DNA from: Candidatus Faecenecus gallistercoris
GTDB taxonomy: Bacteria > Bacillota_I > Bacilli_A > RF39 > UBA660
Length of the DNA stretch: 41,842 bases
Direction of reading: 5' to 3'
Assembly: GCA_018713065.1 (NCBI GenBank)
Contig: DVFU01000023.1
Span: 1-41,842 of the forward strand
Below, in pieces: positions 1 through 41,842 of the stretch. The notes beneath the pieces were generated by a model. It saw nothing but the letters and a program-made list of their open reading frames with translations, had not been told where the DNA came from and did no database searches. The first letter of the stretch is position 1. Each line of letters starts with the position of its first letter. Made by a program: the position numbers and the translations under genes.

Positions 1-19
1 TATCAGAGTAAAATAGTCA

Positions 20-46
20 AACAAACAAGGAGTAACCTTGTTTGTT
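20..46. terminator. Perfect 11-bp inverted repeat (AACAAACAAGG-agtaa-CCTTGTTTGTT). Probably a terminator hairpin downstream of truA, or the end of a unit lying upstream of the window.
   Basis: Read directly from the sequence. The stem is T-rich on both strands. It lies about 90 nt downstream of the truA stop. Confidence 0.45.
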
Positions 47-134
47 ATTAACAAATCACTCAATATGTTGCCTTTAACCTTTCAAAGTTGTATTTACCTT
101 TTCAAGTCAGCGGGAAACTAGGTTTTTACAATTA

Positions 135-884
135 CTACACTTCATAATTAACTTTTACCAAATAAAGGCCACAAGCAGGAGCAGTTCGACCTGCTTTCAT
201 TCGGTCTTTACTTTCTAAAATAGCAAGCATTCTTTCCGGTTCCATTTTTCCTTCCCCAATGCGAATTAATGTTCCAACCATATTGCGAACCTGATACTTT
301 AAAAATCCACTTCCTTTAAAATAGATATGGATTTTAGACGGATTCAAAGCATCAATCGTCAAAGAAGTTTCATAGATTGTACGAACACAATTCTCATGAT
401 TTTTGTTTTCTGATACAAATGCTCGAAAATCATGTTCTCCTTCTAAATAGGATAGTGCCTTCTTCATTGCCTCTAAATCCAAGGCATGACAACATTGATG
501 GACGTAACATCTCTCGAGAGGATTGTACTCTCCTAAATTCATGATATATTCATACTCTTTCGAAGTAACCATATAACGAGCGTGAAAGTCATCTGCAACT
601 TGGCATGCTGAAATGACATGAATATCATCGGGAAGATTGCTATTCAAGGCACGCTTTAACTTGTTTTCTGTAATTTGCACCTGTAAATCAAAATGAGCAA
701 CTTGACCTAAAGCATGAACTAAGGCATCCGTTCGGCCAGATGAATGAACGACAGTCTTTTTTTGACCGTTGATATAAGAAACGGCTTTTTCTAGTTCTCC
801 TTGAACTGTTCTCAAGTTTGGTTGACACTGATATCCAGCAAACTGAGATCCATCATATGAAAATACAATTTTATATCGGCTCAT
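135..884 (-). CDS. truA: tRNA pseudouridine(38-40) synthase TruA
   Basis: ORF 135..902. It carries the TruA catalytic motif region SGRTDALVHALGQVAHF and sits in the conserved position after the ECF module. I moved the start to ATG 884 (MSRYKIVFSYDG), which is preceded by a GGGGG RBS. Confidence 0.92.
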   Translation of the reverse strand: MSRYKIVFSYDGSQFAGYQCQPNLRTVQGELEKAVSYINGQKKTVVHSSGRTDALVHALGQVAHFDLQVQITENKLKRALNSNLPDDIHVISACQVADDFHARYMVTSKEYEYIMNLGEYNPLERCYVHQCCHALDLEAMKKALSYLEGEHDFRAFVSENKNHENCVRTIYETSLTIDALNPSKIHIYFKGSGFLKYQVRNMVGTLIRIGEGKMEPERMLAILESKDRMKAGRTAPACGLYLVKVNYEV

Positions 885-885
885 A

Positions 886-1542
886 CTAACGCCCCCAAAC
901 AACTACTACAAGGAAAAACAAGATATGTACACAAAGATAAGATGTATCCCATTTTTCCCAATGAACTTCATCAACAAAAGTTCTTTCTTTCTTGCAGTTA
1001 TATAAACGCAATTTATGAAGAAGAACAATTTCTTTTAATTCTGATACAGAAATCCTGAAAACTCGTTTTAACAAATTCATATAATAATTCTTCTTTTCGT
1101 TCAATCCATAATTTTTTCGAACCGAATCAATTTTACAACAATTTTTCTTTAGCAATCCAGGGAAATAAATAATCGTCACAATAAATGTTGTAAAAGAACG
1201 ACTTTGAAAACGATAAAATGTTTTTTCAAATATATATTTAATCATCGGCGCATGAATAAACTTTGTCAACAAGCAAACGTAGACAATGAGAATCAATATT
1301 TTACTTATCCACAAAAGTTGTGGATAAAAAATTGCTACAATCGATATCAAGGTTGCTATTAAACTCATCATGCCGGTATAACGGTGACGATGAAGAAGTG
1401 CAAAGAAGAAGAAACTCACTATCATAAAAAATACTGAATCTTGAATAAAAATAATAGAAATCGTAAAGAAATATAGAGCAATTGCTTTACAAAAGATATT
1501 AACAGAATCTAATAGCGTGTGCTTAAACATGTTTATACACAT
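886..1542 (-). CDS. ecfT: Polytopic membrane protein at the position of ECF transporter T component (EcfT/CbiQ-like), short and divergent
   Basis: The call rests on synteny (rplQ-ecfA-ecfA'-ecfT-truA is conserved in Firmicutes) and a highly hydrophobic multi-TM sequence. At 218 aa it is shorter than typical EcfT, and I could not identify the coupling-helix motifs by eye. An alternative start is ATG 1530. Confidence 0.55.
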   Translation of the reverse strand: MCINMFKHTLLDSVNIFCKAIALYFFTISIIFIQDSVFFMIVSFFFFALLHRHRYTGMMSLIATLISIVAIFYPQLLWISKILILIVYVCLLTKFIHAPMIKYIFEKTFYRFQSRSFTTFIVTIIYFPGLLKKNCCKIDSVRKNYGLNEKKNYYMNLLKRVFRISVSELKEIVLLHKLRLYNCKKERTFVDEVHWEKWDTSYLCVHILFFLVVVVWGR

Positions 1543-2332
1543 CCTTTATCAAATCCAGTATATCTTTCTGATAAGATAGTTTCACATTTTTATCCCTCGC
1601 CTTTGTAACGAAAGAAACCAAATCAGGAACATCAATTTTATACTTTTTGAGTAATTCCACAGATTTGAACAAATCCGTCGCACGACCGCTCACAACAATC
1701 GTATCAGCAGCCAAAATGATTAAATCATCCGCTAAAGAATATAGCAAATCACTATCATTAGAGATAATAATAATCGTCTTCTTATATTTTACTTTTAACA
1801 TTTTAATCAGCCAAATCAACGATTTTTTATGATGAAAATCCAAATTAACCAGTGGCTCGTCGAAAATGATGACCCTAGGATTACAGATCAAAGAAACCGC
1901 AACTTGAATTAACTTCTTTTCACCAGACGAAAGAGTCACAATCTTCTTATCTAAGTAAGAATCATCTAATCCTACCAGATACAAAGAACTAAGCATTCTC
2001 TGCTGAATGTTAGAATCGTGATATTCTAAATTATCTACGATAAACTCCAATTCGTCTTTTACGCAATCCGTAAAAAACTGATCTTGTGGATTTTGACGAA
2101 CTAAAGCGACTTCCTGACGAACTTTTAAAAGTGTGTCGGAATCGATGATATCCTCTCCCACTTGAACGGTACCAGTCGTACAAGGAATAATACCACTGAT
2201 TAGTTCTGCAAAAGGTGTCTTATTTTTCCCCATAATGGCAGTAATTTTATTACCTCGAATGGTAACATTCAAATCGTAAAGAGCAGTATAGCCATTTCGC
2301 TTACAGGAAGCATTTTCTAATACTATTTCCAT
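1523..2332 (-). CDS. ecfA2: ECF transporter ATPase subunit (EcfA2/EcfA'-like) with degenerate Walker A
   Basis: ABC fold. Present: Q-loop VRQNPQDQF, signature LSSGE, Walker B VIIFDEP. The Walker A region reads AIMGKNKTPFAEL, with no GxxGxGK[ST] lysine. The H-switch His is replaced (IISNDS). It overlaps ecfA1 by 10 nt. Confidence 0.8.
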   Translation of the reverse strand: MEIVLENASCKRNGYTALYDLNVTIRGNKITAIMGKNKTPFAELISGIIPCTTGTVQVGEDIIDSDTLLKVRQEVALVRQNPQDQFFTDCVKDELEFIVDNLEYHDSNIQQRMLSSLYLVGLDDSYLDKKIVTLSSGEKKLIQVAVSLICNPRVIIFDEPLVNLDFHHKKSLIWLIKMLKVKYKKTIIIISNDSDLLYSLADDLIILAADTIVVSGRATDLFKSVELLKKYKIDVPDLVSFVTKARDKNVKLSYQKDILDLIKDVYKHV

Positions 2333-3138
2333 AGAGTATCCACCATCCTGTCCATATCGATAATGACTTCATCTAACAATCCATAAAGTTTCAACTTATT
2401 AGACAAATCGACCATGAAAGGAAGTTCTAAATTCAAACGACCAATTAACTTATCTTCCCGCATGACGGCAATGGGATCTCCTTCTACTGCAATTCGACCG
2501 TTATCTAAAACGTATAAATAATCAGCATACAAAGCGTCCATCAAATCGTTGGAAGTAAGTAAAACCGTAAGTCCTTTTTGATCGACCAAATAACGCAAGA
2601 TAGCAATCATTTCCATTCGATCACTTTTTTTCATCATGCAAAATGGACTATCCAATAAAAGAACTTTCGGATCATGAATGATAGCAACTGCTAACAATAG
2701 TTTTGCTTTCTCACTCATCGTCAATTTATCGATTTTACGATCGACTAAATCGTTTATCTTTAGAAGTCTTGTCACTTTTCCGATTCTTTCATCAATTTCA
2801 GCTTTTGGAAGAGCCAAATTCTCTAGTGGAAAAGCAAGTTCATGATAGACATCATCGAATAAAAACTGATCGTCTAATTCCCCTAATAGCACCCCGACTG
2901 TTGGAGCCGTATAATCAATATTTTTAGAATCAGCAATCACATAATTGACGGAAATTTTCCCATTACTAGGTAACAGTCCGGCTAGAAGTTTCATCAAAGT
3001 AGTTTTTCCAGACTTATTACATCCTACAATTGACACAAATTCCCCTTCGTTAACGGACAAACTAAAATCACTAAAGACATTTACTTTGCCATAGGAGAAA
3101 CTCAAATGATCAACATGTATAATTCCTTTCATCTTCAT
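2323..3138 (-). CDS. ecfA1: ECF transporter ATPase subunit (EcfA1-like) with degenerate signature, Walker B and H-switch
   Basis: Walker A GCNKSGKT is intact. The signature position reads LTMSEK, Walker B reads LLLDSP (Glu replaced by Ser) and the H-switch reads LTSNDL. A C-terminal ECF-type extension is present. Confidence 0.8.
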   Translation of the reverse strand: MKMKGIIHVDHLSFSYGKVNVFSDFSLSVNEGEFVSIVGCNKSGKTTLMKLLAGLLPSNGKISVNYVIADSKNIDYTAPTVGVLLGELDDQFLFDDVYHELAFPLENLALPKAEIDERIGKVTRLLKINDLVDRKIDKLTMSEKAKLLLAVAIIHDPKVLLLDSPFCMMKKSDRMEMIAILRYLVDQKGLTVLLTSNDLMDALYADYLYVLDNGRIAVEGDPIAVMREDKLIGRLNLELPFMVDLSNKLKLYGLLDEVIIDMDRMVDTLWK

Positions 3139-3165
3139 AGAAAAACCCCCGTTAATTGCCTACCT

Positions 3166-3194
3166 ATTATACAATAAAATATATTTTTTTACAA
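3166..3194 (-). promoter_or_regulatory. Sigma-A-type promoter for ecfA1-ecfA2-ecfT-truA
   Basis: On the minus strand: -35 TTGTAA, 17-nt spacer, then extended -10 TGTATAAT. It lies about 25 nt upstream of a GGGGG RBS and ATG 3138. Confidence 0.5.
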
Positions 3195-3227
3195 ATCATT
3201 TGTCAAAAAAAAGCGACACCGTTCATT

Positions 3228-3983
3228 TTATCGCTTTAATTTTTTTCGTTGTGTACGATAGGTGACTTTCATCATAAAATTTTCCGTTACAAAATGACTA
3301 AAAAATTTAGCACATTTCATCTTAAAACCAGGTATAATAATCAATTTTCCTTTTAACATCTGGTCGATAGCATATTTAGCGACATCTTCGCTCTTTAATC
3401 CTTTAATAGAAAACTGAACATTAGCAACTTGATCAAAATTGGTATCGACTGGTCCAGGACAAAGACAGGAAATCGATACTTTCGATTTTGCTTTTTTTAA
3501 CTCGAATGCAATCGCTTCGGTAAGACGGTAAACGTATGCCTTGCAACTATAATACGTAGCCATCAAAGGTCCCGGTGCAAAGGCAGCCGCAGATGCAACA
3601 TTTAAAATATATCCTGAATTTCTCTTCTTCATATCCTTCAAAAACATCTTTGTCAAAATATGAACTGCTCTAATATCGACATCGATCATCTCTAATTCAC
3701 GATTGATATCCGTTTCAACGAAATTACCACAAAGACCAAATCCAGCATTGTTAATCAGCACATCGATATTTTCATTCTTACAAATGACATACAGAGATTT
3801 CACATTGCTTTCTACTGCCAAGTCCATGACAATTGCCTTTACTTTGGTAGGAAGTTCATCTTGTAATTCTTCCAAAGCTTCCTTATTACGAGCCACCAAA
3901 ATCAAATCGTATCCCAATGATGACAAATATTTTGCCATGTCCCTTCCGATTCCAGAAGAAGCACCCGTAATCAATGCCTTCAT
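3228..3983 (-). CDS. Short-chain dehydrogenase/reductase (classical SDR, DltE/YqjQ-like)
   Basis: N-terminal TGASSGIG cofactor motif, NNAG motif, and catalytic YxxxK (YYSCK). Confidence 0.85.
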   Translation of the reverse strand: MKALITGASSGIGRDMAKYLSSLGYDLILVARNKEALEELQDELPTKVKAIVMDLAVESNVKSLYVICKNENIDVLINNAGFGLCGNFVETDINRELEMIDVDIRAVHILTKMFLKDMKKRNSGYILNVASAAAFAPGPLMATYYSCKAYVYRLTEAIAFELKKAKSKVSISCLCPGPVDTNFDQVANVQFSIKGLKSEDVAKYAIDQMLKGKLIIIPGFKMKCAKFFSHFVTENFMMKVTYRTQRKKLKR

Positions 3984-4003
3984 ATCCTACCACCTCTTAG
4001 TAT

Positions 4004-4032
4004 ATTATAACAAGAACCCATTATTTTCTCAA
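4004..4032 (-). promoter_or_regulatory. Sigma-A-type promoter for the SDR gene
   Basis: On the minus strand: -35 TTGAGA, 17-nt spacer, then extended -10 TGTTATAAT. It is followed by a GAGGTGG RBS and ATG 3983. Confidence 0.6.
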
Positions 4033-4050
4033 TTCCAAATCCAATTTTGC

Positions 4051-4074
4051 AAAAAAAAAGACTATTGCTAGTCT
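4051..4074 (-). terminator. Rho-independent terminator ending the ribosomal alpha operon after rplQ
   Basis: On the minus strand: AGACTA-gcaa-TAGTCT followed by a run of 9 T. It starts 9 nt after the rplQ stop. Confidence 0.75.
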
Positions 4075-4082
4075 TTCAAAAA

Positions 4083-4424
4083 TTATACTAATTTAAGAGT
4101 AACCATAAGGGCATCGTCGCCACGTCTTTCGTCCATCTTTAAAATTCTAGTATAACCACCATTACGATCTTTGTATCGAACAGCTAAATCATCAAATACT
4201 TTCTTTGCAACATCATCTCTATTGTGTAAAAATGCTATTGCTTTTCTTCTAGAAATTAAATCGCCTTTTTTACCATAAGTAATCATCTTTTCAGCAAACT
4301 TACGAACTTCTTTTGCTCTTGTCTCAGTTGTTACAACACTTTCGTTCATTAATAGATCGATTGTAATGTTTGCTAACATTGATCTTCTATGCTTAGTAGT
4401 ACGTCCTAATTTTCTATATGCCAT
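4083..4424 (-). CDS. rplQ: 50S ribosomal protein L17
   Basis: Translation begins [20 protein letters not shown] and shows the typical L17 pattern. It follows rpoA. Confidence 0.97.
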
Positions 4425-4441
4425 AGTAGTTCCTCCTTCTC

Positions 4442-5392
4442 TTAATCATCATCACGTAATGTTAAGTTTAAATCTCTTACTTTATCTAAAACTTCTTTTA
4501 GAGATTTTTTACCTAAATTACGAATTTTCATCATATCCCCTTCAGATTTATTAACTAAATCTTGTAGTGTATGAATGCCTGCACGTTTTAAGCAGTTATA
4601 TGCACGAACAGAGAAATCTAAATCTTCGATAGAAGTTTCTAAAGCTTTTACTTTTGGATCTTCTGTCTTTTCGATCATAAGTCCTGTCGTATCTGCAATA
4701 CTACTTAAATCTGTTAATAAATTGAAGTGTTCAATCAAGATACGAGAAGCTAGTGCAACTGCCTCTTCTGGTCTGATAGAACCATTCGTCCACACGTTTA
4801 AAACCAAACGGTCATAATTTTCATTTTGACCAACACGAGCAGGTTCTACTTCATAAGAAACTCTTTCAATTGGAGAATAGATTGCATCCATTGCAATTGT
4901 ACCAATCTTTTTGCCTTCAATGAACTTCTTCGTCTCTTCACTTCTAACGTATCCACGTCCATTTGTAACATTTAACTCCATAGATAGGCTTCCACCTTTA
5001 GCAAGGTTAGCAATAACTTTATCTGGATTTAAAATTTCAATATCTGCATCGTGCTCAATGTCGCCAGCAGTAACTGGTCCTTCTTTTTTAGCATTTAAAC
5101 GAAGTGTTCTATTTTCATTTGTATGATTTTTAATCACAACGTCTTTTAAGTTTAGAATAATAAGAGCAACATCTTCAATTACGCCATCGATTGTTTGGAA
5201 TTCTTGAGAAACTCCATCGATTTTAACGCTACTGATTGCAGATCCTGGAAGAGATGATAACATTACTCTTCTTAATGCATTTCCTAAAGTTGTTCCGAAT
5301 CCTCTTTCAAGTGGTTCAAGTTCAAATTTACCATAGAAATTGCTTTCTACGTAATCTGTAATTTTATAAGTTGGTTTTTCAAATTGTACCAT
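4442..5392 (-). CDS. rpoA: DNA-directed RNA polymerase alpha subunit
   Basis: 316 aa with the N-terminal assembly domain and the C-terminal domain ([14 protein letters not shown]). Synteny is rpsK-rpoA-rplQ. Confidence 0.97.
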
Positions 5393-5416
5393 GAAACTTT
5401 CCTCCTATTCTATTGA

Positions 5417-5800
5417 TTAGCCACGTGGGCGTTTTGGTGGACGGCATCCATTGTGTGGAATTGGGGTAACATCGGTAATTGCTGTAATTTCAAGTCCTGC
5501 AGTTTGTAAAGAACGAATTGCAGTTTCACGACCAGGTCCTAATCCTTTTACGTAAACTTCAACCTTACGCATACCCATATCATAAGCAGATTTTCCAGCA
5601 GCTTCAGCAGCAGTACCAGCAGCAAATGGAGTAGATTTTTTACTACCCTTGTATCCTAGTGCACCACTAGAAGCCCATGAAATAGCATTTCCATCTTTAT
5701 CACAAATTGTAATAATTGTATTATTAAAAGTTGCATGAATGTGTGCGATTCCTTCTGGAACATTCTTCTTGACTTTTCTTTTTCTTGTATTATAAGCCAT
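5417..5800 (-). CDS. rpsK: 30S ribosomal protein S11
   Basis: Sequence signature ...[19 protein letters not shown]. Confidence 0.97.
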
Positions 5801-5825
5801 CGTCTTGACCTCCTATCTTACTTGA

Positions 5826-6191
5826 TTATTTCTTCTTATTAGCGACTGTCTTACCTTTACCCTTACGAGTACGAGCATTTCTATTTGTTCTTTGTCCTCT
5901 TACAGGTAAACCTTTTTTATGACGAGTACCTTGATATGAATTGATTTCCATCTTGGTTTTGATGTTCATATTAACTTCACGACGCAAATCACCTTCAACT
6001 GTACATTTGTTGATTTCATCACGAATTCTTGCTAATTCATCCGTATCAAGATCTTTTGCTTTCTTGTTTGGATCAACTTTAGCATTTGTCAAAATTGTCT
6101 TTGATAATGATTGACCAATACCATAAATGTAAGTTAATGAGATTAAAATTGCTTTATCGTTTGGAATATCTACACCTTTAATACGTGCCAT
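5826..6191 (-). CDS. rpsM: 30S ribosomal protein S13
   Basis: [13 protein letters not shown]... plus a basic C-terminal tail. Confidence 0.97.
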
Positions 6192-6209
6192 TTACATACA
6201 CCTCCTATT

Positions 6210-6323
6210 TTAACCTTGTCTTTGCTTGTGTTTTGGATTTGAACAAATTACCATAAGTTTTCCCTTACGACGAATAATTTTACAATTTGAGCAAATCTTT
6301 TTCACTGATGGTTTGATTTTCAT
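6210..6323 (-). CDS. rpmJ: 50S ribosomal protein L36 (below the ORF-track size cut-off)
   Basis: Manual minus-strand translation gives [37 protein letters not shown] (37 aa) with the CxxC...C..H zinc-type pattern. It lies between infA and rpsM, as expected. Confidence 0.93.
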
Positions 6324-6338
6324 ATTTCATTCCTCCTA

Positions 6339-6554
6339 TTACTTTCTATAGGTTATACGCCCACGTGTTAGATCATATGGAGATAGTTCAATTATTACAG
6401 TGTCACCCGGTAAGATACGAATGTAATTCATTCGTATTTTACCAGAAACGTGAGCTTCCACTGTATGACCATTACTAAGTTGTACTCTAAACTTTCCCCC
6501 AGGTAAAATATCCAATACTTTACCTTCCATTTCGATTACATCATCTTTTGCCAT
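6339..6554 (-). CDS. infA: Translation initiation factor IF-1
   Basis: 71 aa S1-like OB fold; [13 protein letters not shown]...RITYRK. Confidence 0.96.
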
Positions 6555-6632
6555 ATTTTCACTCTCCCGTCAAAATTTGGTATATTATTTGACTGCAACC
6601 GTTGATTCTAGCTAGCTGCAGAACTGCAAATC

Positions 6633-7292
6633 CTATTTTTCTTTGTCCAAGATTTGTTTTGCTTGTTCAAAAGTATAGACCTTATCTTTACCAGCATCGA
6701 TGCGATATAATAAGTTTCGCTTCTGATAAAAATCGATCAATGGACTTGTCTTTTCTAAATAAGTATCATAGCGTACTTGGAATGATTTAGAATTGTCATC
6801 GTCTCTTTGATAAAGAGTTCCACCACAACGATCACAGATACCATCCTTTTTCGGTTTTGATTCTGCTACATTTACGTTGTAAATTGCACCACATTTGCTG
6901 CATAGACGGCGACCTGTAATTCTAGATTCTAATACAGTTTTATCTACATCAAGTAGAAAAACATACCCAAGTGATAAATGTAACTTATCTAAAATTTCAT
7001 CATACTTTTTAGCCTGTTCCACATTTCGTGGAAAACCATCTAGTATAAATCCATTTTGGCAATCGGGTTCAGCCAAGCGACGCATCAATAAGTCATATAC
7101 GATTTCGTCGCTAACTAACTTCCCACTAGCTAAAATGTCTTTGATTTTTTTACCAAGCTCATCTTCTAAAGTTGCTGCTTCTCGTAAGAGATCCCCAGTT
7201 GAAATATGAGCAAGGTGATATTCCTTTTGTAATAATTCTGAAAGGGTTCCTTTGCCGGCAGCAGGTGCTGCCAATAGAATAATATTCATCAT
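6633..7292 (-). CDS. adk: Adenylate kinase (zinc-lid type)
   Basis: P-loop AAPAAGKGT and a Cys4 lid (CSKCG...CDRCGG). It overlaps the secY stop by 4 nt. Confidence 0.95.
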   Translation of the reverse strand: MMNIILLAAPAAGKGTLSELLQKEYHLAHISTGDLLREAATLEDELGKKIKDILASGKLVSDEIVYDLLMRRLAEPDCQNGFILDGFPRNVEQAKKYDEILDKLHLSLGYVFLLDVDKTVLESRITGRRLCSKCGAIYNVNVAESKPKKDGICDRCGGTLYQRDDDNSKSFQVRYDTYLEKTSPLIDFYQKRNLLYRIDAGKDKVYTFEQAKQILDKEK

Positions 7293-8572
7293 CTTCTACT
7301 GTATCCTCTTGAATAGTTTCTAGTAACTAAGCTTCCTTCTAGTTGCTTGTAAGTTTCCAAACAAACACCTACAACGATCAATAATCCAGTACCCCCAACG
7401 GTCACACTAGATGATAAAGATACATTTGGTGCTAAATTGATTAGTGCACTGAACACGATTGGTAAAATCGCAATGATAGTCAAGAATGTACTACCGACAA
7501 CTGTAAGTCTAGATAATACTTTGCTGACATATTTCTCTGTATCTTTACCAGGACGAATTCCTGGAATATAGCCTCCATTATTCTGTAAATTTTTGGCCAT
7601 CTCATCTGGTTTGATTTGAATGAATGTGTATACGTAACCAAATAGGAATATCAATACTACGTAAATAATAAATCCAACTGGCGTCGTATAATTCAAATAA
7701 TTATTTACAAAATTCGTAAAACTTGTATTGTTAATAAATTGTGCAATTGTTGCCGGAATTGCTAATAAACTAGAAGCAAAGATAACCGGTACAACCCCTG
7801 CAGAGTTAATTTTAATTGGCATAAATGACTGCTCAGCACCGTATGCACTTGATGATTTGTTCGCATATTGAATTGGAATCTTTCGATTGGCTTCTTCTAC
7901 AAAAATAACACCAATGATAATTATAAAATATACGATAACAAATGCGATAAATAACAAAATACCGATAATATTATTTAAAGAATTGTTCAAAACTAACCCT
8001 TGAAATGCTTCTGCAAACATCGTTGGCAATGTTTCAACAATACCTGCCATAATAATCAAACTAATTCCGTTTCCTAATCCTTTTTGCGTAATTTGATCGC
8101 CCAACCACAACGTAAATGCAGTACCAGCCGTCAAAATTGTTGCAACATATAAGTGTTCAAGAACTGGAACATGGGTACCTAAAAATGCAAATGAGAAAGC
8201 GAAACCTTCAATAAATGCAAATATGATACCAACATATCTTGTTATCTGATTAATTTTTTGTCTTCCAACCGGACCCTCTTTTGCAAGTTCACTAAAGTAT
8301 GGAATAATATCCATCTGTAATAATTGCATAATAATTTGAGCAGTAATATATGGCATGACACCTAAAGCAAAAATTGAAAATTGTCTTAAAGCGCCACCGC
8401 CCATAGCATTGATTAATTCTAGAAAACCTAAGTTTCCTGTAAGGTCGGTAGTACCAGGAACTCTAACTTTTGTTCCTATGACAAAGACCATTAATGCACC
8501 AAGCGTGAAAAGAATACGTTTGCGTAAGTCTTTGTTCGTCGGTGCAAATAATTGTTTCAATGCATGAAACAT
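7289..8572 (-). CDS. secY: Preprotein translocase subunit SecY
   Basis: 427 aa polytopic membrane protein in the rplO-secY-adk position. Confidence 0.96.
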   Translation of the reverse strand: MFHALKQLFAPTNKDLRKRILFTLGALMVFVIGTKVRVPGTTDLTGNLGFLELINAMGGGALRQFSIFALGVMPYITAQIIMQLLQMDIIPYFSELAKEGPVGRQKINQITRYVGIIFAFIEGFAFSFAFLGTHVPVLEHLYVATILTAGTAFTLWLGDQITQKGLGNGISLIIMAGIVETLPTMFAEAFQGLVLNNSLNNIIGILLFIAFVIVYFIIIIGVIFVEEANRKIPIQYANKSSSAYGAEQSFMPIKINSAGVVPVIFASSLLAIPATIAQFINNTSFTNFVNNYLNYTTPVGFIIYVVLIFLFGYVYTFIQIKPDEMAKNLQNNGGYIPGIRPGKDTEKYVSKVLSRLTVVGSTFLTIIAILPIVFSALINLAPNVSLSSSVTVGGTGLLIVVGVCLETYKQLEGSLVTRNYSRGYSRR

Positions 8573-8573
8573 A

Positions 8574-9017
8574 TTAGATCACCTCAGCTTTGCTACCTGA
8601 CTTTTCTATTTTTTCTAATGCGCTAGCAGTAAATTTATTAGCTTGGATTGTTAACTTTTTACCAAGATTACCATTTCCTAATACCTTAATTCCTGCTAAT
8701 TGATTTTTAACTAATCCTGTTTCTTTTAATAGTGCAGGAGTCACTACTGTTCCGTCTTCAAAACGGTTCAAATCTTCAACATTTACAACTGCATAAACGA
8801 TTTTAAATTTAGCGTTACTAAAACCTCTCTTTGGTAAGCGTCTGTATAAAGGTAATTGTCCACCTTCAAATACTGGATTGATGCTTCCACCACTACGTGC
8901 TTTTTGTCCTTTGTATCCTCTACCACTTGTTTTTCCTAGACCACTACCAACACCGCGTCCAACACGACGTCTTTCTTGTCTAGATCCTTCTGGTGTTCTT
9001 AATTCATTTAACTTCAT
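8574..9017 (-). CDS. rplO: 50S ribosomal protein L15
   Basis: Gly/Arg-rich N-terminus ([24 protein letters not shown]). It directly abuts rpsE, so no rpmD lies between them. Confidence 0.96.
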
Positions 9018-9018
9018 A

Positions 9019-9534
9019 TTATCCTAAAATCTCCTCTACTGATTTTCCTCTTAATTCAGCAACATGTTCAGCAGTCTTTAAAGATTTTAAAGCATTAACT
9101 GTAGCAGTTGCCATATTTAACTTAGTACGAGAACCAAGTGATTTAGATAATACATCACGAACTCCAGCAAGTTCAAGGACATCACGAACAGCGCCACCAG
9201 CTTTAACTCCAGTACCAGCAGCAGCAGGTTTTAATAGAACTCTACAAGCACCACTTGCGCAGCGAACTTCATGTTGAATTGTTCTGTTATCTACTAATGG
9301 GATTTTAACAACGTTTTTAGTTGCAGATTGAATTGCTTTCTTAATTGCATCTGGTACTTCAGCAGCTTTGCCTTTTCCTAGACCAATCTTACCATGTCTA
9401 TCCCCGACAACGACAACAGCTGAGAATCTTCTTTGACGTCCACCTTGCGTTACTTTTGTAACACTCTTAACGTCAATGACAAGTTCTTCATATAGCTTTT
9501 CTTGTCTTTTCGGGCTCATGTCTTTCTTTTCCAT
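9019..9534 (-). CDS. rpsE: 30S ribosomal protein S5
   Basis: S5 dsRBD and C-terminal domain sequence; spc operon order. Confidence 0.96.
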
Positions 9535-9547
9535 AAATACCCTCCTA

Positions 9548-9904
9548 TTAGAATTCTAATCCATTTTCACGTGCAGCATCTGCTAATGCTTGAACACGTC
9601 CATGATATAGGTATCCACCTCTATCAAATACTACTTTCGTAATCTTAGCATCTTTTGCAGCTAAAGCAATTGCTTTTCCAACTTCTTTAGCAGCTTCTAC
9701 ATTACTACCATTTTTTAATTTTAAAGTTTGTGAAGATGCACTTGCTAAAGTAGTACCAGTTTCATCATCAATGATTTGTGCACTGATGTTCATATTTGAA
9801 CGAAATACGCAAAGTCTTGGAACGTCATGAGTACCTTTTACAGTTTCTCTAACACGTTTGTGTCTTTCAAGACGCATTTCATTACGAGATACTTTTTTAA
9901 TCAT
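9548..9904 (-). CDS. rplR: 50S ribosomal protein L18
   Basis: C-terminal [26 protein letters not shown]. Confidence 0.96.
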
Positions 9905-9921
9905 AAGTACTTTTCTCCCTT

Positions 9922-10455
9922 CTATTTAGCAGCTTTCTTTCCTTCTTTACGACGAACATATTCGCCAACATAACGAATTCCTTTACCTTTATAAGGCTCA
10001 GGTGGTCTTACGTCTCTAACCTCAGCAGCAAATTTACCAACAGCGGCTTTATCTGCTCCCTTAATTGTCAATTCTGTGTTACTAGGAACTTCGATGCTAA
10101 TTCCAGCAGGAAGACTAAGTTCAACTGGATGAGAGAATCCAGCATTGATAACTAGTTTGTTACCACTGTTTGAAAAACGATAACCAACACCGATAATTTC
10201 AAGTTTCTTTTCGAAACCTTCCGTTACACCCTTGATCATATTTTGAATATTTGCATTAACAGTTCCGTGCATTGCTTTATATAAATCGCTTGATCTTTTA
10301 ACAGTTAATTCATTACCATTTAATTCCAAAGAAATTCCTTTGCAAGAATTCGTAGTTAATTCACCCTTTGGTCCTTTTACTGTAATGACTTCATCTTTTT
10401 CTTCTACTGTAACACCAGCAGGTACGACAATCTTTCTATTTCCGATACGGCTCAT
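9922..10455 (-). CDS. rplF: 50S ribosomal protein L6
   Basis: [15 protein letters not shown]...; spc operon order. Confidence 0.96.
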
Positions 10456-10480
10456 ATTGACACCTCCTTATTTTGTTTTA

Positions 10481-10882
10481 TTACCAAATGTAAGCTAAAA
10501 CTTCTCCACCAACATTTTGTTTGCGAGCTTCTTTATCAGTCATGATTCCCTTAGATGTAGAAATGATTGCAATTCCTAAACCATTCAAAACTTTAGGTAC
10601 TTCATCACTTTTTACATATACACGTAAACCAGGTTTTGAAATTCTCTTTAGTCCTGTAATGACTCTTTCTTTGTTGTGTCCATATTTAAGAGTTAAAACG
10701 ATAACTCCTTGACCACCATCTTGATTTACTTTATAGTCTTCGATATATCCTTCTTCTTTTAAGATTCTAGCAAGTTCTTTTTTCATTTTAGAAGCAGGTA
10801 CGTTAACTTCAGTATATTTCATTTGATTTGCATTACGAATACGAGTAAGCATATCAGCTATTGTATCAGTTACTACAGCCAT
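10481..10882 (-). CDS. rpsH: 30S ribosomal protein S8
   Basis: [13 protein letters not shown] motif. Confidence 0.96.
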
Positions 10883-10902
10883 GTTATATCCTCCTTCCCA
10901 AA

Positions 10903-11088
10903 TTACCAGCTTGACTTTTTAACGCCAGGAATTTGTCCTTTATAAGCTAATTCTCTAAAACAAATACGGCAAATACCAAATTTACTCATTACAGCATGAG
11001 GTCTTCCGCATCTTGCGCAACGACTATATTCGCGTACTTTGTATTTCTTTGGGCGATTAGCTTTGATTTTTAAACTCTTCTTTGCCAT
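10903..11088 (-). CDS. rpsN: 30S ribosomal protein S14 type Z (zinc-binding, 61 aa)
   Basis: CxxC...CxxC pattern ([10 protein letters not shown]...CRICFRE) and short-form length. Confidence 0.95.
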
Positions 11089-11101
11089 TTTGCATCCTCC
11101 A

Positions 11102-11641
11102 TTACTTTCTAAAAGGCATTCCTAATTCACTTAATAGATCATAAGCCTCTTCATTAGTCTTAGCAGTTGTTACAAATACGATATCCATACCACGTACTTT
11201 TACAACACTGTCATAATCAATTTCAGAGAAAATTAATTGTTCTTTAATACCTAACGTATAATTTCCTCTACCATCGAATGCTCTAGGACTAACACCACGG
11301 AAGTCACGAACTCTTGGCAATGCAATTGAAACTAACTTATCCATGAAGTTGTACATTGCTTCACCACGCAAAGTTACTTTACAACCAATTGATTGTCCTT
11401 CTCTAATCTTAAATCCAGCAATAGATTTCTTTGCTTTTGTAATAACAGGTTTTTGACCAGCAATTACAGTTAGATCCTTTACTGCAGCCTCTAACATTTT
11501 AGAGTTTTGAGCAGCATCTCCAACTCCCATATTGATTACAATCTTAACTAATTTTGGAACTTCCATAACGGTGTTATAACCGTGTTTCTTTGTTAAACTA
11601 GGAATAATGTCTTTCTTATATTTTTCTCTTAGGCGGTTCAT
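11102..11641 (-). CDS. rplE: 50S ribosomal protein L5
   Basis: Sequence and operon position. Confidence 0.96.
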
Positions 11642-11659
11642 AAATTACCCTCCTTCCAA

Positions 11660-11968
11660 TTAATCAATCTTTTCATTAGATTTTTTTGCAACTCTAACTT
11701 TTTTTCCATTTTCTAGTGTTTCATGACCGATTCTAGTAGTTTTTTTCGTTTTTGGATCAATAATCATAACGTTAGAAGCATGAATTGGAGCTTCTACTTC
11801 TAGAATGCCACCGCTTTCTTGACCATTGCCTTTTCTATGCTTCTTAACAATATTAGCACCTTCGACAATTACACGGTTGCTACTTCTTAAGGTCTTAATT
11901 ATTTTTCCTTCTTTACCCTTACTAGATCCGGCGATAACTTTAACTTTATCTCCAACTTTTAAGTTCAT
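11660..11968 (-). CDS. rplX: 50S ribosomal protein L24
   Basis: KOW motif region [19 protein letters not shown]. Confidence 0.96.
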
Positions 11969-11984
11969 AATTAATTACCTCCTT

Positions 11985-12353
11985 TTATAGCACTTCTTTA
12001 GCCAAAGACACTATTTTCATATAATCCTTATCACGCAATTCACGTGCTACAGGTCCAAATACACGAGTGCCAACTGGACTCTTATCATCTTTGATAATTA
12101 CGCAAGCGTTATCATCGAATTTGATGTAACTACCATCTGAACGACGTGTTCCAAAAGTAGTACGAACGATAACAGCTTTGACAACCTTACCTTTTTTTAC
12201 AGTTCCATTAGGTGTTGCGTTTTTAACTGTACCAACAACTATGTCACCGATGTTACCAGTTTTTACTTTGCTTCCACCTAGTACACGAATTACTAAAAGT
12301 TCTCTTGCACCAGAATTGTCAGCTACTTTTAAACGGCTTTCTGCTTGTACCAT
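11985..12353 (-). CDS. rplN: 50S ribosomal protein L14
   Basis: [27 protein letters not shown]. Confidence 0.97.
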
Positions 12354-12380
12354 AATTTAATCTCCCTTCACCTAATAGTT

Positions 12381-12641
12381 TTATAAAATAACTGCTTCTT
12401 TAACGATTTCAGCTAAATAGAAATGCTTGTTTTTAGAAATTGGTTTTGTTTCAACGATTCTAACTACATCTCCAACTTTTGCCTTATTAGATTCATCATG
12501 AGCAGCATATTTCTTAGAATATTTAACTCTTTTTCCATATAATGGATCTTTTTTATATGTTTCAACTAAAACAACAATTGTTTTGTCTTGTTTATCGCTA
12601 ACAACTTTTCCAACAAATTCTTTTGCTAATTTCTTTTCCAT
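12381..12641 (-). CDS. rpsQ: 30S ribosomal protein S17
   Basis: Sequence and operon position. Confidence 0.95.
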
Positions 12642-12650
12642 ATAAACCTC

Positions 12651-12848
12651 CTATTTATCATTTAACTCACGTTCGCGAAGAACTGTTTTTAATCTTGCTA
12701 CCGTGTGTCTTAATTCACGAATTCTTGAAGGCTTTTCCAAATTACCAGTTGCTTGTTGGAAACGCAAATTGAATAATTCTTCTTTTGTTTCTTTGATCTT
12801 AGCGATAATTTGATCAGTGGTTAATTCTCTAATTTCTTTAACCTTCAT
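12651..12848 (-). CDS. rpmC: 50S ribosomal protein L29
   Basis: ORF 12651..12914, trimmed to ATG 12848 ([13 protein letters not shown]..., 65 aa). A GGTGGTG RBS precedes it. It overlaps the rplP 3' end by 11 nt. Confidence 0.93.
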
Positions 12849-13272
12849 TCTTGTCACCACCATTTTCATCTTTTGTAACAAACTTCGTTTTGATTGGTAG
12901 TTTATGAGAAGCAAGTCTCAATGCTTCTTTGGCAGTTTCACGATCGACGCCACCAATTTCAAACATGATCTTTCCTTCTTTTACTACAGCAACCCATTTT
13001 TCTACGTCACCTTTACCTTTACCTTGACGAGTACCGATAGGTTTTGCCGTTAAAGGTAAATGTGGGAAAATATTAATCCATGTTTTTCCGCCACGTTTCA
13101 TATAACGAGTCATTGCTACACGAGCCGCTTCGATTTGATTAGCTGTAATCCAAGCACCTTCCATAGCCATTAAACCATATTCACCTTTTGAAAGTTTTGT
13201 GTTTCCTTTGGAACGACCTTCGTAAGGTAATCTATGTACACGACGGTATTTCGTTCTTGATGGTAATAACAT
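12838..13272 (-). CDS. rplP: 50S ribosomal protein L16
   Basis: [14 protein letters not shown]... Confidence 0.96.
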
Positions 13273-13274
13273 AA

Positions 13275-13928
13275 TTAATTACCTCCTTTAGCCTTTTTTG
13301 TAGGAAGAATTTCACCTTTGTAAATCCATACTTTAACACCGATTTTACCGAATGTAGTATCTGCTTCTGCAAATCCATAATCGATATCAGCTCTCAAAGT
13401 ATGTAGTGGAATTGTTCCCTCATCATAGCCTTCGCTACGTGCCATATCAGCACCATTTAAACGTCCAGAAGCCAAAGTCTTAATTCCTTTTGCTCCAGCC
13501 TTCATAGCGTTACGAATTGCTCTTTTTTGAGCCATTCTGAATGAAGCACGATTTGCAATTTGATTTGCGATTTGATTTGCAACAATCTGTGCATCCATAT
13601 CAGGTTTTTTAATGTCGACAATTGAAATCTGAATATTTTCATCAACCATCTTAGATAATTTATTTTTCATCTTTTCAATCTCTTCGCCACCACGGCCAAT
13701 AATAACACCTGGTTTAGAAGTATGAACGATTACTTCAGTTCTCTTATTATTTCTTTCAATTTCAACTTTAGAAATAGATGAAGCATCTTTTAGATTTTCA
13801 AAAAACTTACGAATCTTAACGTCGTTCATCAAGTACTTTTTGAAATCTTTTTTAGGTGCATACCATTTAGATTCCCAGTCTTTATTGATTCCAATTCTAA
13901 GTCCTGTAGGACTAACCTTTTGACCCAT
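13275..13928 (-). CDS. rpsC: 30S ribosomal protein S3
   Basis: [13 protein letters not shown]...; KH domain. Confidence 0.96.
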
Positions 13929-13945
13929 GTTAACCTCCTCTTAGA

Positions 13946-14278
13946 TTATTTGCTAGCTACCGTAATTACGATATGACTAGTTCTTTTGTCTTTATGACCG
14001 ATGCGTCCTCTGGAATCGAATAAAACTCTTTTCATAACAGGACCAGCATCTACTCTAGCCTCTTTAACATATAAAGTGTTAATATCGGCTTCAAAATTGT
14101 TAACCGCATTTGCAATAGCAGAATTTAAAACTTTTACTACTTTGCGAGCTGCCTTATTATTTGTATTGTTCAAAATAGTAAGTGCTTCGTTAACTTTTTT
14201 TCCACGAATTAAATCTACGACTAAGCGAGTTTTAATAGGTGAAATTCTAACTTGTTTTGCGATTGCTCTTGTTTCCAT
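13946..14278 (-). CDS. rplV: 50S ribosomal protein L22
   Basis: Sequence and operon position. Confidence 0.95.
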   Translation of the reverse strand: METRAIAKQVRISPIKTRLVVDLIRGKKVNEALTILNNTNNKAARKVVKVLNSAIANAVNNFEADINTLYVKEARVDAGPVMKRVLFDSRGRIGHKDKRTSHIVITVASK

Positions 14279-14297
14279 ATATTATCCTCCTTAGTCA

Positions 14298-14576
14298 TTA
14301 TTTTTTAGCAGGCGTTGCTGCTGAATTATGACCACCAAATTTACGAGTTAATGCAAACTCACCCAATTTGTGTCCAACCATGTCTTCTGTTACATAAACA
14401 GGAATGAAATCCTTACCATTATGTACAGCAAATGTATGTCCAATAAAATCAGGATAAATAGTTGAACGACGTGACCAAGTTTTAATTACTTCTTTTTTGT
14501 TAGCCTCATTTAATTTTTTTACTTTTGCAAGCAAACGATCAAAAACATAAGGCTTTTTCTTTGAACTTCTTGCCAT
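14298..14576 (-). CDS. rpsS: 30S ribosomal protein S19
   Basis: ...[30 protein letters not shown]. Confidence 0.96.
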
Positions 14577-14590
14577 ATTCTATATTCCTC

Positions 14591-15421
14591 CTATTTACCA
14601 TTACGACGACGAACAATATACTTATCAGTATTTTTATTATTACGTGTCTTTCTACCAATTGCAGGTTTACCCCAAGGTGTCATTGGTGACTTACGTCCAA
14701 CTGGAGCTCTACCTTCACCACCACCATGTGGGTGATCGTTTGGATTCATAACAGAACCACGAACAGTAGGACGAATACCCATATGACGTTTACGTCCAGC
14801 CTTACCGATGTTAACCAATTCGTAATCTTCATTACCAACTACACCAACTGTAGCATAGCAAGTACCTAGAACTTTTCTTTGTTCTCCAGAAGCAAGACGA
14901 ATCATAACGTATGCTCCATCTCTACCAAGAATTTGAGCACTTGCACCAGCACTTCTTGCTAGTTCTCCACCCTTACCAGGTTTTAATTCGATGTTGTGAA
15001 CATTCGTACCAACTGGGATATTCATAAGTGGTAATGCGTTACCAACTTTAATGTCAGCATTTGGACCACTCATAATTTTTGTTCCAACTGTTAAATCTTT
15101 TGGTGCGATGATATATCTCTTTTCACCATCTGCATAATTAATTAAAGCGATATTCGCACTTCTGTTTGGATCGTATTCGATAGAAGCAACTGTACCGGGA
15201 ATATCCAATTTATTTCTCTTAAAATCGATAATACGGTATTTTCTCTTTGCTCCTCCACCGATATGTCTAACAGTAATACGTCCTTGATGGTTACGTCCAC
15301 CAGTTTTCTTAACTTTAGCTAATAAACTTTTTTCAGGAGTGCTCTTTGTAATTTCGCTATTTACCAAACGAGTCATTTCTCTTTGACCATTTGTATTAGG
15401 TTTGATTGTTCTAATTGCCAT
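14591..15421 (-). CDS. rplB: 50S ribosomal protein L2
   Basis: ...[18 protein letters not shown]. Confidence 0.97.
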
Positions 15422-15433
15422 ACTCTAACCCTC

Positions 15434-15718
15434 CTATTGAAGATCGATTGTTTGGCCTTCTGCTAATTTAACGATTGCTTTTTTGCTACGATTCGTCAAA
15501 CCAGTATAACGTCCAACTCTTCTCTTCTTCGTTTTTACATTAATCGTACGAATAGATTCAACTTTAACATTGAAGATTCTTTCGATTGCATTCTTAATTT
15601 CAACTTTGTTTGCTTTTGGATCAACTGCAAATGTATATTTGCCTTCATCACGATTTAAGCTACCACTTTTTTCAGTAATAACTGGTGCCTTAATAATTGT
15701 TAAATATTTTGTATCCAT
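15434..15718 (-). CDS. rplW: 50S ribosomal protein L23
   Basis: Sequence and operon position. Confidence 0.95.
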
Positions 15719-15719
15719 A

Positions 15720-16346
15720 TTAAGCTAGCACCTCCTCAATTTGTTTTAATGCATCCTCTGTTACAACCATGTAATCAGAAGTAACGATATCCAAAACATT
15801 GATTTCGCTAACTTCTTCTAATAAAACATTTTGTAAATTAGAAGCTGCGAATAATAAATTTTCTTCAATTTCTGGAACAACTACCAAAACCTTTTTATCT
15901 GTTACTTGTAAGTTATTTAAAACAGCAACCATTTCTTTTGTTTTTGGTGTTTCTAATTTTAATGAGTCAAGAACGATTAGTTCACCATCGTTAGCCTTTG
16001 TTGCCAAAGCACTCTTCAATGCTAAACGACGTTCTTTACGATTCATATTGATACTATAATCTCTTGGAACTGGTCCACCGTAAGTACCACCCTTACGCCA
16101 TTGAACAGCACGGATTGATCCTTGACGAGCATGTCCTGTTCCTTTTTGTCTCCATGGCTTTCTACCGCCACCACTAACTTCTGCACGTGTTTTTGTCTTG
16201 TGAGTACCTTGTCTTAAAGATGCTCTTGTTAAAATTACTGCATCGTAGACAACTTTATCATTTGGTGTAATACCAAAGATCGTATTACTAAGTTTGATAT
16301 CTTTTAGTTTTTCACCTTTTATGTTTAAAAGTTTTACTTTTTCCAT
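15720..16346 (-). CDS. rplD: 50S ribosomal protein L4
   Basis: ORF 15720..16352. ATG 16346 has the better spacing (8 nt) from the GGGAGG RBS. Confidence 0.94.
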
Positions 16347-16396
16347 CTTCATATCCTCCCTTCATCACATTTCCATTATTAAACTATTCTCTGTTT

Positions 16397-17110
16397 TTAA
16401 GCCTCTTGTGATGATTCTGTTTCTGCTTCTTTGTTTTCAGGTTCTACATTGTAAACAACTAAATCGATTGGAGTTGCTTTTGTATTTCCCTTTTTAACAG
16501 CAGTTTTAATGATTACGAAAGACTTCTTTGGTCCTGGAACATTACCTTTAATTAAGATAACGTTGTTTTCCATATCGACAGCAACAACCTCTTCATTTTG
16601 AACAGTTCTTGTTGCAGAACCCATATGACCTGGTAATTTTTTACCTTTAATAACGTGCATTGGTAACATAGTACCTAGAGAACCAACACCTCTATGATAT
16701 TGAGATCCATGACCCATCGGGCCTCTCGTTTGATTCCAGCGTTTGATAACGCCTTGGAATCCTTTACCTTTGCTGACGCCTTGTACGTCAACGATATCGC
16801 CTGCTGCAAATGTATCAGCAGCAATTACTTGTCCTAATGTATATTCACTAGGATCTACCCCTCTGATTTCTTTTAAGAAGCGCTTAGGTTCTGTATTAGC
16901 TTTTTTAACATGACCTATAGCAGCCTTATTGCTATTCTTTTCTTTCATTGTGAATGCGCCAAGTTGCACAGCATCATAACCATCTTTTTCTTTTGTTTTG
17001 ATTTGCGTTACAACGTTTGGTTCAATCTCAACAACAGTAACTGGAACTAGTTTGCCATCTTTAGCAAAAACTTGAGTCATTCCAATTTTTCTACCTAAGA
17101 TTCCTTTCAT
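16397..17110 (-). CDS. rplC: 50S ribosomal protein L3 (with acidic C-terminal extension)
   Basis: [15 protein letters not shown]... Confidence 0.96.
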
Positions 17111-17126
17111 ATTATTTTCCTCCTAA

Positions 17127-17435
17127 TTATAATTTGATTTCAATATCAACACCGCTTGGTAAATCTAGATGAGTTAATGCATCAATTGTTTCCTTGCTTG
17201 GATTTTTGATATCAATAAGTCTCTTGTGTGTACGCATTTCGAATTGTTCACGTGAATCCTTATATTTATGAACAGCTCTTAAAATCGTAAACTTTTCAAC
17301 TTCAGTAGGAAGTGGTACAGGTCCACTGATTTCTCCTCCTGATCTCTTAACAGTTTCAACAATTTTTGTAGCGGCATTATCTAGAATTCTGTGATCGTAT
17401 GCTTTCAAACGAATACGAACTTTTTCCTTTGACAT
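17127..17435 (-). CDS. rpsJ: 30S ribosomal protein S10
   Basis: [19 protein letters not shown]...; first gene of the S10 operon. Confidence 0.97.
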
Positions 17436-17557
17436 TTTAAATCCTCCCTTCGCCTATATCTAGTATAGACTTGCTCCGTGTGAATAACCCGATACTTTCC
17501 AGCAACTTATCCTGGTGTATCGACAACCTCCCACATCTAAGCAGCCACACGACCATA
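17436..17557 (-). promoter_or_regulatory. Structured 5' leader of the S10 operon (about 115 nt), a candidate ribosomal-protein autoregulatory leader
   Basis: Nested stems on the minus strand. The outer pair is GTGTG (17546-17550) with CACAC (17478-17482). The inner hairpin is CGATAC-a-CCAG...CTGG-aaa-GTATCG (17490-17522). A second GGGAGG copy occurs in the leader in addition to the true RBS. Confidence 0.45.
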
Positions 17558-17586
17558 ATTATAGCATAGCAACATCAAAAAAACAA
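17558..17586 (-). promoter_or_regulatory. Sigma-A-type promoter of the S10/spc/alpha ribosomal superoperon
   Basis: On the minus strand: -35 TTGTTT, 17-nt spacer, then extended -10 TGCTATAAT (the ATTATA complement is at 17558-17563). Confidence 0.65.
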
Positions 17587-17623
17587 GCGTTTTTTTAGGT
17601 TTTCTAAAAATATTTACGCTTGT
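17577..17623 (-). terminator. Terminator of the five-gene accessory operon (composite hairpin plus T-run)
   Basis: On the minus strand: ACAAGCGT-aaata-TTTTTAG-aaaac-CTAAAAA-ACGCTTGT followed by 7 T. The T-run overlaps the -35 of the S10 promoter. Confidence 0.5.
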
Positions 17624-17636
17624 ATTCGACAAAATA

Positions 17637-19214
17637 TTAACTTAAATCAAATTTTTTCGGATTGGAAACTGTCTCTTTTGTAAGTTTCAGAACTTTGTAA
17701 GTGCCAGCTGGTTCTAGTGCCATTTCATGTTCGGCAGAAGTTAAGCTCGCCATTACGATATTATTTAAATCGCGCATACTTTGATCAGACTCATCTAATT
17801 TTGCAAGTAAAGCATCAAAGTATGACATATCCGGTTTCGTTTCCACTTGAAATTGACGTTCGTATCTAGCCTTCTTCTTTTGGAATACAGATGAACGGGA
17901 ATGTTGTAAAATATCCAGTTTCGTTTCATGATCCAATACGTTATAAACAACTAAATGTGGAAAACGACTCACTAACTCTTTGTTAAACGCAGTTTCTTTG
18001 CTAAGCCTAGATGCATCAAATTGAACAGGACCATTCACTGCTCCAAAACCGATTTTTTTATCGGCATTAAACAAATTAGAAAATGTTCCAGAAAAGATGC
18101 GATGCAAAGAATTAGTCGGAAACATCCGGACCTGATTGGACAATGCAGTTTTTCTAAAATAAAACGGATCTCCTTCGATAAAGTTCATAATGACATTCAT
18201 AATAGCAGAAACGTAATCACGACACTGTTCGCCTATTTTATCGAACTCATCGATGTAGACGATACCACGAGATGCCATACTTAAATCAGAGTCACATTGC
18301 GACAAAAGAGAAAAAAATCCATCTTCCAAACTAGTTCCTTTGATACCGGGAGGGACAAAAGTAGAACCTTTGAGTTCAACCATCGGCAAATTCAGATATT
18401 CCATCGCAGCGCGAACCGTCTGAGTCTTTCCCGTACCAGTCGGGCCCACCAATAAAATGGATTCCGTTTTCTCATCCGGCAATGCTGTATAATTCATATA
18501 AATGGTAGTCGCAAGCTGACTAATTTCGTCATCGTGACCAAACACTCGCTCTTTCATGTAAGTCTCTAATCCTCGTAACGAGATATCAGGATTAACAGCA
18601 GGCGTTTGATTGGAAATAATTGTTTCTGGAGCGATGTTCTTATCTAAGTAAAGTCCTTTTAATGTATCCCCTTCAATAGCGATACCAACAACACCCAAAG
18701 AACCAAAAACTTCTGTCTTTTTCACACCATCCGATAATGCTAGTAAACGGCAACGAACACGATTCACATCAGGCTCTGATAACAACTGACTTAGCGATTC
18801 ACTATTTAACGTAACAGTTGGCGAATCTTGATCTAGTCGATAAACTGTTTCCTCTTTTACTTTGGAAAGTGCATGTAAATCGACTTTGCGTTCCACTACT
18901 TTTCCATCTTGAACAGTCACATATAAAATATACTGCCGTTCGGTTTCCCAAAAGAACTGTAACAGAAAGTTCTGATCATCTTTATTATTCGAATGATAAA
19001 TTTCCTGTAAATGGGAAAGAGAAAAGATGTTATCAACTAAATAATTTTCCTCTTCCAATGCCTTTTCAAATGACGGCTTATGATAGATGGTATCCGAACA
19101 AAAGTCATCGTTAACGCAGTATCCTTGTACAATATCAACTGGATACAAGATGTACTCTTTTTCTCCTAAAGGAAGTTTTCCATACCGAATTCCATATTCC
19201 ATTTCCTGTTCCAT
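17637..19214 (-). CDS. ClpX-derived AAA+ ATPase with a novel N-terminal domain. It has no zinc-binding domain, the pore-1 loop reads GIKG, and the IGF tripeptide is retained.
   Basis: The C-terminal ~270 aa align by eye to E. coli ClpX. Shared elements are Walker A LLVGPTGTGKT, Walker B RGIVYIDEFDK, the IGF loop KKIGFGA (codons 18045-18053) and the sensor region ELVSRFPHLVV. GYVG is replaced by GIKG (18336-18347). The ORF-track start at 19301 is a TTG. ATG 19214 (MEQEMEYG) has a GGGGGA RBS 7 nt upstream. Confidence 0.8.
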   Translation of the reverse strand: MEQEMEYGIRYGKLPLGEKEYILYPVDIVQGYCVNDDFCSDTIYHKPSFEKALEEENYLVDNIFSLSHLQEIYHSNNKDDQNFLLQFFWETERQYILYVTVQDGKVVERKVDLHALSKVKEETVYRLDQDSPTVTLNSESLSQLLSEPDVNRVRCRLLALSDGVKKTEVFGSLGVVGIAIEGDTLKGLYLDKNIAPETIISNQTPAVNPDISLRGLETYMKERVFGHDDEISQLATTIYMNYTALPDEKTESILLVGPTGTGKTQTVRAAMEYLNLPMVELKGSTFVPPGIKGTSLEDGFFSLLSQCDSDLSMASRGIVYIDEFDKIGEQCRDYVSAIMNVIMNFIEGDPFYFRKTALSNQVRMFPTNSLHRIFSGTFSNLFNADKKIGFGAVNGPVQFDASRLSKETAFNKELVSRFPHLVVYNVLDHETKLDILQHSRSSVFQKKKARYERQFQVETKPDMSYFDALLAKLDESDQSMRDLNNIVMASLTSAEHEMALEPAGTYKVLKLTKETVSNPKKFDLS

Positions 19215-19301
19215 ACCAAAATCCCCCAACAATTCACGATTTAATATCCTTGTGAACCTTATTATAAAATAGGATCCCAAATTAGTCAAAAAAAACTGCA
19301 A

Positions 19302-20225
19302 TTACTTATAATTACAGTTCGCATTGAATACTTCGATCATTTGCATCGCTTCCTGATACAAAGAACGAATTTGATTTAATTTCATCTTCTTGAAAAACAC
19401 CGTCTTCTCATATTCCTGTTCCAACTTAATCATTCGAATTAAAATCGCAATAAAACGCTTGTAACTTCCTTTCTTACCGATAATCTGATCAAACCAAGAA
19501 TCCATATCGTCGATATTACCAGAAAAGCGTAGAGATGAAAACGTTGCTAAAAACGTTCGGTTTTTCATTAATTCTTTACACAAATAAGATTGTAATCCGT
19601 AAGCATTCGATGTATAACTGCCCGAAATGCTAGAATCGATTGCATATAATGTCGCTGCAATCGTATTGGATAACGGAATCGTTCGAAAAGAATGAATAAT
19701 ATCGATGATTTCTTCTGTCTGTTTGGTATTGATAATCTCTTCCAAAATGTAATCGTCATCCTTGCGAATAACTTGCATTGTCTTCTTATTATAATGAATA
19801 TGACAAATTCCCGTCCGCAATGTGAACGTGTCCCCTTGATCCATAATTTCATTTTCAAACGAATTGACCGCATGGTTATATTCGTGAACTAAGTTATCTA
19901 ATAAGGACATCAATGGAATATTTTGGTAATTTTGTAATACGATTACTTTATCCGTTACAATATGACCATCTTGTAATCTGGGCATACTCGTATAAAAAGC
20001 CTGTTCTCGTTCGTTGTGTTCGTCCCGAATCAAGATCGGCACACTCTCGAAAATTCGCAAAATTTTATGTTCCGCAGATAATCCATATTTTAAAATAAAA
20101 GCAGGGATAATCAAATGAAGTAGATGCCCAATATTTTCTGGATACCGAAACTTCGTATTTAAATTATCTATCGATACTTTCGTCTTCCGAAACAAATCTT
20201 GTACAATAGCAACATTATTTTCCAT
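19302..20225 (-). CDS. Hypothetical protein with a single HExxH zincin-like motif (putative metallopeptidase, family not recognised)
   Basis: NLVHEYNHA motif (codons 19872-19886). ATG 20225 is preceded by a GGGAG RBS and overlaps the polymerase gene 3' end by 11 nt. The ORF-track start at 20234 is a GTG. Confidence 0.6.
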   Translation of the reverse strand: MENNVAIVQDLFRKTKVSIDNLNTKFRYPENIGHLLHLIIPAFILKYGLSAEHKILRIFESVPILIRDEHNEREQAFYTSMPRLQDGHIVTDKVIVLQNYQNIPLMSLLDNLVHEYNHAVNSFENEIMDQGDTFTLRTGICHIHYNKKTMQVIRKDDDYILEEIINTKQTEEIIDIIHSFRTIPLSNTIAATLYAIDSSISGSYTSNAYGLQSYLCKELMKNRTFLATFSSLRFSGNIDDMDSWFDQIIGKKGSYKRFIAILIRMIKLEQEYEKTVFFKKMKLNQIRSLYQEAMQMIEVFNANCNYK

Positions 20226-21429
20226 CACGGTCACTCCCTTCTTCTTTCAAACTAGCAGGCATAATGATATCTTTACCGAACTTACTACGAATCTGATCGA
20301 CAGCTTCCTGCACTTTAGAGGAACCATCATCGACAGTATCGGTATCAAAAAGAGAAATCTGGGTCATATTCGTTTTGACAAAGTTACCCAACCGAATACC
20401 AATCAAACGAATCGGTTCACCTTTCCAAGCCCGTTCAAACAAAGCGTATGCCTTTTTAAAAATGTCTTCACTGACATTGGTAGGATTTTCCAATTTGCAC
20501 TGGTGTGAATAATTGACGAATGCATCCGTTCGAATGATGATTGCAATACTAGTCGCATATAGTTTCTTTTCACGCGCTTCTAATCCAACCTCATCGGCTT
20601 GAGATAAAAGCATTTTACGAATATATGATTTATCGGTCACATCAAATGGCAACGTAGCAGTCGTAGAAATGCTTTTCCGCTCCGCCCGTTCGGAAGTCAC
20701 CGGTGTATCATCGATACCCAGAGAGGCATTGTGCATGTAAATAGCATTGCTTTTAAAGTACTTTGTGAGTAACGAAACATCTGTTTTTGCTAACTCCCCA
20801 ATCGTGTGTATTCCAAGTGCCTTCAATGTTTCAGCACTTCGTTTTCCGATGAACAAAAGATCTCCAACATCCAAAGGCCACATCTTCTCTTCCACCTCAG
20901 AAGCAAACAATGTATGAACCTTATTCGGTTTTTCGAAATCACTAGCCATTTTAGCACAAAGTCGATTATTCGCAATTCCAACGTTCACCGTAATTCCAAA
21001 CTTCTCATGAATCTCATCTTTCATCTGATAAGCAAGCCGAATCAAGTCATCATATAAATAGTGTGTCCCAGTCATATCTAAAAAACACTCATCAACCGAA
21101 AATCGTTCGACCGTCGGTGTAAACTGTAAATAATATTGATACAACTTATCACTTTCTCGTTTGTATAATTCGTGATTGGCTGGAAAAACTTTCAAACCTG
21201 GACATTTTCTTCTCGCTTGATACAAAGTTTCTGCTGTTTTTACACCATACTTTTTAGCAACTGGACTTTTCGCTACGACAATACCACGTCTAGCATCTTC
21301 ATCGCCACCTATGACAGAAGGAATATTTCGAATATCTTCCGTCGCTCCACGGCGCAACATATCGACAGCAGTCCATGATAAAAAAGCATTGTTAACATCG
21401 ATATGAAATATGATTCGTTCTTCCTTCAT
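20215..21429 (-). CDS. dinB: Y-family DNA polymerase (Pol IV / UmuC-like translesion polymerase)
   Basis: N-terminal IFHIDVNNAFLSW (a UmuC-like DxN variant of the DMDAFFAS motif), catalytic SVDECFLDMT, and the little-finger region. 404 aa. Confidence 0.85.
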   Translation of the reverse strand: MKEERIIFHIDVNNAFLSWTAVDMLRRGATEDIRNIPSVIGGDEDARRGIVVAKSPVAKKYGVKTAETLYQARRKCPGLKVFPANHELYKRESDKLYQYYLQFTPTVERFSVDECFLDMTGTHYLYDDLIRLAYQMKDEIHEKFGITVNVGIANNRLCAKMASDFEKPNKVHTLFASEVEEKMWPLDVGDLLFIGKRSAETLKALGIHTIGELAKTDVSLLTKYFKSNAIYMHNASLGIDDTPVTSERAERKSISTTATLPFDVTDKSYIRKMLLSQADEVGLEAREKKLYATSIAIIIRTDAFVNYSHQCKLENPTNVSEDIFKKAYALFERAWKGEPIRLIGIRLGNFVKTNMTQISLFDTDTVDDGSSKVQEAVDQIRSKFGKDIIMPASLKEEGSDRDGK

Positions 21430-21521
21430 AACACACCTCTTCTAAACAAGCTTCTATAAGTTCTACTATAAGTATAGAAAATTCTGATGAATTTGAAAAT
21501 CGAACAAAAGAATTTTTTTCA

Positions 21522-22271
21522 TTATTTTGAACTCAAGAACATCCGGTATCCTTTTTTAATCGCATCGTCGATATTTTCTTTAGGAAACAATGTCTGTAAT
21601 TCAAACATAACCAAAGAGTGTTTATGATCATAACAAAAAGACTCAGCCGCATAATGCATACCCGGAATATCGTAAAAAAGGCCTTTGATTGCAGCACGAT
21701 TTAAAATAGGATCGATGACCATCTCACTGTACTCCCAAATCGTTCCAGGATACAAAAATGTAGAAGGTTTGCTAAAGCGATGTAACAAACGCCACTTCTG
21801 AAAATATAAAAAGTGTGTCAGTTCGTGAATCAAATTAGAGAACACCTCTCCCATCGAGCTGCTACATAGATAGATAGAAGAAGTCTCAGAAATCCCAAAA
21901 TGAGCAGGTAAAATTCCAACATAAACAGAAATTACCTTCATGGACTCCGGCCAATCACAACCGAGTACCTGCGATAAAAACGACAAAAAAGACTTGCTAG
22001 AAACATCGAAATATTGCTGATAGTCAATTAACAATCGGTCCATATCGAACGATTCTTCCTGATAAGAACGAATGACTTCCTCCTCGATTTCTTTGATAAT
22101 TCCATCTTCGGTCATATTGCTACGAATAATTTCTCTTAAAGCCGGAAACGTTCGAATCATCGCATCCCGTCGATTGATAAAATCATCTTCTCGTTCATTT
22201 TGATAAAACTGAATCACATAATTCACATTTTCTTCTACCGACAATTTATGAAAAACAATTTTAGGAACCAT
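21522..22271 (-). CDS. Hypothetical protein with an HExxH zincin-like motif (second putative metallopeptidase)
   Basis: NLIHELTHFLYFQKWRLLH (HExxH codons 21813-21827). I moved the start to ATG 22271 (MVPKIVF), which is preceded by a GGAGG RBS. Confidence 0.6.
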   Translation of the reverse strand: MVPKIVFHKLSVEENVNYVIQFYQNEREDDFINRRDAMIRTFPALREIIRSNMTEDGIIKEIEEEVIRSYQEESFDMDRLLIDYQQYFDVSSKSFLSFLSQVLGCDWPESMKVISVYVGILPAHFGISETSSIYLCSSSMGEVFSNLIHELTHFLYFQKWRLLHRFSKPSTFLYPGTIWEYSEMVIDPILNRAAIKGLFYDIPGMHYAAESFCYDHKHSLVMFELQTLFPKENIDDAIKKGYRMFLSSK

Positions 22272-22322
22272 AACTACCTCCAAAGACAAATAAAATATCC
22301 ACAAGAGAAGTGGATATCTTTT

Positions 22323-23597
22323 TTATAAGTATTCTTTAAAACAGAAAGTTGCATAAATCGGAATGTATTTAATTCCCTTTTTGAGAGAGAAATTCTCTTC
22401 ACTAACTCGAATTGCCTCATGAATATCGTATTTATTCATAAACAAAGTAAGTGATTTTGCTTTCGACAAATTCGTATTGACTAACTCGATTGGAACAATC
22501 TTACCAAGTCTAGACTGAACGATGAAACTAACTTCAGCCTTTCCTTCTGATGCATAATAATAAAGGTTATAGCCAGAAGAAACGATATTGTTAGCAATAC
22601 TAGTCTCATATAAAATATTCTTTAATTTGTCATCCTGTAACAATTTAATTTGATTTAAATGCAACTGATAGAATAAAATTCCCGTATCATTCGGATACAA
22701 TTTGAAGGAATCTTTATCTTTAAACTTCGATAATGGCATTCCCACATTCGATACTTTATAACAACGATAGACAAAATTGTTGTTACTTAAGAAATCGATA
22801 GCCGCCTCGTAATCTTTACTTCTACTTCCTTCCCTCATCAATCCATATTGAAATTTATGATTCGGTTTTAAGAATTGATACGGCATGATATCCAATACTT
22901 CATTTGCTCGCGTCGTATCGATCAAAGTAGGCATGAACAGCAATGATCTTTTATAACAATCGATCATCTTCTGATGAACAGAATTCAAATAAGCAAAATT
23001 AGGATTGTGGAAGGATGCTTCAATTGCTTCTGGAAGACCACCAGTCATGAGATAATTTTGAAAGTGATCCATAGCAATTTGATGGAACGGAATCGGTTTA
23101 TTATTTTTATATGAATCTTTGATAAAGTCGATTAATTGATTTTGATTACAAGCTTTTAAATACTCTTCAAAGTCAACTGGGAACATATACTTATACTGTA
23201 ACTCTTCCCCTTTAAATTTAACTAAGTTCTCCTTTAAAGATGTAATCATAATGACGTGATAATCGCATTCTCCTTTGCCAAACAACTTGACCATCTTGAC
23301 GATATCTAAGTCATTGATATTGTCGAATACAATCAACGTATCTTTCTTTAAAATCGGTTCTCCTACCAAAAGAGCAAGGCGAAGAACAATTTTTTCAACC
23401 GAATTCTCTCGTTTTGCAATCGATAACAATTCATAATTATTTTCACAATTGATATAGGCGACAGTCTTGTATTCCTTCTCGCCAAAAGCAAGCACCGAAT
23501 ACGTTTTTCCAATCTGTCTGTTTCCATATAAAAGTAACGGTTTCCGATTTATATCTTTTTTCCATCGTAGGAAATCATTCATAATTTTTCGTTCCAT
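22323..23597 (-). CDS. AAA_14/DUF4143-type ATPase (COG1373-like predicted AAA+ ATPase with C-terminal nuclease-like domain)
   Basis: P-loop LLLYGNRQIGKTY, Walker B-like TLIVFDNIND, and the characteristic FKLYPNDTGIL motif of the DUF4143 region. 424 aa with a GGAGG RBS. Confidence 0.75.
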   Translation of the reverse strand: MERKIMNDFLRWKKDINRKPLLLYGNRQIGKTYSVLAFGEKEYKTVAYINCENNYELLSIAKRENSVEKIVLRLALLVGEPILKKDTLIVFDNINDLDIVKMVKLFGKGECDYHVIMITSLKENLVKFKGEELQYKYMFPVDFEEYLKACNQNQLIDFIKDSYKNNKPIPFHQIAMDHFQNYLMTGGLPEAIEASFHNPNFAYLNSVHQKMIDCYKRSLLFMPTLIDTTRANEVLDIMPYQFLKPNHKFQYGLMREGSRSKDYEAAIDFLSNNNFVYRCYKVSNVGMPLSKFKDKDSFKLYPNDTGILFYQLHLNQIKLLQDDKLKNILYETSIANNIVSSGYNLYYYASEGKAEVSFIVQSRLGKIVPIELVNTNLSKAKSLTLFMNKYDIHEAIRVSEENFSLKKGIKYIPIYATFCFKEYL

Positions 23598-23631
23598 AAA
23601 TCGTGCCCTCCTTACACTAAACTACAAGTTA

Positions 23632-23660
23632 AGTATATATCTTTCCTATTTTTAAGTCAA
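23632..23660 (-). promoter_or_regulatory. Sigma-A-type promoter upstream of the five-gene accessory operon
   Basis: On the minus strand: -35 TTGACT, 17-nt spacer, -10 TATACT. It lies in the 106-nt spo0A-ATPase spacer, which has no convincing terminator. Confidence 0.5.
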
Positions 23661-23703
23661 GAATGTGTCGGGTTTTTATGAGAATTATTCTCAAAAAGAA
23701 AAC

Positions 23704-24480
23704 TTACGCATGAGTAAGTTCTTTGTGATACTCTAGTCGAAGTTTATCTGCGACAGTTACTATGAATTCAGAATTCGTCGGTTTGGCCTTATCGATATCG
23801 ACACTATGACCGAATATCTCTTCCATCAAATCCCAACTGCCACGATTCCAACTGACCTCGATAGCATGGCGAATCGCCCGTTCTACACGAGATACTGTGG
23901 TATCGAACTTTTCTGCTAACATCGGATATAACTCTTTGGTAATGCCACCAATCACCGATGGATCTTTATAAATAATAGAAATCCCTTCTCTAATATACTG
24001 ATATCCCTTTATATGAGAGGGAACTCCTAATTCATGTAAAATTTTCGTAATCGAAATATCTAAGTTATTTTGATATAAATCGATACTCTTTTGATTGAAT
24101 GTATTGTTTGCCGTACATTCTAAAACTCTTCTTGCCAGTTCATCTAACTCGAACGGTTTTAAGATGAAATAGTGAATCCCTAATTCTGAGACCTTTCGAA
24201 TCATCTCTTGGGTATTGTAAGACGTAAGTACAATGACTTTCTTATGAATTCCCTTTTTCTGCATTTCTTCTAAGACGGATACACCATCCTTCTTAGGCAT
24301 AATCAAATCCAAAATAATGACATCGTAACGATCCATCTCGGACTCGATTAAATGCAATCCTTCTACTCCATCGTACGCTTCAAGCACTACATCAATCTTA
24401 GCGTGACTTCTAAAATACTCCTTGACCATACGAACAAGTGCAACGTTGTCGTCGATCATTAAGACTCTAGCCTTTTCCAT
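23704..24480 (-). CDS. spo0A: Sporulation master response regulator Spo0A
   Basis: Receiver domain (MIDDN..., [12 protein letters not shown]) plus a Spo0A-specific C-terminal DNA-binding domain ([12 protein letters not shown]..., [18 protein letters not shown]). Confidence 0.93.
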
Positions 24481-24560
24481 ATTTTATCCTTTCTTACTAC
24501 ACGCAAGTATAATTATAAACTAAATTTCTACATAAATAAACAGTTATTTTTATCTAAATT

Positions 24561-24567
24561 TGTCGAA
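24561..24567 (+). promoter_or_regulatory. Consensus 0A box (TGTCGAA) upstream of spo0A
   Basis: Exact match to the B. subtilis TGNCGAA 0A-box consensus, 81-87 nt upstream of the spo0A start. It is a short motif, so a chance match is possible. Confidence 0.4.
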
Positions 24568-24582
24568 CCCAGATTTTTAGGC

Positions 24583-24611
24583 AAAAAAAACTACACGACA
24601 ATCTCGTGTAG
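24583..24611 (-). terminator. Rho-independent terminator ending the glycolytic operon
   Basis: On the minus strand: CTACACGAG-attg-TCGTGTAG followed by 8 T. Confidence 0.8.
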
Positions 24612-24628
24612 AATTGTGCATTCATTAC

Positions 24629-24805
24629 TTATCCATTCTTGTTTAAAGAATTCATGCCTGCTACGAAAAGAAGCAAAAGTCCTAAAAACAAACAAGCCCA
24701 GAAAATAGGAGAATCCTGATTATCTATGATGAAGTTGTGTAAGTCTTCTCCAAGATCTTGAATCGTTTTCATCAAATCGAAGTCTAATACAAACCAAGGC
24801 AACAT
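24629..24805 (-). CDS. Small hypothetical single-pass membrane protein (58 aa, below the ORF-track cut-off)
   Basis: Manual translation gives MLPWFVLDFDLMKTIQDLGEDLHNFIIDNQDSPIFWACLFLGLLLLFVAGMNSLNKNG. Its ATG directly abuts the tpiA stop codon and the terminator follows it. It is not SecG-like by eye. Confidence 0.5.
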   Translation of the reverse strand: MLPWFVLDFDLMKTIQDLGEDLHNFIIDNQDSPIFWACLFLGLLLLFVAGMNSLNKNG

Positions 24806-25525
24806 TTAACGTACCTCCTTTAACATTTCTTCTATCTTTTTAGGGTCTAAACTAGCACCACCTATTAAATATCCATCGATATTAGGAACTACTTCCAAAG
24901 AAGCAATATTAGAAGGATTGACACTTCCACCATATAAAACTGGTAAATCGACATGATAATGAGTAGAAACAAACTCTTTGATATTGGATACTGTCTCTTC
25001 AATATCTTCATTGCTTGCGACCTTACCTGTACCAATCGCCCAAACTGGTTCATAAGCAAGTATGATAGATTGTAAGTTACTGGTATCAAATGAAGAGAAT
25101 ACATCTTCAATCTGAGATGATAAAACATCGTTCGTTTTTCCTTGTTCTCTTTCCGTTTCTGTTTCACCAATACAGAAAATCGGGCGGATATTTGTTTGCA
25201 GTAACAACTCTATCTTCTGAATGAAATCAGCATCGGTCTCTTTCATAATTTGACGTCTTTCCGAATGCGCGACGATCGTATACGTAACACCCAAAGAAGA
25301 AAGTTGCAAAGCAGATACTTCACCCGTCAATGCTCCGTATGCTCGAAAAGCAACATTTTGACTTCCTACTCCATAAGAGGCATCTTTAAATAATGGCAAA
25401 TACGGAAAACTCGGAACGACAACAAAATGAACGTTAGAAATATCCAATTTCTGAATCTGTTCTTTATACGTTAATATTTCTGGATACGACAAATTCATTT
25501 TGTGATTTAAAACAAAATATTTCAT
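24806..25525 (-). CDS. tpiA: Triose-phosphate isomerase
   Basis: Catalytic residues in LNHKMN, AHSERR and AYEPVWAIGTG. Confidence 0.94.
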   Translation of the reverse strand: MKYFVLNHKMNLSYPEILTYKEQIQKLDISNVHFVVVPSFPYLPLFKDASYGVGSQNVAFRAYGALTGEVSALQLSSLGVTYTIVAHSERRQIMKETDADFIQKIELLLQTNIRPIFCIGETETEREQGKTNDVLSSQIEDVFSSFDTSNLQSIILAYEPVWAIGTGKVASNEDIEETVSNIKEFVSTHYHVDLPVLYGGSVNPSNIASLEVVPNIDGYLIGGASLDPKKIEEMLKEVR

Positions 25526-25526
25526 C

Positions 25527-26756
25527 TCAACTCTCTCCTTTAATTCGATCGATTAAACGTCTAAAAAATCCTTTTTTCTTATTCTTATTTTTCTCATGAA
25601 TGGCATACCGATATACATCTAAAACCGATTCAGCATAATGTTTGGAACTAAACGAATCCGCTTTGATTCGAGCTTGTTTAGACATTCTCTTTAATTCTGT
25701 CTCATCTTGATACAATTTTTCTAACCCTTGGTAGCATTCCTCTTCTGTATGGAAAATAATTCCATCTAAACCATCATCGACAACATTCTTAAACGATTCA
25801 TCCTCAATACATAAGGCTGGTAGAGAAGATGCCATCGCTTCGATAACAGTAAGTCCTTGCGTTTCAGACTGAGATGCCGTAGCAAATAAAGTTGCCATAT
25901 GATAATACGTTGGAATATCTGAGTAAGCAACTTTACCGGTAAAGATAACCGCATCCGAAATACCTAATTCATTTGCTAAATCTTTATATTCTTGCTCATC
26001 CGGTCCACCACCGACAATTAAAAAGCGGAAATTTTTATGATGATCATACATCTTTTTAGCAACTCGAATTAAAAATTCGATGTTTTTCTCGGCCGCAAGT
26101 CTTCCTACAAAAATTAGTACAAAATCTTTCTTATCAATGTGATATTGACGTCTCAATGCCGCCACTTTCTTGGTATCGGCATTTTCTAGATAAAACCGTT
26201 CGACTTCCAAACCAGTTGGAACGATGTGCACGCTTCTCTCAACTTGATATTTTTGTTTAAACAAATCGTACGCTTTCTTGGTCGGCACAATCAGTTCAGT
26301 CGCAGTCTTATCACAATAGAAAAGCGTCAACTGTTCGACAATCTTCTTAGCACTCTTATCGAAGTGTCCATGCGTAATGTAATGCGTATAATCTTCGTAC
26401 ATCGTGTGATACGTATGAACGAGCGGAATATTGAACTGTTTGGCAATAATTCTAGCAAACGTTCCAACGCCAAACTCCGTATGAGTATGAATGACATCTA
26501 AGTGCCAGTCTTTAATCACTTGAACTGCTTTTAACGGATAAATTCCCGTCAAACGATAATCGTATATTCCGATTGGAATCCCAGGAATTCTCAAAACCCG
26601 ATCATCGCTATCGTTATAATGTAAAGCATCATCGTTTACTGTAACGACATATACCGTATGCCCTAACTTTTCTAAGGCATCATGAAGCATCAATACGCTA
26701 GTAGAAACCCCATTGATATAAGGTGGATAGGTATCTGTAAAAAGTCCAATTCTCAT
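25527..26756 (-). CDS. GT4-family glycosyltransferase, alMGS-like 1,2-diacylglycerol 3-glucosyltransferase (membrane glycolipid synthase)
   Basis: The N-terminus MRIGLFTDTYPPYINGVSTS is typical of the diacylglycerol glucosyltransferase/GT4 family, and an EX7E region is present (SETQGLTVIEAMAS). I moved the start to ATG 26756, which forms an ATGA overlap with the upstream stop. Confidence 0.8.
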   Translation of the reverse strand: MRIGLFTDTYPPYINGVSTSVLMLHDALEKLGHTVYVVTVNDDALHYNDSDDRVLRIPGIPIGIYDYRLTGIYPLKAVQVIKDWHLDVIHTHTEFGVGTFARIIAKQFNIPLVHTYHTMYEDYTHYITHGHFDKSAKKIVEQLTLFYCDKTATELIVPTKKAYDLFKQKYQVERSVHIVPTGLEVERFYLENADTKKVAALRRQYHIDKKDFVLIFVGRLAAEKNIEFLIRVAKKMYDHHKNFRFLIVGGGPDEQEYKDLANELGISDAVIFTGKVAYSDIPTYYHMATLFATASQSETQGLTVIEAMASSLPALCIEDESFKNVVDDGLDGIIFHTEEECYQGLEKLYQDETELKRMSKQARIKADSFSSKHYAESVLDVYRYAIHEKNKNKKKGFFRRLIDRIKGES

Positions 26757-27760
26757 GAAGCATCTCCTTTCCGAATACCGAACAACACGCCTCCTACAAT
26801 CATCGGTAGGTAATACGTAGTAAGTCTCCAAATAAGAAGTGACGCAGATACGAAAGTCGCAGGAGCAAAGTTTCCTACAAACTGAGAATATCCAAATTCA
26901 ATTCCACCTGATCCACCAGGAATCGGAACAAATGCTCCAATAATCATCGTATAAGCAGAAGAAACAACGGCTTCCAATGCATTCATACTCTCAAAGTCAT
27001 GCATCGCATAAAACGTGAAAAGAGGAATGACATATAGTAAGAACAAACCGATAAATTGATAGACAAATCCAAGTGCCGCATTCTTTTTATTTTTACTGAT
27101 AAAGACCGTTCCCTCATGAAAGTCCGTTAGCTTCTCTTCCCAATTCTGTTTTGTTTTTTGTCTATCCTTAATCAAATGACAAAAGCTTAGAAAAGAAATG
27201 ATGTGACGAACCATAAATGCAGTAAACTTTCTAGCATAACAGATAATCAGTAATCCAATCATGACAGCAGTATTTAAAATAAAACCAATCAAAATCAAAT
27301 TACTCAAAATCGGATTGTTAGGAAACAAATTCAGTGATAAATTCACAAATAAGGCGATGAGTCCTAACAAGACAAGTGCCGCTTGATACAAAATGAAATT
27401 CATCATGATGATGTTCGTTCCTTTTGTCATTCGGACACCATCTTCTTTTAAAAGCAACACCTGCATCGGTTGACCACCAGTGGAAAACGGTGTAATCCCG
27501 TTAAAAAACGCTGTCATCGTTTCTAATTTAAATGCTTTTTTTACAGAATAAGAAAATTTATATCCAGTAATCACTTCCCGTAATCCCAAAGAACGGAAAA
27601 ACAAACTGGCAGCCATCGTTAAAAATCCAACCACAACCCACAATGGATTGACATTTTTTAAAATGTCGACAATCGCATTAAAATCATCTTTTACAACGAA
27701 AAATAGAACGACGAAGGTTATAAGTAATAATAATATGCTGTTCTTTTTTAATCCCTTCAT
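26753..27760 (-). CDS. Flippase-like / lysylphosphatidylglycerol-synthase TM-region family membrane protein (UPF0104)
   Basis: About 8 TM segments and the family motif PIPGGSGGIEFGY. It is translationally coupled to the GT4 gene. Confidence 0.7.
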   Translation of the reverse strand: MKGLKKNSILLLLITFVVLFFVVKDDFNAIVDILKNVNPLWVVVGFLTMAASLFFRSLGLREVITGYKFSYSVKKAFKLETMTAFFNGITPFSTGGQPMQVLLLKEDGVRMTKGTNIIMMNFILYQAALVLLGLIALFVNLSLNLFPNNPILSNLILIGFILNTAVMIGLLIICYARKFTAFMVRHIISFLSFCHLIKDRQKTKQNWEEKLTDFHEGTVFISKNKKNAALGFVYQFIGLFLLYVIPLFTFYAMHDFESMNALEAVVSSAYTMIIGAFVPIPGGSGGIEFGYSQFVGNFAPATFVSASLLIWRLTTYYLPMIVGGVLFGIRKGDAS

Positions 27761-27775
27761 AGTATAATCTCACCT

Positions 27776-28957
27776 TTATTTTTCTTGAATAATAGCAATT
27801 CCTGGAAGTTCTTTTCCTTCTAAGAATTCAAGAGTTGCACCTCCACCTGTTGAAGCATGAGATACTTTATCTTTGAACCCAAGTTCGCTAGCAGCAGCCA
27901 CAATATCGCCACCACCTAAAACAGAATGAATCGAAGAATTTGCAATCGTTTTTAATAATTCATTCGTACCCTTTTGATATTCTTTCATTTCGTAAACACC
28001 AAGAGGGCCATTCCAAAATACCGTCTTCGCATTAGCTAAAACTTCTTTCATCATAGCAATTGTTTCTGGTCCGATATCCATTGCCATTTCATCGGCACCG
28101 ATCTCACTCACCTTACAAATATGATGTGGCGTCTCTTCACTAAATTCAGTCGTAACGTTGACATCGACTGGTAAAACCAACTTATCTCCATAAGTAGCAA
28201 TCATTTTCTGACAGAATTCCAAAGAATCTTCCTCTAATAAAGATTTACCAATATCGATTCCCTTTGCTTTTAAGAAAGTGAATGCCATTCCACCACCAAT
28301 CATAATTTTATCTGCAATCGGCGCTAAGTTTTCGATAACTTTAATCTTATCACTAACTTTTGCACCACCCATAATGATGACGTAAGGACGTTCTGGATTT
28401 TTCAAAGATTCCAAATGATTCAATTCTTTTTCAATTAAGAAACCGATTCCATTTGGCAAATGACTAGCAATACCTACATTAGAAGCATGAGCACGATGAG
28501 CAGTACCGAATGCATCGTTAATGTAGATATCTCCTAAACTAGCCCAAAATGCACCAAGTTCTGGATCATTAGAACTTTCTTTTTTACCATTCAAATCTTC
28601 ATAGCGAGTATTTTGCATCAACAATACTTCGCCATCTTTTAATCCATCCACAGCATCTTTTAATTCTGATCCGGAAGTTGCTTTGCAAAACAATACCTTC
28701 TGATTTAACAAATTACTAAGTCTCTGTGCTACAGGAAATAAATCGTTCTTAACTAAATCTTTTTCTTCTTTTACACGTCCCAAATGAGACATTAAAATCA
28801 CTTTAGCAGATTCGTTGATTGCATACTCTATCGTAGGCAATGCTGCTTGAATTCTCGTATCATCCGTAATCTTTCCATCTTTCATTGGAACATTAAAATC
28901 ACAACGTATAATAACACGTTTGCCATGTAAATCATAATCTTTAATGGTCTTTTTCAT
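27776..28957 (-). CDS. pgk: Phosphoglycerate kinase
   Basis: RCDFNVP..., FGTAHRAHAS and STGGGA motifs. The start is at ATG 28957, after a GGTGG RBS. Confidence 0.95.
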   Translation of the reverse strand: MKKTIKDYDLHGKRVIIRCDFNVPMKDGKITDDTRIQAALPTIEYAINESAKVILMSHLGRVKEEKDLVKNDLFPVAQRLSNLLNQKVLFCKATSGSELKDAVDGLKDGEVLLMQNTRYEDLNGKKESSNDPELGAFWASLGDIYINDAFGTAHRAHASNVGIASHLPNGIGFLIEKELNHLESLKNPERPYVIIMGGAKVSDKIKVIENLAPIADKIMIGGGMAFTFLKAKGIDIGKSLLEEDSLEFCQKMIATYGDKLVLPVDVNVTTEFSEETPHHICKVSEIGADEMAMDIGPETIAMMKEVLANAKTVFWNGPLGVYEMKEYQKGTNELLKTIANSSIHSVLGGGDIVAAASELGFKDKVSHASTGGGATLEFLEGKELPGIAIIQEK

Positions 28958-28980
28958 AGATTCCACCTCTTTCTATTCTC

Positions 28981-29394
28981 TTATAAATTCACTTTTAAAA
29001 ACATTCGTGCTTTTGTCTTAACATCTGGGAAAATTGGAATTCGATCCAACTCTTCCAAACTAAACCAATCGATATCGAAACTAGCATCACTGTTCTTTAA
29101 CTCTTGATTTGGTTCAGTAGGAACTGCTAAATATTGGTAATCGATTAAATTTCCTACAAAGTTATTATATTCTTCTACAATGAACGGTTTTCCTGTAACT
29201 AATTTTACATGAATGCCCGTTTCTTCGAAAGCTTTTCGTACAGCCCCTTCTTCTGGTGTTTCACCCTCTTGTAGGTGTCCTCCTGGCTGAACCCAGTTTT
29301 GAAACTTTTTATGATAGATTAACAAGATTTTTTGATTGGCTTCATCAATGATAAAAGTAGATGCACAATATTCTGTTTTCTTTTCTGTACTCAT
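28981..29394 (-). CDS. NUDIX hydrolase
   Basis: Nudix box GGHLQEGETPEEGAVRKAFEETGI. The start is at ATG 29394, after a GGGAGG RBS. Confidence 0.85.
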   Translation of the reverse strand: MSTEKKTEYCASTFIIDEANQKILLIYHKKFQNWVQPGGHLQEGETPEEGAVRKAFEETGIHVKLVTGKPFIVEEYNNFVGNLIDYQYLAVPTEPNQELKNSDASFDIDWFSLEELDRIPIFPDVKTKARMFLKVNL

Positions 29395-29423
29395 AAATCC
29401 TCCCACTATTATGAAAAAAAGCG

Positions 29424-30437
29424 CTATGCGCCTTTCTTCTTTGCTAAATACTTAGCGGTTCTTACCATTTGATTTGAATAACCCATTTCGTTATCATACC
29501 AAGCGACAACTTTTACTAATTGTTCACCATCGGTATCTAAAACTTCCGTCAACAATCCATCTACAGTTGCTCCACAAGTAGAACCGATAACGTCACTAGA
29601 TACAATTGGATCCATTGTAAATACTAATGTCTCATCTGTATTAACTTTGAATGCTTCGTTGATTTCTTCAGCAGTTATCTTCTTTTCAAGTTCAAGGGTT
29701 AAATCGACAACTGATCCATCAGAAACTGGAACACGCATTGCAGAACCTTTCATCTTTCCATCTAACTGTGGCAATACTTTACCAATAGCTGTTGCAGCAC
29801 CGGTAGAAGAAGGAACGATATTGGCACAAGCGGCACGTCCACGACGCGCTTTAATTCCTTTCTTATGAGGAACATCTAACGTTGCTTGATCATTCGTATA
29901 AGCGTGAACTGTCGTCATATAACCACGTTTTACTTTAAAATAGTAATCCAAAACACGTAGTACTGGAGCCAAACAGTTCGTCGTACAACTAGCAGCAGAA
30001 ATTACTTGTTCACTACCATCCAGTTGATCATGGTTAACGTTATAAACGATTGTCTTAACGTCTCCTTTTGCTGGAGCAGAAATGACAACTGCTTTGGCAC
30101 CAGCATTGATATGAGCCATGGCTTTGTCCTTATCCGTAAATTTACCAGTACATTCCATGACGATATCGACACCTAAATCACCCCAAGGAAGTGCAGAAGG
30201 GTCTGTCTCAGAATAAACTTTTACATGACGTCCTCCATCGACCAAATCATTTCCATCAAAGGAAATCTCTCCTAGTTTGTATGTACGATGATTCGTATCA
30301 TACTTAAGCAAATAAGCAAGTTGTTCGGCATCTGTCAAATCATTAATGGCTACTACTTCCATCTCTGGATCTTGATCCATGATACGATAAACCAAACGTC
30401 CAATACGACCAAATCCATTGATTGCTACTTTTATCAT
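29424..30437 (-). CDS. gap: Glyceraldehyde-3-phosphate dehydrogenase
   Basis: MIKVAINGFGRIGR and active-site SCTTNCLAP. The start is at ATG 30437, after a GGAG RBS. Confidence 0.95.
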   Translation of the reverse strand: MIKVAINGFGRIGRLVYRIMDQDPEMEVVAINDLTDAEQLAYLLKYDTNHRTYKLGEISFDGNDLVDGGRHVKVYSETDPSALPWGDLGVDIVMECTGKFTDKDKAMAHINAGAKAVVISAPAKGDVKTIVYNVNHDQLDGSEQVISAASCTTNCLAPVLRVLDYYFKVKRGYMTTVHAYTNDQATLDVPHKKGIKARRGRAACANIVPSSTGAATAIGKVLPQLDGKMKGSAMRVPVSDGSVVDLTLELEKKITAEEINEAFKVNTDETLVFTMDPIVSSDVIGSTCGATVDGLLTEVLDTDGEQLVKVVAWYDNEMGYSNQMVRTAKYLAKKKGA

Positions 30438-30456
30438 ATAATCATCTCCTAGTATC

Positions 30457-30485
30457 ATTATATATTCTTTTATTTTTGAGTTCAA
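30457..30485 (-). promoter_or_regulatory. Sigma-A-type promoter of the glycolytic operon
   Basis: On the minus strand: -35 TTGAAC, 17-nt spacer, -10 TATAAT. Confidence 0.6.
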
Positions 30486-30494
30486 GTTTTTTAA

Positions 30495-30524
30495 AAAAAG
30501 AAAAAAGGACTTTACAGCCCTTTT
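30495..30524 (-). terminator. Rho-independent terminator after the DUF4116 repeat-protein gene
   Basis: On the minus strand: AAAAGGGCT-gtaa-AGTCCTTTT followed by a T-rich run. The G.U pair in the stem can form only in the minus-strand RNA. Confidence 0.6.
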
Positions 30525-30596
30525 AAAGTAAAAATATAAACTTCAATTACTAACAGAAACAATATTCATAAGATTTCATGCATCGGCATCATCACA

Positions 30597-33035
30597 TTAC
30601 TTTGCTTTAGAGGAATGATTCGTTTCTTCACTCATTCCTCCATTTGTATTTTTTAATCCGTTAACCATATCTGCAACAATTTTTTCAGCCAGTACTTCAC
30701 TATCTAACGTATTAGGTACTGTTTGATTAATAGATAAAGATGCTTGCTCAGTCTTAGACTTTTCACGTTGCTCTTTTTCACGAATAATTGCTTTTTTGAT
30801 ATCAACATCATCTTTCCATTCTTCGCCTAAATAAACATTCGGATTTGCTTGAATTGCTTGCAAAACAAATTGCTTATCTTGTTTTAATGTAGAATCCGCA
30901 TCTATCATGACATATTCACATGCTTTGATAGCTTCAAGCATGAATTCTGGATTCTTTCTTAACTCAGCACTGGCGCTTCGAAGAGGAGTGCCGGAATCTT
31001 CAATTTCATTTCTTAATTCGTTAAAATCGGTTTGAGAATCTTTTCTATATTCATCAACCAGATTATTAAATGATTGAATTGCTGTCATAACAACCGCAGG
31101 ATTATTTTTTACTTCAGCACCAGCATATTCAAAAACACTATAATTTTGTTGTACAGCCGTCATTACAAATTCAGGGTTAGATTTCAGTTCTTCACTAGCA
31201 AATGCAAAAGCAGCACCATTTGGTTTTAAAGCCGCCATAACAATTTCGGGATTATTTTTTAAATTTTTACTGGCATACTGTAATGCAATACCATAACTTT
31301 TGGCTACGGCAAGCATAACAATTTCTGGGTTATTTTTCAACTCGTCACTCGCAAATCGCAAAGCTAAACCATTTAGATTTACAACCTTCTTAACAAATTC
31401 GAAATTTGATTTTATCTCATCACTTGCATATTGCAAAGCTTGGTGATACTGTTTTACGGCTGCCATAACAATTTTAGAATCAGATTTTAATTCTTCACTA
31501 GCATATTCCAAAGCAAGACCATTTTGTTTTACGGCTTCTAACATAAACTCTGGATTAGATTTCATTTCTTCGCCAGCATATTCCAAAACATTATAATTCA
31601 GTTTTACAGCCTCTAGCATAAACTCTGAATTGGATTTCAAATCTTCGCTAGCATATACCAAAGCAAAACCATTTTGTTTTATGGCCTCTAAAATGATTGT
31701 AGGATTAGACCTCATCTCTTCACTAGCATATTCCAAAGCAAGACCATTTTGTTTTACGACTTCTAACATAAACTCTGGATTAGATTTCAATTCTTCACTA
31801 GCATATTCCAAAGCATGATAATTTTGTCTTACAGCTGCCATAACAACTTCAGGATTATTTTTCAACTCTCCACTAGCAGTTTTAAAAGCAACTTCTCTTA
31901 ATTCATTTAATCTAGGGTCATTTTGCCAACCACATCCCTCGACACTTCCATAAATAAACAACAAATCATCTTTCGTTAACAGTTCATGATTTTGGTATTT
32001 TTTATACATGGTCGTTAGCATTTTAGTGTCATGAAGACGTTTTTTATATTTATCTCGGTCAGGAAAATCTTGAATCTTCTCTTCGACAATCTCCCCAAAG
32101 TTTGGTTCGATGTTTTGATCTTGTGCAATTCCTCTGATTTCGCCAATTTGATTCTTCCCATCCATTCGAATTGCTAAACGTGGATTGGTCGCTTCACCTT
32201 TTTCATCATATGTATAGTAAACATAAAAGTCTCCTCCAGCAAGTTGTTTTTTACAAGTATCTGCTCCAGCCGTACACCAACCAGTATTTTTCCCTTGCAA
32301 AGACTCCCATAATGGATGGTAATCACTTCCCATATCGTACTTTTTCCAAACACCAGCCGTATTTGCATTAAACATGATTTTTTCTTTATGCTGTTTTAAT
32401 AGAAGAGTATATATTTTTTGAAAGTTTCCATTCTCCACTAATTGTTGAAAATTTTCTTCAACTTGTTCTTGATTGACACTTTGAACAATCATATCGATTA
32501 CTTTAGCCAAAACCTCTTGATTTAAGTCTACAAATGGTGCAACCGTACTTTTATCTCTTCTTTTATATACCTCATTTTTATTATCATATGCGCCAATATT
32601 TAACATTCCCTGAAATGCCCAATATTTTGCCCAAGTTGGAAAGAATCTTGCATCGTTACTACTTAAATAATCAATCCACTTATCTAAGGATGTTTTTTGA
32701 TCCGTAAGAATTGTTTGAATATGTTGTTGTTTCAATCGTTCATTTAGATGAATTCCATATTGTTCAAAATACTGAGAATCTAAAAACTGCCAATATTTAT
32801 CAGATATATTTTCTGGTTTGATTACATAATGGTCATAATAAAACTTCTTTAAAGATCGAATTCCTGTATCCGTCGGATGATTCATCACTTTTTCATGAAC
32901 TCGTTCCAAGCGGTCTAAATACTTTTCAATTTTCTCGCTCGGTTTATCGCTAGGAGATGCAGTATGCATGACAACATCACTCATATGCATATCTTTATAA
33001 AGACGATTTAAAAATTCTGTTCCGCTTTTCTCCAT
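30597..33035 (-). CDS. Large repeat protein: unrecognised N-terminal domain of ~390 aa plus ~13 DUF4116-type 25-aa repeats and a Lys/Glu-rich tail
   Basis: The repeat consensus NPEFMLEAVKQNGLALEYASEELKS matches the DUF4116 pattern. I set the start at ATG 33035 (MEKSGTEF), after a TGGAG RBS. The ORF-track extension to 33110 has no RBS. Confidence 0.75.
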   Translation of the reverse strand: MEKSGTEFLNRLYKDMHMSDVVMHTASPSDKPSEKIEKYLDRLERVHEKVMNHPTDTGIRSLKKFYYDHYVIKPENISDKYWQFLDSQYFEQYGIHLNERLKQQHIQTILTDQKTSLDKWIDYLSSNDARFFPTWAKYWAFQGMLNIGAYDNKNEVYKRRDKSTVAPFVDLNQEVLAKVIDMIVQSVNQEQVEENFQQLVENGNFQKIYTLLLKQHKEKIMFNANTAGVWKKYDMGSDYHPLWESLQGKNTGWCTAGADTCKKQLAGGDFYVYYTYDEKGEATNPRLAIRMDGKNQIGEIRGIAQDQNIEPNFGEIVEEKIQDFPDRDKYKKRLHDTKMLTTMYKKYQNHELLTKDDLLFIYGSVEGCGWQNDPRLNELREVAFKTASGELKNNPEVVMAAVRQNYHALEYASEELKSNPEFMLEVVKQNGLALEYASEEMRSNPTIILEAIKQNGFALVYASEDLKSNSEFMLEAVKLNYNVLEYAGEEMKSNPEFMLEAVKQNGLALEYASEELKSDSKIVMAAVKQYHQALQYASDEIKSNFEFVKKVVNLNGLALRFASDELKNNPEIVMLAVAKSYGIALQYASKNLKNNPEIVMAALKPNGAAFAFASEELKSNPEFVMTAVQQNYSVFEYAGAEVKNNPAVVMTAIQSFNNLVDEYRKDSQTDFNELRNEIEDSGTPLRSASAELRKNPEFMLEAIKACEYVMIDADSTLKQDKQFVLQAIQANPNVYLGEEWKDDVDIKKAIIREKEQREKSKTEQASLSINQTVPNTLDSEVLAEKIVADMVNGLKNTNGGMSEETNHSSKAK
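31104..31856 (-). repeat. In-frame tandem array of ten 75-nt units inside the DUF4116 gene; more degenerate copies extend to about 30830-31925
   Basis: The period is 25 codons. The copies at 31501-31564 and 31726-31789 differ at a single position in 64 nt, counted by eye. Confidence 0.85.
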
Positions 33036-33165
33036 ATCTAACACTCCAATCCATTTTAAGAATACCATAATTGCTTCTGAAAAGATATATCTTTTTAAAA
33101 ATATCCACAATTTCTTGTGAATATTTTATTGAAAATTATATTTTATGCACAACGAGTGTGAATAA

Positions 33166-34815
33166 TTAATCGTGGAAACAACTTCTACCGATAAATTCTC
33201 TTAAGATAGAATCATCTGGAATATCTTCCGATGGAATCGGTAAGAAAAATTGCAACATATCGATTAATCGTTTTGCTTCGTCATAGTATGGAGAATCGAC
33301 TGGAACCGAATAAAGTAGTGGTTCGGCATATGTCTTAAGAACTCCAATTTCATAACTCAAAGCCGTATTAAATGTATAATCCGCATAATCTTGGCAAGGG
33401 AAAATGTATTTTTCTTCACCTTCTCTGACACTTTGCCATGAGGCAAGGGTGTAATCTACACCGTGTCCACGAGTGCGGTTATCTCTCACTAATCTTCTTA
33501 AAAGACGATTATCTGTCGTCGAAATTCTCGTTAAGTTATCAATATTCAATTCAATTAATGGTGACAAATATACTTTATATTTCTTATTGGCTGGAATATT
33601 TGTCAAAATCTTTGGATTCAATCCATGAATTCCTTCAATCATTAAAATGTCGTTACTTTCTAACTTCATATGATTTTTAAATTCTTTCATACCAAGTAAG
33701 AAATTAAATGTCGGAGTCAATACTTCTTCTCCTTTTAATAATTTTGAAATCTGTTCATCAAACAAATTCAAATCGATTGCTTCTAAACATTCATAATCCG
33801 GTTTCCCATCTGGACGAATAATACTATCTTTATTATCTCTAAAATAATCGTCCATCGAGATTGTCTTTGGATGAAGTCCAAAACTCTCTAGATACATAGC
33901 AAGTTTTCTACATGTAGTCGTTTTGCCAGATGAGGAAGGTCCAGATAACAATACAATTTTTAATTCGTCTTTCCTACTGTGAATCTGTTTGGCAAGTTGT
34001 AACAAACGATTACTCTGCAACACTTCATCGATTCGAATAATGTCAGCAATTTTACCAGTTGAAACCTTTTTGTTTAAGTCTGCTACATTATCTAAACTCA
34101 TCAACTCTTTCCAAGAACGATACTCTTCAAACACTTCGAACATTTGCTTATGTTCTTGATACGGTTCAATTTTCTCCATATATGGCGTTGGGAATTGTAA
34201 TACAAACCCAGTCTCTGTAACGTAAGTTAAATCGAAATCTGTAAATGCATCGGTAGAAACTGGCATCATGCTGTATAGATATTCATACATATTTCCTAAT
34301 TTATATAACGTAATATACGTATTGGTCGTATAATTTAATAATTTTACTTTAGAATCGTTATGGATATTTTTAAAGTATTCGATCGCATCCATTCTAGATA
34401 CGTTTACTTTCTCAATTGGCAAAGCCTGACTGATTAGCTGGTTCATTTTCACTTTGACATCCATCAACTCTTCTTTCGTAATGGCACGTGATGTTTCAAT
34501 GTATATGCCCTTATCGATAGAATGTAAAACTTTCAATGCGAAATGATTTCCAAAAAGAGATTTGCAAGCATAATTAGCAAGTAGAATCAAACCGTTCACA
34601 TAAATTCGATTGGCAAATGTATCGTTTAAATCACAAAACTCAATTTGACAAGAATACCGAATGTGATGAAATAACTCTTTGTACCTACCATCAATCTTAG
34701 CGACTAAAATCTTTTGTTTGAATTTTTCTTGATATCGCTTACTGAGTTCTAATAAAGTACTTCCTTTTTCTACTACGTCAGGTTCGCCATCTACCCAAAT
34801 CTTAATGTCGTTCAT
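33166..34815 (-). CDS. TGS-domain / ThrRS-N-like domain fused to a uridine kinase-type P-loop nucleoside kinase
   Basis: N-terminal TGS-like beta-grasp (IKIWVDGEPDVVEKGSTLLEL) and a C-terminal kinase with the LLSGPSSSGKTTT P-loop. 549 aa. Confidence 0.75.
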   Translation of the reverse strand: MNDIKIWVDGEPDVVEKGSTLLELSKRYQEKFKQKILVAKIDGRYKELFHHIRYSCQIEFCDLNDTFANRIYVNGLILLANYACKSLFGNHFALKVLHSIDKGIYIETSRAITKEELMDVKVKMNQLISQALPIEKVNVSRMDAIEYFKNIHNDSKVKLLNYTTNTYITLYKLGNMYEYLYSMMPVSTDAFTDFDLTYVTETGFVLQFPTPYMEKIEPYQEHKQMFEVFEEYRSWKELMSLDNVADLNKKVSTGKIADIIRIDEVLQSNRLLQLAKQIHSRKDELKIVLLSGPSSSGKTTTCRKLAMYLESFGLHPKTISMDDYFRDNKDSIIRPDGKPDYECLEAIDLNLFDEQISKLLKGEEVLTPTFNFLLGMKEFKNHMKLESNDILMIEGIHGLNPKILTNIPANKKYKVYLSPLIELNIDNLTRISTTDNRLLRRLVRDNRTRGHGVDYTLASWQSVREGEEKYIFPCQDYADYTFNTALSYEIGVLKTYAEPLLYSVPVDSPYYDEAKRLIDMLQFFLPIPSEDIPDDSILREFIGRSCFHD

Positions 34816-34844
34816 ATTTTCACCCTCTATTTTATTCTAGGGAT

Positions 34845-34873
34845 ATTATAGCATATTTGTTACTTTCTTTGTA
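34845..34873 (-). promoter_or_regulatory. Candidate promoter for the TGS-uridine kinase gene, in the spacer shared divergently with clpP
   Basis: On the minus strand: weak -35 TACAAA, 17-nt spacer, extended -10 TGCTATAAT. Confidence 0.4.
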
Positions 34874-34914
34874 TATTTTTTATCACATTAGACTAAGATA
34901 GAATAGGTGATTTT

Positions 34915-35490
34915 ATGAATCTAGTACCAATCGTAGTAGAAAACGAACAAAATGGAGAACGTTCTTACGACTTGTATTCGAAGTTACTAGCAAGTCGCAT
35001 CGTATTTATTAACGGCGAAATTAACGACTCTGTTGCCAGTACAGTAATTGCAGAACTACTGTATTTAGATTCCTTATCAAACGATGATATCAGTATTTAC
35101 ATCAATTCCCCAGGTGGAATGGTTACGGCCGGATTTGCCATATACGACACGATGAATTTTATCAAAAGTGATGTTTCAACCATCGGCATGGGACTTTGTG
35201 CCAGTATGGCTGCATTCTTACTTTCATCCGGCCAAAAAGGAAAACGTTACTTACTTCCCAATGCTGAAGTCATGATTCATCAACCACTTGGAGGTGCCCA
35301 AGGACAAGCCACAGAAATTAAAATCGCATCAGATCATATTTTAGAAACGAAAACAAAATTAAATAAGATTTTAGCCAAAAACACCGGTCAAAAACTGACT
35401 AAAATTATGAAAGATACCGAACGAGACCATTATTTAGACGCAAAAAAAGCCAAAGAATATGGCTTAGTGGATCACATCATTCACTCTTAG
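34915..35490 (+). CDS. clpP: ATP-dependent Clp protease proteolytic subunit ClpP
   Basis: Ser-His-Asp triad contexts [14 protein letters not shown] and RDHYLDA. An AGGTGA RBS precedes it. It is the only plus-strand gene in the window. Confidence 0.95.
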
Positions 35491-36424
35491 AATCTTCTTG
35501 TGCTTTTAAGCGATTATAAAACTCCTTAATTTTACGAAAACGATGATTGATGCCCGACTTCGTAATCGGATGCCCAGTTTCCAACGAGATAATGTCACTC
35601 AGTTCCTTTGTCGAACTTTCTGGATACTTTAATCTGTATTGAGCCAGTTCCAACGTTTTTTCATCTAATAAATCGAGACCGACCTTCTCTTCGATATATC
35701 GAATTTGTTTCACTTGTGTCAATGCCGTTTCCACGACCTTATCCATGTTCGCTTGCTCCATATTATTTAATCGATTGGTCATGTTCATGTTGTCACGATA
35801 AATTCGAATATCCTCAAAATACAACAAGGCTTGGGTTGCTTGAATAATCCGCAAAAAATCGGATATTTTTTCTGCTTCTTTTAAATATACCATGTATCCT
35901 TTCTCACGAGTAAGCACTTTCGCATTCAACAAAAAACGATTCAGTAACGACTGAACGAATTCTGCTTCTTCAATCGTATCGATAGAAAACTCCAAATGAT
36001 AACGCGAGGTTTTCGGATCGTTGATACTTCCCTTAGCCAAAAACGTTCCTCTCAAATATGCCCTGGCATCATCGAAAGAACTCGTAATGTAATCTTTAGG
36101 CACAACCATATAATATCCATTTTCACTATAAACGGACAAATCTTTTAAAATCAAATCCACTTTCGAATCGATTGTCATCAAATAAAGAGAATTCTTAGCA
36201 AAATTATTGTTCTTTTTTTGAACGAAAGATAAATTCACTTGATAACATTCTTTTACCAATAAAAAAATTCGTTTGACGATATTCGCATTTTCTGTTAATA
36301 AATCGATTTTCTTCCCATCATAGACGGCATTGTTTCGAAAGAAGGCGGATAGTTCTGCAATCATCTGTGACTTATCCTCATCGATGTGACAGATTTCATT
36401 TTTTACGTTTGTAGCAAAAGACAT
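35477..36424 (-). CDS. whiA: DNA-binding sporulation/cell-division regulator WhiA
   Basis: 315 aa, [11 protein letters not shown]..., with a degenerate LAGLIDADG-like N-terminal region and a C-terminal HTH ([10 protein letters not shown]). Its 3' end overlaps the clpP 3' end by 14 nt in convergent orientation. Confidence 0.9.
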
Positions 36425-36488
36425 AACATCTCCTCCAGTTTTTTTATTTTATCACAAAAGAAAGACAAATAAAAAGTATCTCCTCCAT

Positions 36489-36707
36489 TTATCCGACAAA
36501 AGGAATAAAAATGGAAATGAAGATACCTCCAATTAATAACAAGATAGCAACCATCAAATCGAGACGATGACTGCGCATACGGTCTGCATTTTTAGAATCC
36601 AACTTGTTCTTATCGACAAAATATTTGATAAAAAAGAAAGTACCAATTAGAACCATCAATACGACAGTTACAATCATAATTCGTTGCATGACTAACAAGA
36701 TCATCAC
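36489..36707 (-). CDS. Small hypothetical two-TM membrane protein
   Basis: Hydrophobic 70-72 aa ORF whose GTG/ATG start overlaps the trxB stop. I recognise no motif. Confidence 0.4.
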   Translation of the reverse strand: MMILLVMQRIMIVTVVLMVLIGTFFFIKYFVDKNKLDSKNADRMRSHRLDLMVAILLLIGGIFISIFIPFVG

Positions 36708-37603
36708 TCCTCGTCAATAATACTTTGAGCAGCAATCGCGCCATCACTAACAGCAGTCACAATTTGATACAAACTCTTAGCAATCACATCCCCCGCTGCA
36801 TACACACCTGGAATCGATGTTTTCCTAGTTTCATCTACTATAATATACCCATTTTCATCCAAAATGTCTAGATGTTTCAAAAAATTCGTATTTGGAATTT
36901 CGCCAATAAAGATAAATACAGCAGCAAACGTTAACTTTTGTTCTCCATTGGGAGTAGATACCAAAACACTTTCCAAATGATCGTCACCGTAGAACTCTAA
37001 AACTTCACTTGAATACATGACTTCAATGTTCGGACACTTTTGGACAAGATCAATTAAGTATTCACTACGGGAAAACCGTTCTTGTCTGTAAATAATTGTT
37101 ACCTTAGAACAGATTTTAGAAAGAAAAAGTGCTTCTTTTAAGGCTGCATCGCCACCACCAATCACGGCGACCTCCTGATTCTTATACATCGGTCCATCAC
37201 ATGTCGCACAGTAACTGATGCCATGTCCCATGAATTTTTCTTCTCCAGGAACTCCTAATTTTCGAGGATTTCTTCCAGATGCGATGCACAAGTGATCAAA
37301 CGTAATTTCTCCATTCGTGCAAATAACTTTTTTCTCCTCACTAACTTGAACATCGATAACTTCGCCATATTGGTATGGATTATCGACACGGTCCAATTGT
37401 TCCATCAAATGAATTGCCAAATCTGGTCCTGAAATCGATAAAAAACCCGGATAATTTTCAATATCACTCGTTCTTAATACTTGTCCACCTGGCGCAGAAG
37501 ACTCTAATAAGACACAATCAATTCCTGCTCTTCTTAAATAAAGGGCGGTAGTCATACCAGCGACTCCCGCTCCGATAATAACTGTATTAAAATGTGATTT
37601 CAT
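36704..37603 (-). CDS. trxB: Thioredoxin-disulfide reductase
   Basis: FAD motif VIIGAGVAGMT and redox-active CATCDG. The start is at ATG 37603 after a GGAGG RBS, and it overlaps the lgt 3' end by 17 nt. Confidence 0.92.
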   Translation of the reverse strand: MKSHFNTVIIGAGVAGMTTALYLRRAGIDCVLLESSAPGGQVLRTSDIENYPGFLSISGPDLAIHLMEQLDRVDNPYQYGEVIDVQVSEEKKVICTNGEITFDHLCIASGRNPRKLGVPGEEKFMGHGISYCATCDGPMYKNQEVAVIGGGDAALKEALFLSKICSKVTIIYRQERFSRSEYLIDLVQKCPNIEVMYSSEVLEFYGDDHLESVLVSTPNGEQKLTFAAVFIFIGEIPNTNFLKHLDILDENGYIIVDETRKTSIPGVYAAGDVIAKSLYQIVTAVSDGAIAAQSIIDEE

Positions 37604-38399
37604 GATGTTCTTCCTCCTTATACAGATTGTCAAATTTAGAACCACGACGAGCAAAAATAAACAACAACACGCCAATTACAAATAACATGACGGAAATCAA
37701 TTGCGCAACTCTAAAGTTTCCTAACATCAAACTATCTGTTCGCATTCCTTCGATAACAAATCTGCCAAGCGAATACCAAATCAAATAGAATCCAGTCAAT
37801 TGACCTGTTTTTAAATATCTATAACGACGAATAATCAAAAGAGCAATAAATCCAAAGAAAGTCCAAATAGACTCATAAAGGAACGTTGGAATGCGGTATG
37901 CTCCATCGATATACATTCCTTGAATGATGAAATCCGGTAAATACATTCCTTGTAACGCCTCTAACGTAGTAACTGCTCCGTAAGCCTCTTGGTTAAAGAA
38001 ATTCCCCCAACGACCGATACATTGTCCAATCATCAAACCGACGACAGCGATATCTAAAATTTTAAGAGTACTAATTTTATACTTTTTCGTATAAAAGATA
38101 ATCCATAGAAGACCAGCAAATATTCCTCCATGAATAGCCAGTCCACCATTCCAAACTTCTAAAATCTCCAGTAAATGAGTAGAATAATAAGACCAATTGA
38201 ATGCTACATAATATGCTCTTGCACCAATTAAACCAAACACGACAGAATAAAAAATCAAATTTAACATAAAATCTTCATTGATATTCTGTTTTCTAGTTTC
38301 TCGAAAGATAAAAATACAAGCAACTAAAACACCAAGAAAAATCATCAAAGAATACCAATAAATTTGTATAATTCCTAAATCTAAGGCAACTCTATTCAT
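37587..38399 (-). CDS. lgt: Prolipoprotein diacylglyceryl transferase
   Basis: Polytopic protein with Lgt motifs (YYVAFNW, GRWGNFFNQEAYG). The start is at ATG 38399, after a GGAGG RBS. Confidence 0.92.
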   Translation of the reverse strand: MNRVALDLGIIQIYWYSLMIFLGVLVACIFIFRETRKQNINEDFMLNLIFYSVVFGLIGARAYYVAFNWSYYSTHLLEILEVWNGGLAIHGGIFAGLLWIIFYTKKYKISTLKILDIAVVGLMIGQCIGRWGNFFNQEAYGAVTTLEALQGMYLPDFIIQGMYIDGAYRIPTFLYESIWTFFGFIALLIIRRYRYLKTGQLTGFYLIWYSLGRFVIEGMRTDSLMLGNFRVAQLISVMLFVIGVLLFIFARRGSKFDNLYKEEEHHEITF

Positions 38400-38805
38400 G
38401 AATTCGAATCCTCCTAACAATCGGTTTTAATATCATACTTTGAAAGACCTGAAAACAGATCGTAATCAAAATTGCAATGAAGAAAACAACCCAAATATTT
38501 GCAACCGTAAACGCCGGTCCTAAAATCCAATCGGTAAGTTTTAACACAAAAACGTTTAAAACAAAGTAAAAGAGTCCAAAAGAGATACCTGTCAAAGGCA
38601 ACGTAATTTGAAAAAGAACAGGCTTGACAGTTACGTTGAGACCATAAATAATCAAGGTTGCTAATATACAGTAACCAAAATTACGAATCTGAAAAGATCG
38701 GAACAACCAAGTCATTACTTTTAAAATAAATGCATACGCAAATAAAGACATGACAAGGGCTATCAATCGTTTTACACGTTTCTGTTTAACCTGTTCTTGA
38801 ATCAT
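38392..38805 (-). CDS. DUF360 / phage-holin-4_2 family membrane protein (YvlD-like)
   Basis: Four-TM protein of 137 aa immediately downstream of uvrA. The family assignment comes from the overall pattern and from synteny with the yvl genes near uvrA in Bacillus, which I am recalling from memory. Confidence 0.6.
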   Translation of the reverse strand: MIQEQVKQKRVKRLIALVMSLFAYAFILKVMTWLFRSFQIRNFGYCILATLIIYGLNVTVKPVLFQITLPLTGISFGLFYFVLNVFVLKLTDWILGPAFTVANIWVVFFIAILITICFQVFQSMILKPIVRRIRIHE

Positions 38806-38812
38806 AACTCTC

Positions 38813-41620
38813 CTATAATAAATCTTTTAAATAATGGCCTGTAGCAGATTCTTCTACTTTTGCTACTTCTTCCGGTGTTCCAGTCGCAATCACCCTACCA
38901 CCATCATCGCCACCATTTGGTCCTAAGTCGATAATGTAATCGGCACATTTAATCACATCTAGATTGTGTTCTATGATTACTACTGTATCATTATTATCTA
39001 CTATTTTTTCAAATATTGCAAGCAGTCTTTTAATATCTTCTGAATGAAGTCCAGTCGTCGGTTCATCTAAAATATAAAGTGTTTTGCCAGTTGGCTTTTT
39101 CTGAAGTTCTTTCGCAAGTTTTACTCTTCCTGCTTCTCCTCCAGATAGTGTCGTTGCAGATTGACCTAGTTTAATATATCCTATGCCGACATCTTCTAAT
39201 ACTTGTAATTTTTTTGCAATACGAGGAACATTTTCAAAGAATTTAATTGCTTCGGAAACTCGCATATTCAAAACATCAGCAATATTTTTATCTTTAAACT
39301 TGATAGCCAAAGTCTCGCTATTGTAACGAGTACCATGACAAACTTCACATGGTACGTACACATCTGGCAAGAAATGCATTTCAATTTTCTTAACACCATC
39401 ACCGTAACATGCTTCACAACGTCCACCTTTTACGTTGAAAGAAAAGCGATTCTTGTTGTAACCCAACATTTTAGCTTCCTTCGTATTGGTAAATAATTCT
39501 CTGATGTCATCGAACACTCCCGTATAAGTAGCAGGATTACTACGTGGCGTGCGACCAATTGGATTTTGACTAATCTCTACGACCTTATCGATGTTTTCCA
39601 AACCTAAAATCTTTTTATGCTTACCAGGTTTTTCTTTCGATTTATATATTTTTTGATAAGCCGCACGGCATAAGATACTGTTGATTAACGTACTCTTACC
39701 AGAACCAGATACACCAGTCACTAAAGTAAGGGTACCAAGTGGAATTTTAACATCGATATTTTTTAAGTTGTGTTCTGTAGCACCTTTAATTTCAATGAAC
39801 TTACCATTTCCTTTTCGTCTCTTCTTGGGCACTGGAATAAATTCTTTTCCAGAAAGATATCGTCCGGTCAAACTATTTGGATTTTTCATTACTTCTTCCG
39901 GTGTTCCAGCAGCGACAATCTCACCACCAGCATCTCCTGCACCAGGTCCAACATCGACCAAATAGTCACTTTCACGCATCGTTTCCAAATCGTGTTCAAC
40001 GACAATCAACGTATTTCCTAAATCTCTCATCTTTAACAAAGAATCGATTAATTTACGATTATCACGCTCATGAAGACCGATAGAAGGTTCATCTAATACA
40101 TACAATACTCCAGAAAGAGCAGAACCAATCTGTGTCGCAAGACGAATTCTTTGTAACTCCCCACCAGAAAGAGTTCCCGCCGAACGACTCAACGTCAAAT
40201 AATCCAAACCGACATTAGATAAAAATTCCAAACGAGAAGAAATCTCTTTTAACAAAAGCCTAGCAATATTCTCTTGTTCCGTCGTTAGTTTTAAATTTTG
40301 AAAGAACGGAATCAAATGACGAATGCTCATGCAAGTTACTTCATAGATATTCTTGCCTCCAATTTGAACAGAAAGAACACTATCTTGAAGTCTTGCTCCA
40401 TGACAAGTTTCACATTCTTGTTCAAACATGTAACGCTCTAGCCAATCCCGAATCCATTCTGAACTCGTCTCCATATACCGACGTTCCAAATTATTGATAA
40501 TTCCTTCATAAAAATCTGTTTGATTCGTAACATTACCAGATTTAGAAGAATACTTAAAATGAATCAAATCTGGACTTCCATATAAAACAATGTTTTTTTC
40601 TTCTTGAGTTAATTTAGAAAATGCTTTCGTTGTCGAAATTTTATAATGTTTGCAGACACATTCTAAACGTTTGTAATAGATACTATCCGTATCATCCCCA
40701 AGAGTTACAATCGCACCTTCACTGATACTCTTAGAAGGATCTGGAATAACCAAATCTGGATCAATTTTTAATTTCACACCAAGACCTTTACAATCTGGAC
40801 ATGCCCCGTATGGAGCATTAAATGAAAACATACGAGGTTCCAATTCCGGTAATGAAAAATCGCATTCTGGACAAGCGAACTGTTCTGAAAAGACAAGTTC
40901 TTTATCTCCCAAAACGTTAATGACAACTTTTCCATGAGCAAGTCTTGTCGCAGTTTCAATCGACTCATAAAGTCTACTACGAACATTTTCTTTCATGACG
41001 ATACGGTCTACTACTACTTGAATTGTAGACTTTTTATTTTTATCTAACTCGATAGATTCACTTAAATCGAACATCTCGCCATTTATTTTAACACGTACGA
41101 ATCCTTCTTTTCGTAAGTCATCCAATAAATCTTTGTGAGTTCCTTTTTCCCCATGAACAACTGGTGCTAAAATCTCCATTCGTGTTCCTTCCGGATATTC
41201 CATAACTTTATTTGTCATCTCTTCGACACTTTGATGAGAAATTGGAATATGATGAATCGGACAATAAGGAGTCCCGACACGTGCAAACAAAAGACGCAAA
41301 TAATCATAAATTTCCGTAACAGTACCTACTGTTGATCTTGGATTTTGACTTGTCGTCTTCTGATCGATACTAATCGATGGACTTAATCCCTCAATTGAAT
41401 CGACATCAGGCTTCTCTGTATTTCCTAAAAATTGTCTTGCATAAGCCGATAAACTCTCCACATACCGACGTTGTCCTTCTGCAAAAATCGTATCGAATGC
41501 CAAACTACTTTTACCAGAACCAGATACACCAGTCATGACGATCAATTTGTTTTTTGGCAACTCCAAATTAACGTTTTTTAAGTTATTTTCACGAGCCCCT
41601 TTAATTACAATTTTATCCAT
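38813..41620 (-). CDS. uvrA: Excinuclease ABC subunit UvrA
   Basis: 935 aa with two ABC modules (GVSGSGKSSL and GVSGSGKSTL) and zinc-finger Cys clusters (CPECDF...CPDC; CEAC...CEVC). Confidence 0.97.
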   Translation of the reverse strand: MDKIVIKGARENNLKNVNLELPKNKLIVMTGVSGSGKSSLAFDTIFAEGQRRYVESLSAYARQFLGNTEKPDVDSIEGLSPSISIDQKTTSQNPRSTVGTVTEIYDYLRLLFARVGTPYCPIHHIPISHQSVEEMTNKVMEYPEGTRMEILAPVVHGEKGTHKDLLDDLRKEGFVRVKINGEMFDLSESIELDKNKKSTIQVVVDRIVMKENVRSRLYESIETATRLAHGKVVINVLGDKELVFSEQFACPECDFSLPELEPRMFSFNAPYGACPDCKGLGVKLKIDPDLVIPDPSKSISEGAIVTLGDDTDSIYYKRLECVCKHYKISTTKAFSKLTQEEKNIVLYGSPDLIHFKYSSKSGNVTNQTDFYEGIINNLERRYMETSSEWIRDWLERYMFEQECETCHGARLQDSVLSVQIGGKNIYEVTCMSIRHLIPFFQNLKLTTEQENIARLLLKEISSRLEFLSNVGLDYLTLSRSAGTLSGGELQRIRLATQIGSALSGVLYVLDEPSIGLHERDNRKLIDSLLKMRDLGNTLIVVEHDLETMRESDYLVDVGPGAGDAGGEIVAAGTPEEVMKNPNSLTGRYLSGKEFIPVPKKRRKGNGKFIEIKGATEHNLKNIDVKIPLGTLTLVTGVSGSGKSTLINSILCRAAYQKIYKSKEKPGKHKKILGLENIDKVVEISQNPIGRTPRSNPATYTGVFDDIRELFTNTKEAKMLGYNKNRFSFNVKGGRCEACYGDGVKKIEMHFLPDVYVPCEVCHGTRYNSETLAIKFKDKNIADVLNMRVSEAIKFFENVPRIAKKLQVLEDVGIGYIKLGQSATTLSGGEAGRVKLAKELQKKPTGKTLYILDEPTTGLHSEDIKRLLAIFEKIVDNNDTVVIIEHNLDVIKCADYIIDLGPNGGDDGGRVIATGTPEEVAKVEESATGHYLKDLL

Positions 41621-41671
41621 AATATCACTTTCTTTCTACTTCAAAAACCTTCGGTTTTACATTGCGTTCTT

Positions 41672-41700
41672 ATTATAAAATAGGAACAAATGTTTGTCAA
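41672..41700 (-). promoter_or_regulatory. Consensus sigma-A promoter of uvrA
   Basis: On the minus strand: -35 TTGACA (41695-41700), 17-nt spacer, -10 TATAAT (41672-41677). Confidence 0.75.
41684..41695 (-). promoter_or_regulatory. LexA (Cheo/SOS) box within the uvrA promoter spacer
   Basis: GGAACAAATGTTTG matches the Gram-positive consensus CGAACATATGTTCG at 11 of 14 positions (core GAAC-N4-GTTt). It lies between the -35 and -10 hexamers. Confidence 0.7.
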
Positions 41701-41705
41701 CGACA

Positions 41706-41729
41706 AAGAAAAAAGAGACCGAAGTCTCT
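41706..41729 (-). terminator. Rho-independent terminator of the upstream (partial) gene
   Basis: On the minus strand: AGAGAC-ttcg-GTCTCT followed by TTTTTTCTTT. Confidence 0.75.
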
Positions 41730-41738
41730 TTAAAATCA

Positions 41739-41842
41739 CTATGCAGCACGGTCGTATGAAGTTTCATCTTTCAAAACTTTTACTCTAGCACTACGTTTAT
41801 GATTATTAATATCATTCATAATATCTTGTATACGATTTTCAC
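41739..41842 (-). CDS. 3' end of an unidentified minus-strand gene that continues beyond the window
   Basis: The open frame runs to the window edge and ends ...ENRIQDIMNDINNHKRSARVKVLKDETSYDRAA-stop (TAG complement at 41739-41741). A terminator follows it. The position is where uvrB is often found, but no UVR-domain motif is visible. Confidence 0.4.
   Translation of the reverse strand, partial: ENRIQDIMNDINNHKRSARVKVLKDETSYDRAA

Follow-up and report, generated by a model that had tools for sequence, protein, structure and literature searches.

Pairing of a Y-family DNA polymerase gene with a gene for a predicted HExxH metallopeptidase in the chromosome of an uncultured gut Bacilli lineage

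The stretch between spo0A and rpsJ in Candidatus Faecenecus gallistercoris reads as chromosome backbone passed on vertically in an uncultured gut Bacilli lineage, with dinB-g4 as a conserved unit, a reading to which we give a probability of about 0.55. It holds five genes (g1, g2, dinB, g4 and g5; Table 1) and lies in a window, the whole stretch of DNA analysed, of 41,842 nucleotides (contig DVFU01000023.1). Along this backbone the genes run tpi-spo0A-g1-(GpmI or g2)-dinB-g4-(g5)-S10 operon, and dinB-g4 is the only evolutionarily conserved unit of the five-gene stretch. The locus architecture is very probably not that of a module, and dinB-g4 is probably a selected gene pair.

The five minus-strand ORFs, the promoter-like site before g1 and the terminator after g5 were found where a preliminary description of this DNA had placed them, and its junction lengths (51 nt, 92 nt, an 11-nt overlap and 87 nt) were reproduced from the ORF coordinates. 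That description regarded the stretch as one unit from promoter to terminator. Both ends are indeed present, but a terminator-like hairpin between g1 and g2 and two internal promoter-like sites interrupt it. The stretch most likely comprises up to four transcription units, namely g1, g2, dinB-g4 and g5. The shared direction of the five genes is uninformative, because the minus strand carries 32 of the window's 33 ORFs that are 150 aa or longer.

Table 1. Genes and putative regulatory elements of the five-gene stretch and its surroundings in the window.
Feature	Position	Strand	Remarks
g1, AAA_14 + DUF4143 ATPase	22323-23597	-	424 aa ORF
g2, HExxH...ExxxD protein, unnamed family	21522-22271	-	249 aa from ATG
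dinB, Y-family DNA polymerase IV	20215-21429	-	404 aa ORF
g4, HExxH protein, unnamed family	19302-20225	-	307 aa ORF; start overlaps dinB stop by 11 nt
g5, ClpX-like AAA+ ATPase	17637-19214	-	525 aa from ATG
spo0A, one flank of the five-gene set	23704-24480		
rpsJ, other flank of the five-gene set	17127-17435		
Promoter-like TTGACT-17-TATACT, spo0A-g1 gap	23632-23660	-	10/12; consensus match only
Terminator-like hairpin, g1-g2, overlaps g1 stop codon	22292-22320	-	-15.3 kcal/mol, z = -2.8; U-rich tail
Weak promoter-like site, g2-dinB gap	21471-21499	-	9/12 match
Promoter-like TTGACT-17-TATAAT, g4-g5 gap	19261-19289	-	11/12, best match in region
Intrinsic terminator after g5	17577-17623	-	hairpin -16.3 kcal/mol, z = -3.9, then U7
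clpP, ClpP homologue	34915-35490		58% identity to B. subtilis ClpP

The gene order in relatives is tpi-spo0A-g1-GpmI-dinB-g4. Contigs from the same species and related ones repeat the order of the window, with g5 present in L011, L093 and L005 and absent in L009; the order in a relative lacking g5 is g1-g2-dinB-g4-rpsJ. The g1 protein is a DUF4143 ATPase syntenic with spo0A; the two genes adjoin in all 11 GTDB loci that have both on the contig and in L009, L011 and L093. The gene after g1 in relatives is GpmI, not g2, and g2 occupies this GpmI slot in the present genus. None of the 79 loci of the wider g2 family had a polymerase, g1, g4 or g5 nearby. Most relatives carry g5 elsewhere and not at dinB-g4; its orthologues (30-43% identity) have frr, efp/ftsK or a cation ATPase as neighbours, and within 6-10 kb of them neither g4 nor a polymerase occurs. 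The neighbourhood census upheld a linkage to Y-family polymerases for the 307-aa g4 but not for the 525-aa g5. The five genes, earlier taken as one linked set, do not travel jointly, and their co-occurrence is limited to one narrow lineage. The suggestion that they are accessory cargo inserted between conserved loci was likewise not borne out: the stretch is inherited backbone with stable synteny across relatives. As in the preliminary description, no integrase or transposase was found, and a search for a composition shift across the stretch gave none.

The middle gene was confirmed as a translesion polymerase by its IMS (5.7e-38), IMS_HHH (1e-5) and IMS_C (9.7e-27) domains in Pfam. NCBIfam Pol IV models matched it at up to 1e-91, yet under their equivalog cut-offs. 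Its sequence contains the catalytic D (HIDVNNAF), the DE pair (SVDECF) and a clamp-binding-like QISLF motif; a search for a LexA box upstream of dinB found none. Using a g4 profile, we collected 80 GTDB species-level loci for the census, and a Y-family polymerase was located directly upstream of g4 in 45 of them. Two polymerase types contribute to this linkage: DinB lies upstream in 34/80 loci (33 directly adjoining and one with a 625-aa insertion), and a UmuC-like polymerase with YolD lies directly upstream in 11/80, as identified by Pfam. The remaining 35 species have g4 without an adjoining polymerase. The gap between the polymerase (or YolD) and g4, measured from first-ATG ORF calls, ranged from -14 to +171 nt and was mostly below 60 nt. 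The DinB-g4 junction was broken only in L075 and L087, and its flanks vary: GpmI is the gene upstream of DinB in no more than 9 of the 28 informative loci, and MurJ follows at a distance of at most two genes in 21 of 33. In a tree of g4, loci linked to DinB or UmuC group into a small number of large clades, which means that common ancestry underlies many of the 45 cases. The inference of an operon is also weakened, because the genes of these genomes nearly all point the same way.

We found 600 homologues of g4. H114, E115, H118, E126 and E162/E163 are invariant in g4 homologues, as anticipated for the HExxH motif. The AF2 model (pLDDT 89.5) showed a compact soluble fold, and a signal peptide or membrane segment was not visible. 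Pfam and PDB searches of g4 returned no match, structural searches against the PDB and BFVD gave none at E <= 1e-3, and no significant fold or profile similarity was found to SprT, Wss1, IrrE or solved proteases. The proteins have a median pI of 6.45 and are not basic, unlike DNA-dependent proteases. We take the family to be undescribed and cytoplasmic, with no detectable structural relative, and the likeliest identity of g4 is that of a metallopeptidase expressed together with translesion polymerases.

We tentatively suggest, at somewhat less than even odds, that g4 works in the damage-tolerance pathway of the Y-family polymerase. It would be a zinc metallopeptidase co-transcribed with the polymerase and, in the window, probably translationally coupled to it. 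The protease might remove or process a protein obstacle at the lesion ahead of bypass, or it might control the turnover of the polymerase or of a partner; such a role is a good deal more doubtful than the pathway itself. Operons in which a translesion polymerase gene is closely joined to a small accessory gene that encodes no polymerase are umuDC (Pol V), yqjW-yqjX/uvrX-yolD, imuA-imuB-dnaE2 and E. coli dinB-yafNOP, and in one clade g4 directly follows a canonical UmuC-like and YolD pair. However, the ~305-aa HExxH protein is unlike UmuD (an S24 peptidase), YolD, ImuA/ImuB-C, SRAP and YafNOP, and its gene lies downstream of the polymerase, with no LexA box found. A g4-type partner is absent among the polymerase association modules of PMC6511836 and PMC12926913. 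Observations that run against the pathway proposal are the polymerase-free loci (35/80), the cell-wall flanks, which are as frequent as the polymerase ones (45/80), the lack of a LexA box, the non-basic character of g4 and the absence of significant similarity to SprT, Wss1, IrrE or solved proteases.

These flanks suggest a different role, which we consider unlikely though worth weighing: g4 may be a cell-envelope or division factor, such as a metallopeptidase of the cytoplasm whose substrate is a division protein or a peptidoglycan precursor, with the polymerase adjacency an inherited order devoid of functional significance. Peptidoglycan or division genes occur between positions -3 and +4 relative to g4 at 45 of the 80 loci, and their order follows five patterns: g4 is followed by MurJ-FemAB in about 22 loci and by MurL-MurD in about 15, lies within the dcw cluster as PBP-MraY-[g4]-FtsW in 4, shows the order FtsE-FtsX-PcsB/M23-[g4] in 3 and is accompanied by MurD alone in L042. 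In three further loci (L030-L032), SigG-YlmC lies upstream of g4; in B. subtilis this pair is located at the end of the dcw region. Cell-wall contexts were also found at polymerase-free loci. However, g4 has no visible export signal or membrane segment and is modelled as a soluble protein, and no cell-wall gene adjoins it in the window. An extra gene in either orientation often splits the g4-MurJ junction, which is not so for DinB-g4, and chance synteny poorly explains two Y-family polymerase types in the same slot upstream of g4.

The g5 protein, labelled ClpX-like in the preliminary description, has an AAA domain (2.9e-11 in Pfam), whereas its similarity to ClpX is partial, covering residues 245-359 of the 554-aa ORF and scoring 62-66 bits against model cut-offs of about 360 (equivalog 66 vs 359). 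The ATG at 19214 agrees with the starts of its homologues. As in ClpX, Walker A/B, the Arg residues and an IGF-type docking loop are kept, the alignment spans the ATPase module, and the partner ClpP is encoded in the window. Unlike ClpX, g5 and most members of its family have the pore-1 loop GIKG instead of GYVG, and the C4 zinc-binding N-domain is replaced by a ~235-aa domain that matches no Pfam family and is common only to the paralogous family. We found 88 full-length relatives. We read g5 as a ClpX paralogue and a separate ClpX-like unfoldase. It has a promoter-like site and a terminator of its own, and it probably docks on ClpP because the IGF loop is kept.

It is improbable, in our estimate, that g4 and this ATPase family function together as a split AAA+ metalloprotease or as adaptor and substrate, with the polymerase as bystander or substrate. 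The linkage of a ClpX-like ATPase to g4 holds for a paralogue of g5 (type B; g5 is type A), which lies 0-4 genes downstream of g4 in 21/80 loci (directly after g4 in 8, after MurL-MurD in 13 more), but not for g5 orthologues, although g5 follows g4 in this lineage. The two types have homologous N-terminal domains (hhalign probability 91.8%, E = 7.5e-7), and in each the ATPase motifs and an IGF/VGF loop are preserved. However, 58 of the 80 g4 loci have no such ATPase nearby, type A orthologues of five other lineages lie in unrelated housekeeping contexts, and one MAG scaffold carries both paralogues with type A ~20 kb from g4. The docking loop and the clpP gene of the window suggest that the peptidase partner is ClpP rather than g4, and g5 has its own promoter-like site.

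The mirror symmetry described for the stretch is nominal, a matter of labels only. The outer ATPases g1 and g5 are ruled out as a related pair (best BLASTP E = 0.31), as are the HExxH proteins g2 and g4, whose family profiles aligned over just 19 columns around HExxH with a probability of 4%. The g2 protein has no match in Pfam or NCBIfam and no significant fold match in the PDB. It has 194 relatives at E <= 1e-3. Among g2 homologues, conservation of H149, E150, H153 and E183 reaches 90% or more, again in line with the expected HExxH conservation. Its family resembles gluzincins (thermolysin-like HExxH + ExxxD) in keeping HExxH followed 30 residues on by a helical SEMVxD, and M1 aminopeptidases and LTA4H are among its weak fold matches. 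It differs from them in lacking a significant match to any peptidase family and in its N-terminal half, which includes a 49-residue helix (55-103; AF2 model, pLDDT 94.9) with no counterpart found.

We regard as very improbable the earlier proposal that all five work as a single module for DNA-damage tolerance, comparable to SPRTN, p97 and translesion polymerases. The gene contents agree with such labels, HExxH is shared with SPRTN/Wss1/SprT-like proteases, and g4 is linked to translesion synthesis. Weak Pfam SprT-like matches occurred in 7/36 g2 relatives (best E = 0.012), and the weak, non-significant Foldseek lists include, for g2, ArdC (E = 0.71) and Wss1 (E = 3.4) and, for g4, several viral proteins of SprT-like type (E = 0.06-0.4). 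However, the SprT-like matches span only 20-45 residues at the HExxH helix, with E > 0.1 in the members inspected, and no fold match reached 1e-3. A SPRTN-like identity of g2 or g4 found no support, as no SprT, Wss1 or solved-structure match in Pfam, PDB-sequence or fold searches was significant; the proteins are not basic and no DNA-binding domain was detected. The third-ligand spacing also departs from the HExxH...H of SprT/WLM proteins, with g2 showing the gluzincin-type HExxH...ExxxD. The census contradicts such a module, the five genes not being found together outside one narrow lineage, and promoter-like and hairpin elements lie inside the set.

An anti-phage island of ATPase plus protease that captured a polymerase, also raised earlier, is hardly credible: PADLOC gives a match of g1 to the candidate PDC-S01 (E = 3e-109) and weak matches of g5 to PDC-M37B, DolB and IetA ATPase models near Walker A, but PDC-S01 is only a candidate system and the g1 family is very widespread, the g5 matches are generic AAA+ similarity, g2, dinB and g4 have no PADLOC match, the position is stable and syntenic in many species without mobility genes, repeats or a composition shift, and beyond the g1 match nothing points to defence. 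To our knowledge, no function has been shown experimentally for AAA_14/DUF4143 (COG1373-type) ATPases. Both domains were confirmed over the full length of g1 (Pfam; AAA_14, E = 3e-12; DUF4143, E = 2e-22), as first described, and g1 differs from these ATPases in being a stable spo0A neighbour across species rather than a member of a variable island.

The five minus-strand ORFs between spo0A and rpsJ, the first gene of the S10 operon, were found where the preliminary description had placed them, and Pfam and NCBIfam searches upheld their domain labels. The junctions of 51, 92, -11 and 87 nt were correct, and g5 does start at the ATG at 19214, since its homologues begin at the same position. Also present were the promoter-like site at 23660..23632 and, downstream of g5, the terminator (-16.3 kcal/mol, z = -3.9, U7). 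The reading of these genes as a single operon did not hold, since predicted elements interrupt the stretch: a hairpin with a U-rich tail lies in the g1-g2 gap, the top sigma-70-like match of the whole 8 kb falls in the g4-g5 gap, and a weaker promoter-like site is located 5' of dinB. In addition, co-occurrence of the five genes was confined to one narrow lineage. Their common direction is uninformative because the minus strand carries 32 of the 33 window ORFs that reach 150 aa. GC skew was negative across the whole window (1-41842), which appears to belong to a single replichore of a genome whose genes are very strongly co-oriented. An Rfam scan of 17000-25000 gave no match. The untranslated leader of rpsJ contained a TATAAT-bearing promoter-like stretch and reached the threshold of no Rfam family.

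Locations of features in the window and in relative loci (L numbers denote loci retrieved by homology)
Feature	Location	Strand	Remarks
g1	22323-23597	-	AAA_14 + DUF4143
g2	21522-22271	-	HExxH motif, no Pfam or NCBIfam family
dinB	20215-21429	-	Y-family polymerase; IMS, HhH, IMS_C domains
g4	19302-20225	-	HExxH motif, no Pfam or NCBIfam family
g5	17637-19214	-	AAA+ module after ~235-aa N-terminal region without family
rpsJ leader	17436-17576	-	~140 nt, between g5 terminator and rpsJ
ClpP homologue	34915-35490	+	the window's sole plus-strand ORF that reaches 150 aa
GpmI between g1 and dinB	L027, L047, L048, L051, L056, L062, L066, L079, L085, about 7100-8700 each		
dinB, closest non-identical relative	L005 2-890		broken reading frame
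CxxC protein	L101 8764-9846		~360 aa, 3' of g2-family gene
MurL-type epimerase + MurD-like ligase	L037 10913-14728		downstream of g4
MurL-type epimerase + MurD-like ligase	L007 8934-11619		downstream of g4
Tandem type B ATPases	L054 6997-10373		two copies, downstream of g4-MurL-MurD

The central claim, that the five genes form a mirror-symmetric operon, therefore fails; the arrangement does not constitute a system and should not be cited as one. The symmetry was nominal: g1 and g5 had no detectable similarity, and the family profiles of g2 and g4 aligned only over the HExxH helix (hhalign probability 4%), so that homology was rejected for both pairs. The view of the stretch as accessory cargo, or as a mobile or defence island, was contradicted by a GC content of 0.32-0.39, the same as in the flanks, by the lack of any integrase in the sequence, and by a gene order that is syntenic across many species. 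A neighbourhood survey of g5, g4 and g2 relatives showed instead that the five genes are a lineage-specific juxtaposition on an inherited backbone, neither cargo nor module, and the locus is very likely composite. All five genes occurred between spo0A and rpsJ in two same-species contigs (L011 and L093, the latter OLPF01000119.1), while a further contig, P0247, was too short to reveal its surroundings. A relative with a g5 66% identical had the order dinB-g4-g5-S10, and one with a g2 47% identical had tpi-spo0A-g1-g2-dinB-g4-rpsJ with g5 absent. Distant g5 orthologues (30-43% identity) adjoined frr, lay between efp and ftsK, or preceded a cation ATPase and a transketolase, with no g4 or polymerase within 6-10 kb.

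A search of GTDB species representatives with the g4 profile yielded 80 loci, every one from a MAG of uncultured gut Bacilli. The backbone tpi-spo0A-g1 was seen in the 11 of these 80 that had both spo0A and g1, and continued in 9 as GpmI-dinB-g4, where GpmI is 2,3-bisphosphoglycerate-independent phosphoglycerate mutase. In the window, g2 lay exactly at the slot of GpmI in those 9 relatives, and no gpmI was present anywhere in the 41.8 kb. Because GpmI separates g1 from dinB in relatives, spo0A and g1 look as if they lie inside a split gap-pgk-tpi-gpmI glycolytic cluster. The g2 family was wider than a word-based search had suggested, with 194 members at E <= 1e-3. Its loci were retrieved with a 13-sequence subset of the alignment, since the full alignment had no sufficiently conserved block. 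Neither a polymerase nor g1, g4 or g5 was nearby in any of the 79 metagenomic loci obtained, and clustering of the neighbours gave no dominant partner (largest cluster, 11 of 78 loci). In L101 and nine others of the 78 loci, the g2-family gene was followed by one for a ~360-aa protein whose N-terminus bears a CxxC motif; judged by sequence, this may be of the family-4 uracil-DNA-glycosylase type.

A Y-family polymerase gene was located directly upstream of g4 in 45 of the 80 loci. DinB held this position in 33 loci and in one more that has a 625-aa insertion, and in a separate clade (11/80) it was occupied by a ~490-aa UmuC-like polymerase (IMS and IMS_C) together with a YolD-like partner. The presence of two different polymerase types in the same slot is the strongest argument for a functional link. 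Polymerase-g4 gaps, computed from first-ATG ORF calls, ranged from -14 to +171 nt and were mostly below 60 nt. The flanking genes varied while the DinB-g4 junction stayed: GpmI was upstream of DinB in only 9 of 28 informative loci, which otherwise had one of at least 10 different genes there, and MurJ-FemAB, rpsJ, a giant ~2,560-aa protein or others followed g4. The junction was broken only in L075, where DinB is lost, and in L087, which carries an insertion. In a neighbour-joining tree of g4, DinB-linked and UmuC-linked loci formed a few large groups, so the 45 cases reflect far fewer independent events. We hold with good confidence that dinB and g4 are paired by selection; co-transcription and coupled translation of the two are probable. 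The linkage to Y-family polymerases expected for the HExxH and ClpX-like genes thus stood for g4, and fell for the g2 family (0/79) and for the distant g5 orthologues.

The polymerase itself showed all three expected Pfam domains, namely the IMS palm/finger (PF00817, 5.7e-38), the HhH thumb (PF11798, 1e-5) and the IMS_C little finger (PF11799, 9.7e-27). By inspection of the translation, HIDVNNAF and SVDECF hold the catalytic carboxylates, and QISLF near the C-terminus is a clamp-binding-like motif. The scores were below the NCBIfam Pol IV equivalog cut-offs (306 bits vs 381 for PRK03103, 297 vs 399 for PRK01810), and dinB belongs to a divergent subgroup. The dinB frame of L005, the closest non-identical relative, stops early (...GGFCKD*) and resumes in another frame, so that the gene is a frameshifted pseudogene unless the assembly is in error.

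The small partners of bacterial translesion polymerases, among them UmuD, YolD and ImuA/B, govern when mutagenic synthesis is permitted. In contrast to the partners of the umuDC, YolD and ImuA-ImuB types, g4 bears a zinc-protease motif. YolD, ImuB-C, SRAP-like and other small subunits are listed in two surveys that treat the Y-family polymerases of bacteria together with their partners, and an HExxH partner is absent from both (PMC6511836, PMC12926913). The pairing of a polymerase with g4 thus appears to be a hitherto undescribed variant on the theme of a TLS polymerase plus an accessory gene. According to its methods, the 2026 survey of the two covered species with complete genomes (PMC6511836, PMC12926913), and the MAG-only lineages of g4 would fall outside such sampling. 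The pairing is real and, as far as can be told, new. A partner that bears a zinc-protease motif and is conserved downstream of DinB-type as well as UmuC-type polymerases would be a new partner type.

HExxH was conserved in both families, as the preliminary reading required. H114, E115, H118, E126 and E162/E163 were invariant in the g4 family (600 hits), and the g2 family conserved the longer pattern HExxHF..F.KW...W.LSEMVxDPILN, whose HExxH plus ExxxD is a gluzincin-like motif. The AF2 models were confident for g4 (pLDDT 89.5) and very confident for g2 (pLDDT 94.9). Foldseek gave no match at E <= 1e-3 for g4 against PDB and BFVD or for g2 against PDB, and PDB sequence-profile searches with both families returned chance-level hits only. 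Per-member Pfam scans of g4 relatives gave no recurring match. The weak Foldseek hits were viral SprT-like proteins for g4 (E = 0.1-0.4) and ArdC (E = 0.71), M1 aminopeptidases and Wss1 (E = 3.4) for g2; SprT-like names in these lists were not counted as evidence because small zincin cores resemble each other. Neither g2 nor g4 had a Pfam match, and thus none to the SprT-like or WLM profiles. SprT-like matches appeared in 7 of 36 g2 relatives (best E = 0.012), spanning 20-45 residues around the HExxH motif in the two inspected (E = 0.14 and 0.22), and in 0 of 32 g4 relatives. The evidence that bears on DNA-dependent protease activity or a DNA-binding region was indirect: median pI was 6.45 for the g4 family and 5.11 for the g2 family, neither being basic. 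Peptidase_M78 (PF06114; ImmA/IrrE) matched neither protein and only one g2 relative (E = 0.12), and no HTH gene for an XRE-type repressor was adjacent to g2 or g4. A LexA/Cheo box (GAAC-N4-GTTC, up to one mismatch) was not found upstream of dinB, with 14 hits vs 15.7 expected. We therefore assign neither protein to SprT/WLM or ImmA/IrrE. With its invariant HExxH, confident predicted structure and no detectable solved relative, the g4 family is also a target for structural and enzymatic studies.

g5 scored 65.7 bits against the ClpX model (cut-off 359), matching only over residues 245-359 of the 554-aa ORF. Compared with ClpX, it lacks the C4 zinc-binding N-domain and the GYVG loop but retains the IGF loop, as its KIGFGA aligns with the SIGF/VIGF ClpP-docking motif. 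The C4 domain (PF06689) was absent from g5 and all 88 full-length relatives, and present in true ClpX hits lower in the same homologue list. The pore-1 loop was GIKG in g5 and most of its orthologues (type A) and GYVG in ClpX and in a second ClpX-like family (type B), which lay directly 3' of g4 in 8 of the 80 loci and after MurL-MurD in 13. Both types retained the IGF/VGF loop and the ATPase motifs. Their N-terminal domains were homologous (hhalign probability 91.8%, E = 7.5e-7), and the two types are therefore paralogues of one family. With a ClpP gene in the window, ClpP would be an obvious and plausible docking partner of the g5 loop. This ClpP was 58% identical to B. subtilis ClpP. A search of ~2.2 Mb of locus pieces found only the window copy; these are small genome pieces, and the result is silent on other genomes. 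In one relative (P0064, 420 aa), which shares 48% identity with the ATPase portion of g5 over 60% of the query, an S1 RNA-binding domain (PF00575) replaces the g5 N-domain, suggesting N-domain swapping in the family.

As leading functional reading, g4 would act as a metallopeptidase in the pathway of the polymerase, to which we give a probability of roughly 40%. It would then clear a protein obstacle, or process or turn over the polymerase or a partner, although such a specific role is rather unlikely as yet. Little is understood of replication-coupled proteolysis in bacteria, for which g4 is a concrete candidate. The main rival, a tentative possibility of some weight, is a role of g4 in the cell envelope or division, with polymerase adjacency as inherited order. 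Peptidoglycan or division genes lay within a few genes of g4 in 45 of 80 loci, as often as a polymerase, in five arrangements (MurJ-FemAB downstream; MurL-MurD downstream; PBP-MraY-[g4]-FtsW; FtsE-FtsX-PcsB-[g4]; MurD alone). The function of g4 is therefore ambiguous. A split protease of g4 and the ClpX-like protein is quite unlikely; both paralogue types were found behind g4, each in some lineage. Equally improbable is the fullest form of the metallopeptidase reading, in which the g4 family would be an unrecognised bacterial metalloprotease working with translesion polymerases, in some lineages also with a dedicated ClpX-like unfoldase with a novel N-domain, and clearing or processing proteins at blocked replication sites. 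If true, bacteria would have a functional counterpart of the SPRTN/p97/TLS axis that is made of unrelated folds. A module of all five genes for DNA-protein-crosslink repair, as first proposed, is highly unlikely. Its alternative, a defence module, is extremely unlikely; g1 did match the PADLOC candidate PDC-S01 over its full length (E = 3e-109, residues 1-422), with both domains present.

Some further features were observed downstream of g4. In one clade (L048, L049, L056, L075 and L088), a giant ORF of ~2,550-2,564 aa lay one or two genes downstream, and a similar ORF of 2,342 aa, cut by the locus end, lay four genes downstream in L051. L054 carried the type B ATPase in two tandem copies. The MurL-MurD pair, found in L037, L007 and about 15 other loci, suggests that D-Glu for the peptidoglycan stem peptide is supplied by the MurD2/MurL route in these Bacilli.

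Follow-up and report, generated by a model that had tools for sequence, protein, structure and literature searches.

The question raised by this locus is whether a ClpX-like ATPase that has neither the zinc-binding head nor the pore tyrosine of ClpX could still serve ClpP. Few protein-unfolding motors are understood as well as ClpX, in which the pore-1 tyrosine is taken to be the element gripping the substrate. Within the window (the whole stretch of 41,842 nucleotides analysed), the gene in question codes for an N-terminal domain, a flexible linker and a ClpX-type AAA+ module, in this order:

17637..19214, minus strand: whole gene, ClpX-like AAA+ ATPase of 525 aa (ORF list, family alignments A1 and A2, AF2 model)
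18645..19214, minus strand: family-specific N-terminal domain, residues 1-190 (AF2 pLDDT 86 when folded alone)
18582..18644, minus strand: variable linker, residues 191-211 (length-variable, gapped in family alignment A1)
17640..18581, minus strand: ClpX-type AAA+ module, large and small subdomains, residues 212-525 (hhalign, Foldseek, phmmer)

The AF2 model of the protein has a mean pLDDT of 88.6, with values below 50 at linker residues 194-202. The reading frame opens with ATG, while a TTG at 19301 would give a longer one. The TTG start is unlikely, because the N-termini of the family align to the ATG at 19214; the latter is also favoured by the position of the promoter and the ribosome-binding site, both of which fall within the extension that the TTG start would add:

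19261..19289, minus strand: sigma-70-like promoter TTGACT-17-TATAAT, 11/12 match, within the 87 bp that separate the gene from its upstream neighbour
19222..19227, minus strand: ribosome-binding site GGGGGA, 7 nt 5' of the ATG (direct reading of the sequence)

Judging by its sequence, the gene appears to be an independently transcribed chromosomal gene. It belongs to a family known from at least 241 full-length sequences of uncultured Bacilli, and the two members that bear names are from the order RF39. Current annotation calls the family members just "AAA family ATPase".

The origin of the C-terminal module was addressed by comparing an 84-sequence profile of the family with a 25-sequence ClpX profile in hhalign. 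Query residues 212-520 matched residues 66-407 of E. coli ClpX (probability 99.9 %, E 7.2e-35), and the C-terminus of the 525-aa protein aligned with the ClpX C-terminus. A Foldseek search of PDB with the predicted structure returned ClpX for all of the 50 best matches (TMt about 0.8), and phmmer found ClpX in PDB at E 1e-15. The blocks that the first-pass annotation had aligned by eye with E. coli ClpX were recovered by both phmmer and hhalign. The residues responsible for ATP binding and hydrolysis are all intact:

18423..18446, minus strand: Walker A GPTGTGKT, residues 257-264 (invariant in family alignment A2)
18246..18251, minus strand: Walker B D322-E323 (DE in 239/241 family members)
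17964..17966, minus strand: arginine finger R417, equivalent to ClpX R307 by phmmer and hhalign (R in 240/241 family members)
17772..17774, minus strand: sensor-2 R481, equivalent to ClpX R370 by phmmer and hhalign (R in 238/241 family members)

A GP[TS]GxGKT Walker A is found in nearly all of the 241 proteins. Sequence and model together support the placement of the 525-aa protein in the ClpX clade of AAA+. It is not a ClpX equivalog, as the equivalog models TIGR00382 and PRK05342 score it at 62.5 bits (cut-off 370.75) and 65.9 bits (cut-off 359), with the match confined to residues 216-330. HslU (ClpY) belongs to a sister AAA+ clade and has a GYVG pore loop in its canonical form. Unlike the 525-aa protein, it lacks an IGF loop, carries an inserted I-domain and uses its C-terminal tail to dock onto HslV. 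An HslU identity was rejected: the combination of I-domain and HslV-docking tail was not found, and HslU matches were weak and partial (TIGR00390 at E 9e-5; PDB HslU at E 7e-8 over residues 250-337).

The loops that handle the substrate and contact ClpP are located as follows:

18336..18347, minus strand: pore-1 loop GIKG, G290-I291-K292-G293, opposite ClpX G152-Y153-V154-G155 (phmmer, hhalign)
18207..18239, minus strand: pore-2 region, residues 326-336, shortened by 7 residues relative to ClpX (hhalign)
18123..18170, minus strand: shortened RKH-loop region, residues 349-364 (hhalign)
18045..18053, minus strand: IGF tripeptide of the ClpP-docking loop, I388-G389-F390, equivalent to ClpX I268-G269-F270 (phmmer, hhalign)

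The first-pass annotation had read GIKG in place of GYVG, shortened pore-2 and RKH regions and an intact IGF, and formal alignment bears out all of it. Both hhalign and phmmer set G290-G293 on G152-G155, and no second G-aromatic-x-G occurs anywhere in the AAA+ module. Each of the two other loops has about 7 residues fewer by hhalign: the RKH region shows a 7-residue gap opposite ClpX PPQGGRKHPQQE, and the pore-2 region has lost RDVSGEGVQQ, a motif invariant in ClpX alignment A4. Residues invariant in the RKH and pore-2 loops of ClpX are absent from the 525-aa protein according to the same alignments. In the predicted structure, the IGF tripeptide (I388-F390 on I268-F270) is part of a coil flanked by helices 379-382 and 402-407. 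An [IMLVFA]-G-[FY] motif occupies this position in 238 of the 241 family members and is better conserved than the pore-1 residue, for which the family offers GYVG (108 proteins), GIKG (84), GIVG (12) and other variants. We infer that the pore-1 tyrosine is ancestral and that isoleucine arose essentially once, in the subclade holding the gene studied here; the trimming of the pore-2 and RKH loops appears to be family-wide.

The GYVG half of the family (e.g., P0274, P0333, and P0354, annotated merely as "AAA family ATPase [Bacilli bacterium]") shares with the GIKG gene its length, the hydrophobic-Gly-Phe loop, the trimmed RKH and pore-2 regions and, partly, synteny. Its N-domain is distantly related to that of the GIKG gene (profile E 1e-8 to 1e-4). 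It differs from the GIKG gene in its pore-1 residue, which is aromatic, and in its sensor-2 motif, which is of the TGAR type, and is closer to ClpX.

The N-terminal domain (about 190-200 aa) is predicted to be rich in beta-hairpins, with a long helix at residues 150-173. It occupies the place of the ClpX zinc-binding domain, the hhalign match beginning only at ClpX residue 66. The first-pass annotation was right in describing an unrelated domain devoid of a Cys4 cluster, as zf-C4_ClpX (PF06689) gave no Pfam match and family alignments A1 and A2 contain no conserved Cys; its estimate of about 260 aa has to be reduced to about 210 aa, including a linker of some 20 residues. No Pfam family matched the domain at E <= 1. 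Foldseek found nothing credible in PDB (best E 0.19, TM <= 0.2) or among the BFVD viral structures (best E 0.09). Likeness to Lon-N, to the PAN/OB collar and to a degenerate zinc-binding domain was considered and dropped, none of the three being backed by a structural or sequence match. When a profile of the domain was run against 1.84 billion representatives, it matched 104 of them, for the most part proteins of about 470-550 aa with the architecture described here or short ORFs that are probably truncated, and a single outlier of 684 aa. A relative, P0064, has an S1 domain where the N-domain would be, so the N-terminal head is a module that can be exchanged. The N-domain itself is probably a module of a new kind for recognising substrates or adaptors.

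Compared with bacterial ClpX (E. coli, B. subtilis), the 525-aa protein belongs to the same AAA+ clade and has the same fold, Walker A and B motifs, arginine finger and sensor-2; a GGAF-type motif and the IGF loop lie at equal positions, and the N-terminal head is similarly tethered. It differs in its head, an unrelated domain of about 190 aa instead of the C4 zinc-binding domain, in its pore (GIKG for GYVG, RKH loop and pore-2 RDVSGEGVQQ deleted) and in its fast evolution, being only about 25 % identical. The literature on ClpX without a zinc-binding domain and on RF39 together with ClpX gave one useful precedent, ClpX3 of Myxococcus xanthus, a paralogue lacking the N-domain for which a non-essential and specialised role is reported (PMC11423568). 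ClpX3 resembles the gene described here in being a ClpX-type ATPase that has no zinc-binding domain and is genomically isolated from clpP. According to the paper it simply lacks an N-domain (PMC11423568), whereas the Bacilli family has gained a new conserved one.

Divergence of the family is considerable: its members are 24-31 % identical to ClpX, while canonical ClpX proteins are 52-76 % identical across phyla. In the AAA+ module, the GIKG gene product is 24 % identical to ClpX and the GYVG half 31 % (E. coli ClpX). Between sister species the ClpX-like protein is 66 % identical, compared with 95-99.5 % for most ribosomal proteins and 90.5 % for L6, and it evolves faster than the product of every neighbouring gene compared. 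Its dN/dS values show the gene to be under purifying selection at the codon level (overall 0.15, AAA+ module 0.07, N-domain 0.31). The fast evolution could mean relaxed importance. A contig profile search on a generic Walker A pattern returned, among the matches listed, only canonical ClpX from unrelated phyla and no family members.

The presumed docking partner is encoded in the same window:

34915..35490, plus strand: canonical clpP (Pfam CLP_protease E 8e-76; Ser, His and Asp present)

It had been called canonical before, and the Pfam match and catalytic residues agree. It lies on the same chromosome 15.7 kb from the ClpX-like gene and on the opposite strand and is not its operon partner; no clpP linkage was seen at any relative's locus examined.

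On balance, we favour the explanation that the gene encodes a specialised ClpX-like unfoldase of uncultured Bacilli which docks ClpP and whose N-domain selects the substrates. The protein would assemble as a hexamer, hydrolyse ATP and dock by its IGF loops onto the organism's ClpP. Such docking is plausible because the [IMLVFA]-G-[FY] motif is so widely retained in the family. The tethered N-domain would stand in for the zinc-binding domain, picking a limited range of substrates or adaptors and handing them to the pore. The pore itself would be a simplified one, with Ile for the pore-1 Tyr and trimmed pore-2 and RKH loops; this suggests that it grips substrates less firmly or in another way and does not recognise the ssrA tag as ClpX does. 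The gene would act apart from the neighbouring Pol IV and HExxH genes.

Some observations count against the preferred explanation. The pore-2 loop touches ClpP in ClpXP, and in the 525-aa protein it is truncated. As the paddle of an unfoldase, an aliphatic pore-1 residue may perform poorly. The distance and opposite strand of clpP, together with its lack of linkage in relatives, also count against it, as does the fast evolution of the protein compared with its neighbours. A nucleic-acid translocase, a reading prompted by the pore-loop Lys and the S1 fusion in P0064, was rejected as the main reading: members of the Ile clade can carry V, R, E or Q instead of this Lys, and conservation extends to the ClpP-docking motif.

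A serious alternative, which we rate somewhat below an even chance, is that the gene is not an extra paralogue and represents the organism's sole ClpX, a diverged housekeeping orthologue with its zinc-binding domain replaced. In genomes as small as those of RF39 (the longest contig with proteins of the window has 1.46 Mb), redundancy is less expected. A canonical clpX is absent from the 41.8-kb window, from about 184 kb flanking the gene in relatives and from the 10 kb lying past uvrA. Inheritance of the family is vertical, synteny is conserved in part, and GYVG is retained in its other half, the one with 31 % identity to E. coli ClpX in the AAA+ module. Against this alternative stand an identity to ClpX well below that seen among canonical ClpX proteins and an evolution faster than that of all neighbours compared. 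The gene was never found beside tig at the loci examined, and 62-66 bits against equivalog cut-offs of 359-371 also speak against it.

A broader claim, that RF39 bacteria have no canonical ClpX and rely on this family as their sole ClpX-type partner of ClpP, appears doubtful to us. RF39 are abundant, uncultured gut bacteria. If the claim is true, an entire bacterial order would use a new head to select the substrates of its ClpXP-type protease, and a large subclade would do so with no aromatic pore-1 paddle. This natural experiment would show that a ClpP-coupled unfoldase can do in vivo without the Tyr "paddle", without the RKH loop and without the zinc-binding domain.

Independence from ClpP is improbable. 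The ring would then act alone as a remodeller or chaperone, taking apart or unfolding a particular client that the N-domain binds, with the IGF-like motif kept for some other contact. ClpX also has ClpP-independent activities, and yeast Mcx1 functions without ClpP. Truncation of the pore-2 loop, loss of the pore-1 Tyr in the subclade of the GIKG gene and the lack of clpP linkage at all loci seen are consistent with such a role. Nevertheless, ClpP is present in the genome, and the retention of hydrophobic-Gly-Phe in 238/241 proteins despite the variable length of the loop is hard to explain without a function in the ClpP pocket.

The first-pass annotation had also proposed a dedicated adaptor, remodeller or competitor for the adjacent polymerase or HExxH protein. 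E. coli UmuD'/UmuC are degraded by ClpXP and Lon, and the order PolIV - HExxH (310 aa) - AAA is kept in a sister species. It is found only there and in the window: in the other relatives examined, the gene follows frr or efp, or adjoins a UvrD-like helicase or a cation ATPase, with no Pol IV or HExxH neighbour. Synteny partly kept concerns the AAA gene followed by the cation ATPase, with or without the helicase between them. Since the neighbours are unrelated in other genera, a dedicated role is unsupported; the gene has its own strong promoter after the 87-bp gap as well. A passive competitor is unlikely, given how very little Walker A and B, the arginine finger and sensor-2 vary in the family. 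We consider regulation of these neighbours, in any of the proposed forms, very unlikely. The two HExxH neighbours gave no match in a PDB sequence search.

Hardly any credence is due to an anti-phage or conflict-system ATPase with an N-domain driven by an arms race: its N-domain dN/dS, the approximately 50-58 % N-domain identity between sister species, a PDC-S01-type ATPase 3 kb upstream (PADLOC) and weak PADLOC matches to PDC-M37B (3.7e-9) and DolB (3.5e-8) over residues 211-329 fit such a role, but the matches are limited to the N-terminal part of the AAA fold, which is generic to Clp proteins, the gene is a single one with no effector partner, its surroundings are housekeeping genes and its position is partly syntenic, and no family member turned up in phage records or among the IMG/VR matches listed. 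Phage records (tblastn) and, among the matches listed, viral contigs of IMG/VR contained only generic ClpX-like matches to the AAA module with at most 33 % identity and no N-domain-bearing member. The defence ATPases PDC-M37B, DolB, and IetA were rejected as identities, having no full-length match (residues ~210-330, E 3.7e-9 or weaker); none of the partner genes of these systems is adjacent, and the neighbourhoods are housekeeping ones.

The practical value of the family is modest while its substrate is awaited. Its two branches, one with GYVG and a sister one with Gly-Ile-x-Gly (mostly GIKG, some GIVG), allow an aromatic and an aliphatic paddle to be compared in otherwise homologous machines, as both keep the ClpP-docking motif and the ATPase residues.

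The ClpX-like ATPase is a real and well-defined protein. Its gene boundaries agree with the first-pass annotation (17637-19214). An alternative TTG start would give 554 aa, and some gene callers have chosen a comparable N-terminal extension (P0001, 550 aa), but we favour ATG at 19214 because the N-termini of the family line up there with MEQEMEYGIRY and because of the position of the promoter and the ribosome-binding site.

Features of the ClpX-like ATPase gene and its product (E. coli ClpX equivalents from hhalign)
17637..19214, minus strand: open reading frame, ATG start, 525 aa
19289..19261, minus strand: sigma-70-like promoter TTGACT-17-TATAAT (11/12 match), within the 87 bp that separate the gene from its upstream neighbour
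7 nt before the ATG, minus strand: ribosome-binding site GGGGGA
G290-I291-K292-G293: pore-1 loop, equivalent to G152-Y153-V154-G155
I388-G389-F390: ClpP-docking loop, equivalent to I268-G269-F270
R417: Arg finger, equivalent to R307
R481: Sensor-2, equivalent to R370

Pfam recognises a generic AAA domain alone (residues 253-350), and the NCBIfam ClpX equivalogs cover only residues 216-330, scoring 62.5 and 65.9 bits where the cut-offs are 370.75 and 359. The best phmmer matches among PDB sequences are ClpX (about 1e-15, over residues 218-496). When an 84-sequence alignment of the ClpX-like family was compared by hhalign with an alignment of 25 canonical ClpX sequences led by that of E. coli, residues 212-520 corresponded to ClpX 66-407 (probability 99.9 %, E 7.2e-35). 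The pore-2 and RKH regions are each 7 residues shorter than in ClpX, the ClpX-invariant RDVSGEGVQQ is missing from the former, and the AAA+ module has no Tyr-containing pore-type motif elsewhere. In the AlphaFold2 model (mean pLDDT 88.6) GIKG forms the loop joining strand 278-282 to helix 296-306, and IGF lies in the coil separating helix 379-382 from helix 402-407. All top 50 Foldseek matches in the PDB are ClpX chains (target-normalised TM about 0.8). The first-pass annotation had matched the sequence to ClpX block by block and had proposed a GIKG in place of GYVG, an intact IGF at the docking position and shortened pore-2 and RKH loops; the formal alignment and the model bear this out.

L2, Spo0A, ClpP and Pol IV match proteins of Candidatus Faecenecus gallistercoris exactly, which establishes it as the source. 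It belongs to genus CAG-988, family CAG-611, order RF39 in GTDB, and Coprovivens is likewise placed in RF39 (PMC8035907). A first homology search yielded about 88 clusters of full length, 30-66 % identical; after a break in the scores came true ClpX (E about 1e-13). A second search, seeded with more distant proteins bearing the N-domain, revealed a larger branch (>120 clusters at E < 1e-124). The members are named only 'AAA family ATPase [Bacilli bacterium / Ca. Coprovivens sp.]', apart from two automatic 'ClpX' labels.

Among 241 full-length members, the Walker B DE (239), Arg finger (240) and Sensor-2 arginine (238) are nearly invariant. So is [IMLVFA]-G-[FY] at the IGF position, present in 238 (IGF 157, LGF 32, MGF 30, VGF 11). 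Pore-1 carries Tyr as GYVG in 108 members and as GYEG, GYQG, GYYG and others in further ones, Phe or Trp in four (GFVG 3, GWVG 1) and Ile in 104 (GIKG 84, GIVG 12, GIRG 5, GIEG 2, GIQG 1). The docking motif is thus, by these counts, better conserved than the pore-1 paddle. In a neighbour-joining tree of the AAA module, the 105 Ile sequences (these 104 and the window protein) all fall inside one 112-member clade, together with six Tyr-bearing sequences and one GLLV. Since they share one clade, and since the Tyr branch is closer to E. coli ClpX over the module (31 % identity vs 24 % for the Ile branch), the aromatic paddle is, on this tree, ancestral in the family and was lost essentially once.

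Residues 1-190 fold with confidence whether modelled within the full-length protein or on their own (pLDDT 86 in the latter case). The fold comprises subdomains rich in beta-hairpins, a long helix at residues 150-173 and a closing hairpin; next comes a variable linker modelled with low confidence (191-211). The zinc-binding domain is indeed replaced by an unrelated one, as had been proposed, but its size had been put too high at ~260 aa: N-domain and linker take up about 210 residues. Pfam at E <= 1 gave one chance match (0.073), and Foldseek found no match in the PDB (best E 0.19, TM <= 0.2) or BFVD (best E 0.09). A profile of the N-domain retrieved 104 matches in all from 1.84 billion representatives, nearly all of them proteins of the same architecture (~470-550 aa) or short, probably truncated ORFs, with one outlier of 684 aa. 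The domain therefore appears to be restricted to this family. It is tethered to the AAA+ module as the zinc-binding domain is in ClpX. In one relative's protein, P0064 (L089 6001-7263), the same AAA module (48 % identity, GIKG and IGF motif present) is instead preceded by a fused S1 (OB-fold) domain, so that the N-terminal head is, as judged from this fusion, an exchangeable module. The P0064 gene adjoins spore-coat genes.

The AAA+ module has a complete catalytic set, and the genome encodes the canonical ClpP already noted in the window (CLP_protease E 8e-76, intact Ser-His-Asp triad). We consider it somewhat probable that the protein is a hexameric, ATP-driven unfoldase which would dock on ClpP via its IGF loops, receive substrates or adaptors via the N-domain and thread them through a simplified pore, with no RKH loop and, in the window protein's subclade, an aliphatic pore-1 residue. 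The RKH loop is reportedly tied to ssrA-tag recognition by ClpX (Martin, Baker and Sauer, 2008, cited in PMC11423568), and because it is absent here, recognition of the tag in the ClpX manner would be unlikely. The protein is predicted to work like ClpX, although it lacks the zinc-binding domain and GYVG, departs from ClpX in the RKH and pore-2 loops and falls below the equivalog cut-offs, four features by which ClpX is defined. Paralogues of ClpX devoid of the N-domain are already known, e.g., M. xanthus ClpX3 (PMC11423568); we found no description in the literature of a ClpX-type module carrying the present one.

Whether the lineage has this as its sole ClpX-type protein or as a paralogue is a distinct issue; the former is a possibility to be taken seriously, if a doubtful one. 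No second ClpX was found in the window, in about 184 kb of relatives' flanking DNA or in 10 kb beyond uvrA. If RF39 truly lacks canonical ClpX, the family would gain in interest. Compared with the sister species (L086), ribosomal proteins are 95-99.5 % identical (L6 90.5 %), Pol IV 86 %, the HExxH protein 80 % and the ClpX-like ATPase 66 %, the fastest-evolving protein of its neighbourhood, whereas housekeeping ClpX is 52-76 % identical across phyla. In 50-residue windows the N-domain is 50-58 % identical and the AAA module mostly 72-90 %, down to 58 % near the IGF loop. Given dN/dS of 0.15 overall (N-domain 0.31, AAA module 0.07), the gene is, by this measure, functional and under purifying selection. 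In window 14591-21429, dS against L086 changes sharply at the rpsJ boundary, from 0.19-0.47 in ribosomal protein genes to 1.7-2.5 in Pol IV and the AAA gene, reflecting either strong codon bias of the former or a different history (recombination) of the upstream block.

A remodeller working independently of ClpP is improbable, as the conserved IGF motif fits it poorly. It is very unlikely that the protein serves Pol IV or the HExxH protein as a client-specific partner, the dedicated role suggested earlier. The minus-strand order in the window (249-aa HELTH protein, Y-family Pol IV, 310-aa HEYNH protein, ClpX-like ATPase gene, S10 ribosomal operon) is identical in the sister species, but in other relatives the gene follows frr, or efp with ftsK downstream, and Pol IV, HExxH protein, tig and clpP were absent from its neighbours in all loci examined outside the sister species; this, together with the gene's own promoter, removes the support for such a role. 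A defence ATPase is equally hard to credit: PADLOC matches are weak and partial, and no copies were found in phage records or, among the matches listed, in viruses. In some relatives a cation ATPase gene comes next, and GYVG-branch loci have a UvrD-like helicase and then a glucosaminidase, one of them also the cation ATPase; the recurrent cation ATPase link suggests that the gene has been inherited vertically, at a chromosomal site that is conserved in part.

In the GYVG-branch loci L090 and L092, where the helicase comes after the AAA gene, an 82-89-aa ORF with no Pfam match (9736-9984 and 9712-9981) ends 16-20 bp before the AAA gene and could encode a partner or adaptor; the window shows no counterpart. 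The two unrelated HExxH proteins (19302-20234, minus strand, HEYNH; 21522-22271, minus strand, HELTH) flank Pol IV (20215-21429). Neither matches Pfam, NCBIfam, PADLOC or PDB sequences, except for a chance PHROG match of the 249-aa protein (0.0046), and BLASTP found no similarity between them past the HExxH motif. Pol IV and the two proteins, as putative metalloproteases, may together make up an uncharacterised translesion-polymerase cassette. In L086 (1-890) the Pol IV orthologue appears to be broken into two ORFs (237 and 62 aa), which would fit a frameshift or a pseudogene; the HExxH and AAA genes downstream are intact.

No tRNA, tmRNA or Rfam family reached threshold across window 1-41842, although this stretch covers the S10-spc-alpha ribosomal operons, for which one might expect known leader elements. 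An AAA_14/DUF4143 ATPase gene (22323-23597, minus strand), situated between spo0A and the Pol IV cassette, matches the PADLOC candidate defence family PDC-S01 over its full length (E 3e-109). A DUF4116 repeat protein (10 repeats matched; 30597-33110, minus strand) has 837 aa in the window and 1085 aa at L093 (18597-21854), in an assembly with an identical UvrA, which indicates repeat copy-number variation.

Follow-up and report, generated by a model that had tools for sequence, protein, structure and literature searches.

The gene that directly follows the translesion polymerase gene dinB in Candidatus Faecenecus gallistercoris encodes a protein with an HExxH motif. The question that this locus raises is what such a protein does behind a DNA polymerase. 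The window analysed here is the whole stretch of 41,842 nucleotides from contig DVFU01000023.1.

The HExxH protein gene (P0001) spans 19302..20225 on the reverse strand with its stop codon included, and its open reading frame translates into 307 aa. The start codon ATG is at 20225-20223 and the stop codon TAA is at 19304-19302. The upstream gene dinB (20215..21429, reverse strand) encodes a Y-family DNA polymerase IV of 404 aa that matches the Pfam families IMS, IMS_C, and IMS_HHH. It also matches the NCBIfam model PRK03103 (E 2.6e-91, 306 bits), which is under the curated cut-off of 381. The stop codon TAA of dinB is at 20217-20215 and the two genes thus overlap by 11 nt. A Shine-Dalgarno sequence GGGAG was read from the sequence at 20238-20234 (reverse strand), within the 3' end of dinB and 8 nt before the ATG of the HExxH gene. 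These coordinates confirm the preliminary description of this DNA, which placed the ATG 11 nt inside the 3' end of the polymerase gene behind a GGGAG ribosome-binding site. That description took the arrangement as a sign of coupled, stoichiometric expression, which does not apply generally, since the overlap is local to the species group of the window. Among the species loci compared, the 11-nt overlap is confined to the window and one 81%-identical relative, and the gap between the polymerase gene and the HExxH gene in other species ranges from -1 to ~90 nt.

The motif HEYNH occupies residues 114-118 (19872..19886, reverse strand), where the preliminary description had also located it. Its residues H114, E115, N117, and H118 include the presumed zinc ligands and the presumed catalytic base. 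The residues R137-T138-G139 (19809..19817, reverse strand) lie on a beta-strand that follows the predicted active-site helix. The segment EEIINTKQT (residues 162-170; 19716..19742, reverse strand) starts the second long helix, where E163 is a candidate third zinc ligand and N166 a candidate supporting residue. The protein lacks a hydrophobic segment (best Kyte-Doolittle mean over 19 residues 1.41). Its pI is near-neutral overall, at 5.1 for the acidic core and 9.2 for the terminal helical regions, which are mildly basic. A cytoplasmic location is a reasonable reading of this composition and agrees with the earlier statement that the protein has no transmembrane segment. No recognisable DNA-binding domain and no zinc-ribbon were found in the protein.

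The HExxH gene is real and conserved, and its family is restricted to a lineage of small-genome gut Bacilli. A search of 5.8 billion clusters retrieved 610 homologues at E<=1e-3, many of them at E<1e-75, which places the gene far beyond a chance open reading frame. The homologues all belong to one GTDB family of gut Bacilli with reduced genomes, and none of them has an informative name. The family has 358 representatives among 1.84 billion. The searches of the HExxH protein against Pfam, NCBIfam, and PADLOC gave no match, the PADLOC models of known anti-phage defence proteins included, and Pfam searches with 28 family members gave nothing meaningful. The searches of PDB sequences with three family profiles gave no relevant match, and the scan of viral contigs found no relatives of the family. 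The HExxH protein is a member of a new, previously unnamed family, and its association with polymerases is also new. In a class-wide sample of 300 genomes, the family was found in 7 of the 34 genomes from the GTDB family of the window and in none of the 28 other families. Within 251 genomes of that GTDB family, the HExxH family was detected in 31 genomes by a narrow profile and in 49 genomes by a wide profile, sometimes as tandem paralogues, which gives an overall detection rate of 12-20% of genomes. The records of the relatives are all gut or rumen metagenome-assembled genomes that carry the labels Bacilli, Tenericutes or Mollicutes, and Candidatus Scybalousia is among them.

The family domain is also found in fusions. 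A protein of 1041 aa bears a homologous domain at its C-terminus with the motifs HELNH and GLEEGIN. Its gene belongs to a type VII secretion locus, where it comes after three WXG100 genes and a DUF4176 gene and is directly followed by a gene for an EssC-like ATPase. Apart from this protein, no other large protein with the domain was found among 5.8 billion proteins. Another fusion of 706 aa joins the domain to an uncharacterised N-terminal part. These fusions show that the domain is modular and do not explain the stand-alone genes. A role as polymorphic toxin was rejected, as only one type VII fusion was found and no conserved partner gene goes with the stand-alone genes. Upstream of dinB, the window encodes another HExxH protein (21525-22271), which is kept in a close relative (47% identity) and missing from 80 species loci. 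It was rejected as a paralogue, as hhalign aligned only 19 columns around the motif at a probability of 6.9%.

The conserved residues of the family were compared in three sets of sequences. The residues H114, E115, N117, H118, R137, G139, E162, E163, N166, and T170 are invariant in core sets of 28 and 64 sequences. For D110 and T167, invariance holds among the 28 sequences, and conservation remains at 90% or more among the 64 core-domain sequences. The core family (28 sequences) also keeps S206, Y209, N222, and R233 of the C-terminal domain without exception. The alignment of 58 sequences from the wide family, which extends to ~20% identity, retains E115, R137, G139, N166, and G236 as invariant, and H114, N117, H118, and E163 are conserved at 90% or more. 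The family motif can be written as HE(Y/F)NHA(V/I)NS, or HExNHxxNS in general form, and a downstream histidine is absent. The conservation of HExxH in homologues had been set beforehand as a test of the metalloprotease idea, and the motif came through it, with no exception in the core family and at least 90% conservation across the wide family. The expectation of a conserved acidic residue further downstream, as a candidate third ligand, was likewise upheld by E163 in the segment LEEIINTKQTE. Such conservation is consistent with an enzyme that has an HExxH...E metal site, and R137 and G139 may take part in substrate binding.

The AlphaFold2 model of the whole protein has a pLDDT of 89.3 and a pTM of 0.89. 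The core (residues 58-186) modelled separately has a pLDDT of 91.5 and a pTM of 0.82. The order of elements in the model is three helices, a sheet with long strands, the HExxH helix (residues 105-122), a four-strand meander, a helix with the EE..N residues (159-182), and a helical domain. The strands 64-98 precede the HExxH helix. The Foldseek search against the PDB gave no significant neighbour. The best E-values were 1.4 (full model) and 0.16 (core), and TM-scores reached at most ~0.25. Solved structures of SprT, Wss1, and thermolysin types should already be contained in the PDB. The Foldseek search of the full model against BFVD gave weak matches only (E ~0.06-0.3), many of them to viral entries named SprT-like, XE or zinc-protease, and the best target-normalised TM-score was 0.48. 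The zincin models of Pfam, including SprT-like and M78, did not match the protein. As no significant neighbour was found by Foldseek, the zincin assignment rests on the motifs and the order of elements and not on a fold match. The HExxH motif lies on a helix and is conserved across the family as is the case for zincins and gluzincins of clan MA, and a zincin fold is suggested by the model.

Among known metallopeptidases, a likeness is seen to the gluzincins (clan MA(E), such as thermolysin-like peptidases and the minigluzincins M48/M56), which share the predicted succession of a sheet, an HExxH helix, and a glutamate on a later helix. Gluzincins carry ExxxD. The HExxH family has EExxN, where a supporting polar residue likewise comes 3-4 positions after the glutamate. 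However, the HExxH family differs from gluzincins by a four-strand beta-meander of ~35 residues inserted between the two helices, and no gluzincin member matched the family in sequence or fold in the PDB searches. The proteins SprT, Wss1, and SPRTN (PF10263, WLM) share the logic of an HExxH metalloprotease, and the sole structural hints that link them to the family come from BFVD, where the matches to SprT-like and XE entries are weak. The SprT-like profile PF10263 matched one of 28 family members at E 0.11. The third histidine of the SprT-like motif HExxHx5H is missing from the HExxH family, and the family proteins, unlike SprT/Wss1/SPRTN, are ~300 aa long with a large helical C-terminal domain. 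The ImmA/IrrE proteins (COG2856, Peptidase_M78) are also HExxH proteases, but Peptidase_M78 (PF06114) matched 0 of 28 family members. No helix-turn-helix gene, such as one for a repressor of the XRE type, was found among the neighbours of the HExxH gene in 81 loci. The HExxH gene is co-directional with and downstream of the polymerase gene, not divergent as for ImmA/IrrE, and LexA is present in the genome.

The genomic context was compared across 80 species-level loci and the window (81 in total). In 42 of these 81 species, a Y-family polymerase operon is immediately followed by the HExxH gene. In 31 species, a DinB-type gene (~400 aa) is followed by the HExxH gene. In 11 species, a gene for a long Y-polymerase (~490 aa) is followed by a gene for a YolD-like protein of 145 aa and then by the HExxH gene. 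The YolD model (PF08863) scored just below threshold in six of seven tested 145-aa proteins. All polymerase-linked HExxH genes are co-directional with the polymerase gene, with a median gap of ~25-30 nt. The DinB-type and long polymerases are true paralogues, both of which are encoded in the genome of the window and in a second genome (G523). The second polymerase in the genome of the window (514 aa) is encoded together with a YolD-like gene on contig C124. The genomes checked for the first class (DinB context) have DinB only (5/5), and those checked for the second class (long polymerase and YolD) have the long type only in four of five cases. The HExxH gene is therefore found behind whichever type has been retained in single-polymerase lineages. 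The outer neighbours differ between lineages while the polymerase-HExxH pair persists. These neighbours are iPGM, aldolase, and others upstream, and MurJ-like/FemAB, MurL-MurD, radical-SAM, and S10 genes downstream.

The remaining picture is less uniform. The HExxH gene lies in unrelated housekeeping contexts in 38 of the 81 species, such as behind FolD/patatin/YbaK genes, in the order MraY-HExxH-FtsW, or with sigma factor/YlmC/ApbE or Lon/ValRS genes. The divergent members whose contexts were examined lie among miscellaneous housekeeping genes with no polymerase adjoining. The DinB context occurs in deep clades of the protein tree, and the YolD context forms a single clade nested within sequences that have no adjacent polymerase gene. 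The context classes are clade-specific, hence the adjacency represents very few evolutionary events. DinB was found in 235 of 251 genomes (94%), and 80-88% of the DinB-bearing genomes are without the HExxH family. In genomes without the family, the S10 operon often directly follows dinB (5/20 loci). A congeneric sister species has neither the HExxH gene nor the ClpX-like gene at the dinB spot. The HExxH gene is accessory and not core, as most DinB-bearing genomes are without it and the slot at the 3' end of dinB is variable. The wide-profile family was found in 0 of 16 sampled genomes without a Y-polymerase (~3 expected) compared to 49 of 235 genomes with one, where kinship and completeness are uncorrected. 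The preliminary description had asked for homologues adjacent to polymerase genes elsewhere. That expectation holds for the 42 species and for two paralogous polymerase types, and it fails for the 38 species with other contexts and for the many DinB-bearing genomes without the gene.

The LexA-like boxes (CGAAAATATGTTC type) were defined by at most two mismatches to CGAAC-N4-GTTCG. They are found upstream of 10 of 44 linked polymerase genes compared to 0.7% of 885 other upstream regions, and several of them abut a -10 box (TATAAT). The genome of the window encodes lexA with perfect boxes upstream of lexA itself. No LexA box was found at dinB of the window, which is preceded by a weak promoter-like site (21471..21499, reverse strand; 9/12). 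A strong promoter-like site, TTGACT-17-TATAAT (19289-19261, reverse strand; 11/12), lies between the HExxH stop codon and the ATG of the ClpX-like gene. A single five-gene operon that extends as far as the ClpX-like gene was considered and is weakened by this site and by a terminator-like hairpin at 22320-22292.

The downstream gene (17637..19214, reverse strand) encodes a ClpX-like AAA+ ATPase, as identified by AAA and ClpX-like matches. Its start is probably ATG 19214, which has a GGGGGA ribosome-binding site. The HExxH stop codon does abut a TTG-started reading frame (17637-19301), as had been reported. However, the internal promoter-like site and the ATG with its ribosome-binding site indicate an 87-nt spacer, and the TTG extension is probably not real. 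The ClpX-like gene of a relative was called with 523 aa after a 78-nt gap. This arrangement argues that the ClpX-like gene may be transcribed separately from the HExxH gene. It is the sole ClpX-like gene of the genome, ClpP is encoded at 34951-35487, and the gene appears to be a normal housekeeping gene under its own promoter.

The preliminary description also suggested that the HExxH protein takes the place of UmuD. UmuD is a self-cleaving protein of the Ser-Lys S24 type and YolD is an SH3-like barrel, and YolD-like proteins have been proposed as the Gram-positive analogue of UmuD (PMC6511836). The HExxH gene resembles the genes of UmuD and YolD/YqjX in being a small gene in a Y-family polymerase operon that is sometimes behind a LexA box. 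In contrast to UmuD and YolD, the HExxH protein has neither an S24 nor a YolD (PF08863) domain, and its gene co-occurs with YolD and also follows DinB-type genes. To our knowledge, polymerases of the DinB type need no UmuD and have no such subunit. The suggestion was therefore abandoned, as DinB needs none and the gene is additional to the YolD-like gene in 11 species.

Several other explanations compete with a role in DNA-damage tolerance. The strongest of them is that the protein is a general or unrelated cytoplasmic zinc peptidase or hydrolase and that its adjacency to polymerases is inherited gene order in packed small genomes. The context classes do track the clades of the protein tree, other contexts are found in nearly as many species, DinB functions without the HExxH gene in most genomes with a variable slot behind it, and the operons of this lineage mix unrelated housekeeping genes. 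However, relocation behind a second, paralogous polymerase would be improbable by chance (1-2% by a rough estimate that takes ~8 contexts and ~1100-gene genomes). The enrichment of LexA-like boxes upstream of the linked polymerase genes and the absence of the family from all 16 genomes without a Y-polymerase also count against it, and we regard this explanation as possible but somewhat unlikely. A closer tie is proposed by the explanation that the protein regulates the polymerase, by cleaving, activating or clearing a Y-family polymerase or its accessory protein, which corresponds to the UmuD-like idea of the preliminary description. Pol V is controlled by proteolysis through UmuD cleavage and turnover by Lon and ClpXP, and the equal operon position behind both polymerase types and the 11-nt overlap in the window also speak for this explanation. 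But most DinB genes of the lineage have no HExxH gene, and the overlap, hence tight coupling, is not conserved. A YolD processor is ruled out, as 5/5 genomes checked from the DinB class are without the operon of long polymerase and YolD, and a substitute for UmuD or YolD is ruled out by the co-occurrence with YolD in 11 species. We consider regulation of the polymerase to be quite unlikely.

Lower again, and very doubtful in our view, is the possibility that the protein is no hydrolase and that its fold, new and unlike a zincin, serves for binding or as a structural element, perhaps with a relationship to the type VII protein. It would account for the lack of a structural neighbour among known zincins, for the 1041-aa protein of the type VII locus with its C-terminal family domain, and for the tandem paralogue arrays and fast divergence. 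It does not account for the invariance of exactly those residues that a gluzincin requires, the type VII fusion was found once only, and no conserved immunity-like partner accompanies the stand-alone genes. About equally doubtful, and slightly behind the scaffold in our ranking, is an action on peptidoglycan precursors or cell-wall peptides. The order HExxH, MurL, and MurD-type ligase occurs in 14 species, the order HExxH, (DUF218), MurJ-like flippase, and FemAB in most of the DinB clade, and the order MraY, HExxH, and FtsW, where HExxH takes the usual murD position, in 4 species. An incomplete precursor pathway has also been reported for RF39 (PMC10868615). Each of these contexts, however, is one clade, and the cell-wall genes, which are essential housekeeping genes in their own right, never lie on the polymerase side of the HExxH gene. 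The protein has no similarity to known cell-wall peptidases, and no cell-wall gene adjoins it in the window. The least probable explanation, to which we give almost no weight, is that the HExxH protein is the peptidase partner of the ClpX-like unfoldase in a split FtsH-like protease. A ClpX-like gene does lie at most three genes downstream in 21 of the 81 species, the window included. But the genome has only this ClpX together with a ClpP, so it is probably the usual ClpXP motor, and in the window it has a strong promoter-like site of its own. The MurL-MurD genes often lie between the HExxH and ClpX-like genes, and the large DinB clade has no ClpX-like gene nearby.

The explanation that we prefer is that the HExxH protein is an accessory zinc peptidase tied to DNA-damage tolerance, which we put forward tentatively and at rather less than an even chance. 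The protein would be a soluble, cytoplasmic, and most likely gluzincin-type zinc metallohydrolase. Its metal would be held by H114 and H118 from one helix and E163 from a later helix, with E115 as the catalytic base. The residues R137, N166, Y209, and R233 are predicted to line the cleft between the beta-rich core and the helical C-terminal domain. In the lineages that retain it, the gene would have been recruited to the last position in the translesion polymerase operon that a genome has, be it that of DinB or that of the long YqjW/UvrX-like polymerase with YolD. For a good share of these operons, transcription of the HExxH gene would start at a promoter with a LexA box. What we infer is metal binding, catalysis, the substrate, and any connection with the polymerase.

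The most likely role of such a peptidase would be proteolysis within DNA-damage tolerance. The preferred sub-mechanism is that proteins trapped on DNA or covalently cross-linked with it would be trimmed or removed and the peptide remnant would be copied past by the adjacent polymerase, which follows the logic of SprT/Wss1/SPRTN. DinB-family polymerases bypass peptide-DNA adducts. SPRTN couples the proteolysis of cross-links with translesion synthesis (PMC5128727, PMC3561950). The proteolysis of cross-links or roadblocks is the most attractive mechanism for the HExxH protein and is unproven. The full proposal, a protease of SOS operons with a fold unrelated to SprT/Wss1 that clears DNA adducts or stalled proteins for bypass by Y-polymerases, is in our judgement unlikely.

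The handling of DNA-cross-linked proteins by bacteria is still poorly understood, and we know of no dedicated bacterial cross-link protease that has been described as the partner of a translesion polymerase. The words metallo, protease, and peptidase are absent from the main text of a survey of bacterial Y-family polymerase systems (PMC6511836). The HExxH protein, encoded behind both DinB-type and Pol V-like operons that are partly LexA-boxed, provides a concrete candidate that can be tested. Its carriers are without exception gut bacteria not yet in culture, so tests would need heterologous expression. Even without the link to polymerases, the family offers a confident, unannotated fold with gluzincin-like residues and thus a new entry for the metallopeptidase catalogue. 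If the proposal is true, the partnership of SPRTN with translesion synthesis would have been invented independently in gut bacteria with reduced genomes.

The HExxH family was also found beyond the dinB neighbourhood. A homologous domain lies at the C-terminus of a 1041-aa protein (L142:9224-12349, which corresponds to L137:3-3029), where it carries the motifs HELNH and GLEEGIN. The gene of this protein is located in a type VII secretion locus, with neighbours at L142:4420-6496 and 12387-16991. It is preceded by three genes for WXG100 proteins and one for a DUF4176 protein, and the gene immediately 3' encodes an EssC-like FHA/FtsK ATPase. The protein may be exported as an effector, or it may belong to the secretion machinery itself. 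It is a single example, as no further proteins like this fusion were found in a search of 5.8 billion proteins.

In the window, one transcript that spans five genes through to the ClpX-like gene is disfavoured by two features of the minus strand, namely a strong promoter-like site ahead of the ClpX-like gene (19261-19289) and a terminator-like hairpin after the AAA_14/DUF4143 gene (22292-22320). The ClpX-like gene (17637-19214, minus strand) is the sole ClpX relative in the genome and its product scored only 54 bits against TIGR00382, far under the model cut-off. The ClpP gene (34951-35487, plus strand) is normal. The ClpX of this lineage seems to be strongly diverged.

A second HExxH protein (249 aa, motif IHELTHF) is encoded just upstream of dinB (21525-22271, minus strand). 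This protein is unrelated to the 307-aa HExxH family and has no Pfam match. The gene is missing from all 80 species loci that were compared with the window. The same-position gene of a relative (L147:297-1052) encodes a protein with 47% identity to it, where the motif is HETCH. Another relative, which is 81% identical, has dinB broken by a frame change at a six-G run (L146:680-900), and its HExxH gene is uninterrupted and retains the 11-nt overlap with dinB. The frame change may be a true frameshift or an assembly error.

The genome also encodes a second Y-family polymerase of 514 aa on another contig (C124, locus L145:1430-3374). This polymerase is YqjW/UvrX-like and has a conserved GGHHE tail. 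The next gene at this locus encodes a 139-aa YolD-like protein and is not an HExxH gene. Upstream of lexA (contig C28, L148:960-1010) are two LexA boxes, of which one is perfect (CGAACTACTGTTCG) and the second is weaker (TGAACGTTTGTTTG), so this genome uses the standard Firmicutes SOS operator.

In two other genomes, divergent paralogues of the family stand in tandem, two to four per array (G435:C29:33909-37758, which is L138:6853-10810, and G411:C34:10769-12599). A MucBP-domain surface protein gene adjoins the G435 array. In many species the HExxH gene is followed immediately by MurL, the UDP-MurNAc-L-Ala-L-Glu epimerase, and then by a MurD-type ligase, as at L001:6915-9600 and 14 more loci (among them L082, L099, and L133). 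This gene order suggests that the alternative route of L-Glu ligation and epimerisation, which was first described in Xanthomonas (PMC8788868), operates in these gut Bacilli.
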